Source: Arcobacteraceae bacterium (lineage in GTDB: Bacteria > Campylobacterota > Campylobacteria > Campylobacterales > Arcobacteraceae). Taken from it: 64,000 nucleotides of DNA. The stretch is taken from the NCBI GenBank assembly GCA_963662945.1, contig OY759974.1, positions 2,336,001 through 2,400,000 of the forward strand, written 5' to 3'. Below the pieces are notes generated by a model. It did no database searches. It saw only the letters and a list, made by a program, of their open reading frames with translations, and had not been told where the DNA came from. Positions within the stretch are counted from its first letter, which is position 1. Every line of letters begins with the position of its first letter. Position numbers and translations under genes: made by a program. Below, in pieces: positions 1 through 64,000 of this stretch.

Positions 1-807
1 CTGTTCATCTATTTGATTTGTTTTTTTATTAAAATATGATTCCTCTAATTTATTATTTGAAAACTTTTTTCTTAGGTTCATAACTATATAAGAGATATTA
101 TTTAGTGGTTGTCTAAATTGATGTGCAATATTCCCTATCATCTCTCCTGTTTTTGCGAGTTTTGATTGTTGTAATAACATATTTTCATAATCTGTTTTTT
201 GTTGTTGTAGGTTAGTGTATTTATAAGATATGGATATTGTAAACAAAATAGCTTCTAAAGCAAATGCCACTAAAACGATATCTAACAATCCAGACTCTGT
301 ATAGATATGTTTAAAATTAAATATAAAGAGTAGCAAACAAAATAGTGACCATCCTATTACATACACTAAAGTTGGTTTGTGTCCATCTTTAATATTAAAA
401 ATAACAGATATAAATAAAATAGCATAAATTACAGTATAGGGAATATATTCAAAAAGTATATAGTGGTAAAATGAGGTAAGTATTACGATATTTAAAAGTA
501 GGGTGTTTATGATAAGCTCTTTAGTGTTTTTAATAGTTGGTAGAAATTTACCTTTATAAAATGATAGGGCAAACACAATAGCACTAAATGTTGCAAGTAA
601 TAAAAATATATCTTGTGCTATTTTATTGTCATAAAAGAGGTTACTATATAATATTATATATCCTAAAGAGAAAACTTGCATAAAACAGTAGCTAATATAG
701 ATTAACTCTTTTGAGGCAATATATCTTATCAGAGTATAAACAATAGTCATAAAAACTATACCAAAAGTGATACCATAAAACAGTATCATGGTTATATCAT
801 AATTCAA
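1..807 (-). CDS. Membrane sensor histidine kinase (multi-TM, 7TM-DISM-like input plus HisKA); runs off the window start
   Basis: Not in the ORF track. Manual translation from TTG 807 (or ATG 789): MNYDITMILFYGITFGIVFMTIVYTLIRY..., several hydrophobic segments, then the H-box QQSKLAKTGEMIGNIAHQFRQPLNNIS. Open to position 1 and overlaps the upstream regulator stop. Confidence 0.9.
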   Translation of the reverse strand, partial: MNYDITMILFYGITFGIVFMTIVYTLIRYIASKELIYISYCFMQVFSLGYIILYSNLFYDNKIAQDIFLLLATFSAIVFALSFYKGKFLPTIKNTKELIINTLLLNIVILTSFYHYILFEYIPYTVIYAILFISVIFNIKDGHKPTLVYVIGWSLFCLLLFIFNFKHIYTESGLLDIVLVAFALEAILFTISISYKYTNLQQQKTDYENMLLQQSKLAKTGEMIGNIAHQFRQPLNNISYIVMNLRKKFSNNKLEESYFNKKTNQIDEQ

Positions 808-1462
808 TTTTATATCCTGTACCAGAGAGATTAGAAATAGTATCTTTTGGGAGTTTTGATTTTAGATTTTTAATAACAGTTTTAAGTGCATCTTTTGTCA
901 TAACAGAATCATACCAAATATAATTTTCTATCTCTTCATAAGTAACATATCTTGTCTTATTTTTAATAAGAAGTGAGAGTAAGTCTAACTCTTTCGTACG
1001 AAGTTTCACAATCTCATTATTAGTGATCAAAGTTTGATTATAAGTATCAAATAAAGTATTCTTGGAAAGATTAACTATATTTGTATTGTTGTTTTTAATG
1101 TTTTCTATACATAAGTTTATAGCTTCATCAAATTCTTTTTCTTCAATAGGTTTTACTAAATACTTGATGAGTTTAAGTTCGATTGCTTGAAATAAATATT
1201 CTTTATCACTATATGCCGTAGTGATAATAACTTGTGTTGTATCATCTTTTTCTCGTATTTTTTTTACAAACTCCAAACCATTTATTTTTGGCATATTTAT
1301 ATCTGTAATAATAATATCTGGTTTATGAATATTGTATAGACTCAAAGCATCAATAGCATTTGAAGCATCATAAATTGTATCAAAATAGTTTTCTAAATAT
1401 TCAATACCATTTTCACGAGCTATCTCATCATCTTCTACATAGAGTACAGTTATATTTTTCAC
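797..1462 (-). CDS. OmpR/PhoB-family response regulator (REC plus winged helix)
   Basis: LYVEDD...IITDINMPKINGLE...ITTAY...KYLVKP receiver motifs; C-terminal ALKTVIKNLKSKL...GTGYKI wHTH; GTG start. Confidence 0.92.
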   Translation of the reverse strand: MKNITVLYVEDDEIARENGIEYLENYFDTIYDASNAIDALSLYNIHKPDIIITDINMPKINGLEFVKKIREKDDTTQVIITTAYSDKEYLFQAIELKLIKYLVKPIEEKEFDEAINLCIENIKNNNTNIVNLSKNTLFDTYNQTLITNNEIVKLRTKELDLLSLLIKNKTRYVTYEEIENYIWYDSVMTKDALKTVIKNLKSKLPKDTISNLSGTGYKIEL

Positions 1463-1590
1463 GAATTTATTTTCTCTTAATTATGTGCAATTTACCTAAA
1501 CATAGATAGTCTTTTATTGTATCTTTTTTCAAATTTATTTGGACTTATAATAGGTTGATACTATTATCTTAATCTATTTAAAATATCTAA

Positions 1591-1687
1591 AACTCCTATC
1601 CCAAATATTTCCTCGTTCCAGTTCTCTTGAGGTGGAATAAGAAATTTATTCATCTAGGCACTATTCACTTTGATAGAGCCTTTTTTT
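1591..1687 (+). ncRNA. Candidate small RNA (~97 nt) with intrinsic terminator
   Basis: TAAAAT -10-like box at 1579-1584; CU-rich 5' end (ACUCCUAUCCC); central imperfect stem; hairpin 1656-1681 followed by T7. The downstream gene has its own TGgTATAGT at 1716-1724. Confidence 0.4.
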
Positions 1688-1759
1688 ATTCCCACATTTG
1701 AGAGGTTAAGATATATGGTATAGTTTTTGAATATTAAAAAATAAACACAAAGGAATTCT

Positions 1760-2089
1760 ATGGTTTGTAAATTTCAAGAGATAAGTGATTTTTTTCAAAA
1801 GTATCCACAACTTATAGATGGCATTCAAGAACAAGAGTTGCAAGAGTTATTTGAAACATTCCCACATGCATGTAAATTTGTAAAATCACTTGATGAGGAT
1901 ATTGTTAATTGTGATAATTTGGAAGTAGTATCAGGGAAAACTTTAGAACTACTTGATAATGCGTATGAACACGAATATACAAAAGATGATATTACAAATT
2001 TTGCTGGTGCTATATGCAAAGTATTTGATATTGTTAAAGCACCAAAATATCATGTTCCATTTATTATAGTTATGTTGTCTAAACTCTGA
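1760..2089 (+). CDS. Hypothetical protein, acidic, 109 aa
   Basis: ORF with AAGGA RBS and an extended -10 upstream; no recognisable motif. Confidence 0.75.
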   Translation: MVCKFQEISDFFQKYPQLIDGIQEQELQELFETFPHACKFVKSLDEDIVNCDNLEVVSGKTLELLDNAYEHEYTKDDITNFAGAICKVFDIVKAPKYHVPFIIVMLSKL

Positions 2090-2116
2090 TAGTAACTGTT
2101 GTTATGTAAACAATTA

Positions 2117-2962
2117 CTATCTTATCTCAAACTTCAACTCCTCTAGTCTAGCAATCCTATCTGCAGTTGTAGGATGTGTTCTAAATAAATCTCCAAAACT
2201 TATATTATGTCCACTAAATGGATTGACTATAAACATATGAGCACTCTCTTGTGTTGCGTTATGAAGTGTCCCTCTTTGTGCATATTGTTCAAGTTTTGAA
2301 AGAGCTGATTGTAAAAACTCAGGAGCACCAGTAAGTCTTGCTGCACCTTCATCTGCCATAAACTCTCTACTTCTACTTACACTCATTTGTACAATTGAGG
2401 CTGCTATTGGTAAAAGAATAGCTAAAAGTATCATCACAATTGGATGACCACCTCTTTGGTTGTTTCCACCAAAAAATGCATTAAATTGCATAATATTTGC
2501 TATCCAAGCAATAGCACCTGCAACAGTTGCTGCAATAGTTCCTATAAGTATGTCATAATGTTTAACATGTGATAATTCATGAGCGATAACCGCTTCTATC
2601 TCTTTTTCAGTAAGTATTTCTAACAAGCCACTTGTAACTGCAACGGCAGCATTCTTTGGGTTTCTCCCAGTTGCAAAAGCATTTGGAATATTATCTTGGA
2701 TGATATACACTTTTGGCATTGGAATATTTGCTTTATTTATAAGTCTAGCAACTATTTTGTAGATAAAGTGATTTGTTGAAAGTTCTTGTGCTTCATAGTG
2801 TGCTAAAACTTGTTTATCTGAATAATAATATGCATAAAAATTCATAGCACCTACAATAATGAGTGCTATCATAGCTCCATTATTTCCTGCAAAATAAAAT
2901 CCAACAGTTACAAATATAATTGAAAGCAATGATAATAAAAATATTGTTTTAATTTGTTCCAT
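2117..2962 (-). CDS. htpX: Zinc metalloprotease HtpX (M48)
   Basis: [16 protein letters not shown] (HExxH), [13 protein letters not shown] and THPTTADRI motifs. Start moved to ATG 2962 (MEQIKT), which has a GAGGA RBS. Confidence 0.95.
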
Positions 2963-3012
2963 TATAATCCTCTTATTTATTTTATTTTTTATAATAAAAT
3001 AGTAGCCAAATA

Positions 3013-3039
3013 TTAGCACTTGAAATCTTATAGTGCTAA
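3013..3039. promoter_or_regulatory. CIRCE-like inverted repeat (putative HrcA operator) upstream of htpX
   Basis: TTAGCACTT-GAAATCTTA-TAGTGCTAA versus consensus TTAGCACTC-N9-GAGTGCTAA: 16/18 match with an exact 9-nt spacer. Confidence 0.75.
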
Positions 3040-3131
3040 ATTAATTTATAACTTAAATATTTATTTTAATCTTGTAGTATGTAGTTAATATTTTATATAA
3101 TTTTAGTTACTATATTAAAAACTTTCTAGGG

Positions 3132-4286
3132 ATGAAAATGTTTGATACACTTACAGCATTATATGTTGAAGATGAAATTTTGGTTAGTGATATGGTGTTA
3201 GGATTACTTCAGAAATTTTTTAAAGAAGTAATGTTTGCACAAAATGGTCAAGAAGGATTGGATATATATTCTCAATATCAAGATAAAATTGACATTATCA
3301 TTACGGACATTAATATGCCTAAAATGGATGGTTTACAAATGTGTTCAAAAGTTAGAGAAATTGATCAAACAATCCCAATCATAATTACAACAGCGTATAA
3401 CGACAAGGATTTTTTACATCAAGCAATTGAATTAGGTGTATCAAAATTTGTAACAAAACCTATGGATATGTCCTTACTTCTTGATAGTATTAAAAAAAGT
3501 GTTGAACCTATACTTTTAAAACAAAATTTAGAAAAAGAAAGAGAATTGTACGAGGAAGAGAGAGTAAGAAATGCTAAGTTTGCCGCAACTGGAGAATTAG
3601 CAGCCGGTATAACACATGAAATAAACACACCACTTACATATATTAAAGCCAACTTTGAAATGTTAGGTTATGATATCGAAGATTTACCTGACTCTAAAGA
3701 AAAAGACAATATACAAAAATCATTAGAAAAAATTAATGATGGTTTACATAGAATAGAAAATATTGTAGGTTCAATGCGAGAGATGTCTCAACAATCTACA
3801 GTGAACAAAGAAAAAGTAAATATATATTCTACAATTATTACGGCAGCAACATTAGCATATAATAAAATAAAACATATTTCTCATGTGTATATAAACGGAA
3901 AAGAATTTAATTTAGATATGGATAAAAATGAATTTGAATTTATAGCAGAGGCACAATTACAAAGAATTGAACAAGTATGGATTATTATCATCAATAATGC
4001 GATGGATGAGTTAATGAAAATGGAAAAGTTTGATGATAGAAAACTAGACATTAGTATCAGCTCTGAAGATGAAAATATAGTTATTGTATTTAAGGATAAT
4101 GCAGGAGGGATTGATATAAATGTAATGCCCCATATTTTTGAACCATTTAAAGGAACGAAGAAATCATCAGGAATGGGGATAGGATTAAGTATAGCAAAAA
4201 AAATTATACAAGAGCAAGGGGATTGTAAAATAGAGGCATATAATGAAGATAATGGAGCAGTTTTTAAAATTACGTTAAAAAAATAA
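3132..4286 (+). CDS. Cytoplasmic hybrid REC-histidine kinase (REC-HisKA-HATPase)
   Basis: N-terminal receiver (LYVEDE, ITDINMP, KFVTKP); H-box GELAAGITHEINTPL; N box IINNAMD; G boxes DNAGGI and GMGIGLSI. Confidence 0.92.
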   Translation: MKMFDTLTALYVEDEILVSDMVLGLLQKFFKEVMFAQNGQEGLDIYSQYQDKIDIIITDINMPKMDGLQMCSKVREIDQTIPIIITTAYNDKDFLHQAIELGVSKFVTKPMDMSLLLDSIKKSVEPILLKQNLEKERELYEEERVRNAKFAATGELAAGITHEINTPLTYIKANFEMLGYDIEDLPDSKEKDNIQKSLEKINDGLHRIENIVGSMREMSQQSTVNKEKVNIYSTIITAATLAYNKIKHISHVYINGKEFNLDMDKNEFEFIAEAQLQRIEQVWIIIINNAMDELMKMEKFDDRKLDISISSEDENIVIVFKDNAGGIDINVMPHIFEPFKGTKKSSGMGIGLSIAKKIIQEQGDCKIEAYNEDNGAVFKITLKK

Positions 4287-4309
4287 TTTACTTAAAATAA
4301 AGGAACTAT

Positions 4310-4675
4310 ATGAAAAAAGTAATGATTATCGATGATGAATTAGATATTTTAGATGTTTTAGAAAGATTTTTATCAAGAAAAGGTAAATTGGAAGTAGAAA
4401 CTTATTCAAATGCAGAATCTGCTTTAAAAAAATTACGAGCAAAGCCCTATGATCTTATTTTATCTGATATTATGATGCCATTAGTAAGTGGCATAGATAT
4501 ACTTAAAGAAGTAAAAAGCTTTAAACCAAATAGTAAAATAATACTAATGACAGCATATAGTAGCCAAACAAAAATTGATATAAGTGAAAAATTTGGGATT
4601 GATGAATATATTAAAAAACCATTTGAGAATTTAAATGAAGTTGAAAAGAAAATATATTTTTTATTAGGTATATAA
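4310..4675 (+). CDS. Single-domain response regulator (CheY-like REC)
   Basis: IIDDE, LSDIMMP, LMTAY, YIKKPF; no output domain. Confidence 0.92.
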   Translation: MKKVMIIDDELDILDVLERFLSRKGKLEVETYSNAESALKKLRAKPYDLILSDIMMPLVSGIDILKEVKSFKPNSKIILMTAYSSQTKIDISEKFGIDEYIKKPFENLNEVEKKIYFLLGI

Positions 4676-4751
4676 TGGCGACCCCGATAAGATTCGAACT
4701 TATGTTTACTGGAGGAAATCCAGTCGTCCTTGGCCACTAGACGACAGGGTC
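4676..4751 (-). tRNA. tRNA-Glu (anticodon UUC), atypical (C37, A32-U38, A/U-rich T-stem), CCA encoded
   Basis: Reverse complement GACCCTG TC GTCT AGTGGCCAA GGAC G ACTGG ATTTCCT CCAGT AAAC ATAAG TTCGAAT CTTAT CGGGGTC G CCA folds into a complete 76-nt cloverleaf. Minus-strand TATAAT at 4766-4771. Confidence 0.93.
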
Positions 4752-4793
4752 ATTTGAAAAATGGCATTATAGTATAAGGGGAGTTTATGATAG

Positions 4794-4816
4794 CTTAAGG
4801 ATGTAATATCCTTAAG
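4794..4816 (-). terminator. Hairpin at the trpA 3' end
   Basis: CTTAAGGAT-GTAAT-ATCCTTAAG perfect 9-bp inverted repeat overlapping the trpA stop; weak U-tract. Confidence 0.45.
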
Positions 4817-5552
4817 AGTTTATTTGTTCTTTAATATTTGAAGCTATTTGCGTTATTCTCTTTATCTTTTCATTATTGCTTAAACTAGTATCTATAAGAT
4901 GTTTTACAAAAGCACTACCAACAATAACTCCATCTACATTTTTAGCTTTTTCTTGTGCGTTTTTTTCATCAACACCAAAACCTAAGTAAATAGGTGTAGA
5001 TGTTGAAGTTCTAATGTTTTCAATGATCTCTGTTAAATCTTCATTTGCACCACTTCCAGTAATTCCAGCATAAGCAACCATATAAATAAATTTTTGACTA
5101 TTTTCTGTAATAGTTTTTATTCTCTCTAGACTATCTGTTGGTGCTACAAAACTAATAATAGTTTGATCATATTTTCCAAAAAGTTCTCTAAAAGGTTCAG
5201 CCTCTTCATGTGGTAAATCTGGAATAATAGAACCTTGTATTCCATATTCTTTTCCTTTTGCCAAAAACTTTTCTAAGCCATAATGAAAAAATGGATTCAT
5301 GTATCCCATCCATAAGGTATCCATTTTAGGTGCAACTTGACTTGTTATCTCAAATAAATCTTTTAATTTAAAACCATTTTGGAGTGCCAATAAACTTGCT
5401 TTTTCTATTACTGGACCATCTGCAACTGGATCTGAAAAAGGAATACCTAATTCTAAGGTATCAACACCAGCTTCTTGCATGCTTAAGGCTAAATCAACTG
5501 TAAAGTTATTACTAGGGAGAGATGCGGTTATAAATCCAACTAATTTTTTCAT
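4812..5552 (-). CDS. trpA: Tryptophan synthase alpha subunit
   Basis: LELGIPFSDPVADGPVI, GITG, LGFGV, DGVIVGSAFV; start set at MKKLVG (AGGA RBS). Confidence 0.96.
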   Translation of the reverse strand: MKKLVGFITASLPSNNFTVDLALSMQEAGVDTLELGIPFSDPVADGPVIEKASLLALQNGFKLKDLFEITSQVAPKMDTLWMGYMNPFFHYGLEKFLAKGKEYGIQGSIIPDLPHEEAEPFRELFGKYDQTIISFVAPTDSLERIKTITENSQKFIYMVAYAGITGSGANEDLTEIIENIRTSTSTPIYLGFGVDEKNAQEKAKNVDGVIVGSAFVKHLIDTSLSNNEKIKRITQIASNIKEQINS

Positions 5553-5651
5553 TTTATTCCTAAAGTTATTAATCTTATGATAATTGTATATTGGATACAA
5601 TCATAACATAATATATATAACAAATTTATGATACTTAGAATAAGGGATAAG

Positions 5652-6440
5652 ATGAAAAAGCAATCTATTACATCTATACAAAAGTCAAAAGGTCTACAAA
5701 AGCTTACAATGATTACTGCTTACGATGCACTTTTCGCAAGATTATTTGATGGAGAAGTTGATTTCATATTGGTTGGTGATAGTTTAAATATGAGTTTTGC
5801 AGGAAAAAAAGATACATTAAGTGCTACTATGGATCAAATGATATATCATACACAAGCAGTATGTAATGGGGCAAAAAATAGTTTTATTATATGTGATATG
5901 CCATTTGGTACATATTCAGATATGGATAGTGCTTTTTTAAATGCAAAAAGAGTTTATCAAGAAACAAATGCTGATGCAGTTAAAATAGAAGGTGGAATTG
6001 AAAAAGCACATATCGTTAAACATCTTACAGATAACTCAATAGCTGTTGTTGGGCATATTGGGTTAATGCCACAAAACTTTAGAAGTGAAGGTGGATATAA
6101 AGTTAAAGGAAAAGATGAAGACAATATCAAAAGACTTATTAATGATGCACAGGCTATAGAACATGCTGGCGCATTTATGATTGTTCTTGAAGGCGTAAAA
6201 AGTGAAGCAGCAAAAGCCATTACAGAAGCTATTTCTATTCCAGTGATTGGTATAGGAGCTGGTGTTGACACAGATGGACAAGTGTTAGTTTGGTCTGATA
6301 TGTTTGGTTTTTTTGAAGAGTTTAAACCAAAATTTGTAAGACAATATTTAGATGGTGCAAGCTTGATTAAAAACTCTTTAAAAAAATATAAAACTGATGT
6401 TGTAAATAAAGATTTTCCTTCTATTTCTGAAGTATATTAA
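5652..6440 (+). CDS. panB: 3-methyl-2-oxobutanoate hydroxymethyltransferase
   Basis: TMITAYD, ILVGDSL, DMPFG, AVKIEGG, GHIGLMPQ, IGIGAG..DGQVLV. Confidence 0.97.
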   Translation: MKKQSITSIQKSKGLQKLTMITAYDALFARLFDGEVDFILVGDSLNMSFAGKKDTLSATMDQMIYHTQAVCNGAKNSFIICDMPFGTYSDMDSAFLNAKRVYQETNADAVKIEGGIEKAHIVKHLTDNSIAVVGHIGLMPQNFRSEGGYKVKGKDEDNIKRLINDAQAIEHAGAFMIVLEGVKSEAAKAITEAISIPVIGIGAGVDTDGQVLVWSDMFGFFEEFKPKFVRQYLDGASLIKNSLKKYKTDVVNKDFPSISEVY

Positions 6441-6513
6441 AATATTTAGCTAATTATTAGTTTTTAATAAAATATCGATATAATAAATTTTAAGTATATA
6501 AAAGGATGGTCTG

Positions 6514-8319
6514 ATGGATAGTAAGAGAAGTATATTAACTGCACTTGCAATTGCAATGGCAGTAATTTTTTTAGCAATGATTATTAATATTACTATGAAC
6601 TTAAGAGACTTCGGGTTTAATAGTGCAAAAACTAAAGCACAATTAGTTGCTGATAGTGTTAAAAATGGCTTAACTGCACATATGGTAAATGGAATTATGG
6701 AGAATAGAGACTTCTACATTAACCAAACAAAAAACTTACAACATATTGATGATATTTGGATTGTAAGGTCTCACACTGTAAATAAACAATATGGAGAAGG
6801 TAAAGAACTTATACATGATAATATTGATAAAGAAGTTTTGAAAACTGGCGTATCAGTTGAAAAAATAAATGAAGAGTTACTTGGACATAGCACTTATCGT
6901 ATTACTATACCTTACAAAGCAGAAATTACAAAAGAGATTAATTGTTTATCTTGTCATGAAGCAAAAGTTGGCGATGTTTTAGGTGTTATATCTATGGTGA
7001 TGACTATGGATGATATTAAACAAATGAGTATAAAAATTATTGCTTTAACTTCATTTATATCATTATTTTTAATACTTTTCATTATATGGTTTGTAAAACG
7101 ATTAATAGTGCCATATCTTTCTATATTTGATTCTATTAAAGATGTAATGAAACGAGCACATAATGGTGATTATAGTGCAAGAATTGAAGAATTTAATAGT
7201 GGTGAAGCAAAAAATGTTGCACATTGGATTAATGAACATATGAGTAAATTACAAAGTATTTTAGTCAATATTGAAGATAAAATAGATATTTTCCTTACAG
7301 CACATAAATCGAATAGTGTATTAGATCCTATGGTTGATGTACAAAATACAGTATCAAGGTTAGCAGATATTTATAGATTTAGAAAAACTATTGAACATGA
7401 TGAAAGTATTGAAGAAGTATATAAAAGAATTGCTACAATACTTGAAGATAAGTTTAAATTAACTGATTTTAATTTTCTTGAAGCAGATACAACAAATAAA
7501 AAAGTGGAAGTTGTTTATGTAAATAAAGAATTAAAATGTGACCCGCTAGCAAAAGGATGTCGTGCAGATAGAACAAATACTTTAGTAGATTCTTGTCAGT
7601 TTAAAAAAGTATGTGGTGCAATAGATGAAGAAAATTCATATTTATGCATTCCTTATTCAATATCAAATGATATGGATTTTGTTATTTCTATAAGTACTGC
7701 TTCAAAAGAAGAAAACGAAAAATTAAGAGAGATGTTGCCTTTTATTCAAGATTATGTTGATGCTGCAAAACCTGAAATTGTAAGTAAAAAGCTGATGCAA
7801 ATTCTTGAAAAAAATGCAAGTACAGATCCTCTGACAGGTTTATATAATAGAAAATATCTTGAAAGATATATTGACGGTTCATTATATAGCGGTATGTATA
7901 AAAATATACCTTGTGGATTAATGATGGTAGATATAGATTTCTTTAAACTTATTAATGATAATTATGGGCATGACATAGGAGATATTGCTATAAAAACTAT
8001 TGCAAATACTCTCATGGATGTTATTGGTGATACTGATGTTGTAATTAGATTTGGTGGTGAAGAATTTATTGTTATATTAAATAACTGTACAGAAGAACGA
8101 CTTCATGATACAGCTGAAAAAATTAGAATAGCATTCTCTCAACAAAAAATACAAGCAGGTGCAGAAATCTTTAGTAAAACAGTTAGTATTGGAACAGCAT
8201 TATTCCCAAATAAAGATCACAGTTTCTGGAAATATGTAAAACAAAGTGATGTTGCTTTATACCAAGCAAAACATTCAGGAAGAAATAAAGTAGTAAGATT
8301 TGAAGAGGGGATGGAATAA
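6514..8319 (+). CDS. Membrane diguanylate cyclase with periplasmic heme-c (CxxCH) sensor, HAMP-like and Cys-rich GAF-like regions
   Basis: Two TM segments flanking CLSCH; TDPLTGLYNR, DIDFFK..ND.YGH..GD and RFGGEEF motifs. Confidence 0.92.
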   Translation: MDSKRSILTALAIAMAVIFLAMIINITMNLRDFGFNSAKTKAQLVADSVKNGLTAHMVNGIMENRDFYINQTKNLQHIDDIWIVRSHTVNKQYGEGKELIHDNIDKEVLKTGVSVEKINEELLGHSTYRITIPYKAEITKEINCLSCHEAKVGDVLGVISMVMTMDDIKQMSIKIIALTSFISLFLILFIIWFVKRLIVPYLSIFDSIKDVMKRAHNGDYSARIEEFNSGEAKNVAHWINEHMSKLQSILVNIEDKIDIFLTAHKSNSVLDPMVDVQNTVSRLADIYRFRKTIEHDESIEEVYKRIATILEDKFKLTDFNFLEADTTNKKVEVVYVNKELKCDPLAKGCRADRTNTLVDSCQFKKVCGAIDEENSYLCIPYSISNDMDFVISISTASKEENEKLREMLPFIQDYVDAAKPEIVSKKLMQILEKNASTDPLTGLYNRKYLERYIDGSLYSGMYKNIPCGLMMVDIDFFKLINDNYGHDIGDIAIKTIANTLMDVIGDTDVVIRFGGEEFIVILNNCTEERLHDTAEKIRIAFSQQKIQAGAEIFSKTVSIGTALFPNKDHSFWKYVKQSDVALYQAKHSGRNKVVRFEEGME

Positions 8320-8390
8320 GATTGCAATTTGTTAAGTATTTTAACTTTCGTTTGAATTTGTGGTATAGTTCTAAAAAATAGGATTATAAA

Positions 8391-9428
8391 TTGGAAAGAT
8401 TAGTAGAGTTAGAAAAAATGACATTTGAAGATACTAGTGATGAAGTAACACTTCGTCCTAGTGTTTGGGATGATTATATTGGACAAGAAAAAATCAAAAA
8501 AAACTTACAGGTATTTATTCAAGCTTGTAAAAAAAGAGATGAAGTTTTAGATCATATTTTACTTTTTGGCCCTCCAGGTCTTGGGAAAACAACTCTTAGT
8601 CATATCATTGCTAATCAGATGGAATCAAATATGAAAGTGACAGCAGCACCAACTATAGAAAAAGGTGGAGACTTAGCTGCTATTCTTACAAATCTAGAAG
8701 AGGGTGATATTCTTTTTATAGATGAAATACATAGGTTAACACCAGCAATTGAAGAGATTTTATATCCAGCTATGGAGGATTTTCGTTTAGATATTATTAT
8801 AGGTTCTGGGCCTGCTGCACAAACAGTGCAGATTGATTTACCAAAATTTACACTTATAGGGGCGACTACAAGAGCAGGAATGTTAAGTAATCCTTTGAGA
8901 GATAGATTTGGAATGCATTTTAGATTAAACTTTTATAATGATGTTGAACTCTCAAAAATAGTTTCAATTGCTGCAAGTAAACTTAAAAAAGAAACTCAAA
9001 AAGAAGCAAGTTTAGAGATTGCAAGAAGAAGTAGGGGAACTCCTAGGGTAGCATTAAGACTATTAAAAAGGGTGAGAGATTTTGCAGATGTAGAAGACGA
9101 AGATACAATTGAATTACATAGATGTAAATATGCTCTTGACGAATTAGGAATTAATGATAAAGGTTTTGATGAAATGGATTTAAAACTTTTAGAGTTACTT
9201 TTATCAAATAAAGGAAAGCCAATGGGATTAAGTACTATGGCGGCTGCTTTAAGTGAAGATGAAGGAACTATAGAAGAAGCAATTGAGCCATATTTACTGG
9301 CAAATGGTTATATACAAAGAACAGCAAGAGGAAGAGTTGCAACTGTAAAAAGTTATGAGTTATTTAGATTAACGCCTCCAAAAGATGCTGAAAATATGTC
9401 TCTTTTTGAGATTGGGGATTGGGAATGA
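8391..9428 (+). CDS. ruvB: Holliday junction branch-migration helicase RuvB
   Basis: [42 protein letters not shown] start. Confidence 0.98.
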
Positions 9429-10270
9429 AATTAGATACGAAAGAATTAAAAAATATTACTTTATTATATGTAGAAGATGATGTACTTATTAGAGAACAAA
9501 CAAAAATAATTTTAACAAAATTATTTAAAAAAGTTTTTTGTGCAGATGATGGACAAAATGGATTAGAACTTTTTAAAGAGCATCAAAATGAGATTGATGT
9601 TATAGTTACAGATATAAATATGCCAAATATGAATGGTCTAGAGATGATAGAACAGATAAATATTTTAAAAAGCTCTATACCTACAATTGTGACAACCGCT
9701 CACACTGATTCAAATTATCTTATTAATGCTATTGATTTAAATGTTGATAAGTATATTGCAAAACCAATACAAATAAAAGATTTAACAATTGCAGTTGTTG
9801 ATAATGTTTTAAAATATAGAAGAGCAAATAATATTGAAAATCTTGCTAAAAGTTTAGTTTCAAAGAGCTCAAAAGATGATAGCTTAAACAATACATTAAC
9901 AAATCAAGTTGAAATTTTACAAAAACAGAATAATTATTACAAAGCAATTATAGATAATCTTGTAGTGACTTTTAAAATAGATAAAAATGGAACAATTATT
10001 GAAACATCTGATAAGTTCTTGAGATTTTTTAGTTATACAAAAGACAATATAATTGGAGAGAATATTAATATTTTAAAATGTGAAAGTTGTGTGCAAGAAA
10101 CTTTTCAAAAATTAATGTTAAGAGTAATACATGCAAAAAAAACGATAGTATCAACATATACTTTAGCAACGAGTGATAATAAAAGTATTAAATGTGATTT
10201 AACATTGACCCCCAACTACAGTCAAGATTCACTTATAGTTGGATATACGGTTTATATAGATATTTTATAA
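9425..10270 (+). CDS. Response regulator, REC plus C-terminal PAS-like domain
   Basis: LYVEDD/VTDINMP/YIAKP receiver, then a PAS-like segment ([22 protein letters not shown]...IIGENINIL); ATGA overlap with the ruvB stop. Confidence 0.85.
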
Positions 10271-10274
10271 GATT

Positions 10275-11414
10275 TTATGAAAGTCTATCTTTGTAGCTTT
10301 CATATCCATAGTTTCTAATAACTTTAAAGTTTCCGTCTTTCTTTTTTATTGCAATTGAAGGTAAATTAATACCATTAAATGTAGTTGTTTTTACCATCGT
10401 ATAATGTATCATATCTTCCAATATAATTTTATCTCCAATTTTTAATTGATGATCAAATGAATAGTCCCCTATAATATCCCCTGCAAGACAAGTATTCCCA
10501 CCAAATCGATAAGTGTATTTCTTTTCAAAAGCTTCACCTGCACCTCTAATTTGTGCTCTATAAGGCATTGCAAGAGTATCTGGCATATGACATTCTGCAC
10601 TTGTATCTAGTATTGCTATTTGCATTCCATTGTCAACTATATCTAGTACAGTTGCTTCTAAATAACCAGTTTTCCAACCTACTGCTTCACCTGGTTCCAT
10701 GTATAGTGTAAGATGTGGGTATTTACTTTTAAATTGTCGTAAAACATTTATTAATCTCTCCACATCATAGTCTTCTCTTGTAATATGATGACCACCACCA
10801 AAATTTAGCCATTTTAATTGTGAGAAATATTTACTGAAATTTTCTTCAAATTTTGCTAAAACAAGTTCTAAAGCATCAATATTTTGTTCACAAAGGGCAT
10901 GAAAATGTAATCCATCTATTATTTTTGGTAATTCTTTAGGAAAGTTTGAGATGGTTGTTCCTAAACGACTATATGTACCACAAGGATTATATAAATCAAC
11001 ATCTACAGTTGATACTTCAGGATTGACTCTTATTCCAATACTATTATTTGAATTAATTTTGTCCTTATATAGTTCAAGTTGATTAAAAGAGTTAAATACA
11101 ATATGATTTGAAATTTTTACAATTTCATCAAATTCATTTGGTTTAAATGCTGGTGAATAAGTATGTACTTCAAGTCCAAATTCTTCTTTAGCCAAAATAG
11201 CTTCATTAAGACCACTTGCACAACAACCCTTGAGATATTTTTTACACATATCAAAAGTACTAAACATAGCAAAACCTTTTAATGCAAGAAGAATTTTTAT
11301 ATCTGCTTCATCTTGCACTTTTTTTAAAAGTTTTAGATTATTTTCTAAAAGTTCCTCTTCACATACATAACACGGGCTTGGTAACAAGCTACTAGAATTC
11401 AAATCCACCACCAC
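10275..11414 (-). CDS. nspC: Carboxynorspermidine decarboxylase
   Basis: LLALKGF, YNPC...SRLG, GLHFHALCEQ, NFGGGHHIT, EPGEA, TCLAGD, HYTMVKTTTFNG. Confidence 0.96.
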   Translation of the reverse strand: MVVDLNSSSLLPSPCYVCEEELLENNLKLLKKVQDEADIKILLALKGFAMFSTFDMCKKYLKGCCASGLNEAILAKEEFGLEVHTYSPAFKPNEFDEIVKISNHIVFNSFNQLELYKDKINSNNSIGIRVNPEVSTVDVDLYNPCGTYSRLGTTISNFPKELPKIIDGLHFHALCEQNIDALELVLAKFEENFSKYFSQLKWLNFGGGHHITREDYDVERLINVLRQFKSKYPHLTLYMEPGEAVGWKTGYLEATVLDIVDNGMQIAILDTSAECHMPDTLAMPYRAQIRGAGEAFEKKYTYRFGGNTCLAGDIIGDYSFDHQLKIGDKIILEDMIHYTMVKTTTFNGINLPSIAIKKKDGNFKVIRNYGYESYKDRLS

Positions 11415-11589
11415 TTCCTTTATTCATACTTTCATATACAACTTTAATATAAGTGTCTCTTACATCACATTGTAAAATTTTATCACATTTCATGCAAGAA
11501 TCAATATTATGAGATACTTGACATTGTTTTAAAACAATAAGTTGTTCATCTAAGGCTAATTGCCATTTGTCTTTTTCTATTTCTTCCAT
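11392..11589 (-). CDS. Small hypothetical four-Cys protein ending GGGFEF
   Basis: Directly follows fbp; CQ..C.KC....C pattern; overlaps the nspC start. Confidence 0.8.
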   Translation of the reverse strand: MEEIEKDKWQLALDEQLIVLKQCQVSHNIDSCMKCDKILQCDVRDTYIKVVYESMNKGSGGGFEF

Positions 11590-12426
11590 TTATTTGTAAG
11601 AGTTTTTAACCATTTCAATTTCATATGCACTTCCAAAAAAACAAGGGCTTGTATCATGTATATGAGCCGTTTTTATATCAAGTACTCTATTTTGTCCATC
11701 AATTGCATATCCACCTGCTGTTTCAAATACATGAGCAAATGGAAACACTTCAAAAAGTTGTCTTAATTTTCCTTCAGGTTTATCACTAGCACCTGGATAT
11801 GAAAACAATCCACCGCCTCTTAAAAGTATATGATGTAAATCAGGAACCATTCCACCACTATAAGTAAGATCATAACCTTCTTTGAACATTTTATTTATCA
11901 TCTCTTTATGCTGAGGATACCAACATTGTTGTGTTGAACCAGGCGAGTTTATATTTCCTTTCTCATTCATAGTTATATCTTTGATATAATTAAATTCTTC
12001 ATTATTCATTCGATAAAGTTTTACACTTTTTCCATCACAAATAACCATCTCTACCCTTGGACCAAATACTACGTAAACTGAAGCAACAATATTATTTCCA
12101 GTAAAGTCATTTTTATAAATACCATAGATAGAACCTACAGATAAATTTACATCAACTAAACTACTCCCATCAAGTGGATCATAGGCAATAAGGTATTCAC
12201 CAACTTCATTAATATCAACAATGTTATCTTGTTCTTCACTTACAATCTGTTTTACACATGATAATTCTTTAAAATTATTTTCTATAATAATATCACTTTG
12301 AATATCAAGTTTGAGTTGTGTATCTCCAGTAGAATTCTGTTGTTCACTTTTACCAGTATCCCCTTTTTGAATAGTTTGTTGTATTTGTATCGTTGATTTT
12401 TTAATTGCTTCTATTATTTCATTCAT
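11590..12426 (-). CDS. fbp: Fructose-1,6-bisphosphatase class 1
   Basis: [39 protein letters not shown]. Confidence 0.96.
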
Positions 12427-12438
12427 CTAATATTATCC

Positions 12439-12942
12439 TTATATTTTTTGTCCGTTTTGTTTGATCCATTCAATAATTTGATTTGTATTATTTAAATCTA
12501 ATATTGTCATATCTTGTGGTAAATCTTTTATATTGATTGAATTATCAGTTGCAATACAATCACTTTTTTCAAAATAGTTGTTATCTATCGTATCTCTTTG
12601 AACACATATTCTTGGTAATGGAAGAGTTTTTAATCCCTCAACTAATAAGATATCGAATTTACCAAACATATTGGCAATATCCTCTATGGAAGATGTCTCT
12701 TTTTTAAAAATGGTTGTTCTTGTAGGTGATACAACTGCTACTTCACTTCCTGTTTGAGAAAATTTAAAACTATCTTTTCCTTCTTTATCAAACATAGCTT
12801 TATCACATGGGTCATGTTTGATAATTGCAACTTTATAACCTTGCTCTTGCAATAGTGTTGAAATGTTTATTATTAGTGTTGTTTTCCCACTATTTGATGG
12901 ACCAGTAAAAGCTACGGCTATTCTATTAGTTGTATTATTCAT
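12439..12942 (-). CDS. mobB: Molybdopterin-guanine dinucleotide biosynthesis protein B
   Basis: GPSNSGKTT P-loop, VAIIKHDP, FDKEGKDS, LVEGLK. Confidence 0.93.
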   Translation of the reverse strand: MNNTTNRIAVAFTGPSNSGKTTLIINISTLLQEQGYKVAIIKHDPCDKAMFDKEGKDSFKFSQTGSEVAVVSPTRTTIFKKETSSIEDIANMFGKFDILLVEGLKTLPLPRICVQRDTIDNNYFEKSDCIATDNSINIKDLPQDMTILDLNNTNQIIEWIKQNGQKI

Positions 12943-12949
12943 AAGTGTG

Positions 12950-12958
12950 ATTATACCA
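12950..12958 (-). promoter_or_regulatory. Extended -10 promoter predicting a leaderless mobB mRNA
   Basis: Minus strand TGGTATAAT-cacactt-ATG (7-nt spacer), no SD. Confidence 0.65.
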
Positions 12959-12968
12959 AATTAATTCT

Positions 12969-13829
12969 TTAGTTAAATTTCTCTTTAAAAGTGCATTTTT
13001 GACATAATTCTTCAGTAGCGATATTTTGTTTAAATCCTTCAATGATATTTATAGCTCGTTGTGATTGAAGTATATCTTCTAGTGTTTCGTTGTGAAGATT
13101 TCCTAAGTTAATAACACCTGAACTGTCTAAACAACAAGGTACAACAGTTCCAGAACTTAAAATAGCAATTTGTGAGGTTAATCCATGACAGTAACCATTA
13201 GTAGTTATTGTATCTTGTAATGAAGGCCATTTAAAATATTTATCAAAATCTATTAAAATTTGGTTGTCTAATCTTATCGATTTATCAAGTGAAATATTTG
13301 ATAAGTTTATATTAAATTTGTGAGAAAGTAAAGTTAAAACTTGCATGTTAAAATCATTTTCACTATTTTTAGCATCCAAATTCCAGAGTCTGAAATTAAT
13401 AAAATTATGTATGTGTTTTTTTAATTTTAAATCACATAATTTAAACATTGGTTGAAGATATTCTTCTAGTGTTATGTTCATTTCATTTTTATTATAGCTA
13501 TTGAGTGAAAAATTAATTTGTTTTATTGCTTTATGTAAAAAGATATTTAAGTCAAAGTTTTTTAAGTAATAACCAGTAGTAGTAATATCTACTTTGATAT
13601 TATACTTAAATGCTATGTCAAGATATTTTTCGAGGTTATTTAAAGTTAAAGGGTCTCCAAATACATGTAAAGCAATATTTTTTGTAAAAGGTTGTATCTG
13701 AGTTAATATACTTTCAAAGAAGTTTAAATCCATAGTTGTAGGTTTTGCAGTTTTTGTAGGGCAAAAACTACATTCTAAACCACAAATATTTGTAAGTTCA
13801 ATATAAACTTTATGAAATTTGTAGTGCAT
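12969..13829 (-). CDS. Radical SAM protein with SPASM/twitch domain
   Basis: ELTNICGLECSFC (CxxxCxxC); C-terminal CHG...VVPCCLD...LGNL...LCQKC. Confidence 0.92.
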   Translation of the reverse strand: MHYKFHKVYIELTNICGLECSFCPTKTAKPTTMDLNFFESILTQIQPFTKNIALHVFGDPLTLNNLEKYLDIAFKYNIKVDITTTGYYLKNFDLNIFLHKAIKQINFSLNSYNKNEMNITLEEYLQPMFKLCDLKLKKHIHNFINFRLWNLDAKNSENDFNMQVLTLLSHKFNINLSNISLDKSIRLDNQILIDFDKYFKWPSLQDTITTNGYCHGLTSQIAILSSGTVVPCCLDSSGVINLGNLHNETLEDILQSQRAINIIEGFKQNIATEELCQKCTFKEKFN

Positions 13830-14304
13830 TTTTTATTAAATTAATATTACTTTTGAGTTTTTCTACTCTTGGTTGAAATTCTTGTTTATTTTCATTATAA
13901 TGCGTTGAGCCATCAATAGCAATTAGTTTATCATCAAAGTGTTCAATAGTTTGTTTTTGTATATCTTCATCTGTAAGACTTAGAATTAATTCAGGTGTTT
14001 GTTTTTCTAATTTCATTATAGTATGCTCTAGTGTATATTTATTGTCTATATCAATATTGAGATAGTTGCACATTTCTATATAAAGATTGTCTACACTTGA
14101 AGCATATCTGCTATAAATAGTTCCAGCAAAGTCGTTTAGATACAAATGAAAATTTTTATAGTTAGATAAGAATTCAATATTTTCATCAATATCCAGAACT
14201 GTATTATCATCTTCATAAAGTTTATTGTACATATGTCTCATACTTATATAAAGTATCTCACTACAGTTTTTTTGAATTTCTTCTAAAAATTGTTTTTTTG
14301 TCAT
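13810..14304 (-). CDS. Hypothetical protein, 164 aa
   Basis: ORF with AGGA RBS; overlaps the radical SAM gene start by 20 nt. Confidence 0.75.
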   Translation of the reverse strand: MTKKQFLEEIQKNCSEILYISMRHMYNKLYEDDNTVLDIDENIEFLSNYKNFHLYLNDFAGTIYSRYASSVDNLYIEMCNYLNIDIDNKYTLEHTIMKLEKQTPELILSLTDEDIQKQTIEHFDDKLIAIDGSTHYNENKQEFQPRVEKLKSNINLIKNALQIS

Positions 14305-14332
14305 TTTTATCCTACTTCCAAAGAATCTTACG

Positions 14333-14363
14333 AAAAAAAAAGAGAGCTAGAAAAGCTCTCTTT
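14333..14363 (-). terminator. Intrinsic terminator after pckA
   Basis: AAAGAGAGCT-AGAAA-AGCTCTCTTT stem with a long A-run (U-tract on the minus strand). Confidence 0.8.
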
Positions 14364-14386
14364 AGATTTTCTATAATTATTGTATA

Positions 14387-15964
14387 TTATAGTTTTGGTC
14401 CAGCAGATGTAAAATCAAAACTAGTATCTTCTGTCAAGTATTTTTTAAAGTTATTAATATACATACCTGCAAGTTCTTTAGCCATTTCATCATATTCTGC
14501 TTTATTTTCCCATGTATTACGTGGATTTAAAACTTCTGTATCAACTCCATCAAGAGTTTTTGGAATAGCAAGATTAAAGATTGGTAACGTATCAAATTCA
14601 CTGTGTTCTATGCTTCCATCTAAAATACCATTGATACAAGCTCTTGTATTTTTAATACTCATTCTTTTACCTGTACCATAGGCACCACCAGTCCATCCTG
14701 TATTTACTAAGTATACATTTACATTGTGTTTTTCAATTTTTTCACCAAGTAATTTTGCATATACAGTTGGATGTAAAGGTAAAAATGCTTCACCAAAACA
14801 AGCACTAAATGTAGCAGTTGGTTTATCAATACCTCTTTCAGTTCCAGCAACTTTTGCAGTGTATCCACTTAAGAAGTAATACATTGCTTGTTCATTTGTA
14901 AGCTTTGATACAGGAGGTAAAACACCAAATGCGTCAGCACTTAAAAATATAATATTTGTAGGATGTCCAGCTATTGAATTTGGTTGGATATTTTCTATGT
15001 GGTTAATTGGGTAAGATACTCTAGTATTTTCTGTTTTACTACCATCATTAAAATCAACATTACCATTTTCATCAGTTACGACATTTTCTAAAATAGCACC
15101 TTTTTTAATTGCTGCATAAATTTCAGGCTCACTTGAAGCATCTAGATTGATAACTTTTGCATAACAACCACCTTCAAAGTTAAATACACCATTATCATCC
15201 CATCCATGTTCATCATCACCAATTAAAGCTCTGTTTGGATCAGTTGAAAGTGTTGTTTTACCAGTTCCTGAAAGTCCAAAGAATAGGGCAGTTCCACCAT
15301 CAGCTCCAACATTTGCAGAACAATGCATAGCCATTTTCCCATCTAAAGGAAGCCAGTAATTCATCATTGAAAAAACACCTTTTTTCATCTCACCAGCATA
15401 CCAAGTTCCACCTATTACAGCTTCATTTTCTTCAATATTGAAAGCTACATATACTTCAGAGTGTAAACCTTGTTCTTTCCATTTTGGATTAGTAGTTTTA
15501 CAAGCATTGTATATAGTAAAGTCAGGTGTAAAGTTTTCTAACTCAGATTGAGTTGGAAGGATAAACATATTTTTTATAAAGTGAGCTTGCCAAGCGATTT
15601 CAGTGATAAATCTTATTGATTTTCTACTATCAAGACTTGAACCACAGTATACATCTGTAACATATAAGTCTTTCCCGCTAAGTTGTTGTTTAGATGTTTC
15701 TCTTAATGAAGCATAAGTTTCTTGGTCAACATACCTATTTACATCTCCCCATGATATATATTTCGAAGATGGGTCAGCATAAGCAAAATATTTATCTTTA
15801 GGACTTCTTCCTGTAAATATTCCTGTATCTATTATTAACGCACCACTAGAGGCTATTGTGGCCCCTTCATTTTCAACCGCATGGTCTATTAACGTATCTA
15901 TATCTAAGTTGTGGTAAACCTGACCTACATTTTCTAAACCAAGTGAGTTTTTAATATCTGACAT
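14387..15964 (-). CDS. pckA: Phosphoenolpyruvate carboxykinase (ATP)
   Basis: [50 protein letters not shown]. Confidence 0.98.
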
Positions 15965-15982
15965 ATCTCTGTTTTCCTAATT

Positions 15983-17302
15983 TTATTTGAATATTGATAA
16001 AAGAACACCAGCAGCAACGGCAGAACCAATTACTCCTGAAACATTTGGACCCATAGCATGCATCAATAAAATATTTGATTTATCATACTCTTGTCCCACT
16101 TTACTTACAACTCTTGCTGACATAGGTACAGCACTAACACCAGCTGCACCTATCAGAGGATTGATTTGTGAGTCTTTAGAACTAAATTTATTCATAATTT
16201 TAGCCATAATAACACCAGCTGCAGTTCCTGCACTGAATGCTAATAAACCAATAATCATAATCCCCATAGTATCAAGTACTAAGAATTTATCAGCTGCAAG
16301 TTTACTTCCAACACCAAGACCTAAAAATATTGTTACAATATTAATAAGTGAGTTTTGCATAGTATCACTTAATCTATCTACAACACCTGACTGTTTTGCA
16401 AAGTTTCCTAAAGCAAATGCACCAATTAGTGGAGTAGATTCTGGTAAAATTAAAATAGCCATCATAAGTATTAAAATAGGTAAGAAAAGTTTTTCTAATG
16501 GATGCACTTTTCTTAATGGTGGCATTTTAATTCTTCTTTCTGCATCTGTTGTTAATGCTTTCATAATTGGAGGTTGTATTACTGGTACAAGAGCCATATA
16601 TGAATAAGCAGCAACAGCAATTGCACCTAACATTTCAGGAGCAAGTCTATTTGCAATAAAAATTGAAGTAGGTCCATCGGCACCACCAATAATAGAAATT
16701 GCACTAGCCGATTGTAAATCGAATCCTATCATAACTGCACCAACTAGAGAACCAAAAATTCCAAATTGTGCAGCACCACCTAAAATAGCAGTTTTTGGAT
16801 TAGCAAGAAGCGGACCAAAGTCTGTCATTGCACCAACACCCATAAAAATTAGAAGTGGAAAAAATTCATTTGCAATACCCATATTATAAATAATACCAAG
16901 CATTCCATGTTCTCCACCCATATTGGCTAAAGGAATATTAGCTAATAAACCACCAAAAGCTATAGGTAATAATAATAACGGTTCAAATCCTTTTGCAATA
17001 GCAAGATAAAATAGTAAAAATACTATTCCAAACATAATAATTCTACCCCATGATTGTTCAAAAGCAGTCATAGGTCTTGCATTTGCAGGATTTGGTTCAG
17101 CAGTCATTATATCATCACTAGGATTTAATATTGCATTAATACCTGTAGTCTCATAAAACGAACTCATAAGTTCAGTTAAAGTTTTTGGTTGATACTCTTT
17201 CTTTTCTGTTTCAAGTGTTTCTGCGGCACTATTTGCGTAAAGATTACTACTAAATAGTGCAAAAAGCATTAAAAACAGAATAGAGATAATTTTTTTATTC
17301 AT
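15983..17302 (-). CDS. oadB: Na+-translocating oxaloacetate decarboxylase beta subunit
   Basis: [57 protein letters not shown]; start at MNKKIIS (GGAG RBS). Confidence 0.95.
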
Positions 17303-17327
17303 ATTTCTCTCCAAGTTTTTATCCCCA

Positions 17328-19145
17328 CTAGCCAATAACTACTATAGTTTGACCCTCATTAACTGCATCATTTGGTTTTACTGCTACATCTGTAATAGTT
17401 CCAGAACAAGGTGCTTCTATATCAATTTCCATTTTCATAGCTTCTAAAATAGATACTACTTGACCTTTTTCAACTTTATCACCAACACTTACTAAAAGCT
17501 TCCATACATTTCCACTCACTGTTGCACCTACTTGTGTTCCTGCACCATTTGTTGCAGGAGCTGCAGCTGGAGTTGCTGTTTGAGTTTGTACTGGAGCTAC
17601 AACTTGAATATCTGCATTACCTTCTGCAACTTGAACGCTAAACTTTTTACCATCTACAACTACTGTATAGTTACCATCTGCCATTTTTTTATCTTCCTTA
17701 TTATCTATTTTTGTTTCACAAGTTAAATTTTCACAATCACTAATTTTTCTTATATTTAAAGGAGACTCTCCTTTTAAGAACGCTATACCTTTTTCATCAC
17801 AAGCAGCTGCAATAAATATATTTTCTTCTGTTGTTTCTAAACCTTCAATTTCTAATCTTTCTTTCCATGCTGCTATTGATTTAGTAACATCATTATCAGC
17901 TAAATCAAGTGGATTTTCTTTTGTAGGCTCAAGTTTTAATTTTTCACTTGCTAGTTTTACTATTGCTGGATCTGGCTCAACTGGAGTTTTACCAAAGTAC
18001 CCAAGTACCATTTTCCCATAACCTGGAGCTATTTGTTTCCAAGGTCCAAAGTTTACATTTGCGTATGCTTGTTGCCAATAAAATTGAGATACAGGTGTTA
18101 CAGATGTTCCATATCCACCTTTTTCAACAACTTCTTGCATCGCTTTAATAACTTCTGGGAATTTATCTAATGTACCATTATCTCTCATCATTTGTGTATT
18201 TGCAGTTAAAGCACCACCTGGCATTGGGGAAAATGGAATTAAAGGAGAAACTTGAGTAGCTTCTGGTGGCATAAAATAGTCTTTTAGACAATCTTTTAAT
18301 ACTTCTTGATATTGTAATATTTTTTCAATACTTAATCCACCTAAATCAAAATTACTTCCTTTTGTTGCATGAAGCATTGTAAGAATATCAGGTTGACTTG
18401 TACCACCACTTACTGGAGCATTTGCTAAATCTATACCATCTGCACCAGCTTCAAGTGCTGCTAAATAAGCTGCAACACTTACTCCCGCAGTTTCATGAGT
18501 ATGAAGTCTAATATGTGTATCATCACCTAAAAGTTTTCTTGCCATTTTAATAGTATCATATACTTTTTTAGGGTTTGCAGTACCACTTGCATCTTTAAAA
18601 CAGATAGAATCATATGGTAACCCACTATCAAGTATTTTTCTTAATGTATTTTCATAAAATGCTACATCATGAGCACCTTCACAACCAGGAGGTAAATCCA
18701 TCATTGTAACAACAGCTTCATGTTTTAAACCATGATTTTTTATACATTGTGCTGAATATTCTAAATTATTTACATCATTTAAAGCATCAAAGTTTCTTAT
18801 TGTTGTTGTTCCATGTTTTGCAAATAATTTTGCATGTAAATCGATAAGCTCTCTACTCCCTGTATCTAGCATAACTGTATTTATACCACGAGCAAGTGTT
18901 TGAAGATTTGCATCTGGTCCAACGATATTTCTAAACTTATCCATCATATCAAACGCATTTTCTTGTAGATAGAAAAATAGTGATTGGAATCTAGCTCCAC
19001 CACCAAATTCAAAATGTTTTATTCCCGCATGTGAAGCAGCTTCGACAGCTGGAAAGAAATCATTCATAAGGACTCTTCCTCCAAAGACAGATTGAAATCC
19101 ATCTCTAAATGTTGTGTCCATTATATCTATATATTTTTTTGACAT
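17328..19145 (-). CDS. oadA: Oxaloacetate decarboxylase alpha / pyruvate carboxylase B-type carboxyltransferase with biotin carrier
   Basis: [28 protein letters not shown], biotinyl motif EAMKME. Confidence 0.93.
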
Positions 19146-19147
19146 TA

Positions 19148-19399
19148 TTAACCTTTTTGATTGTTATAGTGTATTATTGCAGCTGTGATTGCTGCTATTG
19201 TATCTTTTTCATCAGTAGTATTTGTAGCCTGAGGTTTCCATTGAGACAATTCTTCTTTAGGTTTCTCTGGCAAATATTTTGCTATAAGAATCGCTTGGGC
19301 CTTAAGTGCAAAAATCATTACTATAAGAAATAGAAAAACTATTCCCATACCAAGAGCCATAAATTTTAAAGACTCTACGACTAAATTTATTTCTTCCAT
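19148..19399 (-). CDS. oadG: Oxaloacetate decarboxylase gamma subunit
   Basis: LGMGIVFLFL single TM and IAAITAAI..Y C-terminus; start MEEIN with GGAG RBS. Confidence 0.9.
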   Translation of the reverse strand: MEEINLVVESLKFMALGMGIVFLFLIVMIFALKAQAILIAKYLPEKPKEELSQWKPQATNTTDEKDTIAAITAAIIHYNNQKG

Positions 19400-19533
19400 A
19401 AATGTTCTCCATTTTATTTTAGTAACCAAATTGTAATTACTAAAAATTAAAATTTCAACATTTTATATTAATATTGCTTTAGTAAATATTTAATGCCATA
19501 AGAATGGCATTTTATTTTTAAAATTAATCAATT

Positions 19534-19608
19534 TTATAGGATTATTTCACACAATTTATAAATAAATATATCAACTTTATCACTTATATTTTTCAAGTTT
19601 TTTTTCAT
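19534..19608 (-). CDS. Small ORF, 24 aa (MKKNLKNISDKVDIFIYKLCEIIL), divergent from the CI/LexA-like repressor
   Basis: Strong SD ACAGGAG 5 nt before the ATG; hairpin at 19492-19511 just downstream; below the ORF-track cutoff. Confidence 0.55.
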   Translation of the reverse strand: MKKNLKNISDKVDIFIYKLCEIIL

Positions 19609-19696
19609 AAATGCTCCTGTTTGTAATTTAAATATTCGAAATAATTACATAAAAAAATAAAATATTTTAAAAAAATTGCATTTTGCAATTAAAAAT

Positions 19697-19725
19697 TTGA
19701 CATTTATTGCAAATGTATGTATAAT
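19697..19725 (+). promoter_or_regulatory. Consensus sigma70 promoter of the repressor gene, containing a palindrome
   Basis: TTGACA (19697-19702), 17-nt spacer, TATAAT (19720-19725); ACATTT-ATTGC-AAATGT inverted repeat at 19700-19716. Confidence 0.8.
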
Positions 19726-19745
19726 TAGAAAAAAAGAGGTGTAAA

Positions 19746-20402
19746 GTGTTAAATATTAATGAAATCATTGAAAAATTACGAGATGTGCTTTCTAGTGAAA
19801 AAAAATCTGGAAAAGTTTTTGATAAAGATATTGCAAATGCGTTAGATTTAACAAGTGTTAATTTTGCAACTATGAAAAAAAGAAATAGTGTACCATTTTC
19901 AAATATACTTGATTTTTGTGCTTTAAAAAAAATATCAATTAATTGGCTATTATATGGACAAGATCCAAGTAGTCTAGTTGATAGTACAGACAGATATTGG
20001 ATAAAATATTTTCCAACAGTAAGTGTAAGTGCAGGAGGTGGGGCATTTGAGGGAGAAGATGATTTTGAAAAATTGGATTTACCAGATTTTTTTGTAAATA
20101 TTATTGGTGGTGAAGACAATTTAAAAAATATAGAAGCTATAAATGTTACAGGAGATAGTATGGAACCAACATTAAATAATGGTAACATTATATTTATTGA
20201 TAGAACGAAAAATGATACTGCTAAAGATGGAATATATGCTTTTGTGAATGAAAATGGATTATTTGTAAAACGAATTCAAAAAAGAATTGATGGTTCATTA
20301 GATATTATATCTGATAATAAGGAGTATCCAATGCAAATAGCAAATAAAAATGACATAACCATTTTAGGTAAAGTTGTAAGTTCTATAGGTAAAGTATTTT
20401 AA
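19746..20402 (+). CDS. CI/LexA-like repressor (phage CI-type HTH plus S24 autopeptidase)
   Basis: HTH-like DKDIANALDLTSVNFATMKKRNSVPF...ISINWLLYG; Ala-Gly cleavage site VSAGGG; catalytic Ser in GDSMEP and Lys in FVKRI. Confidence 0.92.
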   Translation: MLNINEIIEKLRDVLSSEKKSGKVFDKDIANALDLTSVNFATMKKRNSVPFSNILDFCALKKISINWLLYGQDPSSLVDSTDRYWIKYFPTVSVSAGGGAFEGEDDFEKLDLPDFFVNIIGGEDNLKNIEAINVTGDSMEPTLNNGNIIFIDRTKNDTAKDGIYAFVNENGLFVKRIQKRIDGSLDIISDNKEYPMQIANKNDITILGKVVSSIGKVF

Positions 20403-20497
20403 ATTTAATATGAATTTCGATTAAGTTTAATTTCAGTATTATTGTCAATATATTTTGCTATAATATTCAAAATTTAATTTTAGAATGGAGTATTTGC

Positions 20498-20560
20498 TTG
20501 GACAGTCATTCCCCCTTGTGGTTAGTTTGTGAAAGAAAAGGTTATTTATGGAATATTTAA
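20498..20560 (+). other. Candidate leader peptide (uORF) MDSHSPLWLVCERKGYLWNI overlapping the CNNM gene start
   Basis: GGAG SD at 20487-20490, TTG start at 20498, stop at 20558-20560; out of frame with and overlapping the ATG at 20548. Confidence 0.35.
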
Positions 20561-21606
20561 TCTTTTTATTTGTGTTGGTGATTGGTATATCATTTTTGTG
20601 TTCAATTTTGGAGTCAGTTCTATTATCTACAAATGCTTCTTATATAGCAGTATTGGAAGATATTAATCCAGCGGCTGGTAAGCTTTTAAAAAATCTTAAA
20701 AAAGATGTAGATAAATCTATATCATCTATCCTTATTTTAAATACTTTTGCTAATACCCTTGGTGCAACTGCTATTGGTGTACAAGCACAAAGTTTATTTG
20801 GAAGTGAGAGTAATCTCGTACTTATAGTATCTATATTCTTAACATTTTGTATTTTATTTTTTGCTGAAATTATTCCAAAAACTATTGGTGCTATATATTG
20901 GAAAGAGTTAGCTCCTATTGGTGCAAGAATTATTAATATCTTTATTATTATCACTTATCCTATAATAATCTTTACCCTTTTTGTAACAAGAAAGATTAAT
21001 AATAGTAGGGAAGCTGAAACTGTTTCAAGAGAAGAGTTGATTCATAGTGCTTTATTAAGTGAAGAAGATGGTGTTATTAATGATATGGAATCTGATATTA
21101 TTGAAAATGCTTTAATGTTAAAACAGAAAAAGATCAAAGATATTTACACACCAAGAAGTGTTGTTTTTTCTGTTCCTAAAGATACATTAATCAAAGATTT
21201 ACTTGATGATAAAAGAACATTTAAATTTTCAAGAGTACCTGTATATGATGGAACAATTGATAATATTGTTGGAATGGTATTAACGAAAAAAATCTTCAAA
21301 CATGCAATTAAAGATCCTGATGTAACAATTGAATCAATTATGTCGAAGGTTGACAGTATTAATGAAAATATACCAGTTTTAAAAGCTTTAAGTAGTTTTA
21401 TAAAAGCTAAAGGTCATATGTTAATTGTAACAGATAGTTATGATCAAACAGAAGGTATTGTTACTTTAGAAGATTGTGTTGAAACATTGTTAGGTTTAGA
21501 AATAATGGATGAATTAGATACAACAGAAGATATGAGAAAATTAGCAACCGCAAAAATGCGTGCAAGAAGAAAAGAAAAAGAAAATGAACAACTAAAAGCT
21601 GTGTAA
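20548..21606 (+). CDS. CNNM/CorB-family (DUF21 plus CBS pair) Mg2+/Co2+ transporter
   Basis: SFLCSILES, SILILNTFAN, FAEIIPKTIG, TPRSVV, FSRVPVY, GIVTLEDCVETLLG.EI.DE.D. Confidence 0.92.
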   Translation: MEYLIFLFVLVIGISFLCSILESVLLSTNASYIAVLEDINPAAGKLLKNLKKDVDKSISSILILNTFANTLGATAIGVQAQSLFGSESNLVLIVSIFLTFCILFFAEIIPKTIGAIYWKELAPIGARIINIFIIITYPIIIFTLFVTRKINNSREAETVSREELIHSALLSEEDGVINDMESDIIENALMLKQKKIKDIYTPRSVVFSVPKDTLIKDLLDDKRTFKFSRVPVYDGTIDNIVGMVLTKKIFKHAIKDPDVTIESIMSKVDSINENIPVLKALSSFIKAKGHMLIVTDSYDQTEGIVTLEDCVETLLGLEIMDELDTTEDMRKLATAKMRARRKEKENEQLKAV

Positions 21607-21613
21607 AGAGATT

Positions 21614-23488
21614 TTAACTCTCTACATAGTTTTTAAGGTTTCTTCCTACTTTTGGGTGTTTTAGTTTTTTAATAGCACTTGATTCTATTTGTCTTACTCT
21701 TTCTCTCGTTACATTAAGATTATTTCCAATCTCTTCTAGAGTTCTATCACTTCTATCTTCAAGTAATCCAAATCTCATTCTTACAACCGCTTGTTCTCTT
21801 TCATTAAGTTGACCAAGTATTTGATCTATTTGACCAAGTAGGTCATCATGCATAATATTATCAACTGGTGTTGGTGCTTGTGTATCGGCAACAAAGTCAC
21901 CAAATTTACCATCATCTTCATTTCCAATAGGAGCATCAAGAGATACAGGTTCTTTTGTAATTTTAATAACTTGTTTTACTTTATCAACAGTTAATCCAAC
22001 TTCTTTTGCAATCTCATCTACATCAGGTTCTCTTCCATTTTCTTGAATACCTTTTCTGATGATTTTATTAATTCTATTAATAGTTTCAATCATATGAATT
22101 GGAATTCTAATGGTTCTTGCTTGATCTGCAATAGCTCTACTAATTGCTTGTCTAATCCACCAAGTTGCATATGTCGAAAATTTGTATCCTTTTTTGTATT
22201 CAAATTTATCGACAGCTTTCATAAGACCGATATTACCCTCTTGGATTAAATCAAGGAAAGGTAATCCTCTATTTGTATATCTTTTTGCAATAGAAACAAC
22301 AAGTCTCAAGTTTGATTTAGCCATTCTATTTTTAGCTTCATCAGTGATTTTTTTACCTAACTTAATTTGTTCAAGAACTTCTTTAAGTTCATCTTCTTCT
22401 AAATCAAATCCACCTTCACTAGCTTGTGCAGTTTGGTAAAGCTTTTTAATTTCCATATATGTAGAAACCATTGTTGCTTCTGGAACCATACCAATAATAT
22501 CAGCTTTTGAAAGAGTTAAAATCTTATCTAATAGCTTTTGATGATTCTCAAGAAGTGTATCATTAAATAATGGTAGTTTATATTCAAGTCTTTTTAACTC
22601 AACTTCAAATCCATCAGAACTAGAAAGAGAAGTTTCCATAGCTTTTACAATTTCTGCAATTAATTTACTTGTAGGACCAAGTTCTATTAAACTTTCTTTA
22701 ATAATTTTCTTTTTAAATGCACATTGTAAATCAAATAATACTAAATCAGATTCATCATCACTTTTTGGACTTTCTTTTGAAATAAATTTTAACCAATCTT
22801 TTTTTGCTTTTTCAAGTAATTTAAAAGATTCAATTATTTTTTCAGCTCTTTTATCTAACTTTCTATCTTTAGTATCAAATTCATCATCTTCTGTTTCAAT
22901 ATCATCATCAATATCGTCATCAATATCATCATCGATGTCATCTTCATCTTCATTATCATCATCAAAGTTTTTAAATAATTCTTTAACTTTTCTTTCTCTA
23001 TTTACTAAAGGTTCTTTGTATTCTAAGATAAAATCTATAAGATATGGTACTGAACATATAGCATCAAGGATAGTATTTTCACCTTTTTCCATATTTTGAC
23101 TTATTTCAATCTCTTCCTCTTTTGTAAGAAGTGGTACTTTCCCCATCTCTCGTAAATACATTCTCACAGGAGAATCAGATCTACTCCATTCTAAAAGTTC
23201 TTTACTTTTTAAGAGGTCAAATTCTTCACCTTCTTGGTTTTCTTGTCTTTTTATTCTAGCATCTTCTTTTCTTTTATACTCAAGTTCATTTAATTTTTTA
23301 GCATGTTCTCTTGAACTAATTAAATTTACATTAAAAAGTTGTTTTTGCGCTATTATTTTTTTTACAATTGCTCCCGTTGGGGCTTTTGGAAACAATAAAA
23401 TTAGTTTTTCATACGTTAGAACACCATCTTTATTGTCTTTGAATATTTTGTCAATTAGTTTATTGATATCTTTAGTTTTTGCTGCCAT
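21614..23488 (-). CDS. rpoD: RNA polymerase sigma factor RpoD
   Basis: [63 protein letters not shown]. Confidence 0.99.
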
Positions 23489-23616
23489 GTAAATATATAG
23501 CCTTTGTAGTGTGAATTTTTTAATCTATATTATACCCAAACTTAATTGAAAAAATGATTAATTAATAATAATTTAGATAAAATGCAAAACATTTTAGATT
23601 GAAGGAAATAGTATAT

Positions 23617-24117
23617 ATGAATAAAATTACTGGAAAAGTATGGAATTTTGGTGATAATATAGATACGGATTTAATTATTGCTGCAAGATATTTAAATAGT
23701 AGTGATCCACACCATTTAGCAAAATATGTTATGGAAGATGCAGACCCTGATTTTGCTACAAAAGTGCAACCAGGTGATATCATTGTTGCTGGAGAAAATT
23801 TTGGATGTGGTAGTAGTAGAGAACATGCACCAATAGCTCTAAAAGCAGCAGGTGTTGCAGCTGTTGTTGCTCCTAGTTTTGCTAGAATATTTTATAGAAA
23901 TGCTTTTAATATGGGACTACCAATATTTGAACTTCCAGACGCTTTAGATATTAAAGAAGGTGAACTAATCTCTATTGATTTAGATGCTGGAACAATAGAA
24001 AATATAGATAAAGAAAAAACATATAATTTTACGCCGATTCCTCCATTTATGCAAGAATTATTAGCAGATGGTGGATTAATGAATTATGCGAAAAAGGAAG
24101 CACATGGCAAGTTATAA
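23617..24117 (+). CDS. leuD: 3-isopropylmalate dehydratase small subunit
   Basis: [30 protein letters not shown]; adjacent to leuB. Confidence 0.95.
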
Positions 24118-25165
24118 TATTTCATTAATTAAAGGTGATGGTATAGGTGTTGAGATAGTTAATGAAGCTGTCAAAGTTTTAAATGCTGTTGGAAAAAAAT
24201 TTAATTTAGAATTTAATTATTCTGAATATTTAATGGGTGGATGTGCAATTGATGCAACTGGGAATCCTCTTCCACAAGAAACTATTGACGGTGTATTAGC
24301 AAGTGATGCTTGTTTGTTTGGTGCAATAGGTGGACCAAAATGGGATTCACAACCTAGAGAACTTAGACCAGAATCTGGATTATTAAGATTTAGAAAAGAG
24401 ATGGGTGTGTTTGCTAATCTTAGACCAGCAGTTGTTTATGATGAACTAGTTGATGCAAGTAGTTTAAAACCAAGTGTTATCAAAGGTGTTGATATTATGG
24501 TTGTAAGAGAACTTATTGGTGGTATATATTTTGGTGAACCAAAAGGTAAAACTGAAGAGAAGGGATGGAATACAATGGTATATACTGTTCCTGAAATAGA
24601 GAGAATTGCACATGTCGCATTTAAATTAGCAATGAAAAGAAATAAAAAAGTATGTTCTGTAGATAAGGCAAATGTTCTTGATGTTTCACAACTTTGGAGA
24701 GATACAGTAACTAGAATTTCAGTACAGTATCCAGAAGTAGAATTATCACATATGTATGTAGATAATGCAGCAATGCAACTTATAGCAAATCCAAGACAAT
24801 TTGATGTAATGTTAACTGGAAATATTTTCGGTGATATTTTATCTGATGAAGCATCAATGTTAAGTGGTTCAATTGGTCTTTTACCTTCAGCTTCAACAGG
24901 TGAAAAGACAGCTGTATATGAGCCTATTCATGGAAGTGCACCTGATATTGCAGGATTAGGTATTGCAAATCCTATTGCCACAATTTCAAGTGCTAGTATG
25001 ATGCTTCGGTATTCATTGGATGAAGAAGCTGCAGCTGATGCAATTGATGCTGCTATTAAAAAAGCAATGGCTAATGGTTACAGAACAGGTGATTTAGCTG
25101 CTTATGATTGTAAAGAGAAAGTAAATTGTTCACAAATGGGTGACATTATTGCTAGTTATATATAA
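24104..25165 (+). CDS. leuB: 3-isopropylmalate dehydrogenase
   Basis: [54 protein letters not shown]. Confidence 0.98.
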
Positions 25166-25184
25166 TTGACGTTATAGTAAATAC

Positions 25185-25222
25185 AAAAAAAGGGAAAGGT
25201 AATAAGTACCTTTCCCTTTTTT
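25185..25222. terminator. Bidirectional intrinsic terminator between leuB and the DGC gene
   Basis: A7-GGGAAAGGT-AATAAGT-ACCTTTCCC-T6. Confidence 0.88.
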
Positions 25223-25245
25223 ATGAATAAGTTTTAATAATCTTC

Positions 25246-27084
25246 TTAAAATAATTCTATTTGAACTTTTTCTTGATATCTTATAACTTGATCTCGTCCT
25301 TTTTCTTTTGCTTCATAAAGTGCGATATCTGCATTTTTAAGTACAATGTCAAAATTTGTAGAGTCATGTGGAAACATAGAAAAACCTACACTAATTGTTT
25401 TTCTTAGTTTATTTCCAGCATATATGTTAATTTCATTTTGACTTACTTTTGTTCTTATTTTATTTGCTATTTCAAGTACAGAGTTTTCACTGTCAACACC
25501 AATAAGTAATATGATAAATTCTTCTCCACCATAACGTACAACAATATCAGATTCTCTTACATTTTCACTTAAAATTCTACCTAACTCTTTTAATACTAAA
25601 TCTCCAACATCATGTCCATATTCATCGTTTACAGCTTTGAAATGATCCATATCAAGCATTAAAACACCAATATTAATATTTTCTCTTAGTGCTTGAGGAA
25701 TAAGTTTTGTTAAATGTTCATCTAAAAATTTTCTATTGTAAAGTTTAGTTAAACCATCTTTAAATGCAGAAGATTTAAGTGCTTCAAGAAGAAGTTTAAC
25801 AATTAAAGAAGGTGTCGCTTCCATGAAATAATTTTTGATTAATGGTATATTTCGAACTAATTCATCTAATTCTGCTTTTGTATCTAAAATAAAGTTAATA
25901 ATTAAGATAGATTGATCTCCAATATCAATAGAAGTACAATAATATAATTTCTCTTTATTTGAAAAATTTGGACACACTGAATGATCTTTAACACTCATAA
26001 CATCATTAGTACTTCTTACAACTCTACATAAATCAGGATTATTTTTTATGACATCAATACAATAGCTTTCATTTATTTTTGAATAAACTATTTCTGTTTT
26101 ATTATTTTGGTAGTTTTGTTCCATAAAATTAAAGTTTTTTAGTCTAAATCTATTTTGTAGAACCTGAGCAAGTCTACTATAGATTTCATATTTATCTTTA
26201 TCTACTTCAATCTCTTTTTTAAATTGATATATATCAGATAAATCACTAATAATTCTTTGAGAATTTAAAAGAGGATTATTTGTATGAGAGAGTTGATTTC
26301 CAATAAAAATATTCAGTTTATTATCTATATCTGTAAAAGTAGTACTTAATCCATTTACAAGTTGATTGTATTCATTAATTAGTTGTTCTGATTCATCAGA
26401 CAAACCTTTTCGTTTAATAATATTCGTAAAAATACCATTAGAGATATTTTTTATTTTACCACTTAGTTCATCTATTGTTTCAAGATGGGGTTTTAAAGCT
26501 CTATTAGCAAAGAAAAGAACTAAAAGAATAGCAATAAATGTAAATAGCATGATAGTAATAGCAAGTCTAAGACCAGAGGTTCTAATATCTGAGATATCCA
26601 TAACGATACTTACAGCACCTAATGTTTCACCATAAGAAACATCATGACATGTGATACAATTTGCAATATTGTTTTGCTCTGCTCGATAAGGGATAGTTAC
26701 TCTTACTGTCGTTTTATCAAAAGTTTCATTTAAGATATATTTCATTTTAGAAGTATTTAAAACTTCAATGTCAACTTTGTCTCTTGGTTTTTCTAGTCTA
26801 TTCGCTTTCCCATATTGTTTAATTACATTATCACCACGTATAATCCATAGTTTATCAATATGCTCTATATCAGAAACAGAATTGATATAAATATCTCTTT
26901 GGTGCATGTTATTATTAACCATGTAAGAAGTTAATCCATTTTTAACAACTTCAGAAATAGTTTTTGCTTTATCTATAGCAGATTGTATGCCATGTTGTCT
27001 AAAGTTTAATGACTCAATAATAGTAAGACCAACTCCAACAAATAACATAATAATAATGAGTTTAATTAATACTTTTTTTTTCAT
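25246..27084 (-). CDS. Membrane diguanylate cyclase with periplasmic heme-c (CITCH) sensor; paralog of 6514-8319
   Basis: VKNGLTSYMVN, CITCH, KDGLTKLYNR, DMDHFKAVNDEYGHDVGD, RESD I-site, RYGGEEF. Confidence 0.92.
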   Translation of the reverse strand: MKKKVLIKLIIIMLFVGVGLTIIESLNFRQHGIQSAIDKAKTISEVVKNGLTSYMVNNNMHQRDIYINSVSDIEHIDKLWIIRGDNVIKQYGKANRLEKPRDKVDIEVLNTSKMKYILNETFDKTTVRVTIPYRAEQNNIANCITCHDVSYGETLGAVSIVMDISDIRTSGLRLAITIMLFTFIAILLVLFFANRALKPHLETIDELSGKIKNISNGIFTNIIKRKGLSDESEQLINEYNQLVNGLSTTFTDIDNKLNIFIGNQLSHTNNPLLNSQRIISDLSDIYQFKKEIEVDKDKYEIYSRLAQVLQNRFRLKNFNFMEQNYQNNKTEIVYSKINESYCIDVIKNNPDLCRVVRSTNDVMSVKDHSVCPNFSNKEKLYYCTSIDIGDQSILIINFILDTKAELDELVRNIPLIKNYFMEATPSLIVKLLLEALKSSAFKDGLTKLYNRKFLDEHLTKLIPQALRENINIGVLMLDMDHFKAVNDEYGHDVGDLVLKELGRILSENVRESDIVVRYGGEEFIILLIGVDSENSVLEIANKIRTKVSQNEINIYAGNKLRKTISVGFSMFPHDSTNFDIVLKNADIALYEAKEKGRDQVIRYQEKVQIELF

Positions 27085-27105
27085 TTATAATCCATTATGA
27101 TCCAT

Positions 27106-28059
27106 TTAAAATAGTTCAATAAAATTTTCTTGTTCTTTTTGAAATCTAAATACATTATTTCTTCCAACATCTTGTGCACAAATTAGTGCAGTTTCTGCAT
27201 TTTTTACAATTGTATTTATGTCTGTTGAATCTTCTGGAAACATTGAAACACCAATACAAACAGTTTTTCTAAATTTATCATTGTTTGGAGATAGCAAGTA
27301 TGTTTCTGCAAGTTTTTCTCGAAGTTTATTTGCTAATTCAATAGTTCGTTCTTCCGTATCTACATTGACAAGAAGTACTAAAAATTCAGCACCACCAAAA
27401 CGAACTGCAATATCTGATGAACGAATATTATACTTTATTGTATCTGCATATAGCTTTAAGAATTTATCCCCAAATTCATCTCCATGTTCATCATTTACCG
27501 CTTGAAATCTATCAATATTTATTAATAAAGCACCTAAGTTCATTTTTTCTCTAAGGGCTAGTGGAATGAGTGTTTTCATCTCTAGATTAAAAGAAATTCT
27601 ATTTTCTAATTTAGTTTGAGGATCAATTAAAGCTGAATTTTTTAATTCCAAAAGTATATGTTGGATATAAATAAGATTCATAGTTTCTTTAAAATAACTA
27701 TTAAAAGTGAGTTTATCGTATTCTGATAAATTGTCATTAGCAACAGTTATTTGCATAATAGACTCATTGGATACTTTAGTTGTATAAGAATATCTATTAT
27801 TCTTTAAAACACCTTGAGAATAGAGAACTTCTTCTTCAATATCAGAAATTAGAGATAGTTTAAAACAGTCTATTGAAAATTCTTTTTTTAATTCTTTGGC
27901 AATTTTTTCATAAAGTACTTGAATAGATAAGTTATCTTCAATAGAGTGTTTAAAAAGATTAATTTGTGTTAATTTATAAATAATATCTTTAACTTCATCA
28001 ATATGTACTTCATCTACAATATCATTTAATCTTTCAATAAGAGTATCTTTTTTATTCAC
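27106..28059 (-). CDS. Degenerate GGDEF-domain protein (GGAEF), cytoplasmic
   Basis: IDPQTKLENR, INIDRFQAVND, RSSD..VRFGGAEF; GTG 28059 or TTG 28065 start. Confidence 0.88.
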   Translation of the reverse strand: MNKKDTLIERLNDIVDEVHIDEVKDIIYKLTQINLFKHSIEDNLSIQVLYEKIAKELKKEFSIDCFKLSLISDIEEEVLYSQGVLKNNRYSYTTKVSNESIMQITVANDNLSEYDKLTFNSYFKETMNLIYIQHILLELKNSALIDPQTKLENRISFNLEMKTLIPLALREKMNLGALLINIDRFQAVNDEHGDEFGDKFLKLYADTIKYNIRSSDIAVRFGGAEFLVLLVNVDTEERTIELANKLREKLAETYLLSPNNDKFRKTVCIGVSMFPEDSTDINTIVKNAETALICAQDVGRNNVFRFQKEQENFIELF

Positions 28060-28068
28060 TATCAAAAC

Positions 28069-28662
28069 CTATAAATATTTGAGCCATGACTTAAGTGATG
28101 CTCTTTGTTTAAATAAGGTAGTACTATTACCATGTCCTGGATAAATAGTAATATCTTTTTCCCAAGTTAAAATTTTATTGATACTTTGTATCATATCAGA
28201 AGGATTCGAATAAGGAAAGTCAACTCTTCCAATTGAACCTTCAAATATAAAATCACCACTAAAAAGAGCATCTTCAATTTCTATTGCACTACAACCTGGA
28301 GTATGTCCTGGAAAGTGATGAAACTTGACTTTTATTCCATTAAAGTCAAATATCTCTTTATCTGATACTTGAATATCTGCTTTACTTGAAGGAGTTCCTT
28401 GAGAAAAGGGATCATTTTCTAACATAAAACAATCATCTTTTGGACAATAAATAGGGATATTATATTTTTCTTTTACCGCACTATTACTCCATACATGGTC
28501 AAAGTGTCCATGAGTATTAAGAATTGCTATAGGATTTGTTACATTACTGCTAATCCAATTTAAAGAATCTACACCAGGGTCTATGATAAAATCTTTATCA
28601 TTAATTGTAACAATATAACAATTTGTTTGATATGGACCCATTGGTGCTGATTTTATATTCAT
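28069..28662 (-). CDS. MBL-fold metallohydrolase (glyoxalase II/YcbL-like)
   Basis: TNCY, IDPG, THGHFDH, PGHTPG, FSGDFIF, YPGHG. Confidence 0.93.
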   Translation of the reverse strand: MNIKSAPMGPYQTNCYIVTINDKDFIIDPGVDSLNWISSNVTNPIAILNTHGHFDHVWSNSAVKEKYNIPIYCPKDDCFMLENDPFSQGTPSSKADIQVSDKEIFDFNGIKVKFHHFPGHTPGCSAIEIEDALFSGDFIFEGSIGRVDFPYSNPSDMIQSINKILTWEKDITIYPGHGNSTTLFKQRASLKSWLKYL

Positions 28663-29780
28663 TATTTAAACCAACCTTTTACAGTATCAAAGATTCCACT
28701 AAACATATCTTCATGTGGTTTTGATTCTATTCCAAAACTTTGTTGGAGTTTTTCTAAAAGTTCTTTTTGTTCACTATTTAAACTGTCTGGATAGATAATT
28801 TTAATTTGAACAATAAATTTTCCTTTACCATATCCATTAACACTTTTAACACCTTCTCCTTTAAAAATAAACTGTTGTTTATCTTTTGCACCAGCAGGTA
28901 TTTTTACTTCAATTTCATCTTTTAAGCTAGGTACTTTTATAGTATCTCCTAGAGCAATTTGTGTAAAAAATATAGGAACTTCAAGGTAAATATCATCATC
29001 ATGTCTTACAAAGTGTTTATCCTCTTTTACATTGATAAGTATATATAAATCACCTCTAGAACCATCAGGTGCAATATTCCCTTTTCCACTTACTCTAATT
29101 CTATTTCCATTGTTAACACCTTCTGGAATATCTACAGTAAATCTTTCTTCTTTTTCATGATATCCAAGTCCAGAACAATCAGGACATTTTTCACTCACAG
29201 ATTGTCCAGTTCCTTCACAGTGTGGACAAGTTTGAGCAAAAGTCATGAACCCTTGTCTCATATGAACTTGTCCTTGACCATTACAAGTACTACAAGTAGA
29301 AAGTTTTCCACCTTTAGCACCAGTTCCACTACAAGATTTACAAGCTGTTTTGTATTTAAACTTTATCTCTTTTTTTACACCAAATATAGCTTCATTAAAT
29401 TCAAGATTAATATTTGTTTCTGTATCTAGGTTATAATTATATGTTTTTCTTTGTCTTTGGCGACTTCTGCCACCAAAACCTCCAAACATCTCTTCAAAAA
29501 TACTACCTAAATCATCAAAGCCACCTCTTGAGAAACCACCACCTTGTCCGTGTCCTTCTAATCCTTGTTTCCCATATCGATCATAAATTGATCTTTTCTC
29601 TTCATCACTTAAAACTTGATATGCTTCATTTACTGCTTTAAAATTTTCTTCAGCTTGGCTATCTCCTGGATTTTTATCTGGATGGTATTGCATAGCCATT
29701 TTTCTATATGCTTTTTTGATACTACTTTTATCTGCATTTTTTTCTACTTGTAAAATTTCATAATAACAAAGATCTGTCAA
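28662..29780 (-). CDS. dnaJ: Chaperone DnaJ
   Basis: J-domain HPD, G/F region, four CxxCxGxG repeats. Confidence 0.98.
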
Positions 29781-29834
29781 GCTTATTCCTTTTTTTATAA
29801 TTTATAATAGGTGATTATTTTATCCAAATTAAGC

Positions 29835-29840
29835 TATAAT
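29835..29840 (+). promoter_or_regulatory. -10 box predicting a leaderless recR mRNA
   Basis: TATAAT-caatctt-ATG (7-nt spacer), no SD. Confidence 0.7.
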
Positions 29841-29847
29841 CAATCTT

Positions 29848-30420
29848 ATGAATAAAGGATTAGAAAAATTTTATGATCTTGTAGAAGCTTTTGAAATGCT
29901 TCCAACTATAGGTAAAAAATCAGCAATTAGATTAGCATATCATATAGTCACAGAAAATACGTATACAGGTATGAAACTCGCACATAGTATAGAAACAGCA
30001 ATAAGAGATATAAGGCAGTGTACTCGATGTAACGCAATGAGTGAAAATGAGATATGTGAAATTTGTCTGGATAGTGATAGAGATAGCAGTAAATTATGTA
30101 TTGTTCAAAGCGCAAAAGATATATTTATTATAGAGGAGTCAAAGCAATTTAGTGGTAAATATTTTGTTATTGAGTCTTTGGAAGATGAAATAATTAAAAA
30201 ATTATTAAGTCTTATTCATTCTGCAGGGGTTAAAGATATTTTGTTTGCAGTAACACCTAGTTTGGCAAATGATGCATTTATTTTATATATTGAAGATAGA
30301 TTGAAAGATACAAATATAGAATTTACAAAAATAGCACAAGGTGTTCCTACTGGGGTGAGTTTAGAAAATGTAGATATTCTTTCTCTTTCTAAGGCAATCG
30401 CTGGAAAAACAAAAATTTAG
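29848..30420 (+). CDS. recR: Recombination mediator RecR
   Basis: LPTIGKKSAIRLA HhH, CxxC...CxxC zinc finger, toprim region, IAQGVPTG. Confidence 0.96.
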   Translation: MNKGLEKFYDLVEAFEMLPTIGKKSAIRLAYHIVTENTYTGMKLAHSIETAIRDIRQCTRCNAMSENEICEICLDSDRDSSKLCIVQSAKDIFIIEESKQFSGKYFVIESLEDEIIKKLLSLIHSAGVKDILFAVTPSLANDAFILYIEDRLKDTNIEFTKIAQGVPTGVSLENVDILSLSKAIAGKTKI

Positions 30421-30424
30421 TAAT

Positions 30425-31120
30425 TTATAATAACTTACTAAGTTTTTGTACTTTTTTAAAATATTTCATATTTCGTTCAATTGTATACTTTTCAATTTTA
30501 TCTAAGAGCTTTGCATCTGTAACATGAAGTTTTTTTAATCTTGATAGACCATTAAAATTATCATTTATTTTTCCAAGTAAGTCTTTCAAAGTTGTTAAAG
30601 TTTTTAGTTGTTTTCTTTTTTGTTTTTTCAAATTTTTCAAAGCATAGAGAGTATGTTTAATTTGTATTCTATATTTATGAAGAGTTTTTTGTTCAAATAT
30701 AAGAGCTATGTTGTTTTGAATTTTTGGAAAGTCTAAGGGATGAACGATATTTTTACTTTTGATATTTTCTGGTATTTTGAGATTCTCAATGTATAAATAA
30801 AGTTGTTGGAATAATTTATTCCGAGTTTTATTTGAGTTTTCAATAATTAAATTCATATCAAGAGCTTTTTTATAAGAGGGTTTAAGTGACTCAACATAGG
30901 TACTAAAAAATACATCCATATCTCTTATTGTATTGCTTAGTTTGATTATTTTTTTTAGTTTGGGATAAAAAGGGTCAGAATCATCTACTAGGGATAATAA
31001 CTCTCTAGTTTGTTTACGTAAAATATGAATATTACCAATACTGTCATTACTACTTAAAAGTAGTAAATTAACAGTTTCAGTTAAATTTTTGAGTTTTACA
31101 TTTAATATACACTTTTCCAT
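30425..31120 (-). CDS. CHAD-domain protein
   Basis: IHILRKQTR...IRDMDVF and LHKYRIQIK...LKDLLGKIND repeats; very basic. Confidence 0.8.
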   Translation of the reverse strand: MEKCILNVKLKNLTETVNLLLLSSNDSIGNIHILRKQTRELLSLVDDSDPFYPKLKKIIKLSNTIRDMDVFFSTYVESLKPSYKKALDMNLIIENSNKTRNKLFQQLYLYIENLKIPENIKSKNIVHPLDFPKIQNNIALIFEQKTLHKYRIQIKHTLYALKNLKKQKRKQLKTLTTLKDLLGKINDNFNGLSRLKKLHVTDAKLLDKIEKYTIERNMKYFKKVQKLSKLL

Positions 31121-31170
31121 AGTAACTAAGACTACTATAAGTGTAATTAAAGTTATCTAATAAAATAGAG

Positions 31171-32343
31171 TTACTTCTTACTCTCAACAAATTTTTGGAT
31201 TCTATTAATACCATCTTTGATTGTTGCTTCATCTGTAGCAAAAGAAAGTCTAAAGTACCCCTCAAGCCCAAATGCAACACCAGGTACAACTGCAACACCA
31301 ACTTCTTCTAAAAGTCCTTTTGAAAACTCCATAGAATCATTTGATACTTCTTTAATATTTACAAAAAGGTAGAATGCACCACTAGGTTTTACAACTGATA
31401 AACCATCTATGTTGTTAATCATCTCAACTGCAATATTTCTTCTTTTTTCAAACTCTACTCTCATAGATTCAATATCATTATCTGCACTTCCATCAAGAGC
31501 AGGAATAGCTGCAGCTTGAGTAATAGAATTAATATTTGATGTTGATTGTGATTGTAATTTTTTCATTGCTTTTACTAAAGCTTTGTCTTTAGATGCTAAA
31601 TATCCAAATCTCCAACCAGTCATTGCAACAGATTTACTGAGTCCATTAACTGTAATTGTTCTGTTGTACATATCTTCACTTACACTAGCAACAGCTGTAA
31701 ATTCTAGATTATCATAAGTGATTTTTTCATACATTTCATCACTAATCACAGTGATATTTGTATCTTTTAAAACTTCTGCTAATGCTAAAATTTCATCTTT
31801 TGTATAAACACTTCCTGTAGGATTTGAAGGACTTGTTAAAACTAACATTTTAGATTTTGGAGTAATTGCAGCTTTTAATTGTTCTGGTGTAATTTTGAAT
31901 CCACTTGCGTCATCGGTAATGATCTCTACAACAGTTCCACCACTGTATTTTACAAGCTCAGGATATGTTACCCAATATGGTGCAGGAATAATAACTTCAT
32001 CACCTTCTTGGATTCCAGCTTGAAAGATATTAAATAAGCTGTGTTTTGCACCAACACTTACAATTACCTCAGATGGATCGTAGTTTAGATTATTGTCTCT
32101 TTTTAGTTTACCACATATAGCTTCTCTACAAAGAGGAGTTCCCTCAACAGCTGTATATCGAGTATCGTTATTCTCCATAGCTTTAATTGCTGCATCTTTT
32201 ATAATTTGAGGTGTACCAAAATCTGGTTCACCTGCACTAAAACTTAGCACATCTTTTCCTGCTGCTTTTAATTCTCTTGACAGTGTAGTGATAGCTATTG
32301 TAATTGACTCAGAAAGCCTATCCATTCTACTTGCAATTTCCAT
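31171..32343 (-). CDS. PLP-dependent aspartate aminotransferase (class I)
   Basis: AGEPDF, GAKHSL, PAPYWVTY, SPSNPTG, SDEMY, NGLSKSVAMTGWRFGY, GAFY. Confidence 0.93.
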   Translation of the reverse strand: MEIASRMDRLSESITIAITTLSRELKAAGKDVLSFSAGEPDFGTPQIIKDAAIKAMENNDTRYTAVEGTPLCREAICGKLKRDNNLNYDPSEVIVSVGAKHSLFNIFQAGIQEGDEVIIPAPYWVTYPELVKYSGGTVVEIITDDASGFKITPEQLKAAITPKSKMLVLTSPSNPTGSVYTKDEILALAEVLKDTNITVISDEMYEKITYDNLEFTAVASVSEDMYNRTITVNGLSKSVAMTGWRFGYLASKDKALVKAMKKLQSQSTSNINSITQAAAIPALDGSADNDIESMRVEFEKRRNIAVEMINNIDGLSVVKPSGAFYLFVNIKEVSNDSMEFSKGLLEEVGVAVVPGVAFGLEGYFRLSFATDEATIKDGINRIQKFVESKK

Positions 32344-32454
32344 ATATTGTTCCTTTTGAGAAGTTCATTTTATTTTGTGGCGAATTATACATAAATATTA
32401 ATCAATATTTTATTAAATTTAAGATAGCCTAATATAAAAATTTTAGGAATTTAA

Positions 32455-32568
32455 ATGAGATTAATTATAATTGGATTATTAGTAAGTTTGATTTTTATAG
32501 GATGTGGTTATAAAGCAGATCCAATTTATGTTGATAATGATAAAACTGAACAAAAGGTAGAAAAGTAA
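32455..32568 (+). CDS. 37-aa lipoprotein, LptM/YifL-like
   Basis: MRLIIIGLLVSLIFIG-CGYKADPIY...: signal peptide, lipobox Cys, CGxK..P.Y motif; AGGA RBS; not in the ORF track. Confidence 0.78.
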   Translation: MRLIIIGLLVSLIFIGCGYKADPIYVDNDKTEQKVEK

Positions 32569-32571
32569 TAT

Positions 32572-34026
32572 ATGATATATGATTATTTAATTGTAGGTAC
32601 AGGGGTTGCTGGATTAAATGCAGCAAGACTTGTTCCAAAAGATAAAAAAGTATTAGTAGTATGTAAAAAAACACCTTGGGAATGTAATACATTTTGGGCA
32701 CAAGGTGGAGTTGTACGAGCTAGAGACAAAAAAGATATACCACTTCATATCCATGATACCATGGTTGCAGGGGTCAATTTAAATGACCTTAAAGCTGTTG
32801 AAACATTAAGTGAACACTCAATAGAAGCTATAGACAATCTTATGGCAAATGGTTTTGTATTTGATAAAAATGCAAAAGGTGAATTAGCTTTTACAAAAGA
32901 AGCAGCACATAGTACAAGCAGAATTTTACATGCTGATGGAGATGCAACTGGACGTATGTTACATATGTTCTTATTACAACAATGTCCCCATGAAGTTGTG
33001 ACAGATTCTATAGTAATTGATCTTTTGTATGAAGATGGAATATGTTATGGAGCACATTTAATAGCTAATGGAAAAGATAAAATAGTATATGCGCACAATA
33101 CAATTCTTGCAAGTGGTGGAGTAGGTTCTATTTATAGATATCATACGAACTCAGTTACAATTGCTGGTGATATTCAAGGTATTTGTATTGAAAAGGGTAT
33201 AAAACTAAAAGATATGGAAATGATGCAATTTCATCCAACAGTATTTATTGAATCAGATTTACCAAGAAAACAGCTTTTAACAGAAGCATTAAGAGGTGAG
33301 GGTGCAATTATTGAAGATGAAGATGGTTATGCATTTTTAAAAGACTATCATGAAGATGCAGAGTTAGCACCAAGAGATGTTGTTAGTCGAGCTTTATTTG
33401 ATTATCACAAAAAAACGGGTTCTAAAATATATCTTTCATTTAGAAATTTTGAAAAAAATGTATTTAAAAAAAGATTTCCAAATATTTATAAAAATCTTAT
33501 GGATATTGGATATGATCTTCCTTTTGAAAGAGTTCCAATTAGTCCTGCATTTCATTATAGTATGGGTGGAATTGAAGTTGAACTTAACTCAAAAGTAAAA
33601 AATAGTAAAAATCTTTATGCTGTAGGTGAAGTTGCTTGTACCGGTGTACATGGTGCCAATAGATTAGCATCAAATTCATTACTAGAAGGACTTGTTTTTT
33701 CTAAATTAGCAGTTGAAACAGCTGAAAAAGAAAATTTTAAAATTGATTTGAAAAATTTTAAAAATAAAGACAATCAACCACACTATGAATTACAAAAAAC
33801 TACAGATAAAGCAATAAAAAATGCTTTAAGAAATTTGATGTGGACTAGTGTTGGTATTGTGAGACAAAGACAAGACTTAATTGATGCTTTAGAAGAGATA
33901 GATAGCTTTTTAAGTGAGAATGTAGGCCGATTACTTTTTTTAAGGTTACTTACGGCAAAATCCATTATTCAAAGTGCCTTGGATAGAAAAAAATCTATAG
34001 GTGCGCATTATATTAAGGAGAAATAA
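32572..34026 (+). CDS. nadB: L-aspartate oxidase
   Basis: GTGVAGL, WAQGG, EAAHS..RILHADGDATG, QFHPT, TEALRGEG, ELAPRDVVSR, HGANRLASNSLLEG. Confidence 0.95.
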   Translation: MIYDYLIVGTGVAGLNAARLVPKDKKVLVVCKKTPWECNTFWAQGGVVRARDKKDIPLHIHDTMVAGVNLNDLKAVETLSEHSIEAIDNLMANGFVFDKNAKGELAFTKEAAHSTSRILHADGDATGRMLHMFLLQQCPHEVVTDSIVIDLLYEDGICYGAHLIANGKDKIVYAHNTILASGGVGSIYRYHTNSVTIAGDIQGICIEKGIKLKDMEMMQFHPTVFIESDLPRKQLLTEALRGEGAIIEDEDGYAFLKDYHEDAELAPRDVVSRALFDYHKKTGSKIYLSFRNFEKNVFKKRFPNIYKNLMDIGYDLPFERVPISPAFHYSMGGIEVELNSKVKNSKNLYAVGEVACTGVHGANRLASNSLLEGLVFSKLAVETAEKENFKIDLKNFKNKDNQPHYELQKTTDKAIKNALRNLMWTSVGIVRQRQDLIDALEEIDSFLSENVGRLLFLRLLTAKSIIQSALDRKKSIGAHYIKEK

Positions 34027-35408
34027 TGGTTAAACTACTTTTAGTTAGTTTAGCAAGTGTATTTGCATTTGCAAGTGGTGGAGGAGCCTCTACAGGTGTT
34101 GAGATACCTGATTTAACAATGACATGGGTAGGTATTGCTTCTTTGATTATTTTTGTTGTTGGGTATTATTTTGTTGCAATGGAAGAAAAATATCATATTG
34201 ACAAAGCAAAACCAGCTTTATTAACAGGTACTTTCCTTTTTATGATGATTGCTGCATATTATGCATTTAATCATATGAATATGGATTTAGTTCATACACA
34301 AGTACAACATCTTATTTTAGAGATAGCGGAAATCTTCTTCTTCTTATTTGTTGCTATGACATATATTGAGTCTATGATTCACATGGGTGTATTTGATAGA
34401 TTAAAATATAATTTAGTATCAAAAGGATATACATATAGAAAATTATTTTGGGTAACAGGATTTTTAGCATTCTTTATCTCTCCTGTTGCAGATAACTTAA
34501 CAACAGCGTTAATTCTTTCAACCGTTTTAATTACAATTGAAAGAGAAAAGAAAGAGTTTTTAGTACCAGGTGCTATAAATATTGTTGTTGCTGCAAATGC
34601 AGGTGGTGCATGGTCTCCATTTGGTGATATCACAACACTTATGGCTTGGACAGCAGGAAAAGGTGCTTTCTCAGATTTCTTATTTTTATTTCCAGCTGCA
34701 ATTTTAGGGTATCTTGTAACTGCATATTTATTATCTAAAATTGTACCAAACACAACACCAGAATTTGATGCTTCTACAGAAAAAAAACCTGAATTAATGA
34801 AAGGTGCAAATGTTGTTATTGGATTAGGTGTATTTACAATTTTTTGTGCTGTTATAGGACATCAAGTTTTACATGTACCAGCTATGTGGGGTATGATGTT
34901 TGGTTTAGCATTATTAAAAATGTATGCATACAGAATGAAAAAAGTTCATAAAACAGAATTTAATATTTATCATTCTATGGCAAAAATAGAAAATAATACA
35001 TTATTATTTTTCTTTGGTATTTTAGCTGCAGTTGGAGCATTATATTTTATTGGTTGGTTAGCATTAGCAGCACATGTTTATTCTCCAGATGTATTTGGTC
35101 CAACAGCATCTAATATTGGTGTTGGTTTTTTATCTGCTATTGTTGATAACGTTCCTGTTATGTCTGCCGTATTAAAAGCAAATCCAGATATGGTTCACGC
35201 ACAATGGATGTTAGTAACACTTACAGCTGGTGTTGGTGGTTCATTAATCTCTTTTGGATCAGCAGCTGGTGTTGGAGTTATGGGTAAATTACCAGGAGTT
35301 TATACTTTTGGATCTCATATGAAATATGCTTGGACAGTGTTAATAGGGTATATTGTTTCTGTAGCTGTATGGTATGGACAATTTATTGTATTAGGAATTG
35401 GTGCATAA
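34026..35408 (+). CDS. nhaD: Na+/H+ antiporter NhaD
   Basis: IDKAKPAL, FFISPVADNLTTA, VAANAGGAWSPFGDITT, SAIVDNVP, GGSLISFGSAAGV. Confidence 0.93.
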   Translation: MVKLLLVSLASVFAFASGGGASTGVEIPDLTMTWVGIASLIIFVVGYYFVAMEEKYHIDKAKPALLTGTFLFMMIAAYYAFNHMNMDLVHTQVQHLILEIAEIFFFLFVAMTYIESMIHMGVFDRLKYNLVSKGYTYRKLFWVTGFLAFFISPVADNLTTALILSTVLITIEREKKEFLVPGAINIVVAANAGGAWSPFGDITTLMAWTAGKGAFSDFLFLFPAAILGYLVTAYLLSKIVPNTTPEFDASTEKKPELMKGANVVIGLGVFTIFCAVIGHQVLHVPAMWGMMFGLALLKMYAYRMKKVHKTEFNIYHSMAKIENNTLLFFFGILAAVGALYFIGWLALAAHVYSPDVFGPTASNIGVGFLSAIVDNVPVMSAVLKANPDMVHAQWMLVTLTAGVGGSLISFGSAAGVGVMGKLPGVYTFGSHMKYAWTVLIGYIVSVAVWYGQFIVLGIGA

Positions 35409-35424
35409 CTAATTCTTACTTTCT

Positions 35425-35458
35425 AAAAGGCTAAGGAGAAATCCTTAGCCTTTTTTTT
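35425..35458 (+). terminator. Intrinsic terminator after nhaD
   Basis: AAAAGGCTAAGGA-GAAA-TCCTTAGCC-T8. Confidence 0.9.
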
Positions 35459-35509
35459 ACCTTCTTTTTGGTATAATCTGCCTAATTATAGTATTTTAAA
35501 GGATTTTAT

Positions 35510-37048
35510 TTGAAACATGTGCCAATATTAGTTTTAGACTTTGGGAGTCAATATACACAACTTATCTCAAAAAGATTGAGAAATAGTGGATTTTATTCTG
35601 AAATAGTTCCATATAATGAATCAATCGAAGATATAAAAGCAAGAACTCCTAAAGGGATAGTTTTGAGTGGAGGACCTGCTTCAGTTTATGCAGATGATGC
35701 ATATAAAGTAGATGAAGCTATTTTTGATTTAGGATTACCAGTATTAGGTATTTGTTACGGTATGCAAACAATTGCACATTATTTAGGTGGAAGTGTTATA
35801 CCTGCTGATCATCATGAATATGGAAAAGCAAAGTTAAAAGTTGAAGATGCTAGTTGTCCTATATTTAAAGATGTAACAGATGAAGAAGTTGTATGGATGT
35901 CTCATGGTGATAGAGTAGAGTCTTTACCAACTGGATTTAAAGTAATTGGTACAAGTGAAAACTCACCTTATGCAGCTATTGCAAATGAAGAAAAAAATAT
36001 TTATGCATTTCAATATCATCCAGAAGTAACACATAGTGTTGAGGGTGCACATATGCTTACAAATTTTGCAAAGTATATTTGTGGATGTGAAAAAAACTGG
36101 AATATGGGAAATTTTGCTAAAGAGCAAATTGAAAAAATTAGAGCACAAGTAGGTGATAAAAAAGTTCTTTGTGGTGTAAGTGGTGGCGTTGACAGTTCTG
36201 TTGTTGCTACACTTTTAGCTGAAGCAATTGGAGATAAATTAGTACCAGTATTTGTAAATAATGGACTTTTAAGAGCCAATGAAGTTCAAGATGTTCAAAA
36301 TATGTTTGTAACAAGAGGAATTAATCTTATTACTGTAGATGCATCAAATGAATTTTTAAGTAAATTAGCAGGTGTTACAGACCCTGAAACTAAAAGAAAA
36401 ATAATTGGTGAAACATTTATTGAAGTATTTGATAAAGAAGCTAAAAAACATGATGGTATAGAATTTTTGGCACAAGGTACTTTATATACAGATGTTATTG
36501 AATCTGTTTCAGTTAAAGGACCTTCTAAAACTATTAAATCTCATCACAATGTAGGTGGACTTCCTGATTGGATGACATTTGAACTTATTGAACCATTAAG
36601 AGAAATTTTTAAAGATGAAGTACGAACTTTAGGACTAGAACTAGGATTACCTTCTCAAATGATTGGAAGACATCCTTTTCCTGGACCAGGACTTGCTATT
36701 AGAATTATGGGTGAAGTTAATGAAGCAGATTTAACAATCTTACGACAAGCAGATACGATTATGTTAGAAGAACTACGAGCTAGTGGTTGGTATGATAAAA
36801 CATGGCAAGCTTTTACAGTACTTTTAAATGTAAAATCAGTTGGTGTTATGGGAGATAATCGAACTTATGATAACACAGCTTGTATAAGAATTGTTAACGC
36901 AATCGATGGGATGACTGCGACATTTGCATATATTCCACATGATATATTGGAAGTTATGAGTAGAAGAATTATTAATGAAGTTGATGGAATCAATAGAGTA
37001 GTATATGATATCTCTTCAAAACCACCAGCAACAATAGAGTGGGAATAA
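35510..37048 (+). CDS. guaA: GMP synthase (glutamine-hydrolysing)
   Basis: [56 protein letters not shown]. Confidence 0.99.
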
Positions 37049-37151
37049 AAGTTAAAATTTTACTTCATTTTGTACTCAGCCCAAGTTTGAAGTACTAATA
37101 GTACATCTTCACTTGGACTGTGCAACAATCTAAAGCAAACTCTTAACTTTT
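37047..37151. repeat. ~105-bp imperfect palindrome directly after the guaA stop
   Basis: Outer arms AAAAGTTAA/TTAACTTTT, inner arms CAG.CCAAGT/ACTTGG.CTG and GTACTA/TAGTAC. Confidence 0.7.
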
Positions 37152-37232
37152 CAGTATTTTAGAAATTCCTTATTTTTGTGACACTAGATGTGACATTTAT
37201 TTGATATAATTTAATTATATTAAAGGAACTCA

Positions 37233-37640
37233 ATGAAAAATAATTTAAAACTACAAAAAGCTTTTTCACTTATTGAACTTATTTTTGTTATTGCTATTTT
37301 AGGTATCATTGCAACTATTGCGGTCCCAAAACTTTTAAATTCTAGAAGTAGTGCAGTTGTTACAACAATCAAGCAAGATATTAGTACAATAACAACAGCA
37401 ATACAATCACAATATATGTTAAATGGTAATATTGATAAAATTACAGACTCAGTAACAATAAATGAAAAAAATTGGAAAGTCGAAGATAAAAAATTAGTGT
37501 ATGATATTGATGGTAAAGATTGTGTAACCATTGAAGTAACAACAAATAGTTTAGTAGTAACAATAAAAGAAAAATCTAGTAGTTTGTGTCAAAAACTTTA
37601 TGATGCAGGTATTAAAAATACAACATATGATTTAATATAG
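37233..37640 (+). CDS. Prepilin-type N-terminal cleavage/methylation protein (pseudopilin)
   Basis: KAFSLIELIFVIAILGIIATIAVPK (A/F cleavage site, E5). Confidence 0.9.
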   Translation: MKNNLKLQKAFSLIELIFVIAILGIIATIAVPKLLNSRSSAVVTTIKQDISTITTAIQSQYMLNGNIDKITDSVTINEKNWKVEDKKLVYDIDGKDCVTIEVTTNSLVVTIKEKSSSLCQKLYDAGIKNTTYDLI

Positions 37641-37646
37641 GATAAC

Positions 37647-38171
37647 ATGGATAAAGTAGTTTTTTTAGACAGAGATGGTGTGATAAATATTGAAAAGAAT
37701 TATCTTCATAAGATTGATGATTTTGAATTTATTGATGGTGTTTTTAGCTCATTACAATATCTTCAAAAACTTGGATATAAGTTTGTTATTATTACAAATC
37801 AATCAGGAATTGGAAGAGGATATTATAATCCTAAAGACTATGATATCCTAACACACTGGATGAAAGAACAATTTAGAAAAAATAATATTGAGATTGTGGA
37901 AGTCTTCTGTTGTCCGCATGCCCCAAATCAAAATTGTAATTGTAGAAAGCCGAATACCGGGATGATTGAAGAAGCATCTAAAATATTAAATATTGATTAT
38001 TCTAATTCATGGCTTATTGGAGACAAAGACTCAGATATCCAAACAGCAATTAATGCAAATATAAAAAATACTATTCAAGTTCGTTCTGGACATAAGTTTA
38101 ATGAAAAGCAATCAAGGGCAGACTTTATCATAGATTCTGTTAAAGATATACCAAATATTATAAAAGAGTAA
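37647..38171 (+). CDS. gmhB: D-glycero-D-manno-heptose 1,7-bisphosphate phosphatase
   Basis: FLDRDGVIN, ITNQSGIGRGY, CPH...CNCRKP, IGDKDSD. Confidence 0.95.
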   Translation: MDKVVFLDRDGVINIEKNYLHKIDDFEFIDGVFSSLQYLQKLGYKFVIITNQSGIGRGYYNPKDYDILTHWMKEQFRKNNIEIVEVFCCPHAPNQNCNCRKPNTGMIEEASKILNIDYSNSWLIGDKDSDIQTAINANIKNTIQVRSGHKFNEKQSRADFIIDSVKDIPNIIKE

Positions 38172-38219
38172 AGTTATTTTAGATAGAATCTTACAAATTT
38201 AAAAAATATTGGATAAAGT

Positions 38220-38783
38220 ATGTTAGAAACTATAAAAAAAGAGTTTGAATCTCATCTTAAAATTATTCAAACTGTTCAAAATAATATGGAAAGTGCTATT
38301 CAAGATGTTTCAAAGATTGTTGTAGAAACATTAAAAAATGGTAATAAAATTTTAATTTGTGGAAATGGTGGTAGTGCTGCGGATGCACAACATTTTGCAG
38401 CGGAGTTAACTGGAAGATATAAAACAGAAAGAAAAGGACTTCCTGGAATCGCTCTGACAACAGATACTAGTGCATTAACAGCAATTGGAAATGATTACGG
38501 ATATGATAGGGTTTTTGATAGACAAACAGAAGCTTTAGCTAATAAAGGTGATCTTCTTATTGGTATTAGTACAAGTGGAAATAGTAAAAATGTTATAAGT
38601 GCTTTACAACTTGCAAAAGAGATGGGATGTAAGACAATAGGTCTTAGTGGTAGAGATGGTGGAGCTATGAATGATGTTTGTGATATAAATCTTGTAGTGC
38701 CAAGCGATAATACACCTAGAATACAGGAAATGCATATACTTTTTATACATACAATATGTCAAATAATTGATGATAATTTTTAA
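38220..38783 (+). CDS. gmhA: Phosphoheptose isomerase
   Basis: [37 protein letters not shown]. Confidence 0.97.
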
Positions 38784-38792
38784 GGAATATTA

Positions 38793-39341
38793 ATGAAAAT
38801 TTTAACTGAAGAACAAAAAAATATTTTATTGGAAAGTATTAGAGATATACCTGATTTCCCAAAACCTGGAATAATTTTTAAAGATATTACAACTTTACTA
38901 AATAATAAAGAGGCATTTAAATTATTGATGGATCATTTAGAAGCTAGATATAAAGATATGAATTTAGATTATGTTGCTGGACTTGATGCCAGAGGTTTTA
39001 TATTTGGTGCTACATTAGCAGATAGATTAGGTATTGGGTTTGTTCCTATTAGAAAAAAAGGAAAACTTCCTAGTGCTACAATTTGTGAAAAATATGAACT
39101 AGAATATGGTTTTGACGAAGTTGAGATTCATCTTGATGCTTTTCATAACAATGAAAATGCAAATGTATTGGTAATAGATGATTTATGTGCAACAGGTGGA
39201 ACAGCTACAGCTGCTGCAAAACTCGTACTTGATGCAAAAGCAAATTTAATTGAAACATGTTTTTTAATGAATTTAAAATTTTTAGCAGGGGATGAAAAAG
39301 TAAAAAAATATTCACCTGTTTATAGTGTACTAGATATTTAA
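38793..39341 (+). CDS. apt: Adenine phosphoribosyltransferase
   Basis: [44 protein letters not shown]. Confidence 0.97.
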
Positions 39342-39354
39342 AGGATAATTTTAT

Positions 39355-40563
39355 ATGGCAAATTATATACCAAAAGCAAGTATTTATGATCCTGATTCAA
39401 ATGGTCATTTTGGAATGTTTGGAGGACGATATGTTCCTGAAACATTAATGCCAATACTATTAGAATTAGAAGAAGAATATAAAAAGTATAGATTCAACAA
39501 AAAATTTTGGGCAGAAGTAAATCATTTGCTAGAAGAATATGTTGGTCGACCAAATCCATTATATTTAGCTCAAAATATTAGTGATGAAATAGGCGCAAAG
39601 GTATATTTAAAAAGAGAAGATTTAAATCATACAGGTGCACATAAAGTAAATAATGTTATTGCACAAGGTTTATTAGCAAAAAAACTTGGAAAAACAAAAG
39701 TTATAGCTGAAACAGGTGCTGGACAACATGGTGTTGCAACTGCAACTATTGCTGCATTAATGGGATTAGAGTGTACTATATTTATGGGTGCAAAAGATGT
39801 TGCAAGGCAAGAGTTAAATGTATTTCGTATGAAACTTTTGGGTGCAAAAGTTATCCCAGTAGAATCAGGAAGTCAATCATTAAAAGATGCTATGAATGAT
39901 GCCATAAGATATTGGGTTACAAATGCAAGAGATACGTTTTATATTATAGGTACTGTTGCAGGTCCACATCCTTATCCTATGATGATAAGGGATTTTCAAG
40001 CTATTATTGGATGGGAAGCACGAGGGCAAATTCTTGAAAAAGAAGGTACATTACCTGATTATGTATTAGCTTGTATTGGTGGTGGTTCAAATGCCATTGG
40101 AATGTTTAGTCATTTTCTTGAGGATAAAAAAGTAACTTGTATAGGTATTGAAGCTGGTGGATTGGGAATTGATACAGATAAACATGGATGTAGTTTAAAA
40201 AAAGGAAGTCCTGGTATTTTACATGGTCAATGTTCATACTTACTTCAAGATGAAGACGGACAAGTTCAAGAAGCGCATAGTATAAGTGCAGGACTTGATT
40301 ATCCAGGAATTGGTCCTGAACATTCATATCACAATGATTTAGGAACAGTTGAATATGACCATGTAACTGATGATGAAGCATTAGAAGCTTTTGTTTGGTT
40401 AAGTCAAAAAGAGGGAATTATTCCTGCTTTTGAATCAAGTCATGCTATTGCTTATCTTAAAAAAGCAAAAGAAAGATTTCAAGGAAAAACTGTAATTGTA
40501 AATTTATCTGGTCGAGGTGATAAAGATATGATACAAGCAAAAAATATTTTAAAATTTGACTAG
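39355..40563 (+). CDS. trpB: Tryptophan synthase beta subunit
   Basis: [50 protein letters not shown]. Confidence 0.99.
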
Positions 40564-40571
40564 GTAGAATT

Positions 40572-41261
40572 ATGGATTTTTTACAAAAAAACTCAGGGAA
40601 GATTGCTACAGTTTTTTTTATATTCTTTTTTTCATATTTAGGATATAACCTTTACCATGCACCAGTTGTTGGGCTAAACGAAAAGTTTTTATATCTTATG
40701 AAAGAACATGGATATGTTATTCTTTTTGCTTGGAGTATACTTGAAGGTGAAATGGGACTTATCATGGGAGGACTATTGTGTCACACAGGTGATATGTGGT
40801 TGCCATTTGCCATTTTTATAGCAGGACTTGGTGGGTTTGTAGGAGATCAAATATATTTTTATATTGGAAGATATAATAAATCGTATGTACATAAAAATTT
40901 TAAAGGACAAAGAAGAAAATTTGCATTAGCGCATTTACTTCTTAAGAAATATGGGTGGCCTATAATATTCGTACAAAGATATATGTATGGTATGAGAACA
41001 GTTATTCCTATATCTATTGGGCTTACAAGATATAGTGCCAAAATGTTCGCATTTATTAATCTTTTAAGTGCTTGGGCTTGGGCAGCTATGACAATTGTTC
41101 CTGTATGGTATTTTGGAGATGAAATACTTAAAGTGTTAGAAATTGCAAAAGAGTATTGGTATGTTGCTGTTCCATTTGGAATTTTAATTGCAGTTAGTAT
41201 TTTATATTATTTCTCTACTGCAACAAAAAAAGAGAAGAAAATTCGGCAAAAGGAAATATAA
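40572..41261 (+). CDS. DedA-family membrane protein
   Basis: ILEGE, GDQIYFYIGR, QRYMYGMRT, FAFINLLSAWAWA. Confidence 0.9.
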   Translation: MDFLQKNSGKIATVFFIFFFSYLGYNLYHAPVVGLNEKFLYLMKEHGYVILFAWSILEGEMGLIMGGLLCHTGDMWLPFAIFIAGLGGFVGDQIYFYIGRYNKSYVHKNFKGQRRKFALAHLLLKKYGWPIIFVQRYMYGMRTVIPISIGLTRYSAKMFAFINLLSAWAWAAMTIVPVWYFGDEILKVLEIAKEYWYVAVPFGILIAVSILYYFSTATKKEKKIRQKEI

Positions 41262-42655
41262 TGAATTTAAATTTAACAACAAAAAAAATAGAAACAGATA
41301 TTGAGATAATATTCGTTAAAAATAAAAAAATAAAAACAGATAAAGAGATATTAGAGCTATTGGATTTTAAGGGAGAAGAGGAACAATCTGTTTTACTTCC
41401 AGAATTAAAAAAACTATATGTTGGTTTACCACAAACTGATAATGAAAGTATTAAAATAGCAGTATCAAGTGCAATAAAAAAACTAAAAACTACAAATTAT
41501 AAATCAGCTTCAATAAAATGTAAAGAGAGTTTACCAGCTTTTATAGAAGGATTTGAATTAGGGAACTATAGTTTTGATAAATACAAATCTAAAAAAGATG
41601 ATAAAGAAGAGATTAATATTTATATTGAAGTGAATGAAATAGATAAAGATATACAAAATAAATTTGAGAAGCATGTTGCAATTTGTACTTCAGTAAATAT
41701 GGCTAGAGATTTTGTTAATACAGCACCTGATGATTTTTATCCAGCTGTTATGGCACAAGAAGCTATCAAGATTGCTACAGATAATGAGTTAGATTGCAAA
41801 ATTCTTGATGAAGATTATTTAGAAGAAAATAAAATGGGTGCAATGTTAGCTGTAGGTCGAGCTAGTCGTCATAAATCCAAGCTAATTCATCTTACATACA
41901 AACCAAAGAAAAAAGCGAAGAAAAAAATTATTTTAGTAGGAAAAGGTCTTACTTATGATAGTGGTGGTTTAAGTTTAAAACCAAGTGATTTTATGGTGAG
42001 TATGAAAAGTGATAAAAGTGGTGGTTGTGCAGTATTAGGTGTAATGAATACTATTGCATCACTTAATTTACCTTTTGAAGTTCATGGAATTATTGGTGCT
42101 GTTGAAAATATGATAGGTGGAAATGCTTATAAGCCAGATGATATTTTAACAGCTAGAAATGGTACAACAATAGAGGTAAAAAATACAGATGCAGAGGGTA
42201 GATTGGTTTTAGCTGATTGTTTATGTTATGCACAAGATGAAATTGAAGATATTGATTATATTTTAGATTTTGCTACATTAACAGGCGCTTGTGTTGTTGG
42301 AGTTGGAGAATATACTAGTGGTGTTATGGGAAATAATTGTGAGTTAAATGATACCTTTGTAAAGTATTCAAATGAAGCTGGAGAACTGGCTACAAAATTA
42401 GATTTTAATAGATATTTGAAAAAAACACTTAAAAGTGAAGTTGCAGATGTGTGTAATATTTCAAATACAAGATATGGCGGAGCCATAACTGCTGGAATGT
42501 TTTTAGATAAATTTATAAAAGAAGAAAATAAACAAAAATGGGTACATATTGATATAGCAGGACCTGCATTTGTAGATAAAGCTTGGGGTTATAATAGTGC
42601 TGGTGCAAGTGGTGCTGGTATTAGGATGACAATAAACTTTTTAGAGAATTTATAA
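41261..42655 (+). CDS. pepA: Leucyl aminopeptidase (M17)
   Basis: VGKGLTYDSGG, MKSDKSG, NTDAEGRLVLAD, ATLTGA, HIDIAG. Confidence 0.96.
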   Translation: MNLNLTTKKIETDIEIIFVKNKKIKTDKEILELLDFKGEEEQSVLLPELKKLYVGLPQTDNESIKIAVSSAIKKLKTTNYKSASIKCKESLPAFIEGFELGNYSFDKYKSKKDDKEEINIYIEVNEIDKDIQNKFEKHVAICTSVNMARDFVNTAPDDFYPAVMAQEAIKIATDNELDCKILDEDYLEENKMGAMLAVGRASRHKSKLIHLTYKPKKKAKKKIILVGKGLTYDSGGLSLKPSDFMVSMKSDKSGGCAVLGVMNTIASLNLPFEVHGIIGAVENMIGGNAYKPDDILTARNGTTIEVKNTDAEGRLVLADCLCYAQDEIEDIDYILDFATLTGACVVGVGEYTSGVMGNNCELNDTFVKYSNEAGELATKLDFNRYLKKTLKSEVADVCNISNTRYGGAITAGMFLDKFIKEENKQKWVHIDIAGPAFVDKAWGYNSAGASGAGIRMTINFLENL

Positions 42656-42656
42656 A

Positions 42657-43136
42657 ATGAACATCAATGAAAAAATTCATGATGATGCACACCTCGATTT
42701 AGAAGAATTAGCCAATAGAAGAGCAGAAGTTTATCTGACTGAACAGTTTCAGAAACTTATTTTAGAAGCAGAAGCGTATGTAGAACAAATTCAGCCAGAA
42801 CAATTAGATTTAAATGACAAAAATATTTTGCTACTTGATGTTCGTGAGCCTGAAGAGTTTGCAAGTGGGTATTTAAGAAAAGAGAATCATCTTACAATTC
42901 CACGAGGAAAGCTAGAATTTGTTGCAATTAAAAAAATACATGAACAATATGGTCATGATGTTTCAATTGTGACATATTGTTTTAAAGGACCAAGAGGACT
43001 TTTAGCAGCTTATCAGTTGAAAAAAATGGGTTTTAAGAATGTAAAAAATTTAAAAGATGGTCTTGTAAACTGGTTAGCTTCAGGACGAACTCTAAAAAGT
43101 TATTTTGGTGAGATTACTTTAGTAAAATCAAAATAA
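42657..43136 (+). CDS. Single-domain rhodanese/sulfurtransferase
   Basis: LLDVREPEEFASG, IPRGKLE, active-site YCFKGPRG, NLKDGLVNW. Confidence 0.88.
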   Translation: MNINEKIHDDAHLDLEELANRRAEVYLTEQFQKLILEAEAYVEQIQPEQLDLNDKNILLLDVREPEEFASGYLRKENHLTIPRGKLEFVAIKKIHEQYGHDVSIVTYCFKGPRGLLAAYQLKKMGFKNVKNLKDGLVNWLASGRTLKSYFGEITLVKSK

Positions 43137-43152
43137 TAGATACACAAGATTT

Positions 43153-44451
43153 TTAATCTTGTGCATTCTCATCTAAAGTCATACAATCATCATGGTCAAT
43201 GTACGCCATGGTTCTTAGATGACATCTATACTTTTCAATATCGAAATGTTTGATATTTGTTACTCCATCTTCGATAGCAGCTTGTGCTACAGCAGAAGCT
43301 ACCCATACAAGAACTTCTTTGTTAAATGGTTTTGGGATAATATGGTTTTTCCCATATTCTAAAGTCTGATCATTATAAGCAGCTTTTACATAATACGGTA
43401 TTGGTTGTTTTGCTAAATTAGCTAATGCAACAGCTGCAGCCATTTTCATACCTTCAGTTATCTTTTTAGCTTGTACATCTAGTGCACCTCTAAAAATAAA
43501 AGGGAATCCAAGGACATTATTTACTTGGTTTGGATAATCACTTCTTCCTGTTCCTATAATGGCATCATCTCTTACTTCCATAATTTCTTCAGGTAATATT
43601 TCAGGAGTAGGGTTTGCTAATACAAGTATAATTGGATCTTTAGCCATAATTGAAACCATTTTCTTAGATACAGTACCAGCAACACTTAATCCAAGTAATA
43701 CATCAGCATCTTTAAGTGCATCTTCTAAAGTTTCATCTTCAGTTTGAATTACGAATTCTTGTTTATATTTATTTAAATCTTCTCTTTTGTGATTTAACAC
43801 ACCTGTACTATCACACATTATAATATTTTTTGCACCAAGTTTTTTATACATATTAGCACAACTCATTGCAGCACCACCAGCACCACTAATAACAATTTTC
43901 ATATTTTTTATTTTTTTATTTACAAGTTCACTTGCATTTATAAGTGCAGCAGTTGTAATTATAGCAGTTCCATGTTGATCATCATGCATAACAGGTATAT
44001 TGACTCTTTTTTGGAGTTCCTGTTCTATTTCAAAACATTTTGGTGCTTTAATATCTTCTAAGTTGATTCCACCAAAACTAGGAGCAAGGGCAGCACAGAT
44101 ATCAACAATTTTTTTAGGGTCATGTTCATCAAGTTCTATATCTACTCCATCTACGTTTGCAAACTTTTTGAATAATACAACTTTCCCTTCCATTACAGGT
44201 TTTGCGGCAAGTGGCCCAATATCACCTAGTCCAAGTACAGCTGTACCATCACTTATGACAGCTACTAAATTTCCTTTTGCAGTATATTTATATGCAAGTT
44301 GTGGGTCTTTTTCTATTTCTAAACAAGGAACAGCTACTCCTGGAGAATATGCTATTGATAAATCTTTTTGTGTTTCACAATCTTTTGTTACGTGCGTACT
44401 TATCTTTCCACCAAGATGGTAGTGGAGTATCTCTTCATCTGTAATTTTCAT
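43153..44451 (-). CDS. NAD(P)-dependent malic enzyme (no PTA fusion)
   Basis: AYSPGVA, DGTAVLGLG, PVMEGK, GGINLEDI, HDDQHGTA, TGRSDYPNQVNN. Confidence 0.95.
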   Translation of the reverse strand: MKITDEEILHYHLGGKISTHVTKDCETQKDLSIAYSPGVAVPCLEIEKDPQLAYKYTAKGNLVAVISDGTAVLGLGDIGPLAAKPVMEGKVVLFKKFANVDGVDIELDEHDPKKIVDICAALAPSFGGINLEDIKAPKCFEIEQELQKRVNIPVMHDDQHGTAIITTAALINASELVNKKIKNMKIVISGAGGAAMSCANMYKKLGAKNIIMCDSTGVLNHKREDLNKYKQEFVIQTEDETLEDALKDADVLLGLSVAGTVSKKMVSIMAKDPIILVLANPTPEILPEEIMEVRDDAIIGTGRSDYPNQVNNVLGFPFIFRGALDVQAKKITEGMKMAAAVALANLAKQPIPYYVKAAYNDQTLEYGKNHIIPKPFNKEVLVWVASAVAQAAIEDGVTNIKHFDIEKYRCHLRTMAYIDHDDCMTLDENAQD

Positions 44452-44506
44452 TATTAACCTTCAGTTTTTTTAAATTATATCAAAAAAACTATAAATCAAT
44501 ATTACA

Positions 44507-45103
44507 TTACTGTCCTGATTCCTCTGTTGATTGAGTATTTCCTTTAAGTTCAGCAATTTTAGCATCTATTAGTTCAAGTGTTTTAGCTTGAGTGTCATAA
44601 GATATTTGAGGTAGTTCTCCTCCCCACATCTCTTGAGCCTCTTCAAATCCTTTTATAATACCTTCTCTTCCTTTTTCTAGTTTCTCTAAGTCATCTCCTG
44701 AAAAACTAAGAACAAAGTCTGCAACTCTTTGAGAAGTTTGAGTTACACCAAAGAATCCATTTTCACTTATTAAAGCTGTTGCTTCATCAGTTGAGAGTTC
44801 AGTGATAGGTTTCCCTTCATAACCGGTATTTGATAGATTAAAAGACTTATCATTACTTTTGCCAGATAAAAAGTCTAGAATACTTTTTTGAGCATCAGTA
44901 TTATTTTTAATTTTATCACTTGCATCCATAGAAAATAGTATAATCTGTGCATTCATCGATAAAGATACTTCTATAGCTGATTTTTCAAGTTGTTCTTCTA
45001 ACGTAAGTTCTTTACTTTGTGTATGTTTAGAGTTTTGTTGAATCGTAGCATTTTGTAAGGCTTTTTCATTTGCTTGAGCGTAGCCATTTGAATTAATCTG
45101 CAT
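44507..45103 (-). CDS. Hypothetical protein (DUF5610-like C-terminus)
   Basis: GFFGVTQTSQRVADFV...GIIKGFEEA..MWGGELP.ISYDT; GGAGG RBS. Confidence 0.75.
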   Translation of the reverse strand: MQINSNGYAQANEKALQNATIQQNSKHTQSKELTLEEQLEKSAIEVSLSMNAQIILFSMDASDKIKNNTDAQKSILDFLSGKSNDKSFNLSNTGYEGKPITELSTDEATALISENGFFGVTQTSQRVADFVLSFSGDDLEKLEKGREGIIKGFEEAQEMWGGELPQISYDTQAKTLELIDAKIAELKGNTQSTEESGQ

Positions 45104-45185
45104 AATTTATTCCTCCAATTTAAGTTATACAGTAATTATAAGATGATTAAATTTAAACTAATATTAAGAAAAGTGATTATATTTG

Positions 45186-45215
45186 AAAACGTTTTTACCT
45201 TTATAGTAAAAACGT
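45186..45215 (-). terminator. Hairpin after ychF
   Basis: ACGTTTTTAC-CTTTATA-GTAAAAACGT. Confidence 0.6.
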
Positions 45216-45240
45216 CTTTTCTGGAAGCTATTTTAAGAGG

Positions 45241-46341
45241 TTATACATTAAATCGGAAATGCATTATATCTCCATCTTGAACAACATAATCTTTCCCTTC
45301 AAGTCTAAGTTTTCCAGCTTCTTTACACTTAGCTTCACCACCTAAGCTTACAAAGTCTTCATAAGAGATAACTTCAGCTTTGATGAAACCTTTTTCAAAG
45401 TCATTGTGTATTACAGCTGCTGCCTGTGGGGCTTTTGTCCCTTTTCTAATTGTCCAAGCTCGTACCTCTACTTTACCAGCTGTAAAGTATGATTGTAGAC
45501 CTAATTTATCAAAAGCTGTATGTATGATTTTTTCTAGTCCTGATTCTTCTACACCAAGATCATTTAACATCTCTTTTGCTTCATCATCTTCCATACCTAC
45601 AAGTTCTTCTTCTATTTTTGCACAAAGCATGATTAAATCAGCATTAACACTTGTAGCATGTTCCCTTAACACATCAACAAAAGCATTTCCCTCTACTAAA
45701 CTATCTTCATCTACATTTGCACCATAGATAACATCTTTGTTTGATAAAAATCTTAACTCTTTATCTAATGCTATGAAATCTTCATTTTCTAAATCATCAA
45801 ATGTTTTTACAGGTTGAAGTTGATCAAGATGTTCTGCAACTTTTGTAGCTACATCTAAAATAGCAGCAGCTTTTTTATCAAATTTTGCTTGTTTTTTAAG
45901 TCTTTCTATTTTTTTCTCTAACTGAGTAATATCTGCATAGATAAGTTCAGTTTCAATAATTTCAATATCTCTTAATGGATTTACATCACCCTCAACATGA
46001 GTGATATTTCCATCCTCAAAACATCGTACCATATGTAAGATAACTTCAACTTCTCTAATATTTGATAAAAACTGATTACCAAGACCTTCACCCTTAGAGG
46101 CACCACGTACTAGACCTGCAATATCTACAAAGTCAATTGTTGAGTGTTGAATTTTATCAGGAATAACTATCTTTGCCAATGCATCAAGTCTTTTATCTGG
46201 AACTGGTACTATCGCTTTATTTGGTTCAATAGTACAAAACGGATAGTTTTGAGCCTCCGCATTTTGTGCTTTTGTTAAAGCATTAAAAGTTGTACTTTTA
46301 CCTACGTTTGGAAGTCCTACTATACCTACACCTAATCCCAT
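45241..46341 (-). CDS. ychF: Redox-regulated ATPase YchF
   Basis: GLPNVGKSTTFNALT, NYPFCTIEPN, DIAGLV, LRLEGKDYVVQDGD. Confidence 0.98.
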   Translation of the reverse strand: MGLGVGIVGLPNVGKSTTFNALTKAQNAEAQNYPFCTIEPNKAIVPVPDKRLDALAKIVIPDKIQHSTIDFVDIAGLVRGASKGEGLGNQFLSNIREVEVILHMVRCFEDGNITHVEGDVNPLRDIEIIETELIYADITQLEKKIERLKKQAKFDKKAAAILDVATKVAEHLDQLQPVKTFDDLENEDFIALDKELRFLSNKDVIYGANVDEDSLVEGNAFVDVLREHATSVNADLIMLCAKIEEELVGMEDDEAKEMLNDLGVEESGLEKIIHTAFDKLGLQSYFTAGKVEVRAWTIRKGTKAPQAAAVIHNDFEKGFIKAEVISYEDFVSLGGEAKCKEAGKLRLEGKDYVVQDGDIMHFRFNV

Positions 46342-46403
46342 ATCAAACCTTTTATATTATAATTTATTTTCGCGATTATACTTTAATTTTGGTTAATAGA
46401 TTA

Positions 46404-47642
46404 TTATATTTGTTTTCCAGCTAAATAACCACTACTAAAAGCCCATTGAAGATTGTATCCTCCGCAAGGTCCATCTAAGTCTACAATCTCTCCTGCAAAA
46501 TAAAGTCCGCTAATTATTTTGCTCTCCATTGTTTTTGGGTCAATCTCTTTTAAACTTACACCACCTCTTGTAATCATAGCTTTATCAAAACCATCATGCC
46601 CATTTATTGTAAAAGGTGTCCAAGCTAATAGTTTGACAAGTTTGTTTTTTGCACTTCCATTGATAGTTTTAAAAGTTTGTGAAGGGTTTATTTCACATAT
46701 TTTACATATTTCGATGATAACACTTGTTGGTAAAAGTTTTTTTAATTGTTCCTCTGTGGAATTTTGTGGATTTTTTGTAATTTCATTTTTAATATGCTGT
46801 AGAATATCATCTTCATTCATACCTTTTGTAAGATTAATAAGTATTGGTACCTCTTTGTATGTATCTAAATAAGGTGTTATCTCTCTTGCAAAATCAAGTA
46901 TTACAGGACCTCTTAATCCTTTTTTTGTAAATATTAAATCACCAGTAGCTTTGAGCTTTTTGATTTTATTTTCATTAGAATCAACTTTAATAGTGACTTT
47001 CGCAATAGTATCAGCTGTACAGTTTTCCTGCCATCTTTCAACTGTATGTAGAGGCATCATTGCTGGATAGATATTGGTAATAGTGTGACCTAATTTTTTT
47101 ACGATCTCATATCCATCACCAGTTGAACCAAGAGTAGGGTAGCCTAGTCCACCTGATGCTAAAATTATTTTATTTGTATGAAATAGATTATTTTGAGTTC
47201 TTATAGCTTTGATTTGATTTTGTTTTGTAATAATCTCTTCCACTTTTTGATTGGTTTGTATTGATACATTGAGTTTAAGAAGTTCATTTTTTAAAGCATC
47301 AATAATGGTATTTGAATTGTGTGTAGTAGGAAAAATACGAAAACCATCTGGTATATGAGTTTCAACACCAATCTCTTTAAAAAACACAATAAGTTGGTTA
47401 TAGTCAAGTGTCTCTAAAGCATCTCTCATAAATCTTCCATTTTTTCCAAATGACTTCATAAAAGTTTCATTATCCAGTGTATTACTTAGATTACATCTAC
47501 CTCCACCAGTAGCTTTTAGTTTTGAAGCTATTTGAGGAAGTTTTTCTAAAAGTAGGGTAGTTTTGTTGTTTCTTGCTGATTGAATTGCTGCAATAAGACC
47601 TGCTGCACCACTACCAACTACAATAACATCATAATGTGTCAT
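46404..47642 (-). CDS. HI0933/BaiN-family flavoprotein
   Basis: GSGAAG, KLKATGGGRCN, ASGG..YP.LGSTGDG, TRGGV, GEIVDLDGPCGGYNLQWAFSSG. Confidence 0.92.
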   Translation of the reverse strand: MTHYDVIVVGSGAAGLIAAIQSARNNKTTLLLEKLPQIASKLKATGGGRCNLSNTLDNETFMKSFGKNGRFMRDALETLDYNQLIVFFKEIGVETHIPDGFRIFPTTHNSNTIIDALKNELLKLNVSIQTNQKVEEIITKQNQIKAIRTQNNLFHTNKIILASGGLGYPTLGSTGDGYEIVKKLGHTITNIYPAMMPLHTVERWQENCTADTIAKVTIKVDSNENKIKKLKATGDLIFTKKGLRGPVILDFAREITPYLDTYKEVPILINLTKGMNEDDILQHIKNEITKNPQNSTEEQLKKLLPTSVIIEICKICEINPSQTFKTINGSAKNKLVKLLAWTPFTINGHDGFDKAMITRGGVSLKEIDPKTMESKIISGLYFAGEIVDLDGPCGGYNLQWAFSSGYLAGKQI

Positions 47643-48547
47643 TTTTTTCTTGCTTTTAAGTAAGCTCTTTTTGGTGCTGGATACCCTTCAATAGTTTTAT
47701 TTTTATCATTTGGATCAAGGAAGTTATCTAAACTTTGTTCAAATGTCCAAGGTGTAACTCTTTGTTCATTTGCATCTGTTTTAGTAATCTCTATAAGTTC
47801 TATATCTTTAAATCCTGCGCGATGAAGCCAATTTTTAAAGCAATTGACTGTTGGGATAAAATAGATATTTGGAATCATCGCATATCTTTCTTTTGGAACT
47901 AAACACACTTCATCAACTCCCTCTATCATAAAACTATCAACAATGATTTCTCCATCTTTATTTAAAGCTCTATTTAAAGATTTTAAAGAAGCAATTGGAT
48001 CACTTCTATGATAAAGAACACCAAGCATAAAAATAAAATCAAATTTATGTTCATAATATTCAAGATGTTCAACACCTAACATCTCATATTTTATATCACT
48101 TTTGACAAAATGGTTTACTATATCAAATTGTGTTTTAAATACAGCAGATGGATCAAAACCTACAAGTTTCTTTGGTTTTTGAGAAAGCATTCTAAACATA
48201 TAATATCCATTATTACAACCTACATCAGCAACAATTTTATCTTTTAAGTTAAAATGTTTTTCTAGCAAATTATATTTTAAATTACTTTGCCATTCGCTAT
48301 CAATTTTTATATCACACAGAGTAAATGGTCCCTTCCTCCAAGGGATAAGTGCTCTAAGATTTTCATATAAAAACTGTGTTTCTTCTTGTGATAAGTTTTT
48401 ATGAACAGTGACCCAGTCATTTTCTATAATAATATCAGCATTATTTGCATCAATTGTTTGAATATTTGTTAAAGCTTCTCTCATGGGAACTATGTTTTTC
48501 CATTGAAGCCATTTTTCCCGTTCTTGTCGTATCATATCTAAATTCAT
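47639..48547 (-). CDS. cmoB: tRNA U34 carboxymethyltransferase CmoB
   Basis: PWRKGPF, IDSEWQS, DVGCNNGY, MLGVLYHRSDP, YAMIPNIYFIP, TIEGYPAPKR. Confidence 0.96.
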   Translation of the reverse strand: MNLDMIRQEREKWLQWKNIVPMREALTNIQTIDANNADIIIENDWVTVHKNLSQEETQFLYENLRALIPWRKGPFTLCDIKIDSEWQSNLKYNLLEKHFNLKDKIVADVGCNNGYYMFRMLSQKPKKLVGFDPSAVFKTQFDIVNHFVKSDIKYEMLGVEHLEYYEHKFDFIFMLGVLYHRSDPIASLKSLNRALNKDGEIIVDSFMIEGVDEVCLVPKERYAMIPNIYFIPTVNCFKNWLHRAGFKDIELIEITKTDANEQRVTPWTFEQSLDNFLDPNDKNKTIEGYPAPKRAYLKARKK

Positions 48548-48621
48548 AATGTAAGTTTACTTTAATATTCTTAAAGTTGATTTTAACTATAATCACAAAA
48601 AAAATAAAATAAGGATAAATT

Positions 48622-50505
48622 TTGAGTAAAATAAGATTTTCTTATATTTTTATTGCTTCAATTTTTTCTTTTTTATTATTAACATTCACTTATTATCAAA
48701 AAACACATGATATGGCTGTTGAAAATGCTAAAATTAAAATAAATGAGCTTTTATTAAATTATGAAGCAGTTCGGGCATATGTAAGTAAAATACAAAAAGA
48801 AGAAGTATATTTATTACAGAAAAAAGGGATTGTTGATAAAGAGTATTTTAGTCCAGCATTATTATCTTCAACTTTTAGTGCCAAAAATGTTAATATTTTT
48901 TATAATGAATTTAAATCCAAACTTCATCAAAGTCCAATCACAATTCGATTTGCTAGTGATAATCCAAGAAATATTGGAAATAAAGCTACTAAAAAAGAAT
49001 CAAAAATCTTAGAACAGTTTAATAAAAAAGAGATTCAAGAGTTTAGTGAAATCATAGATAAAGATGGTGAACCGATTTTATATTATGTTTTACCAACAAA
49101 ACCAACTACTGACAAATGTATGAAGTGTCACTCTGATCCAAGTTTAGCGCCAAGAGGATTAATAGAAATCTATGGAGATAAAAATGGATTTTATGAAAAA
49201 GTTGGAACAATTAGAGCAGCATTATCTACAACTTATCCTTTAAAAAATGATTTTCAAAGTGCAAATCGTACATTTTCTATCTTGACTTTAGTAACTTTTA
49301 TAATATTTACTGGATTACTTATTTTAGTATATTTTTTTACAAGAAAAATTCATGAGGCAAATGTTACTTTAGATAAAAAAGTTATTCAAAGAACAAAAGA
49401 ACTTAAAGAAGAGCAAGAACATATGAAAGCTATTTTGGACATTAATCCAAATATTATTATAGTGATGAATAATGATAAAATTATTAGTGCAAATAAACAG
49501 TTTTTTAAGTTTTTTCAATGTAAATCAATCGAAGAATTTACTAATAAATATAAATCTATTAATAATTTTATAGTTGAAATTGATAAAAAAGTTTTACCTG
49601 ATAATAATCAAATTGATGGGATGGTTTGGTATGAATATTTAGCCAATGTAGAAAAAAAAATACATCATGTTGCCATAGATTTTAATGGGGTTAGAAGTTG
49701 TTTTCTTACAAGCGCAACACATTTTAGTAATCAAGGAGATATATTAATAACTTGCAATGATATAACAGAGCAAATTAACAAAGATAAACTTCTTCATGAG
49801 CAAACAAAGTTAGCTGCTATGGGTGAAATGATAGGAAATATTGCTCATCAATGGAGACAACCATTATCTGTAATATCAACAAGTTCTACAGGAATGCAAC
49901 TTCAAAAAGAGCATAATATGTTAGATGATGATAAATTTTATGAATATTGTGAGATTATAAATGATAATGTTCAATATCTTTCAAAAACAATAGATGATTT
50001 TAGAGATTTTATTAAAACAGATAAAGAGAAAACAAATTTTATATTGGCTGATAGTGTGAATAGTTTTTTAAAATTAGTAGATGGCTCTATTAAAAGTGAT
50101 AATATTAATGTAGTATTAGATATTGATAAAGATATTGAACTATTTGGTTATCCAAATGAGTTAGTACAATGCTTTATGAATCTTTTTAATAATTCAAAAG
50201 ATGCATTAGAAAATATTCTTGAAGAGGAACGATATATTTTTATAACAATTAAAAAAAGTACTAATCAAATAATTATTTATTTTAGAGATAGTGCAGGGGG
50301 AATTGCTCCAAATATTCAATCAAAAATATTTGAACCGTACTTTACTACAAAACATCAATCACAAGGTACAGGACTTGGTTTGCATATGGTATATACTATG
50401 ATAGTAGATAGTATGAATGGAACAATTGAACTAAATAATGTAGATTATGAATATGAAAATAAAAACTTAACAGGTGCGGAGTTTATTATTAGATTTACTC
50501 TGTAA
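48622..50505 (+). CDS. Sensor histidine kinase with periplasmic heme-c domain (DUF3365/Tll0287-like), PAS-like domain, HisKA and HATPase
   Basis: FASDNPRN, CMKCH, MGEMIGNIAHQWRQPL, NNSKDA, DSAGGI, GTGLGL. Confidence 0.92.
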   Translation: MSKIRFSYIFIASIFSFLLLTFTYYQKTHDMAVENAKIKINELLLNYEAVRAYVSKIQKEEVYLLQKKGIVDKEYFSPALLSSTFSAKNVNIFYNEFKSKLHQSPITIRFASDNPRNIGNKATKKESKILEQFNKKEIQEFSEIIDKDGEPILYYVLPTKPTTDKCMKCHSDPSLAPRGLIEIYGDKNGFYEKVGTIRAALSTTYPLKNDFQSANRTFSILTLVTFIIFTGLLILVYFFTRKIHEANVTLDKKVIQRTKELKEEQEHMKAILDINPNIIIVMNNDKIISANKQFFKFFQCKSIEEFTNKYKSINNFIVEIDKKVLPDNNQIDGMVWYEYLANVEKKIHHVAIDFNGVRSCFLTSATHFSNQGDILITCNDITEQINKDKLLHEQTKLAAMGEMIGNIAHQWRQPLSVISTSSTGMQLQKEHNMLDDDKFYEYCEIINDNVQYLSKTIDDFRDFIKTDKEKTNFILADSVNSFLKLVDGSIKSDNINVVLDIDKDIELFGYPNELVQCFMNLFNNSKDALENILEEERYIFITIKKSTNQIIIYFRDSAGGIAPNIQSKIFEPYFTTKHQSQGTGLGLHMVYTMIVDSMNGTIELNNVDYEYENKNLTGAEFIIRFTL

Positions 50506-50607
50506 AACTTTATTTTAGCTTCCCTGAGAAGACTAATCTCTATAAATTACTGCTAAAGATAAACTTCTTTTGTTATAATCTCCCATTATTTTTATATAAG
50601 GATTTTT

Positions 50608-53349
50608 ATGGGTTTAGTAGTAAAAAAAATTGCTGATATATTGTTCTCTTATTGGACAATGTTAGGTCTGTTTGTACTTTTAGGTGCGGGAGCTGGTGTT
50701 GCAACATTTATAGAAAATGATTTTGGAACATCAACTGCGAGAGTTTTAGTTTATAATCATATATGGTATGAAATTGTTATGACACTTGCTGCTATCAATT
50801 TATTAGGTATCATATATAGAAGAAAAATGTGGAGACAAAAGGCAAAATTTATATTTCATATTTCATTTGTAATTATGTTAATAGGTGCTGGAATAACTCG
50901 ATATGTTGGATATGAAGGTATTATGCATATTAAAGAGGGACAAACACAAAATGAGATGATATCTTTAGAGCCTTATTTACAAATAACTATTAATGACAAT
51001 GGAAAAATCTATTATGCAGAATTTCAAAAAGAGTTTAGTGCAATAGGGAGTAACTATTTTAATCATAATATTGAATTTGGTAATAAAACTCTAAATGTAC
51101 AATTAGATAGTTATAAGTTTGCTAAAAAAGCAAAAGCTACTATGAACCTTATTGGAACTAAGTTTACAATCGATGGGGAAGAAAAAGTAGAAAAACTTGT
51201 TGGTCAACGTGGAAGTCAAGGATTAACAAGAGAGATTAACTTTAAAAATAATATTCAAGTAATAGCAACATATGGTTCAAAACCTTTAACAGTACCATTT
51301 GCAATAAAACTGAATGATTTTCAATTAGAAAGATATCCAGGAAGTATGTCTCCATCATCATACGCTAGTGAAGTAACTCTTATAGATAAAGCAAATAATG
51401 TACAATTTGATTATAGAATATTTATGAATTCAACACTTAAATATGGTGGTTTTCAATTTTTTCAAAGTTCTTATGACCCAGATGAAACTGGAACAATTCT
51501 TTCTGTGAATAATGACCCAGGAACTATCCCTACATATTTAGGATATTTTTTACTAGCTTTAGGACTTTTAATGAACATGTTTGATAAAAAATCAAGATTT
51601 GCAAAACTTATTAACTATACAAAACAGTTTAATAGTATTGCTTTAGTATTAATGGCAACAGTTTTTCTTTCAAACACATCTTATGCTACAGAAACACAAA
51701 ACCCAACTATTAGTTATTTAGAGAAATATAAAGTTGAGTCTGTTGAAACGGCAAAATTATTTGGTAATTTAGTAACTCAATCAAGTATGGGAAGAATGAA
51801 ACCAGTGGATTCACTTAATAGAGAAATACTGAATAAATTAGCAAGAAAAAGTTCATTTTTAGGGATGAATCCCAATCAAGTAGTACTAGGTATGATAACA
51901 CGACCAGAAATTTGGAGAGATTTAAAAATGTTAAAAATAACAACTCCAAAACTTAAAAAAGAATTAGGACTTGATGAGAGTAGAAAATATGTAGCTTTCT
52001 CAGAAATGTTTACTCCAGAAGGAGAATATAAATTAAAAAAATACATTAATGATGTAAATGCAATGAATCCAAACCAAAGAGGTACCTTTGAAAAAGATAT
52101 TTTAAAACTTGACGAAAGATTAAATATTGCCTATATGGTATATTTTGGAAATTTATTTAATATATTTCCACGACCTGATGATGGACATAATCATGATGCT
52201 ACTAAATGGTACACACCAATAGATGCTATGGACCAGTTTCATGATAAAGATAAAGAAATTGTGCAGCTTATGGTAAGAGGCTTTATTGATAATGTTGTAG
52301 CTCAAAAGTATGAAGATGCAAATAAATATATCGGTTTGATTGGGCAATATCAAAGAAAAATAGGAAAAGATATAATACCATCGGAAGATGTAATAAATAG
52401 TGAAATTTTATTTAATGAACTTTCAGTATTTTCTCAATTAACATTAGCTTATATACTTCTTGGTGTAGTTTTATTTATTGTTTCATTTTTAACAGTATTT
52501 AATAAAAATTGGTCTTCGAAAAAATTGAATACTGCTATATTTGTAATACTTGCAGTATTATTTGCAATACATACTTTTGGTATGGGACATAGATGGTATA
52601 TAAGTGGTCATGCACCTTGGAGTGATACTTATGAATCATTAGTATATATAGCTTGGTCTGTTATGTTTGCAGGGGTAATTTTCTTTAGAAAATCGCTTAT
52701 GGCATTAAGTGCTACGGTTGTGATGGCTGGAGTGTTTATGTTTACAGCACATTTAACAGGTATTGATCCTCAAATAACAAATCTAGTGCCAGTACTAAAA
52801 TCATATTGGCTTACAATTCATGTATCTATTATCACAGGTTCTTATGGATTTTTAGCAATTGGGGCAATGCTTGGATTTATGTCTATGGTGTTATTTATAT
52901 TTAGAAGTCCAAATAAACCACATATAGATCAAAATATTAATCATATCACAGCTATAAATGAAGCAGCCTTGATTTTAGGACTTGCAGCTTTAGTAGTTGG
53001 AAACTTTATAGGTGGAGTTTGGGCAAATGAATCTTGGGGAAGATACTGGGGCTGGGATCCAAAAGAGACTTGGGCTTATGTTGCTATAGTGTTTTATGCT
53101 TTTGTAATACATCTTAGATTTATTCCAAAATTAAATACACCATATGTATTTGCAGTTGCTTCAACTTGGGTTTTCTCAACTGTACTTATGACATATTTTG
53201 GAGTAAACTTCTATCTTAGTGGTATGCACTCTTATGCAACAGGAGATCCAGTACCAATTCCTACTTGGGCTTATGTATTGACAACTATAGTCTTTATAGT
53301 TACAGTACTTGCAGGTAGAAAAAGAGATTTACCAAAATTAAAAGTATAA
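50608..53349 (+). CDS. ccsBA: Fused cytochrome c synthase CcsBA (system II)
   Basis: ResB-like N-terminus (FHISF, YPGSMSPSSYASEV, FFQSSYD) and WWD domain WANESWGRYWGWDPKETW. Confidence 0.95.
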   Translation: MGLVVKKIADILFSYWTMLGLFVLLGAGAGVATFIENDFGTSTARVLVYNHIWYEIVMTLAAINLLGIIYRRKMWRQKAKFIFHISFVIMLIGAGITRYVGYEGIMHIKEGQTQNEMISLEPYLQITINDNGKIYYAEFQKEFSAIGSNYFNHNIEFGNKTLNVQLDSYKFAKKAKATMNLIGTKFTIDGEEKVEKLVGQRGSQGLTREINFKNNIQVIATYGSKPLTVPFAIKLNDFQLERYPGSMSPSSYASEVTLIDKANNVQFDYRIFMNSTLKYGGFQFFQSSYDPDETGTILSVNNDPGTIPTYLGYFLLALGLLMNMFDKKSRFAKLINYTKQFNSIALVLMATVFLSNTSYATETQNPTISYLEKYKVESVETAKLFGNLVTQSSMGRMKPVDSLNREILNKLARKSSFLGMNPNQVVLGMITRPEIWRDLKMLKITTPKLKKELGLDESRKYVAFSEMFTPEGEYKLKKYINDVNAMNPNQRGTFEKDILKLDERLNIAYMVYFGNLFNIFPRPDDGHNHDATKWYTPIDAMDQFHDKDKEIVQLMVRGFIDNVVAQKYEDANKYIGLIGQYQRKIGKDIIPSEDVINSEILFNELSVFSQLTLAYILLGVVLFIVSFLTVFNKNWSSKKLNTAIFVILAVLFAIHTFGMGHRWYISGHAPWSDTYESLVYIAWSVMFAGVIFFRKSLMALSATVVMAGVFMFTAHLTGIDPQITNLVPVLKSYWLTIHVSIITGSYGFLAIGAMLGFMSMVLFIFRSPNKPHIDQNINHITAINEAALILGLAALVVGNFIGGVWANESWGRYWGWDPKETWAYVAIVFYAFVIHLRFIPKLNTPYVFAVASTWVFSTVLMTYFGVNFYLSGMHSYATGDPVPIPTWAYVLTTIVFIVTVLAGRKRDLPKLKV

Positions 53350-53380
53350 AAAAAGGTGGTCATTTGACCACCTTTTTTAT
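53345..53380. terminator. Bidirectional terminator (copy 1 of a repeated terminator)
   Basis: TAT-A7-GGTGGTCA-TT-TGACCACC-T6-AT between convergent genes. Confidence 0.88.
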
Positions 53381-54255
53381 TTCCCTATTTTTATAACACT
53401 TTTTAAAAGCTGATAGAGTAAAAATAAAAATATAAGTGGAAAAAAGATAGTTTTAAAGCTAAATGCAATAATAAGATTTAAAATATAATCACTTGTTTTC
53501 TCTGTTGTATCTTGATACTCTTTTACTTTTGTTTTATAATAGTCTAAATTAAAAATATTATTTGTTACACTATTAAATGATTGTTTTACAGAATCGTACA
53601 AGCTTTCATTTTTAGGAGAAATAGTTTCTTTATCTGTAATAGTTTTATTTGTAATATTATTTATATCTTTTGAAGATTGCTCAATGAGATTTTTACTTAT
53701 CTCTATATTATAATCATTTTTAACATAATGTTCATAGACAAAACTATTTAGCATAGACATTATAGGTATACTAAATCGTAAAAATATTAAAACTATTGTG
53801 ACTCGAAAAAATATATCTCTAATTTTTATATCATTTGAAAATCTCACAAACATCCAGATGTTCAGAATAATAATAGCTATGACAACTATTAAGGTAAAAA
53901 TATCTCCAGTAACGAAATTTAAAAGTATTTTTTGAATTCCTAAAGATGTTATACTAGCTAACATTATCCAAGAAAATTGCTCGACTAAATCGTTGATGGG
54001 ATCTAATACTTCACCAATACTAATAGTGAGTAATGGAGCATTTATCTCTGTACCTTGGGCTAAAGAGATAGCACCATTGAGACCTTTTGCAACTGCAAAT
54101 ACTTTAATTGCATTACTTAAAGAGTCCTCAACTATTGTTTCACCTTTTTTATCTATATCAATGCTATATGATACGAAAACAATAATAAATGAGAGTAGAA
54201 CAATGAATATTTTGTTGAGATTTGATGATTGATATTTTGTGACTTCTTGTAGCAT
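53377..54255 (-). CDS. Hypothetical multi-pass membrane protein
   Basis: AVAKGLNGAISLAQGT...GEVLDPINDLVEQFSWIMLAS..SLGIQK..L, several TM segments. Confidence 0.8.
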   Translation of the reverse strand: MLQEVTKYQSSNLNKIFIVLLSFIIVFVSYSIDIDKKGETIVEDSLSNAIKVFAVAKGLNGAISLAQGTEINAPLLTISIGEVLDPINDLVEQFSWIMLASITSLGIQKILLNFVTGDIFTLIVVIAIIILNIWMFVRFSNDIKIRDIFFRVTIVLIFLRFSIPIMSMLNSFVYEHYVKNDYNIEISKNLIEQSSKDINNITNKTITDKETISPKNESLYDSVKQSFNSVTNNIFNLDYYKTKVKEYQDTTEKTSDYILNLIIAFSFKTIFFPLIFLFLLYQLLKSVIKIGK

Positions 54256-54312
54256 AGTTTATTCCTATATCGCATTTGTATTAATTATACTGAAAGTATA
54301 TAATAAAGAAGA

Positions 54313-54350
54313 TATAAAAAAAGGTTGTCAATTATGACAACCTTTTTTAT
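54313..54350. terminator. Terminator after sucD (copy 2 of the repeated terminator)
   Basis: TAT-A7-GGTTGTCA-ATTA-TGACAACC-T6-AT. Confidence 0.88.
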
Positions 54351-54367
54351 CCTATTTATAAGAAAAA

Positions 54368-55240
54368 CTATTTAGATAAAACTTCTTTTACAGCTTTACC
54401 AATCTCAGCTGGACTTACAACAACTTTAACACCAGCAGCTTCAAGAGCAGCCATTTTTTCAGCAGCTGTACCAGCACCGCCACTTACGATAGCACCAGCA
54501 TGACCCATTCTTTTGCCCTTAGGAGCAGTTTGACCAGCAATAAATGCTACAACTGGTTTAGTGATATTTTCTTTAATAAAAGCAGCAGCTTGTATCTCTA
54601 AATCTCCACCAATTTCTCCAATCATAACAATAGCTTCAGTCTCTGGATCTGCTTCAAACATAGGTAGTAATTGTTTATATGAAAGTCCAATAATCGGATC
54701 CCCTCCAATACCAACAGCAGTAGTAATACCAAATCCCTCTTTACATACTTGGTTTGCACCTTCATAAGTAAGTGTACCAGATTTAGAGATAAGTCCCACA
54801 TTTCCTTTTTTGAAAATTGCACCTGGCATAATACCAATTTTACACTCTTCAGCAGTAATAATTCCAGGACAGTTAGGTCCAATAGTCATCATACCATGTT
54901 TAACTGCATATGCTTTTGCAGCTTGCATATCTCTCACTGGAGCACCTTCTGTGATAATAACAGCAAGTTTGATTCCAGCATTAGCAGCTTCCATTACAGC
55001 ATCTGCAACAAATACAGGTGGTACAAATATCATAGATACAGTTGCACCTGTAGCTTCTACAGCACATCTTACAGTATTAAATACTGGTTTTCCTAAATGC
55101 TCTTGACCACCTTTATTTGGAGTAACACCACCAACAATATTTGTTCCATAAGCTATACATTGCTCTGCATGGAAAGTTCCCTCTTTCCCTGTGAAACCTT
55201 GAACGATTACTTTTGTATCTTTATTTACTAAAATTGACAT
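54368..55240 (-). CDS. sucD: Succinyl-CoA synthetase alpha subunit
   Basis: [35 protein letters not shown]. Confidence 0.98.
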
Positions 55241-55253
55241 TTACTATACTCCC

Positions 55254-56426
55254 TTATTGTGCTGCCGCAGCTTCAACTGCTTTTCTTGCACCATCACCTA
55301 AATCTGTTGCACTTATAACATTATCAATACCTGCATTTTTTAATATTTCTGCAGCTTCTGGTGCGTTTGTTCCATCAAGTCTTACAATAACAGGAACTCT
55401 TACATCTACCATTTTTGTAGCTTCTAATATACCATTTGCAATTCTATCACATCTTACAATTCCACCAAAAATATTAACAAAAATTGCTTTTACTTTTGGA
55501 TTCTTTAAAATTATTTCAAAACCTTTTGCAACTGTTTCTGCATTTGCTTTTCCCCCAACATCAAGGAAGTTTGCAGGTGTTCCACCCATATAGTTAATTG
55601 TATCCATTGTACCCATAGCAAGTCCAGCACCATTTACCATACATCCAATCTCACCATCTAATGAAATATATGATAAACCATATTGACTCGCTTCTCTTTC
55701 ATCTGGATCTTCTTCACTAATATCTCTCATATCTTCAATATCAGGATGTCTTCCTAAAGCTGAATCATCAAATCCCATTTTTCCATCAAGTGCTAAAAAG
55801 TCACCACTTCCTGTTTTTATAAGTGGATTTATTTCTATCATTTCTGCATCATTTTCCATATATACTTTATATAAAGCTGCTGCAAATTTTATAAATTTAG
55901 ATTGTTCATTTTTATCAGTGATACCAAGTCCAAATACTAATTCTCTACCGTGAAAACCTTGAAAACCTATAGCTGGGTCAATCGCAACTTTAACAATCTT
56001 TTCAGGAGTCTCTTCTGCTACTTTTTCAATCTCCATACCACCTTCAGTTGAAGCCATAATAATTGGCATTTCTTGTGCTCTATCTAAAACAACACCAAGA
56101 TAAAGTTCATCTCTAATATCAGCACCTTCTTCTATATATACTTTATGTACTTCTTTTCCCTCTGGTCCTGTTTGGTGAGTAATAAGCGTCATATGTAAAA
56201 TTTCACTTGCTAGTTGTTCAACTTCTTCAATAGAACGTGCTAGTTTTACTCCCCCTCCAAGTCCTCTTCCACCTGCGTGGATCTGAGCTTTTACAACCCA
56301 AAGATTTCCACCTAACTCATGTGCAGCGGCAACTGCTTGAGCTGGTGTATTTGCAACGATACCTCGAGGTGTTGGTACATTGTATTTAGCAAAAATTTGT
56401 TTCGCTTGATATTCGTGAATATTCAT
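55254..56426 (-). CDS. sucC: Succinyl-CoA synthetase beta subunit
   Basis: MNIHEYQAK, KAQIHAGGRG, EINPL, MVNGAGLAM, ANFLDVGG, NIFGGIVRCD. Confidence 0.98.
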   Translation of the reverse strand: MNIHEYQAKQIFAKYNVPTPRGIVANTPAQAVAAAHELGGNLWVVKAQIHAGGRGLGGGVKLARSIEEVEQLASEILHMTLITHQTGPEGKEVHKVYIEEGADIRDELYLGVVLDRAQEMPIIMASTEGGMEIEKVAEETPEKIVKVAIDPAIGFQGFHGRELVFGLGITDKNEQSKFIKFAAALYKVYMENDAEMIEINPLIKTGSGDFLALDGKMGFDDSALGRHPDIEDMRDISEEDPDEREASQYGLSYISLDGEIGCMVNGAGLAMGTMDTINYMGGTPANFLDVGGKANAETVAKGFEIILKNPKVKAIFVNIFGGIVRCDRIANGILEATKMVDVRVPVIVRLDGTNAPEAAEILKNAGIDNVISATDLGDGARKAVEAAAAQ

Positions 56427-56555
56427 CGTTTCTCCTATGTAAGATTTGAATTTAAAAAATTATAGCTAGTTAGTGATTTAACTATTTTTATATCTAAATT
56501 ATAAATGTATTTTTAGGTAAAATAAGTTACAAATTGTATCAAAATTGCAAAAAAA

Positions 56556-56861
56556 CTAGTTTTTTAACTTATAATATGTTTCGTTTAGATACTTTGTTAC
56601 CTTCTCTTGTTCTTCTGGAAACCATCCAATATGTAGAGAATTGTCACATGTACTTACCCATGATGCTAAGTTTTGAATATTTTGAACTTTTTCATTCATT
56701 TTATCAAAGTCACCATCTACAATATGACATTTTTTGCAATTTGCTTCATCAAATAGTTTCTTACCTTCTTTAGCTTCGTTACTCAAAGGTGAAGCATATA
56801 CAGTTATACTACAAGTAGTAATCAATAGAGACTTATAAATTATCTTAGTTACATTAATCAT
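56556..56861 (-). CDS. Exported monoheme cytochrome c with a distal Cys (green-heme-protein-like)
   Basis: Signal peptide, GKKLF..ANCKKCH, then WVSTCDNSLHIGWFPEE..KV..YLNETYY. Confidence 0.85.
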   Translation of the reverse strand: MINVTKIIYKSLLITTCSITVYASPLSNEAKEGKKLFDEANCKKCHIVDGDFDKMNEKVQNIQNLASWVSTCDNSLHIGWFPEEQEKVTKYLNETYYKLKN

Positions 56862-56952
56862 TTTAAATCCTTTCTATTAATATTAAAGTTTATAAGAAAT
56901 TACGTTAAATGATGATTAATTTTTAGAGATAGTTAGTTATTTTAGAGTGATT

Positions 56953-56983
56953 AATAAACCAATACCTAGTATATTGGTTTATT
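56953..56983 (-). terminator. Hairpin after the fumarase beta gene
   Basis: AATAAACCAATA-CCTAGTA-TATTGGTTTATT. Confidence 0.7.
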
Positions 56984-57007
56984 TTATTTCATAAAAGTAA
57001 GATTAAC

Positions 57008-57565
57008 TTACTTTACTTCATATTGTTCTCTACCCATTTGATATAGGTCAGCACCATATGTATCGTTAATAACTGTTACAGGAAAGTTTTCAACTGTAAG
57101 TTTTCTTACTGCTTCTGGACCTAATTCTGGGTAAGCAATAATTTCTGCTGATTTTATTTGTTTTCCTAGAAGTGCACCTGCACCACCAGTTGCACCAAAA
57201 TAAATCCCACCATACTCTTTACAAGCATCTTTTACTTCTTGGTTTCTTTTCCCTTTTCCTATCATACCTTTTGAACCATGTTTTAACATAGTTGGAGAGT
57301 AGCTATCCATTCTGTATGATGTTGTTGGTCCAGCACTTCCTATTGGATCACCTGGTTTTGGTGGAGTTGGTCCGACAAAATATATTACACTTCCCTCTAA
57401 ATCAAAAGGAAGTTCTTCACCAGCTTCTATTAAATCAACAAGTCTTTTATGTGCAGCATCACGTGCAGTATAAATAACTCCACTTAAATATACGATATCA
57501 CCAGCTCTTAACTCTCTTGTTTGTTCTTCTGTTAATGGTGTTGTTAAATTATATGTTTTTGACAT
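57008..57565 (-). CDS. Two-subunit Fe-S fumarate hydratase, beta subunit
   Basis: YTARDAAHKRL, GPTTSYRMD, MIGKG, ELGPEAV; located in the mdh/sucCD cluster. Confidence 0.92.
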   Translation of the reverse strand: MSKTYNLTTPLTEEQTRELRAGDIVYLSGVIYTARDAAHKRLVDLIEAGEELPFDLEGSVIYFVGPTPPKPGDPIGSAGPTTSYRMDSYSPTMLKHGSKGMIGKGKRNQEVKDACKEYGGIYFGATGGAGALLGKQIKSAEIIAYPELGPEAVRKLTVENFPVTVINDTYGADLYQMGREQYEVK

Positions 57566-57582
57566 TTTACTTCCTCTAAAAC

Positions 57583-58434
57583 TTATATAGTGATATGTGT
57601 ATGTCTTGAACTATGACATTGAACATTTACAGATACTGGTAAACTTGCAATATGGCAAGGGTTTGATTCTATATGAACTGCAAGTGCTGTTTTTGTTCCA
57701 CCCATTCCCATAGCTCCGATACCAAGATTGTTTATTTCAGTTAAAATTCTTTGCTCTAATTCATCCATTTCTGGGTCTTCATTTTTTGTCCCAAGTGTTC
57801 TAAAAAGTGCGTGTTTTGAACTAATAGCAGCTTTTTCAAATGTACCACCAATACCAACACCAACGGTAATAGGAGGACATGGATTTGGTCCAGCATTTGA
57901 AATAACTTCTTTAACATAAGCAACAATTCCATCTTTACCAGCAGCTGGTGGGAATACAGTGGCTCGTGATACATTTTCACTTCCACCACCTTTTGCAGCA
58001 TACTCAATATCTATTTTATCTCCAGCAACTATATCGAAATGTATAATTGCAGGTAAGTTATATCCAACTGTATCTTTTAGATTTGCTCTACTAAATGGTT
58101 CACAAGTTGAAGCTCTAAGATATGCATCTTGATAACCTTGTTCTGTACCTTTGTTGATTGCATCTTTTAAAAGACCACCATTGATTTTTACTTCATCACC
58201 AACTTTTACAAAAAACACAGCTAAACCTGTATCTTGACATAAAGGTCTTTTTTCATCTTTTGCTATATCCGCATTTTCTAAAATTTGTTTTAATACCTCT
58301 TTAGATACAGGTGATTTTTCCTCTTCCATAGCTTTTTTTAAGGCATCATACGCATCTTGTGGTAAATCTGTACCACAATGTACAATGATATCTCTAACAG
58401 CTTTAACCACATCGTCAAACTCTATTACTCTCAT
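57583..58434 (-). CDS. Two-subunit Fe-S fumarate hydratase, alpha subunit
   Basis: PLCQDTG, KGGGSEN, NPCPP, GIGGT, CHIASLPV, QCHSSR. Confidence 0.93.
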   Translation of the reverse strand: MRVIEFDDVVKAVRDIIVHCGTDLPQDAYDALKKAMEEEKSPVSKEVLKQILENADIAKDEKRPLCQDTGLAVFFVKVGDEVKINGGLLKDAINKGTEQGYQDAYLRASTCEPFSRANLKDTVGYNLPAIIHFDIVAGDKIDIEYAAKGGGSENVSRATVFPPAAGKDGIVAYVKEVISNAGPNPCPPITVGVGIGGTFEKAAISSKHALFRTLGTKNEDPEMDELEQRILTEINNLGIGAMGMGGTKTALAVHIESNPCHIASLPVSVNVQCHSSRHTHITI

Positions 58435-58500
58435 GTAAACTCCATATTACTAAAATCTTTTATAAGTCTATCTTATCATCAAACTATTTAATAAATTCTA

Positions 58501-58535
58501 AAAAAAAGGATAAGCCCAAAAGCTTATCCTTTTTT
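58501..58535 (-). terminator. Intrinsic terminator after mdh
   Basis: A7-GGATAAGC-CCAAAA-GCTTATCC-T6. Confidence 0.88.
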
Positions 58536-58557
58536 GTGTAAATTTGATACTTTCTAT

Positions 58558-59499
58558 TTAGAAAAAATTATTTGTTGTTAATACTGCAATACCTTTTTTG
58601 ATTGTTGCAACAGATTGATCAAATTTATTTTGAAGTTCATCATCTAAATCTAGTTGAATGATTTTTTCTACACCATTTTTTCCAACAATAATTGGAACAC
58701 CCACAGATACATCTGTATGCCCATATTCTCCATTGAGTAAAACTGATGATGGAATGATAATTTTACTATCATTTAAAATAGCCTCAACTGTCACTGCAAC
58801 ACATCGTCCAGGTGCGTAATATGCACTAGTTCCAAGATGTTTTACAATCGCAGCTCCACCTGTTTTTGTTCTTGCAATAATTTGTTCCATATTCTCTTTA
58901 GAAATGATTTCTGTAATAGGTACACCACCAATAGAAGAAAGAGAAGGTACAGGTATCATATTTTCTCCATGATCACCTATAACCATAGCTCTTGTTTGTG
59001 CTCTTCCATATCCTAAATGATTGTTGATTTGATAAGCCATTCTTGAACTATCTAAAGCCCCAGCCATACCAATTATTCTATTACTTGCCCATCCTGTAAT
59101 TTTATGACAAACATAACTCATAACATCTAGAGGATTTGATACACAAATAATGATTGCGTTTGGTGAATAAATTTTAATGTTTTCTACTACCTCTTTTGTA
59201 ATTTTTGCATTTATTAGAAGTAAATCTTCTCTAGTCATTTCACCTGTTCTTGGAACACCTGCAGTTATAACTACTATATCACAATCTTTTATATCAGAAG
59301 GTTGAGTTGCTCCAATTACTTTTGTACCAGAAGGAGAATAAGATGTTGCTTGTTCTATATCGATAGCTTTTCCTATAGCAATATCTGTATTTATATCATA
59401 AAGAATTATTTCGTTGCAAGCGCCTGTCATACTTAAGCTAAATGCTGCTGTTGCACCAACCGCACCTGCACCAACAATTCCAACTTTTCTATTTGTCAT
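58558..59499 (-). CDS. mdh: Malate dehydrogenase (LDH-like)
   Basis: GAGAVG, TAGVPRTGEMTREDLL (Arg specificity residue), SNPLD, LDSSR, GDHG. Confidence 0.94.
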   Translation of the reverse strand: MTNRKVGIVGAGAVGATAAFSLSMTGACNEIILYDINTDIAIGKAIDIEQATSYSPSGTKVIGATQPSDIKDCDIVVITAGVPRTGEMTREDLLLINAKITKEVVENIKIYSPNAIIICVSNPLDVMSYVCHKITGWASNRIIGMAGALDSSRMAYQINNHLGYGRAQTRAMVIGDHGENMIPVPSLSSIGGVPITEIISKENMEQIIARTKTGGAAIVKHLGTSAYYAPGRCVAVTVEAILNDSKIIIPSSVLLNGEYGHTDVSVGVPIIVGKNGVEKIIQLDLDDELQNKFDQSVATIKKGIAVLTTNNFF

Positions 59500-59717
59500 A
59501 TTGTATCCCTAAAGTTATTCATATTTTAATTATCTAAATTAGCATAATTAAGATTATAAAATTTACTTGATTAGTTTATTTTGTAGTTGAGTATTAAAAA
59601 GTGTAACCTTTTGACACTTTACTGAATAATCCACAATTCATAGTTTTCATTGTTACTTTGAATTATATTTATTGTATATAAACTCTTCTTAAAAGATATT
59701 TAATTATAATATAACCT

Positions 59718-59894
59718 ATGGATAAAAGAATTATATGTCAACGATGTAAATCCTACTATGTGACTTGGGAAAAAAATAAACCGCATGGTTGTCGTGCTTA
59801 TGGGTTTAAGTCACAAGCTTTACCGTCTATTGTTGTGAAACAAAGTAGTGGTGTAGAGTGTAGTTTTTACGAACCAAAAAATAAAAATTTATAA
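59718..59894 (+). CDS. 58-aa four-Cys protein (putative metal-binding), leaderless
   Basis: MDKRIICQRCKSYYVTWEKNKPHGCRAYGFKSQALPSIVVKQSSGVECSFYEPKNKNL; TATAAT at 59705-59710 lies 7 nt before the ATG; below the ORF-track cutoff. Confidence 0.85.
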   Translation: MDKRIICQRCKSYYVTWEKNKPHGCRAYGFKSQALPSIVVKQSSGVECSFYEPKNKNL

Positions 59895-59955
59895 GTACTA
59901 TTATTAAAGAAAATGATTGTATCATAATTGAAGAAGAATATATTAGGAGAAAGAA

Positions 59956-60891
59956 TTGTTATATGAAGAGTTAAAAACAACTGTTAAAAATCTAGGTTTT
60001 TCTACAATTGAAAGTTTTGCTAACTATGTAGGTGTTACACCTAGTGATATATTAGACTGGGAACAAAAAGATGAGATACCTTATACAATAGCTCTTATAG
60101 TACATCTACTTCAAGGTGAACAAGAGGTTCCAGGAGAAAATAATTCCTTAGATCTTTTAGTTGAAGAGTGTTTGCCACTAGCAGCGTTACTTGAAGAATC
60201 ATCAAGTTTTCCTGCAAAGTTAGAAGAGATGTTTGTATTACAAAAAAAATTAAATGATGATACAAATGGAACAAATTGGGAATTAGGTATCAATAAATAT
60301 GATAAAGAGATTAATTGGTTAAGATGTATCCATATGGAAGTTGCAGAACTAATTGATTCTACACCTTGGAAGCATTGGAAAAATATCAGTGAGCAACCAG
60401 ACTTAAATAATCTTCATGTGGAACTTGTAGATGTATGGCATTTTTTAATGAGTTATATTTTACAAGAAACAAATATCCCAAAAGCTGTATCCTTAGTAAA
60501 TACACATTGTATCTATGAAGCAGTAGAAATACAAGATATTGATGTAAAACTTATAGTAAAAGAAGCTGAAAAACTTTCTTATATAGCATTTGCAATTGAA
60601 ACTGGAAATATGCCACAGTTTAGTGGAGTTGAAAGATTTATTGATCAGTTCTTTAGATGTTGTAAACTTTCAGGACTTAGTTTCTCTTGGCTACAAAAGC
60701 TTTATATAGGTAAAAACTCTTTAAATAAATTCAGACAAGACAATGGATATAAAGAGGGTACTTATATAAAAGTATGGAATGGACAAGAAGATAATGTAGT
60801 GATGATAGAGATATTAGAAGGATTGGAAAATGCTTCTTATAATACTGTATATAAAGAGCTACAAATAAAATATGATATGTTGGATTCTTAA
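59956..60891 (+). CDS. dut: Dimeric (all-alpha, Campylobacter-type) dUTPase with N-terminal HTH-like extension
   Basis: MFVLQKKLND, EVAELIDSTPWKHWK, ELVDVWHF, KNSLNKFRQDNGYKEGTY.K.WNG.EDN; extra ~80-aa N-terminus. Confidence 0.9.
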   Translation: MLYEELKTTVKNLGFSTIESFANYVGVTPSDILDWEQKDEIPYTIALIVHLLQGEQEVPGENNSLDLLVEECLPLAALLEESSSFPAKLEEMFVLQKKLNDDTNGTNWELGINKYDKEINWLRCIHMEVAELIDSTPWKHWKNISEQPDLNNLHVELVDVWHFLMSYILQETNIPKAVSLVNTHCIYEAVEIQDIDVKLIVKEAEKLSYIAFAIETGNMPQFSGVERFIDQFFRCCKLSGLSFSWLQKLYIGKNSLNKFRQDNGYKEGTYIKVWNGQEDNVVMIEILEGLENASYNTVYKELQIKYDMLDS

Positions 60892-61313
60892 GAATTCGTA
60901 AAAAACTTATAACTTATTATTAGAAAAAGGTATCGACTAGCTTTTGCTATAACAACTAAAAAGATAAATTTTTTTAAGTTGTACCTTAACATACCAGCTA
61001 CAAATGTTATTGGGTCGCCAATTATTGGTACCCACGACAACAACAATGAATATCCCCCAAATCTATCAAAATAATTTTTTGCTTTAGTGATATGTTTTTC
61101 CTTCACGACTTTGTGATTAACTAAATACTTTTCACCCTTTAAACCTAGCCAATAATTTATCAATGAACCTAATGAGTTACCAAAAGTAGCAAAAAAGAAG
61201 AGTAAGTAAAGATTTAAGTTAATGGAAATATCATATAAAAGTAATGCTTCACTTCCCATGGGAAAAATTGTTGCAGATATTAATGAGATAAAAAATAGAT
61301 AGATGTAATTCAT
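60888..61313 (-). CDS. YqaA-like DedA/VTT-family membrane protein
   Basis: SATIFPMGSEA, GNSLGSLINYWLG, LLSWVPIIGDPIT, KASRY. Confidence 0.9.
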   Translation of the reverse strand: MNYIYLFFISLISATIFPMGSEALLLYDISINLNLYLLFFFATFGNSLGSLINYWLGLKGEKYLVNHKVVKEKHITKAKNYFDRFGGYSLLLSWVPIIGDPITFVAGMLRYNLKKFIFLVVIAKASRYLFLIISYKFFTNS

Positions 61314-61384
61314 GTGGTATAATAACTAATTAATATTTAAGTAGTCTATAACTATAATTAATTTATACACACAAAGGTTTTTTT

Positions 61385-61858
61385 ATGAATAATATTATTT
61401 TTGCATTACTGTTTAGTATGACGTCTTTATTTGCTGTTGACATGGATAATGATTTAGTTCAGGATAATGTTGATAGTTGTCTTGATACACCAGCTGGTGT
61501 GTTTGTTGATATGCAAGGGTGTACTAAAGAGATAGAAAGAGTTGTTCATTTTGATCATAACTCTTATATGCTTGATATAGAGAATATGCAGTTATTGCAA
61601 GAATATACACAGTTAGCAAGTGAGGCTTTTGGATATGATATCGTATTAAAAGGGCATACAGACTCAACAGCTGATTATAAAACAAATCTAATCCTTTCAA
61701 AAAAGAGGGTGTATACAGTTATGAAGCATTTGGAAGAAGCAGGTATTGATACAAAAAGAATATCTGTTAAGTGGTATGGGGAAACTATGCCTATTGCTAC
61801 AAATGTAACACCAGAGGGTAGAGCAATCAACAGAAGAGTTGAAATAATCTTAAAATAA
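61385..61858 (+). CDS. Exported OmpA-C-domain (peptidoglycan-binding) protein without a beta-barrel
   Basis: Signal peptide, DSCLDTPAG..VD..GC linker, VHFD, GHTDS, NLILSKKR, GETMP, NRRVEI. Confidence 0.9.
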   Translation: MNNIIFALLFSMTSLFAVDMDNDLVQDNVDSCLDTPAGVFVDMQGCTKEIERVVHFDHNSYMLDIENMQLLQEYTQLASEAFGYDIVLKGHTDSTADYKTNLILSKKRVYTVMKHLEEAGIDTKRISVKWYGETMPIATNVTPEGRAINRRVEIILK

Positions 61859-62026
61859 AAAATTATAGAATAGTATATGTGCTTCAAATAGTAACATTAA
61901 AACATTATATGGAAAAATCTATATAACTATTAAAAACTATATTAAACATTATACGATATGATATCTTCAGTAATGTATGAGAATCATATATTCTATTTAA
62001 TTTAATTGAATAATGAAGGGGAAAAT

Positions 62027-62359
62027 ATGTCTTTAATGAAAGCACCTGAAAATACTCCAGTATGGGTTGATACAAGCCGATGTAAAGCATGTGATATATG
62101 TGTTTCAGTTTGTCCTGCCGGAGTGTTATCAATGAAAGCAGAACCGTCGTCTACTTTAGGAGCGATGATAGATATTGTTGCAATTGATAGTTGTATAGGT
62201 TGTAATGACTGTGAATTAAACTGTCCAGATTTCGCAATATATGTTGCAGATAAAAAAGCAGATAATATTAAATTTGCAAAATTAACAGATGAAGCAAAAG
62301 CAAGAGCTGCTGCAATTATAGAAAATAACTATAGATTACCTGAAAATTACGGGAAATAA
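62027..62359 (+). CDS. oorD: 2-oxoglutarate:acceptor oxidoreductase delta (ferredoxin) subunit
   Basis: PVWVD..RCKACDICVSVCP and CIGCNDCELNCPDFAI; first gene of the oor operon. Confidence 0.93.
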   Translation: MSLMKAPENTPVWVDTSRCKACDICVSVCPAGVLSMKAEPSSTLGAMIDIVAIDSCIGCNDCELNCPDFAIYVADKKADNIKFAKLTDEAKARAAAIIENNYRLPENYGK

Positions 62360-62370
62360 GGAGAAAATTA

Positions 62371-63513
62371 ATGGCAACTAGAGAAATAATATCTACTGGT
62401 AATGACTTGGCTGCAATTGCAGCTGTTGATGCTGGTTGTGAATTTTTTGGAGGGTATCCAATTACTCCTTCAAGTGAGGTAATGCATACTATATCAGATC
62501 TTTTACCAAAAAATGGTGGAGCTGCAATTCAGATGGAAGATGAGATAGCAGGTGTTGCATGTGCTATTGGTGCTTCTATGAGTGGTGTAAGAGCTATGAC
62601 TGCAACTTCTGGACCAGGGATTTCACTAAAAGCTGAAAACTTAGGACTTGCTCAAATGGCAGAAGTACCTTTAGTAGTAGTAAATGTTATGAGAGGTGGA
62701 CCTTCAACTGGTTTACCAACAAGGGTATCTCAAGGGGATGTTGCACAAGCGAAAAATCCTTCTCATGGTGATTATAAATCTATCACATTATGTGCAGGTA
62801 GTTTAGCTGAGTGTTATACAGAAACAGTAAGAGCTTTTAATCTTGCAGATAGATTTATGCAACCAGTTTTTGTGTTACTAGATGAAACACTTGGACATAT
62901 GCATGGAAAAGCTATGATACCTACAAAAGAAGAGGTAAAAGCAGGAATTGTACCAAGAAAAAAATTCGAAGGCGCACCTGAAGATTATAGACCATACGGT
63001 GTTGCACAAGATGAGCCAGCTGTATTAAATCCAATGTTCCAGGGGTATAGATACCACTTTACAGGATTACACCATGATGCAAAAGGTTTTCCAACTGAAG
63101 AGATTACTACTTGTAGATTATTGATTGAAAGATTATTTAATAAAATTGAAGCTCATGAAGATGAATTAGAATCTTATGAAGAATATATGATGGATGATGC
63201 TGATTTTATGATCATAGCTTATGGTTCAGTATCACTAGCAGCAAAAGAAACAATTAGACACTTAAGAAAAGATGGTATTAAAGCTGGTTTATTTAGACCA
63301 ATCACTTTATGGCCAAGTCCAGCTAAAAAAATCAAAGAATGGACAAGTAAAATTCAAGATGTATTATGTGTTGAGTTAAATATTGGTCAATATAGAGATG
63401 AGATTCAAAGAGCTTCTGGAAGACTTGATATTGAAGGACTATTTAAAGTTAATGGTAGAGCGTTATCTCCATATGAAATAGTTGAAAAAGTGAAAGAGAT
63501 GAGAGGTAACTAA
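62371..63513 (+). CDS. oorA: 2-oxoglutarate:acceptor oxidoreductase alpha subunit
   Basis: GYPITPSSE, QMEDEIAG, TATSGPG, MRGGPSTGLPT. Confidence 0.95.
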   Translation: MATREIISTGNDLAAIAAVDAGCEFFGGYPITPSSEVMHTISDLLPKNGGAAIQMEDEIAGVACAIGASMSGVRAMTATSGPGISLKAENLGLAQMAEVPLVVVNVMRGGPSTGLPTRVSQGDVAQAKNPSHGDYKSITLCAGSLAECYTETVRAFNLADRFMQPVFVLLDETLGHMHGKAMIPTKEEVKAGIVPRKKFEGAPEDYRPYGVAQDEPAVLNPMFQGYRYHFTGLHHDAKGFPTEEITTCRLLIERLFNKIEAHEDELESYEEYMMDDADFMIIAYGSVSLAAKETIRHLRKDGIKAGLFRPITLWPSPAKKIKEWTSKIQDVLCVELNIGQYRDEIQRASGRLDIEGLFKVNGRALSPYEIVEKVKEMRGN

Positions 63514-63515
63514 CA

Positions 63516-64000
63516 ATGGCATTTAATTATGATAAATACTTAAGATTAGAAAAAATGCCAACACTATGGTGTTGGGGATGTGGTGATGGTGTTATTTTAA
63601 AAGCCGTTATCAGAGCGATAGATAAATGTGGTTGGAAACAAGATGATGTATGTGTGGTTTCTGGTATTGGATGTTCTGGAAGATTTTCTTCTTATGTTGA
63701 TTTTAATACAGTACATACAACTCATGGTAGAACAGTAGCATTTGCAACAGGTATCAAACTAGCAAATCCAGATAAACATGTAATTTGTGTTGCTGGAGAT
63801 GGAGATGCACTAGCGATTGGTGGAAATCATACAATTCATGGTTGTAGAAGAAATATTGATATTAACTTTATAGTTATCAATAACTTTATCTATGGTCTTA
63901 CAAATTCACAAACAAGTCCTACAACACCACAAGGTATGTGGACTGTATCTCAAAAAGCTGGTAATATTGACCCAACTTTTGATGCTTGTAAGTTAGCTAT
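63516..64000 (+). CDS. oorB: 2-oxoglutarate:acceptor oxidoreductase beta subunit (truncated by the window end)
   Basis: Manual translation MAFNYDKYLRLEKMPTLWCWGCGDG...SGIGCSGR...HTTHGR...GDGDALAIGGNH...NNFIYGLTNSQTSPTTP. Confidence 0.95.
   Translation, partial: MAFNYDKYLRLEKMPTLWCWGCGDGVILKAVIRAIDKCGWKQDDVCVVSGIGCSGRFSSYVDFNTVHTTHGRTVAFATGIKLANPDKHVICVAGDGDALAIGGNHTIHGCRRNIDINFIVINNFIYGLTNSQTSPTTPQGMWTVSQKAGNIDPTFDACKLA

Follow-up and report, generated by a model that had tools for sequence, protein, structure and literature searches.

A conserved second tRNA-Glu of the Arcobacteraceae with C37 and a weak T-stem pair, a candidate non-proteinogenic glutamyl-tRNA

Background

Glutamyl-tRNA is the branch point of protein and tetrapyrrole synthesis, and its partitioning within the cell is a long-standing question. 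Cathopoulis et al. are said to have described, in 2008, a tRNA-Glu of Helicobacter pylori with weak EF-Tu binding, for which no function was known.

The staphylococcal non-proteinogenic (np) tRNA-Gly(UCC) species carry C37, have A51-U63 in place of G51-C63 and occur alongside proteinogenic copies (PMC6103715, PMC12256121). All of these traits recur in the Arcobacteraceae tRNA-Glu described here. The staphylococcal tRNAs differ from it in amino acid and phylum, their client, Fem (FemXAB), is known, and they are encoded in a polycistronic tRNA/rRNA unit, whereas the tRNA-Glu is a solo gene. A first-pass annotation of this DNA had drawn the staphylococcal analogy from the weak T-stem pairs; it is closer than first stated, as the np-tRNA-Gly also have C37 (PMC6103715).

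For Acidithiobacillus ferrooxidans, one report describes tRNA-Glu species partitioned between heme and protein synthesis, and by that description the organism resembles ours in its several tRNA-Glu, its two GluRS and its split between glutamyl-tRNA reductase (GluTR) and translation (PMC4284751). There, however, the specialised species serves protein synthesis only and is no GluTR substrate, while here it would be the non-translational species that is special. In the plastid of Balanophora, tRNA-Glu keeps its GluRS and GluTR determinants while the anticodon arm degenerates, and it is retained, despite lost decoding competence, for a proposed tetrapyrrole-only role (PMC13128298). That case is organellar, lacks a canonical plastid copy and affects the anticodon itself; the lineage studied here keeps UUC and deviates only at positions 32, 33, 37 and 38 and in the T-stem. 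Coxiella burnetii has an additional tRNA-Glu, tRNAGlu2(CUC), for which a role in heme synthesis has been proposed without proof (PMC5423948). Unlike the present tRNA, it has a CUC anticodon, was horizontally acquired and is argued for from codon usage rather than from anomalies of the loop or T-stem.

Results and discussion

The window, i.e. the whole stretch of Arcobacteraceae DNA that was analysed, spans 64 kb (64,000 nucleotides). ARAGORN made a single tRNA call in it, a tRNA-Glu(ttc) on the minus strand at 4676..4751, and Rfam model RF00005 matched this tRNA over its full length with 50.9 bits (E 5.8e-8; gathering threshold 29 bits). Read on the minus strand, the gene is GACCCUG/UC/GUCU/AGUGGCCAA/GGAC/G/ACUGG/AUUUCCU/CCAGU/AAAC/AUAAG/UUCGAAU/CUUAU/CGGGGUC/G/CCA. 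The intact 76-nt cloverleaf with an encoded CCA end that the first-pass annotation had described was confirmed by both programs and by direct reading. The discriminator base is G73, and the folding energy is -24.5 kcal/mol (z = -2.05, RNAfold).

The identity set of E. coli-type GluRS lists an augmented D-helix with U11-A24, U13-G22 with A46, and no nucleotide 47. Each of these features, for which the gene had been singled out earlier, was found in the sequence, as were G1-C72 and the anticodon U34 U35 C36 (4717-4715, minus strand). The expected E. coli identity element A37 is replaced by C37. This base lies at 4714 in an anticodon loop (4713..4719, minus strand) that reads A32 U33 U34 U35 C36 C37 U38, and the minimum-energy fold of RNAfold closes A32-U38, giving a 6-bp anticodon stem and a 5-nt loop. 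The T-stem is formed by AUAAG (positions 49-53, at 4699..4703 on the minus strand, with A51 at 4701) and CUUAU (positions 61-65, at 4687..4691 on the minus strand, with U63 at 4689). Its pairs are A49-U65, U50-A64, A51-U63, A52-U62 and G53-C61, so that the odd loop and the A/U-rich T-stem proposed from the letters are both present.

The minus strand has a TATAAT box resembling a -10 element at 4766..4771, 14 nt upstream of the mature 5' end. A scanner for two-hexamer (-35/-10) promoters made no call on the minus strand, at this box or elsewhere. A TAnAAT box is nonetheless kept at -12 to -26 in 21 of 22 orthologous loci from the first search for relatives and in 15 of 17 loci of other genera, across varying gene contexts; we therefore regard the promoter that had been assigned to the gene as probably its own. 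The neighbours of the tRNA vary by genus and include trpA, panB, response regulators, carB, Sel1-repeat genes, DsbD and ArgRS. The sole synteny retained is with trpA-panB, in g1, g24 and g25. In two g18 loci, the genes downstream of the tRNA resemble mobile or defence genes (ResIII/PLD, Fic).

A check for a second, canonical tRNA-Glu showed that the odd gene is not the only one. Two identical canonical tRNA-Glu(UUC) genes of the A73 type accompany it in the source genome, located in a Lys-Val-Glu-Asp tRNA cluster and carrying A37 and G50-C64/G51-C63. In g18, the canonical copies contain TCATCTAAC. Among the 27 genomes specifically checked for co-occurrence, a canonical A73-type copy accompanied the G73 type in 26, the remaining genome being an incomplete 1.1-Mb MAG. 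Throughout all compared outputs the A73 type has U33, A37 and G51-C63. In genome G033, where no tRNA-Glu other than the G73 type was found, this gene combines a canonical loop with an AGGGG T-stem.

By its sequence, the window gene belongs to the Campylobacterota G73-type tRNA-Glu lineage, that of H. pylori tRNAGlu1. It shares with the latter the GAC.../...GUC acceptor stem, G73, a length of 76 nt, a 9-nt D-loop, A51-U63 and an A73-type partner. The earlier caveat that it may be a phylum-wide second tRNA-Glu was right (PMC2777447). Comparison of tRNA-Glu genes within Campylobacterota showed that the deviations recur in four families, in which the G73 lineage nearly always has A51-U63 and C33 or C, U or G at position 37 occur, while the A73 type retains U33, A37 and G51-C63. 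In the Helicobacter-containing family (37 genomes), position 37 is A in 14, U in 18, C in 2 and G in 3; C33 is present in 3/37 and A51-U63 in 33/37. In family f15 the gene was found in 36 genomes and carries C33 in 34 of them, with the T-stem AGAGG/CCUUU; family f6 has C37 in 6/20. The deviant loops are clade-specific: Arcobacteraceae have AUUUCCU, a Nitratifractor-like family UUUUCC(G/A), the Helicobacter-containing family CUUUC(U/C/G)N and a Sulfurimonas-like family ACUUCAU. Some members of the lineage look fully canonical, such as the G73 type of g68 (Helicobacter-containing family) and those with the loops UUUUCAU and AUUUCAU (seven Arcobacteraceae genomes each), so that whatever role this tRNA has does not require the odd features. 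Beyond the phylum, one of the 61 genomes in the order to which the Planctomycetota genome G200 belongs had the C37 form, which is thus sporadic there. A literature search of article texts for tRNA-Glu with C37 or C33 returned nothing relevant.

Within Arcobacteraceae, at least 162 of the 184 genomes have the solo tRNA. Its AUUUCCU loop was identical in 135 of the 184, covering 18 of 22 genera; a sequencing error as the source of C37 was ruled out on this recurrence. The anticodon UUC was unchanged in all orthologs seen. In a first analysis of cloverleaf covariation, 98.7% of cells were paired and 13 of 21 pairs showed compensatory change. Among 47 distinct C37 orthologs, 99.0% of stem cells were paired and 142 cells were double-compensated, a level reached by 0/500 shuffles. 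The pair 51-63 was A-U or U-A in 42 of the 47, and the anticodon stem was 97.0% paired; a few orthologs have single stem mismatches, among them L086 with A-A at 51-63. The loop, D-arm, T-loop and CCA were invariant, the first two being fixed in advance by the pattern used to pick the sequences. Identity within a genus was 76-100% for the solo gene vs 95-100% for the canonical type. Position 37 was limited to C or A in the family, with G and U never seen, which fits retained constraint better than free drift. Conserved deviations and a covarying cloverleaf mark the odd tRNA-Glu as a conserved, selected gene and not a pseudogene or a decaying copy, as its fully paired stems had first suggested.

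The relaxed decoding bases, together with normal copies elsewhere in the genome, point to a job outside protein synthesis. We tentatively favour, as a possibility falling somewhat short of even, a second tRNA-Glu of the G73 lineage that resembles non-proteinogenic tRNAs and hands Glu to an extra-ribosomal consumer, most likely GluTR.

The affinity for EF-Tu was estimated with the published T-stem model (Table 2 of PMC3239215), which derives from T. thermophilus and E. coli EF-Tu. It gave -9.5 kcal/mol for the window tRNA vs -10.6 kcal/mol for the canonical copy. This gap of about 1 kcal/mol is below the 1.3 kcal/mol outlier cut-off (PMC3239215), and the value lies within the range of working elongators of other classes. 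Of 42 C37 sequences of the Arcobacteraceae type, 39 were modelled at -9.0 to -9.7 and two at -10.5 kcal/mol. The published H. pylori Glu-UUC tRNA, its 'function unknown', was measured at -8.6/-8.4 vs a class mean of -10.4 kcal/mol (Table 4 of PMC3239215) and has a calculated value of -8.0 kcal/mol. The same value was calculated for the G73 type of g46, in the Helicobacter-containing family, from a T-stem (G49-C65, G50-U64, A51-U63) of the G50-U64/A51-U63 kind that is flagged as non-additive in the model (PMC3239215). On the strength of this match, we take the weak binder described in print to be the G73 species. The g46 gene lies about 300 nt from the other tRNA-Glu gene and has the canonical loop CUUUCAC with A37; the window tRNA differs from it in C37, A32-U38, the milder -9.5 and a solo position with its own -10 box. 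The first-pass annotation had this tRNA excluded from the ribosome, which goes too far: the model predicts a weakening of only about 1 kcal/mol, far from the -8.0 of H. pylori.

The small predicted gap would also suit a tRNA-Glu that still serves elongation in the ordinary way, though inefficiently, as a minor or back-up isodecoder that is perhaps expressed under specific conditions from its own promoter. Such a tRNA may tolerate C37 or C33, given a strong C36-G codon pair and canonical copies that bear the main load. The invariant UUC, the intact tertiary-fold invariants and CCA end, and the restriction of position 37 to C or A in Arcobacteraceae agree with decoding, as does the fact that this lineage supplies the canonical, cluster-encoded tRNA-Glu of several families. 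However, the near-universal rules for positions 33 and 37 are broken in four families, in every case exclusively in the copies that have a canonical partner, and their 51-63 pair is systematically weak where canonical copies have G51-C63. A weak, A/U-rich anticodon is reportedly, after Olejniczak and Uhlenbeck, in need of the opposite of A32-U38 combined with C37. Moreover, the H. pylori tRNA-Glu matched by the g46 value binds EF-Tu poorly in vitro (PMC3239215). We consider an elongator role rather unlikely, without dismissing it.

A tRNA reserved for another consumer must still be aminoacylated. Judged from the identity elements it retains, the window tRNA is probably charged with Glu. The source genome encodes two GluRS, one of 468 aa and a divergent one of 426 aa, with a GlnRS-YqeY fusion (753 aa) adjacent, and GatB is present. 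According to the H. pylori work, tRNAGlu1 has G73 and tRNAGlu2 A73, GluRS1 charges both while GluRS2 is not the charger of the G73 type, major GluRS determinants lie in the augmented D-stem, and E. coli GluRS has identity elements at positions 36, 37 and 38 (PMC2777447). As position 37 is among these elements, C37 might hamper charging. The H. pylori G73-type tRNA charged by GluRS1 carries A37. For the second GluRS of the source genome, the phmmer alignment with its T. thermophilus counterpart stops at about residue 321; the three alignments listed, which reach chain residue 400 at most, do not include the anticodon-reading residue.

As to the consumer, the source genome has one hemA (PF05201 match, 150.7 bits), and HemA is favoured because it is the only widely conserved user of Glu-tRNA encoded there. 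The Balanophora and A. ferrooxidans precedents speak for this step as well. A role in supplying heme synthesis, as had been proposed at the outset, is plausible, and none of the searches gave it direct support. Pfam and tblastn searches of the flanks in several genera found no linkage of the tRNA to heme genes. GluTR was present in 37 of 37 genomes surveyed in another family, and its co-occurrence is uninformative because every genome surveyed has it. The proposal had leaned on a window rich in cytochrome c genes; CXXCH was found in only 4 of 61 window ORFs, with one motif each. A literature search for GluTR determinants on tRNA found no description of them.

The np-type signature would fit equally well a non-proteinogenic Glu-tRNA with a client other than GluTR, i.e. 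a glutamyl-transferase of peptide, cell-envelope or natural-product synthesis, a regulatory role, or a pairing with the divergent second GluRS. That 426-aa enzyme is kept despite the presence of GlnRS, and G033, with its single tRNA-Glu type, has one GluRS and a GlnRS-like gene; in five other genomes, counts of class-Ic synthetases gave no clear pattern for a dedicated GluRS. A single mutation in H. pylori GluRS2 redirects the enzyme to tRNAGlu1, yet it is GluRS1 and not GluRS2 that charges the G73 type (PMC2777447). With GatB present, the second GluRS may still serve tRNA-Gln. No hemA, hemL, gltX or transferase gene was conserved beside the tRNA in any genus examined (Pfam on the window flanks, tblastn synteny and 35 ORFs from 12 loci of other genera). 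The absence of matches to the LanB glutamylation domain (0 hits) weighs little against such a client, as 0 of 14 control genomes were positive either. We think a client of this kind quite improbable.

Drift of a redundant duplicate to loss, as a young pseudogene, or retention solely as a DNA feature, for example an integration site, would fit the gene's faster evolution, the single stem mismatches and the mobile- or defence-like genes of the two g18 loci, but is very improbable indeed against the abundantly compensated stems, the invariant elements, a -10 box conserved in unrelated gene contexts and the presence of the gene across the family and in other families.

Of the interpretation first offered, the canonical partner, the selection, the lineage and the staphylococcal analogy stood; the exclusion from the ribosome was overstated, and the link to heme and the richness in cytochrome c were not supported. 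The reading that we favour, a non-proteinogenic-like glutamyl-tRNA, would work as follows. Within the Campylobacterota G73 lineage, the gene would encode a second tRNA-Glu that is functional and transcribed on its own. The A73 type, clustered and usually in two or more copies, would have taken over decoding, after which the G73 lineage would have been freed from what EF-Tu delivery and decoding on the ribosome demand; selection on it would have been kept for the fold, the anticodon UUC and the GluRS-type identity elements. Once charged with Glu, the window tRNA is predicted to bind EF-Tu less well, as was measured for an H. pylori tRNA-Glu, and may decode poorly through C37 and the A32-U38 closure. 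Its Glu would then pass to an extra-ribosomal consumer, HemA being the likeliest candidate.

Conclusions

The deviations of a single H. pylori tRNA, whose 'function unknown' dates from 2008-2011, become a lineage-wide selected phenotype found in hundreds of genomes and four families. It is conceivable, though we would not put it as high as probable, that Campylobacterota keep a G73 non-proteinogenic glutamyl-tRNA, free of EF-Tu and decoding constraints, for tetrapyrrole synthesis by GluTR or for an undiscovered glutamyl-transferase, and that the combination of a pyrimidine at 37 or C33 with A51-U63 evolved repeatedly. If true, this would make it the first tRNA-Glu in bacteria to be set aside for a non-ribosomal pathway, and would account for the weakly EF-Tu-binding tRNA-Glu of H. 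pylori. A non-purine at position 37 together with A51-U63 may also serve as a general genome signature of non-proteinogenic tRNAs.

A second type of tRNA-Glu in the genome

ARAGORN called a single tRNA in the window, a tRNA-Glu(UUC) on the minus strand at 4676-4751, which the Rfam tRNA model matched end to end (50.9 bits, E 5.8e-8). Direct reading confirmed the anticodon UUC with A32, C37 (window 4714) and U38, the encoded CCA, the T-stem AUAAG/CUUAU (A49-U65, U50-A64, A51-U63, A52-U62 and G53-C61), and all of the identity features listed in the first-pass annotation (G1-C72, U11-A24, U13-G22, A46 and no nucleotide 47). The discriminator is G73. The proposed A32-U38 closure was present in the RNAfold minimum-energy structure, giving a 6-bp anticodon stem and a 5-nt loop. 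As for the promoter attributed to the gene, a TATAAT hexamer was read 5' of it on the minus strand at 4771-4766, but it was not called by a two-hexamer scanner. Between the trpA stop codon and this -10 box lies a 10-bp palindromic hairpin, CTTAAGGAT...ATCCTTAAG, at 4794-4816, followed on the plus strand by a T-rich run; within 4550-4950 no other site resembled a terminator, and shuffles gave a mean of 0.1. Many signalling genes surround the tRNA at 797-4675 and 6514-8319, encoding an OmpR-type response regulator, a hybrid histidine kinase with a receiver domain, a stand-alone receiver protein and a GGDEF protein.

The whole genome, one 2.50-Mb contig, contains 44 tRNA genes by ARAGORN, three of which are tRNA-Glu(UUC). 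Canonical copies, for which a search had been proposed, were found as two identical 75-nt genes, both within a Lys-Val-Glu-Asp-Lys-Glu-Val-Asp cluster; the window gene, in contrast, stands alone. The canonical tRNA has the loop UUUUCAU (U33, A37), the T-stem AGGAG/CUCCU (G50-C64, G51-C63) and A73, and the window gene, with its GAC... acceptor stem and 9-nt D-loop, is of a different sequence type. Four-codon boxes for Gly (UCC), Ala (UGC), Pro (UGG) and Arg CGN (UCG) are each read by a single U34 anticodon; neither tRNA-Gly(GCC) nor tRNA-Arg(ACG) was detected by ARAGORN in the whole genome.

Conservation of the solo gene

Full-length orthologs of the solo type were found in 20/24 same-genus genomes of a first sample (76-100% identity), at a single locus following panB and trpA irrespective of the loop sequence. 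The canonical type, at 95-100% identity, had a match in 24/28 genomes of the genus, mostly in two copies. In the wider family sample (evidently Arcobacteraceae, with genera including Arcobacter, Aliarcobacter, Halarcobacter, Poseidonibacter and Ca. Marinarcus), the exact loop AUUUCCU occurred in at least 135 of 184 genomes and 18 of 22 genera, and an A37 version in at least 28 (ACUUCAU, with C33, in 14; AUUUCAU in 7; UUUUCAU in 7). With one genome common to both lists, the gene is present in at least 162 of the 184, these counts being lower bounds because exact patterns were searched.

Among 26 orthologs of several families, 98.7% of stem cells were paired and 13 of 21 pairs had changed on both sides, a covariation equalled by 0/500 shuffles. 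For 47 distinct C37 sequences, retrieved with a pattern in which the loop and D-arm were preset and any invariance there is thus built in, the values were 99.0% paired, 142 cells double-compensated and 0/500 shuffles. A TAnAAT box lay 12-26 nt upstream of the mature 5' end at 21/22 loci from the first search for relatives and at 15/17 loci from other genera, and was kept although flanking genes differ. Stem covariation, the conserved box and wide presence thus argue that the solo gene is under selection for fold and expression, and C37, which recurs across the family, reflects neither sequencing error nor decay.

Two C37-type copies on different contigs were seen in genomes G010, G110, G162, G079 (from the family sample) and G638. 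Another, G159, carried a C37 and a UUUUCAU version, which may be contamination of the metagenome-assembled genome (MAG) or true duplication. In two genomes of one genus, a ResIII/PLD helicase-nuclease gene and a Fic-domain gene lie directly downstream of the solo tRNA (loci L066:4050-6197 and L067:1978-2913), suggesting that it may double as an insertion hot-spot there.

Deviation at decoding positions

H. pylori has a tRNAGlu1 with G73 and a tRNAGlu2 with A73, both charged by GluRS1 (Chang and Hendrickson, PMC2777447); the window tRNA is therefore of the tRNAGlu1 (G73) lineage. The caveat that it might represent a phylum-wide second isoacceptor was borne out: it is the second, G73-type tRNA-Glu of the phylum. 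Elsewhere in the order the 76-nt GAC.../G73 type is an ordinary tRNA-Glu inside Lys-Glu-Val-Asp clusters, with loop CUUUCAC and T-stem AGGGG.

Four families showed departures at positions critical for decoding, confined to the G73 type; in the results of the same searches, the A73 type had U33, A37 and G51-C63 throughout. Among 37 genomes of the Helicobacter-containing family, position 37 was A in 14, U in 18, C in 2 and G in 3, with C33 in 3, and pair 51-63 was A-U in 33, G-U in 1 and G-C in 3. A family that we infer to be Sulfurimonas-like had the gene in 36 of 41 genomes (ACUUCAU, with C33, in 34; AUUUCAU and UUUUCCA in 1 each), nearly always with the T-stem AGAGG/CCUUU. The third, Nitratifractor-like by sequence identity, had UUUUCC(G/A) in 6 of 20 genomes and the T-stem AGAGG/CCUCU. 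In Arcobacteraceae, pair 51-63 was A-U or U-A in 42 of the 47 distinct sequences. A canonical copy accompanied the aberrant or weak G73 type in 26 of 27 genomes checked, the exception being an incomplete 1.1-Mb MAG. Where a single tRNA-Glu was found (G033), it was of the G73 type, its loop was canonical and its T-stem was AGGGG.

Across a 401-genome phylum sample, C37 occurred in three families (Arcobacteraceae, 19/23 plus the window's own genome; the Nitratifractor-like family, 6/20; the Helicobacter-containing family, 2/118) and was absent from all other families sampled, including one with 158 genomes. Of 80 loci that matched a C37 tRNA-Glu(UUC) pattern, 27 were chance matches without a tRNA; from outside the phylum, about nine were Planctomycetota records, and Streptomyces, Saprospiraceae, Solirubrobacterales and Steroidobacteraceae had one each. 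All three Planctomycetota genomes tested also had a canonical copy. The C37 form appeared in 1 of 61 genomes of one planctomycetal order and is thus sporadic there. Beside a CUUUCAC type, many of the genomes sampled from that order have a further tRNA-Glu(UUC) whose loop is CUUUCAA and whose variable region is GAGAG-like, by sequence another two-type tRNA-Glu system.

Predicted affinity for EF-Tu

EF-Tu affinities were estimated from the T-stem with the averaged ΔΔG values in Table 2 of PMC3239215 (Schrader and Uhlenbeck) and a base of -10.1 kcal/mol, which we obtained from four entries in Table 3 of that paper. The canonical copy computed to -10.6 and the window tRNA to -9.5 kcal/mol; among 42 Arcobacteraceae-type C37 sequences, 39 fell at -9.0 to -9.7, two at -10.5 and one was not computable. 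The model thus predicts that binding by the C37 type is consistently weaker, by about 1 kcal/mol. As this is below the 1.3 kcal/mol outlier threshold of PMC3239215, the first-pass description of the tRNA as excluded from the ribosome is too strong on T-stem grounds alone. An inefficient role in translation is the main rival explanation, and we regard it as rather unlikely.

Table 4 of the same paper lists two Glu-UUC outliers with 'another gene copy present': that of H. pylori (calculated -8.0, measured chimeras -8.6 and -8.4, class mean -10.4 kcal/mol), the function of which its authors termed unknown, and that of 'Thiomicrospira denitrificans' (calculated -8.1). The G73 type GGAAG/CUUUC (G-C, G-U, A-U) of one genus in the 37-genome Helicobacter-containing sample computes to exactly -8.0, and AGAGG/CCUUU of the Sulfurimonas-like family to -8.1. 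From this agreement we infer that these G73 types are the published outliers.

Candidate roles

In flanks from several genera, no conserved neighbour was found that would connect the solo gene with a transferase or with heme synthesis, and a CXXCH count did not support the description of the window as rich in cytochrome c genes. Glutamyl-tRNA reductase (GluTR) is encoded once in the genome and was present in 37/37 genomes of another family, which makes its co-occurrence with the tRNA uninformative. The genome also encodes a canonical GluRS (468 aa), GatB, and a divergent second GluRS (426 aa, TIGR00464 333 bits) whose gene immediately precedes that of a GlnRS-YqeY fusion (753 aa, NF011291 1237 bits), the last two at 540211-544067 of the contig, outside the window (loci L203 and L205). 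Given GlnRS, the second GluRS and GatB, both the direct and indirect routes to Gln-tRNA seem to be kept.

Precedents for divided tRNA-Glu function have been described. In A. ferrooxidans, heme synthesis and protein synthesis both draw on three of the four tRNA-Glu, whereas the remaining one is reported not to be a GluTR substrate (PMC4284751). The aberrant tRNA-Glu of Balanophora plastids, which keeps GluRS and GluTR determinants while its anticodon arm degenerates, was read as tetrapyrrole-only (PMC13128298), and for an extra Coxiella tRNA-Glu heme synthesis was proposed without proof (PMC5423948). A role dedicated to GluTR is the likeliest single mechanism for the window tRNA, a choice that we make tentatively.

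The suggested likeness to staphylococcal non-proteinogenic tRNA-Gly extends to two deviations: those tRNAs have a cytidine at 37 and A51-U63 in place of G51-C63 (PMC6103715), their T-stem criterion was confirmed in 2025 (PMC12256121), and the window tRNA shares both deviations. That an H. pylori tRNA-Glu, matched in calculated affinity by the G73 type of a related genus, binds EF-Tu poorly was already known. No report of a tRNA-Glu with C33 or a non-purine at 37 in Campylobacterota was found in the openly accessible main texts searched, and this form therefore seems to be new within a known kind of tRNA-Glu. Our preferred reading is that the window tRNA is a non-proteinogenic-type member of the G73 tRNA-Glu lineage, maintained by selection.

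Follow-up and report, generated by a model that had tools for sequence, protein, structure and literature searches.

A core CI-type S24 protein of Arcobacteraceae as a probable functional stand-in for LexA

Background

The non-canonical LexA of Bacteroidetes is described, in the available portions of Sanchez-Osuna et al. 2021 (PMC8565304), as an S24 peptidase with a CI-type N-terminus, an SOS-type regulon, and a lineage-specific palindrome. FddR of Francisella is likewise presented as a co-opted phage-type S24 repressor, with a tiny network that lacks recA, the motif GTG-N11-CAC, and a distribution confined to one genus, in the accessible part of Perez-Varela et al. 2026 (PMC13148647). As far as the available text of PMC11332147 goes, UmuDAb of Acinetobacter is another S24 protein that occupies LexA's place.

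Here we analyze the window, a 64,000-nucleotide stretch of an Arcobacteraceae genome (contig OY759974.1), which encodes an S24 protein that we call Rep. Campylobacter and Helicobacter are the textbook bacteria without LexA and without an SOS response, and their phylum is often treated likewise. Rep is probably a functional stand-in for the missing LexA in Arcobacteraceae, because a predicted operator of one type precedes rep, recA, ruvB, radA, a DinB-like polymerase gene, transformation genes, and a tiny peptide gene. The analysis puts forward a specific regulator, with a defined operator sequence and a predicted regulon, for a whole family of Campylobacterota. That family includes cultivable species, and damage-inducible repair, mutagenesis, and recombination become directly testable in the phylum. 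We found no description of a Rep-type regulator or motif in Campylobacterota in a literature search that covered mainly open-access main texts.

Lambda CI and phage 186 CI are the best structural matches of Rep and resemble it in their two-domain build and in a divergent promoter pair with common operators, yet Rep is chromosomal, core, and away from phage genes; its divergent partner of 20–31 aa is too short for a Cro-type HTH protein, and it keeps the Ser/Lys dyad, whereas 186 CI is not known to be self-cleaving. UmuDAb is paired with DdrR, a small divergently encoded protein that assists repression; it derives from UmuD, whereas Rep is a CI-type repressor. With canonical LexA (E. coli, Thermotoga; 1jhf, 3k2z), Rep has in common the C-terminal S24 fold, the Ser/Lys dyad, and the Ala-Gly site, as well as predicted autoregulation and predicted control of recA, ruvB, and dinB-type genes, but it has no winged-helix DNA-binding domain, fails TIGR00498, and would use another operator sequence. 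The Bacteroidetes LexA, as described in those portions of PMC8565304, resembles Rep in combining a CI-type N-terminus with S24, a lineage without canonical LexA, and a palindrome-based SOS-type regulon. Rep belongs to another phylum and has another motif, its predicted regulon adds dprA, comM, radA, and radC and is without uvrA, its operators keep a constant position ahead of the core promoter, and it has a conserved divergent micropeptide. Against the FddR network as set out in the accessible part of PMC13148647, Rep has predicted sites at recA and about a dozen further operons with the motif ATTGCA-N3-TGCAAT, and it is family-wide with orthologs in other Campylobacterales families. Rep would thus add another independent phage-type S24 repressor taking LexA's role, beside those of Bacteroidetes and Francisella.

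Results and discussion

The open reading frame list places the regulator gene as follows, and orthologs carry an ATG start at the same position as the window's GTG.
19746-20402, forward strand: Rep gene, 218 aa, GTG start

The protein begins with a CI-type helical N-terminal domain, followed by a linker that carries Ala96-Gly97 and by an S24 domain containing Ser138 and Lys175. Peptidase_S24 (PF00717) matched residues 93-211 with 70.4 bits against a Pfam cut-off of 23.3, while Phage_CI_repr (PF07022) reached 21.5 bits on the N-terminal domain, just under its cut-off of 22; a precomputed Phage_CI_repr match is carried by some Rep orthologs and by 66% of Rep's Atlas cluster. The PHROG 4 family "transcriptional repressor" matched Rep with an E value of 1.3e-40. 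The residues S95-A96-G97..G99, G136-D-S138-M-E-P, and K175-R176 were invariant in sets of 21 and of 24 orthologs, which bears out the intact S24 domain of the first-pass annotation; the CI-like HTH is marginal in Pfam. A profile of 21 orthologs searched against the PDB aligned S138 with S119 and K175 with K156 of E. coli LexA, a match that required the profile, as phmmer with the single Rep sequence returned none from the PDB. A Ser/Lys dyad with an Ala-Gly or Cys-Gly scissile bond ~35–45 residues before the Ser marks self-cleaving S24 proteins, and by this pattern Rep would be one of them. The AlphaFold model (pLDDT 83.7) gave phage 186 CI, LexA, and lambda CI as its best Foldseek matches, the phage CI entries being 7jvt, 2fjr, and 3bdn.

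Rep as a canonical LexA was ruled out. It has no Pfam match to LexA_DNA_bind, the winged helix of LexA, and TIGR00498 (LexA) scored 20.9 bits over residues 132-214 only, against a cut-off of 110.95. No LexA was found in the source genome, where the best TIGR00498 match was Rep itself at 20.5 bits, below the cut-off. Rep is the only S24 protein over the Pfam cut-off in this 2.5-Mb, 99.99%-complete genome; the one other match scores weakly, at 17 bits (E 0.007).

Annotation of the neighbors agrees with the initial reading that Rep lies between oadG and a CNNM gene without phage genes nearby. The upstream neighbor on the opposite strand is oadG (OAD_gamma), the downstream neighbor is a CNNM/CBS gene, and oadA, oadB, pckA, and rpoD lie farther out; no phage genes were observed near the locus. 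Among family genomes at least 90% complete, Rep orthologs were present in 146 of 154, covering 19 of 20 genera. CNNM adjoins rep in all 21 same-genus loci, and oadG-oadA lies on its other side in 19 of these, the remaining two loci running into contig edges. Rep is a core gene of Arcobacteraceae and not a prophage gene, as had been proposed from the window, and a resident prophage repressor was ruled out by its distribution and by its neighbors, the oad operon, CNNM, and rpoD. Beyond the family, orthologs occur in other Campylobacterales families at 38–55% identity. An S24 protein, Cla_0805, is the most heat-induced gene of C. lari in the part of PMC7118207 that was available.

Alternatively, Rep could be the relic of a prophage or island, a repressor whose control extends only to the divergent peptide gene and some mobile-element genes, with the matches at repair genes arising by chance. 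The CI-like N-terminal domain and fold and the PHROG 4 match would fit this, as would the nearest phage proteins, which are repressors of Campylobacter and Helicobacter phages; however, these are only 28–34% identical to Rep, no phage genes surround it, and its synteny is family-wide.

The promoter region of rep contains the following elements.
19675-19689, unstranded: predicted operator O1, ATTGCATTTTGCAAT, common to the Rep and divergent peptide promoters; confirmed palindrome
19697-19725, forward strand: Rep promoter TTGACA-17-TATAAT, -35 at 19697-19702 and -10 at 19720-19725, 12 of 12 matches
19700-19720, unstranded: second palindrome, overlapping ATTGCAAATGTATGT (19706-19720), with one intact half-site

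The perfect consensus promoter and both palindromes reported earlier were recovered, each palindrome being 100% complementary: AATTGCA/TGCAATT at 19674-19680 and 19684-19690, and ACATTT-N5-AAATGT at 19700-19705 and 19711-19716. As regulatory sites, the two fared differently. The upstream palindrome, whose 15-bp core ATTGCA-N3-TGCAAT constitutes O1, ends such that the Rep -10 begins 30 nt after it, and it was kept in nearly all same-genus orthologous promoters, plus loci L026 and L027. It exceeds chance given this conservation and its exact copies in the genome, of which there are 4 against 0.5 expected. By contrast, only the closest relatives (L004-L007, L025) have the second palindrome and the consensus -35. 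On this comparison, the functional operator is predicted to be the upstream palindrome and not ACATTT-N5-AAATGT. The latter region has probably decayed from an operator like the one that other genera carry in the core promoter, a homology suggested by a by-eye comparison with their TTGAAA..ATTGCAAATTGTAAT..TATAAT promoters. Every genus examined had an operator at the rep promoter; it lies between the -35 TTGAAA and the -10 TATAAT in all five other genera (5/5), and in L026 it abuts the rep ribosome-binding site. These positions favor the autoregulation that had been suggested for Rep.

Expected motif counts were taken from ten 3rd-order Markov genomes, a reversed genome being unsuitable because the reversed motif holds CG. 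All 4 exact copies are intergenic, lying at the rep promoter and upstream of recA, a UvrD-like helicase gene, and a strain-specific gene of 255 aa, for which no relatives were found in 40 genomes and no family matched. With one mismatch allowed, there was no genome-wide excess (24 found, 23.6 expected), so the case rests on the exact copies, their intergenic placement, and their conservation. The 14 best matches in a matrix scan were all intergenic in a genome that is ~93% coding by crude gene calls, a scan that is partly circular because the matrix was built from sites picked by pattern match.

Measured before the gene, predicted operators lie at 68 nt for recA, 41 for the UvrD-like helicase, 41 for dprA, 62 for comM, 55 for ruvB, 64 for radA, 40 for radC, 70 for the DinB-like polymerase, and 41 for a TIGR03916 radical-SAM gene. 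Those of dprA and comM are near matches to the motif, and those of ruvB, radA, radC, and the DinB-like polymerase are of a hybrid form. The ruvB gene (8391-9428, forward strand) is preceded by a sequence that falls within the window.
8321-8335, unstranded: ruvB operator, ATTGCAATTTGTTAA, 15 bp, 28 nt before a TATAGT hexamer

The partial likeness ATTGCAATTTGT that had been noted upstream of ruvB is indeed present at 8321-8332, as part of this operator. It had been dismissed as weak, but it is a genuine conserved site, found at the same place with a matrix score of at least 10 in 17 of 21 same-genus relatives. The scan of repair genes that had been recommended was positive for recA, ruvB, and the DinB-like polymerase and negative for uvrA, which has no site (best matrix score -12.6). 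A wider regulon, raised at first as a possibility, is now predicted from sites at recA, ruvB, radA, radC, the UvrD-like helicase, the DinB-like polymerase, dprA, and comM. Several high-scoring sites were also observed before ORF6N, Bro-N, integrase-adjacent, and BrnT/toxin genes, as a leftover mobile-element repressor would lead one to expect.

Sites were frequently kept across the genus. The recA site was found in 21 of 24 relatives with at most 1 mismatch at 80–84 nt, the helicase site in 16 of 21 at 53–56 nt when up to 2 mismatches were allowed, and the comM site in 13 of 20. For radA, 12 of 21 relatives scored at least 9 and 7 had weaker sites at the same place, while the dprA site was limited to the four closest genomes. 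Site position was kept in several other genera for recA, ruvB, radA, and comM, and five further family genera have a recA site at 81–92 nt. Two genomes analyzed with controls gave 10 motif sites against 0 (G030, including recA, ruvB, radA, and an ExoIII-like gene) and 6 against 1 (G038, including recA, rep, a RecN-like gene, and a DEAD helicase). Predicted operators thus precede DNA repair and recombination genes and are conserved across species, the pattern by which an SOS regulator would be recognized. Such conservation of recA, ruvB, radA, comM, and helicase sites in position across species and genera does not suit a leftover repressor with chance matches; together with synteny and family-wide presence, the recA, ruvB, and radA sites largely refute that explanation, which we consider extremely improbable.

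Upstream of recA, no CA-W3-TG palindrome was seen in G025, G029, G040, G036, and other distant genera, and no match within 3 mismatches in G027 and G031; these six named genomes have a rep ortholog though no recA site was seen. Two genomes, G021 and G003, have no rep where synteny would place it. The recA and helicase sites are missing from both, as are the radA site from G021 and the ruvB site from G003; their recA and helicase promoters keep the -10 with the site gone. All 4 rep-less genomes of genus g22 are without a recA site (best score -8.1 or lower). The regulator and its operators were lost jointly, in genomes from at least two genera.

This joint loss bears on whether the palindrome belongs to another transcription factor, such as a competence regulator, with Rep merely one of its targets. 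The regulon does hold the classical transformation DNA-processing set (recA, dprA, comM, radA, radC), and the link between Rep and the palindrome is a prediction from sequence. Against this, the sites vanish where rep is lost, the rep promoter itself has one in all genera examined, and a 15-bp palindrome is the kind of site that a dimeric HTH/S24 protein would be expected to bind, which makes a separate factor very unlikely.

Operator placement relative to the promoter was consistent. In 61.4 of 99 weighted picks, 28 nt separate the operator from a -10 hexamer downstream, and all targets except rep have the operator ahead of the core promoter with this rigid spacing, which puts its center near -48. 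This geometry is more usual for activators than for repressors. LexA boxes are variable in placement, whereas the Rep operators are fixed. The target promoters have no recognizable -35, and many have a TGn extended -10.

These features raise the alternative that Rep is an activator or a dual regulator, like lambda CI at PRM, that recruits RNA polymerase from about -48 to promoters lacking a -35 and represses rep; in that case the regulon would be shut down by cleavage or would answer to some other signal. The rigid 28-nt spacing across species at recA, helicase, comM, dprA, radA, ruvB, and polymerase genes, the missing -35, and the frequent extended -10 are in its favor, and the consulted part of PMC12392091 describes an activator-run damage response in Moraxellaceae. 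However, promoters that depend on an activator should not be able to lose its site, and the G021 and G003 recA and helicase promoters keep their -10 without it; the site lies inside the rep core promoter in five genera, and shutting down recA, ruvB, and a translesion polymerase once RecA is activated would make little physiological sense. We therefore regard activation as unlikely. The repressor direction is favored by the operator inside the rep core promoter in the five other genera, its abutment on the ribosome-binding site in L026, and the -10 retained in rep-less promoters.

For Rep as a LexA stand-in, we infer three things separately: that Rep is the protein that binds the palindrome, that it is a repressor, and that RecA triggers its cleavage. 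A Rep dimer would bind the 15-bp ATTGCA-N3-TGCAAT through its CI-type N-terminal domains, apparently tolerating the half-site variants ATGRCA, ATTACA, and TTAACA, with the inner CA, TG, and A/T spacer nearly invariant. It would repress rep, a divergent 24-aa peptide gene, recA, ruvB, radA, radC, the UvrD/RecB-like helicase, the DinB-like Y-family polymerase, the TIGR03916 radical-SAM "DNA modification/repair" gene, dprA, and comM, along with several mobile-element-type genes (ORF6N, Bro-N, an integrase neighbor, and BrnT). DNA damage, or another source of RecA-coated single-stranded DNA, would be the trigger. The S24 domain would then cut Ala96-Gly97 through the Ser138/Lys175 dyad, parting the DNA-binding domain from the dimerization domain and derepressing the regulon, including Rep.

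The divergent side of the locus holds the remaining elements.
19534-19608, reverse strand: micropeptide gene of 24 codons and a stop; ribosome-binding site AGGAG at 19615-19619
19641-19646, reverse strand: AATTAT, putative -10-like hexamer of the peptide promoter read from sequence, 28 nt from O1
19492-19511, unstranded: G+C-poor hairpin in the gap between the peptide gene and the oad promoter, scored terminator-like on the forward strand
19430-19458, reverse strand: TTGAAA-17-TACAAT, promoter-like site of the oad operon

The micropeptide gene was present in each of the 21 same-genus loci whose upstream sequence was long enough, in L026 and L027, and in all five other genera (5/5; 31 aa, with a 19-aa form in G041), giving a size of about 20–31 aa across the family. 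The last eight codons differ between L004 and L005 by synonymous changes only, as compared by eye. G117 shows the same 28-nt geometry from operator to hexamer at the peptide promoter. The peptide gene is thus real and conserved, and its position under the same operator O1 is consistent with the control by Rep that had been put forward. A complex prediction for G117 Rep and its 31-aa divergent peptide scored 0.00, which is uninformative either way.

A fuller reading, which we hold tentatively and find rather doubtful as a whole, is that Rep fuses two programs that are separate elsewhere, SOS (recA, ruvB, translesion polymerase) and the DNA-processing half of natural competence (dprA, comM, radA, radC). 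Rep would act from a fixed position near -48 at promoters lacking a -35, touching or blocking the upstream contacts of RNA polymerase and not covering the core promoter, and the family-wide 20–31-aa peptide, as its ancestral partner, would be the effector of the response, inhibiting division or modulating either RecA or Rep. If so, any RecA-coated single strand, whether from damage or incoming DNA, would turn both programs on.

No Rfam family matched the intergenic region. The hairpin at 19492-19511 may be the terminator of the peptide transcript, and the promoter-like site of the oad operon lies in a region of near-identity among members of the genus.

The repressor gene and its conservation

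Pfam searches and gene calls confirmed the first-pass annotation of a CI-like repressor with an intact S24 domain between oadG and a CNNM gene, with no phage genes near it in the window. Further out lie oadA, oadB, pckA, and rpoD. The features at this locus are as follows (window coordinates).

19746-20402, plus strand: rep, 218 codons, GTG start (ATG at this position in orthologs), followed by a CNNM/CBS gene
19697-19725: rep promoter, TTGACA-17-TATAAT
19674-19690 and 19700-19716: two palindromes
19675-19689: predicted operator, ATTGCA-N3-TGCAAT, within the first palindrome
19706-19720: ATTGCAAATGTATGT, overlapped by the second palindrome
19641-19646, minus strand: -10-like AATTAT, 28 nt from the operator
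19608-19537, minus strand: peptide ORF, 24 codons (stop 19536-19534), AGGAG ribosome-binding site ahead

Peptidase_S24 matched residues 93-211 of Rep (70.4 bits, cut-off 23.3), and Phage_CI_repr fell slightly below its cut-off of 22, at 21.5 bits. NCBIfam matches were partial and C-terminal only; TIGR00498 (LexA) reached 20.9 bits where its cut-off is 110.95, and we therefore rejected the description of Rep as a LexA. Across alignments of 21 orthologs (38-84% identical) and later of 24, S95-A96-G97..G99, G136-D-S138-M-E-P, and K175-R176 are invariant. A PDB search with the single Rep sequence returned zero matches, while a profile of the alignment matched solved LexA and UmuD' structures (E 1e-4 to 4e-3), placing S138 on S119 and K175 on K156 of E. 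coli LexA. In the AlphaFold model (pLDDT 83.7), the N-terminal domain is helical and the C-terminal domain rich in beta structure; the best Foldseek matches of this model were the CI repressor of phage 186 and a lambda-186 hybrid, with LexA and lambda CI next. PHROG 4 ("transcriptional repressor") matched at E 1.3e-40. Given these domains, invariant residues, LexA alignment, and fold and PHROG matches, Rep is an S24 repressor of the CI type, not the LexA type, with its self-cleavage equipment intact. Existing database labels read "S24 family peptidase" or, automatically assigned, "SOS-response transcriptional repressor LexA".

The source genome is a single contig of 2,497,315 bases, rated 99.99% complete, whose closest named relatives are Arcobacteraceae. 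No LexA was found in it, and rep is its sole S24 match above the Pfam cut-off, a second match being weak (17 bits, E 0.007). Of 24 same-genus genomes, 20 have an ortholog of 81-96% identity, and another, G005, has a copy that is 75% identical with four in-frame stops. The first-pass annotation had left open whether the gene would prove sporadic and phage-linked in relatives. At the family level, limited to genomes at least 90% complete, orthologs were found in 146 of 154 genomes and 19 of 20 genera, and CNNM directly follows rep at all 21 same-genus loci, so that rep is a core gene, vertically kept. On its other side, oadG-oadA was found at 19 of these loci, the remaining two running into contig ends, and G030, from another genus, has the same gene order. 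Eight of 16 sampled genomes from other families of the order had a match (38-52% identity). The best matches among 50,697 phage records were Campylobacter and Helicobacter phage repressors, at just 28-34% identity; a phage origin is plausible and, if so, old.

Some family genomes hold a second repressor copy of 38-47% identity (G011:C1:686354, G074:C1:1184236, G055:C1:1392005, and others), which may be prophage-borne. On G005 contigs C57 and C90, rep, ruvB, and radA are each interrupted by several in-frame stops, among which all three stop codons occur, and show lower identity, suggesting either error-ridden contigs or decaying genes. The gap between rep and CNNM (window 20403-20547) has no predicted terminator and holds a TTGTCA..TATAAT-like promoter; co-transcription of the two genes is possible.

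The operator and the divergent peptide

The rep promoter and both palindromes had been described exactly in the first pass, but the focus on the second palindrome required correction. Alignment of upstream regions showed that ATTGCA-N3-TGCAAT is kept genus-wide and at two loci of other genera (L026, L027), whereas the second palindrome and the consensus -35 occur in the closest relatives only (L004-L007, L025). By its sequence, ATTGCAAATGTATGT looks like a decayed copy of the operator that occupies the core promoter in other genera, with one half-site intact and the other off by one base.

At all 21 same-genus loci whose sequence extends far enough, as well as at L026 and L027, an ORF of 20-27 codons preceded by a ribosome-binding site starts 53-66 nt from the operator. 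Five other genera have a 31-codon ORF in this position (19 codons in genome G041), and these ORFs end in the same motif as the genus peptides, ..K.D..(I/L)Y....IL. Genome G117 shows the 28-nt distance too, between the operator and a -10 that faces the peptide ORF. Read by eye, the last eight peptide codons of L004 and L005, both close relatives, differ by synonymous changes alone. Since a highly conserved promoter of the oad operon itself lies further along, the divergent partner of rep is the peptide gene, not oadG. Small genes are known beside such regulators: yneA or sulA adjoin lexA, and ddrR adjoins umuDAb. By analogy, the peptide might inhibit division or modulate Rep or RecA.

A stretch of ~70 nt before oadG (window 19430-19500, minus strand) is near-identical across species (L005-L014) despite diverged flanks. 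It contains a TTGAAA-17-TACAAT promoter-like site, matched no Rfam family, and could hold a site that regulates the oxaloacetate decarboxylase operon.

Operator copies and the predicted regulon

The exact operator occurs four times in the genome, against 0.5 expected from ten third-order Markov genomes, and all four copies are intergenic; with one mismatch allowed, the pattern is not in excess genome-wide (24 vs 23.6 expected). A matrix was built from 80 orthologous sites chosen by their match to the pattern, which makes the scan partly circular; its best 14 matches were all intergenic, in a genome ~93% coding by crude gene calls. The genome has exactly three copies of a hybrid form, ATTGCA-W3-TGTTAA, all intergenic; before radC lies a further copy whose spacer contains a G.

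Table. Predicted sites in the source genome
Exact operator: rep promoter
Exact operator: 68 nt before recA
Exact operator: 41 nt before a UvrD/RecB-like helicase gene (603 aa)
Exact operator: 60 nt before a strain-specific 255-aa gene
Hybrid site: ruvB, window 8321-8335
Hybrid site: before radA
Hybrid site: before a DinB-like Y-family polymerase gene
Matrix scan: dprA
Matrix scan: comM (YifB family)
Matrix scan: 168-aa protein with topoisomerase C-terminal repeats
Matrix scan: integrase-adjacent gene
Matrix scan: two ORF6N genes
Matrix scan: Bro-N gene
Matrix scan: BrnT toxin gene
Matrix scan: radical-SAM gene, TIGR03916 "DNA modification/repair"

The ruvB match had been noticed in the first pass and called weak; it is present, as an exact hybrid site kept in 17 of 21 relatives. 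Of the repair genes listed there for a scan, recA, ruvB, and the DinB-like polymerase gene have sites, and no operator-type site was found at uvrA.

Of the three best operator matches, two (L037, L038; G000:C1:545682-550094 of the source genome) lie in a cluster with a tyrosine integrase, unknown genes, and the 168-aa protein. This cluster could be an island or a remnant of a prophage that uses the host regulator. The operator-preceded ORF6N (KilA-N-like; one a 70-aa fragment), Bro-N, and BrnT genes, at G000:C1:2434405-2434938 (L212), 450500-450800 (L214), 163103-163399 (L213), and 2107522-2107791 (L041), are of antirepressor-like and toxin-antitoxin type and seem to be under damage control. 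The 255-aa gene (L034, G000:C1:85393-86160) matches no family and was without relatives in the 40 related genomes compared, and the crude caller placed no gene in the ~950 nt before it.

Conservation of sites and joint loss with rep

Table. Sites in same-genus genomes, with distance before the start
recA: 21/24 with at most one mismatch, one more locus cut inside the site; 80-84 nt
UvrD-like helicase: 16/21 with at most two mismatches, weaker variants in the same place in three more; 53-56 nt
comM: 13/20; 74-79 nt (one at 100 nt)
ruvB: 17/21 with score at least 10; 70-82 nt
radA: 12/21 with score at least 9, seven weaker in the same place; 76-86 nt
dprA: four closest genomes only; 55 nt

Beyond the genus, motif sites outnumber those of a control pattern 10 to 0 in G030, where they include recA, ruvB, radA, and an ExoIII-like gene, and 6 to 1 in genome G038, where recA, rep, a RecN-like gene, and a DEAD-box helicase are among the genes with sites. 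Five further family genera have ATTRCA-N3-TGYAAT 81-92 nt before the recA start (first base C in G148). No site was seen before recA in G031, G040, G036, G029, G025, or G027, which have more distant rep orthologs.

In genomes G021 and G003, other genes occupy the expected place of rep, with no ortholog elsewhere in the genome; the recA and helicase sites are absent from both, as are the radA site (G021) and the ruvB site (G003). In another Arcobacteraceae genus (g22), rep is absent from all four genomes, and in all four recA lies directly behind another gene, without a site. This co-variation is the strongest argument that Rep, and not another protein, would read the palindrome. G002 also has no rep match, but its CNNM gene is at a contig edge and its recA site is kept; we rejected it as a loss and attribute it to an assembly gap. 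G065, a 210-contig assembly with no rep match, retains the recA site. In genome G035 (C190:20812-22671), the recA match is in two pieces ~1 kb apart within one open frame of >1100 aa, suggesting an intein or other in-frame insertion in RecA.

Promoter geometry and direction of control

With the -10-like hexamer picked irrespective of its distance to the operator, the operator edge lay 28 nt before the best hexamer in 61.4 of 99 weighted picks at the recA, helicase, comM, dprA, radA, and ruvB promoters, and likewise 28 nt before it at the DinB-like gene. For rep in the window's genus, the distance was 29-30 nt (15.8 of 22). Assuming the usual 7 nt from -10 to start, the operator centre would fall near -48. 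Reading the target core promoters, we found no recognisable -35 and, in many, a TGn extended -10.

A fixed upstream operator position is more typical of activators, yet three observations favour repression as the probable direction of control: the rep operator of five other genera is placed between -35 TTGAAA and -10 TATAAT; at L026, it abuts the ribosome-binding site; and in rep-less genomes, the recA and helicase promoters retain their -10 without the site. Our best guess is that, at these -35-less promoters flanked by A/T tracts, Rep would block the upstream contacts of the polymerase.

Comparison with known systems

Phage-type S24 repressors replace LexA in Bacteroidetes (PMC8565304) and Francisella (PMC13148647), and Rep resembles them as a phage-type S24 protein in what would be LexA's place; neither paper mentions Campylobacter, Helicobacter, Arcobacter, or Epsilonproteobacteria. 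The corresponding role in Acinetobacter belongs to an S24 protein derived from UmuD (PMC11332147). Literature searches on LexA/SOS in Arcobacter, butzleri, Sulfurimonas, Campylobacterota, and Epsilonproteobacteria found no description of the regulator. New here are the lineage, the operator and its fixed geometry at promoters, a predicted regulon that takes in transformation genes, and the pairing with a micropeptide. Within the reach of sequence analysis, the earlier reading of an SOS-type regulator with a wider regulon is supported once the choice of palindrome is corrected, and the claim that Rep works like LexA is well supported; its binding, cleavage, and induction by damage are predicted. 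In C. lari, the most heat-induced gene encodes an S24 protein, and the study reporting this asks whether the species has an SOS response (PMC7118207).
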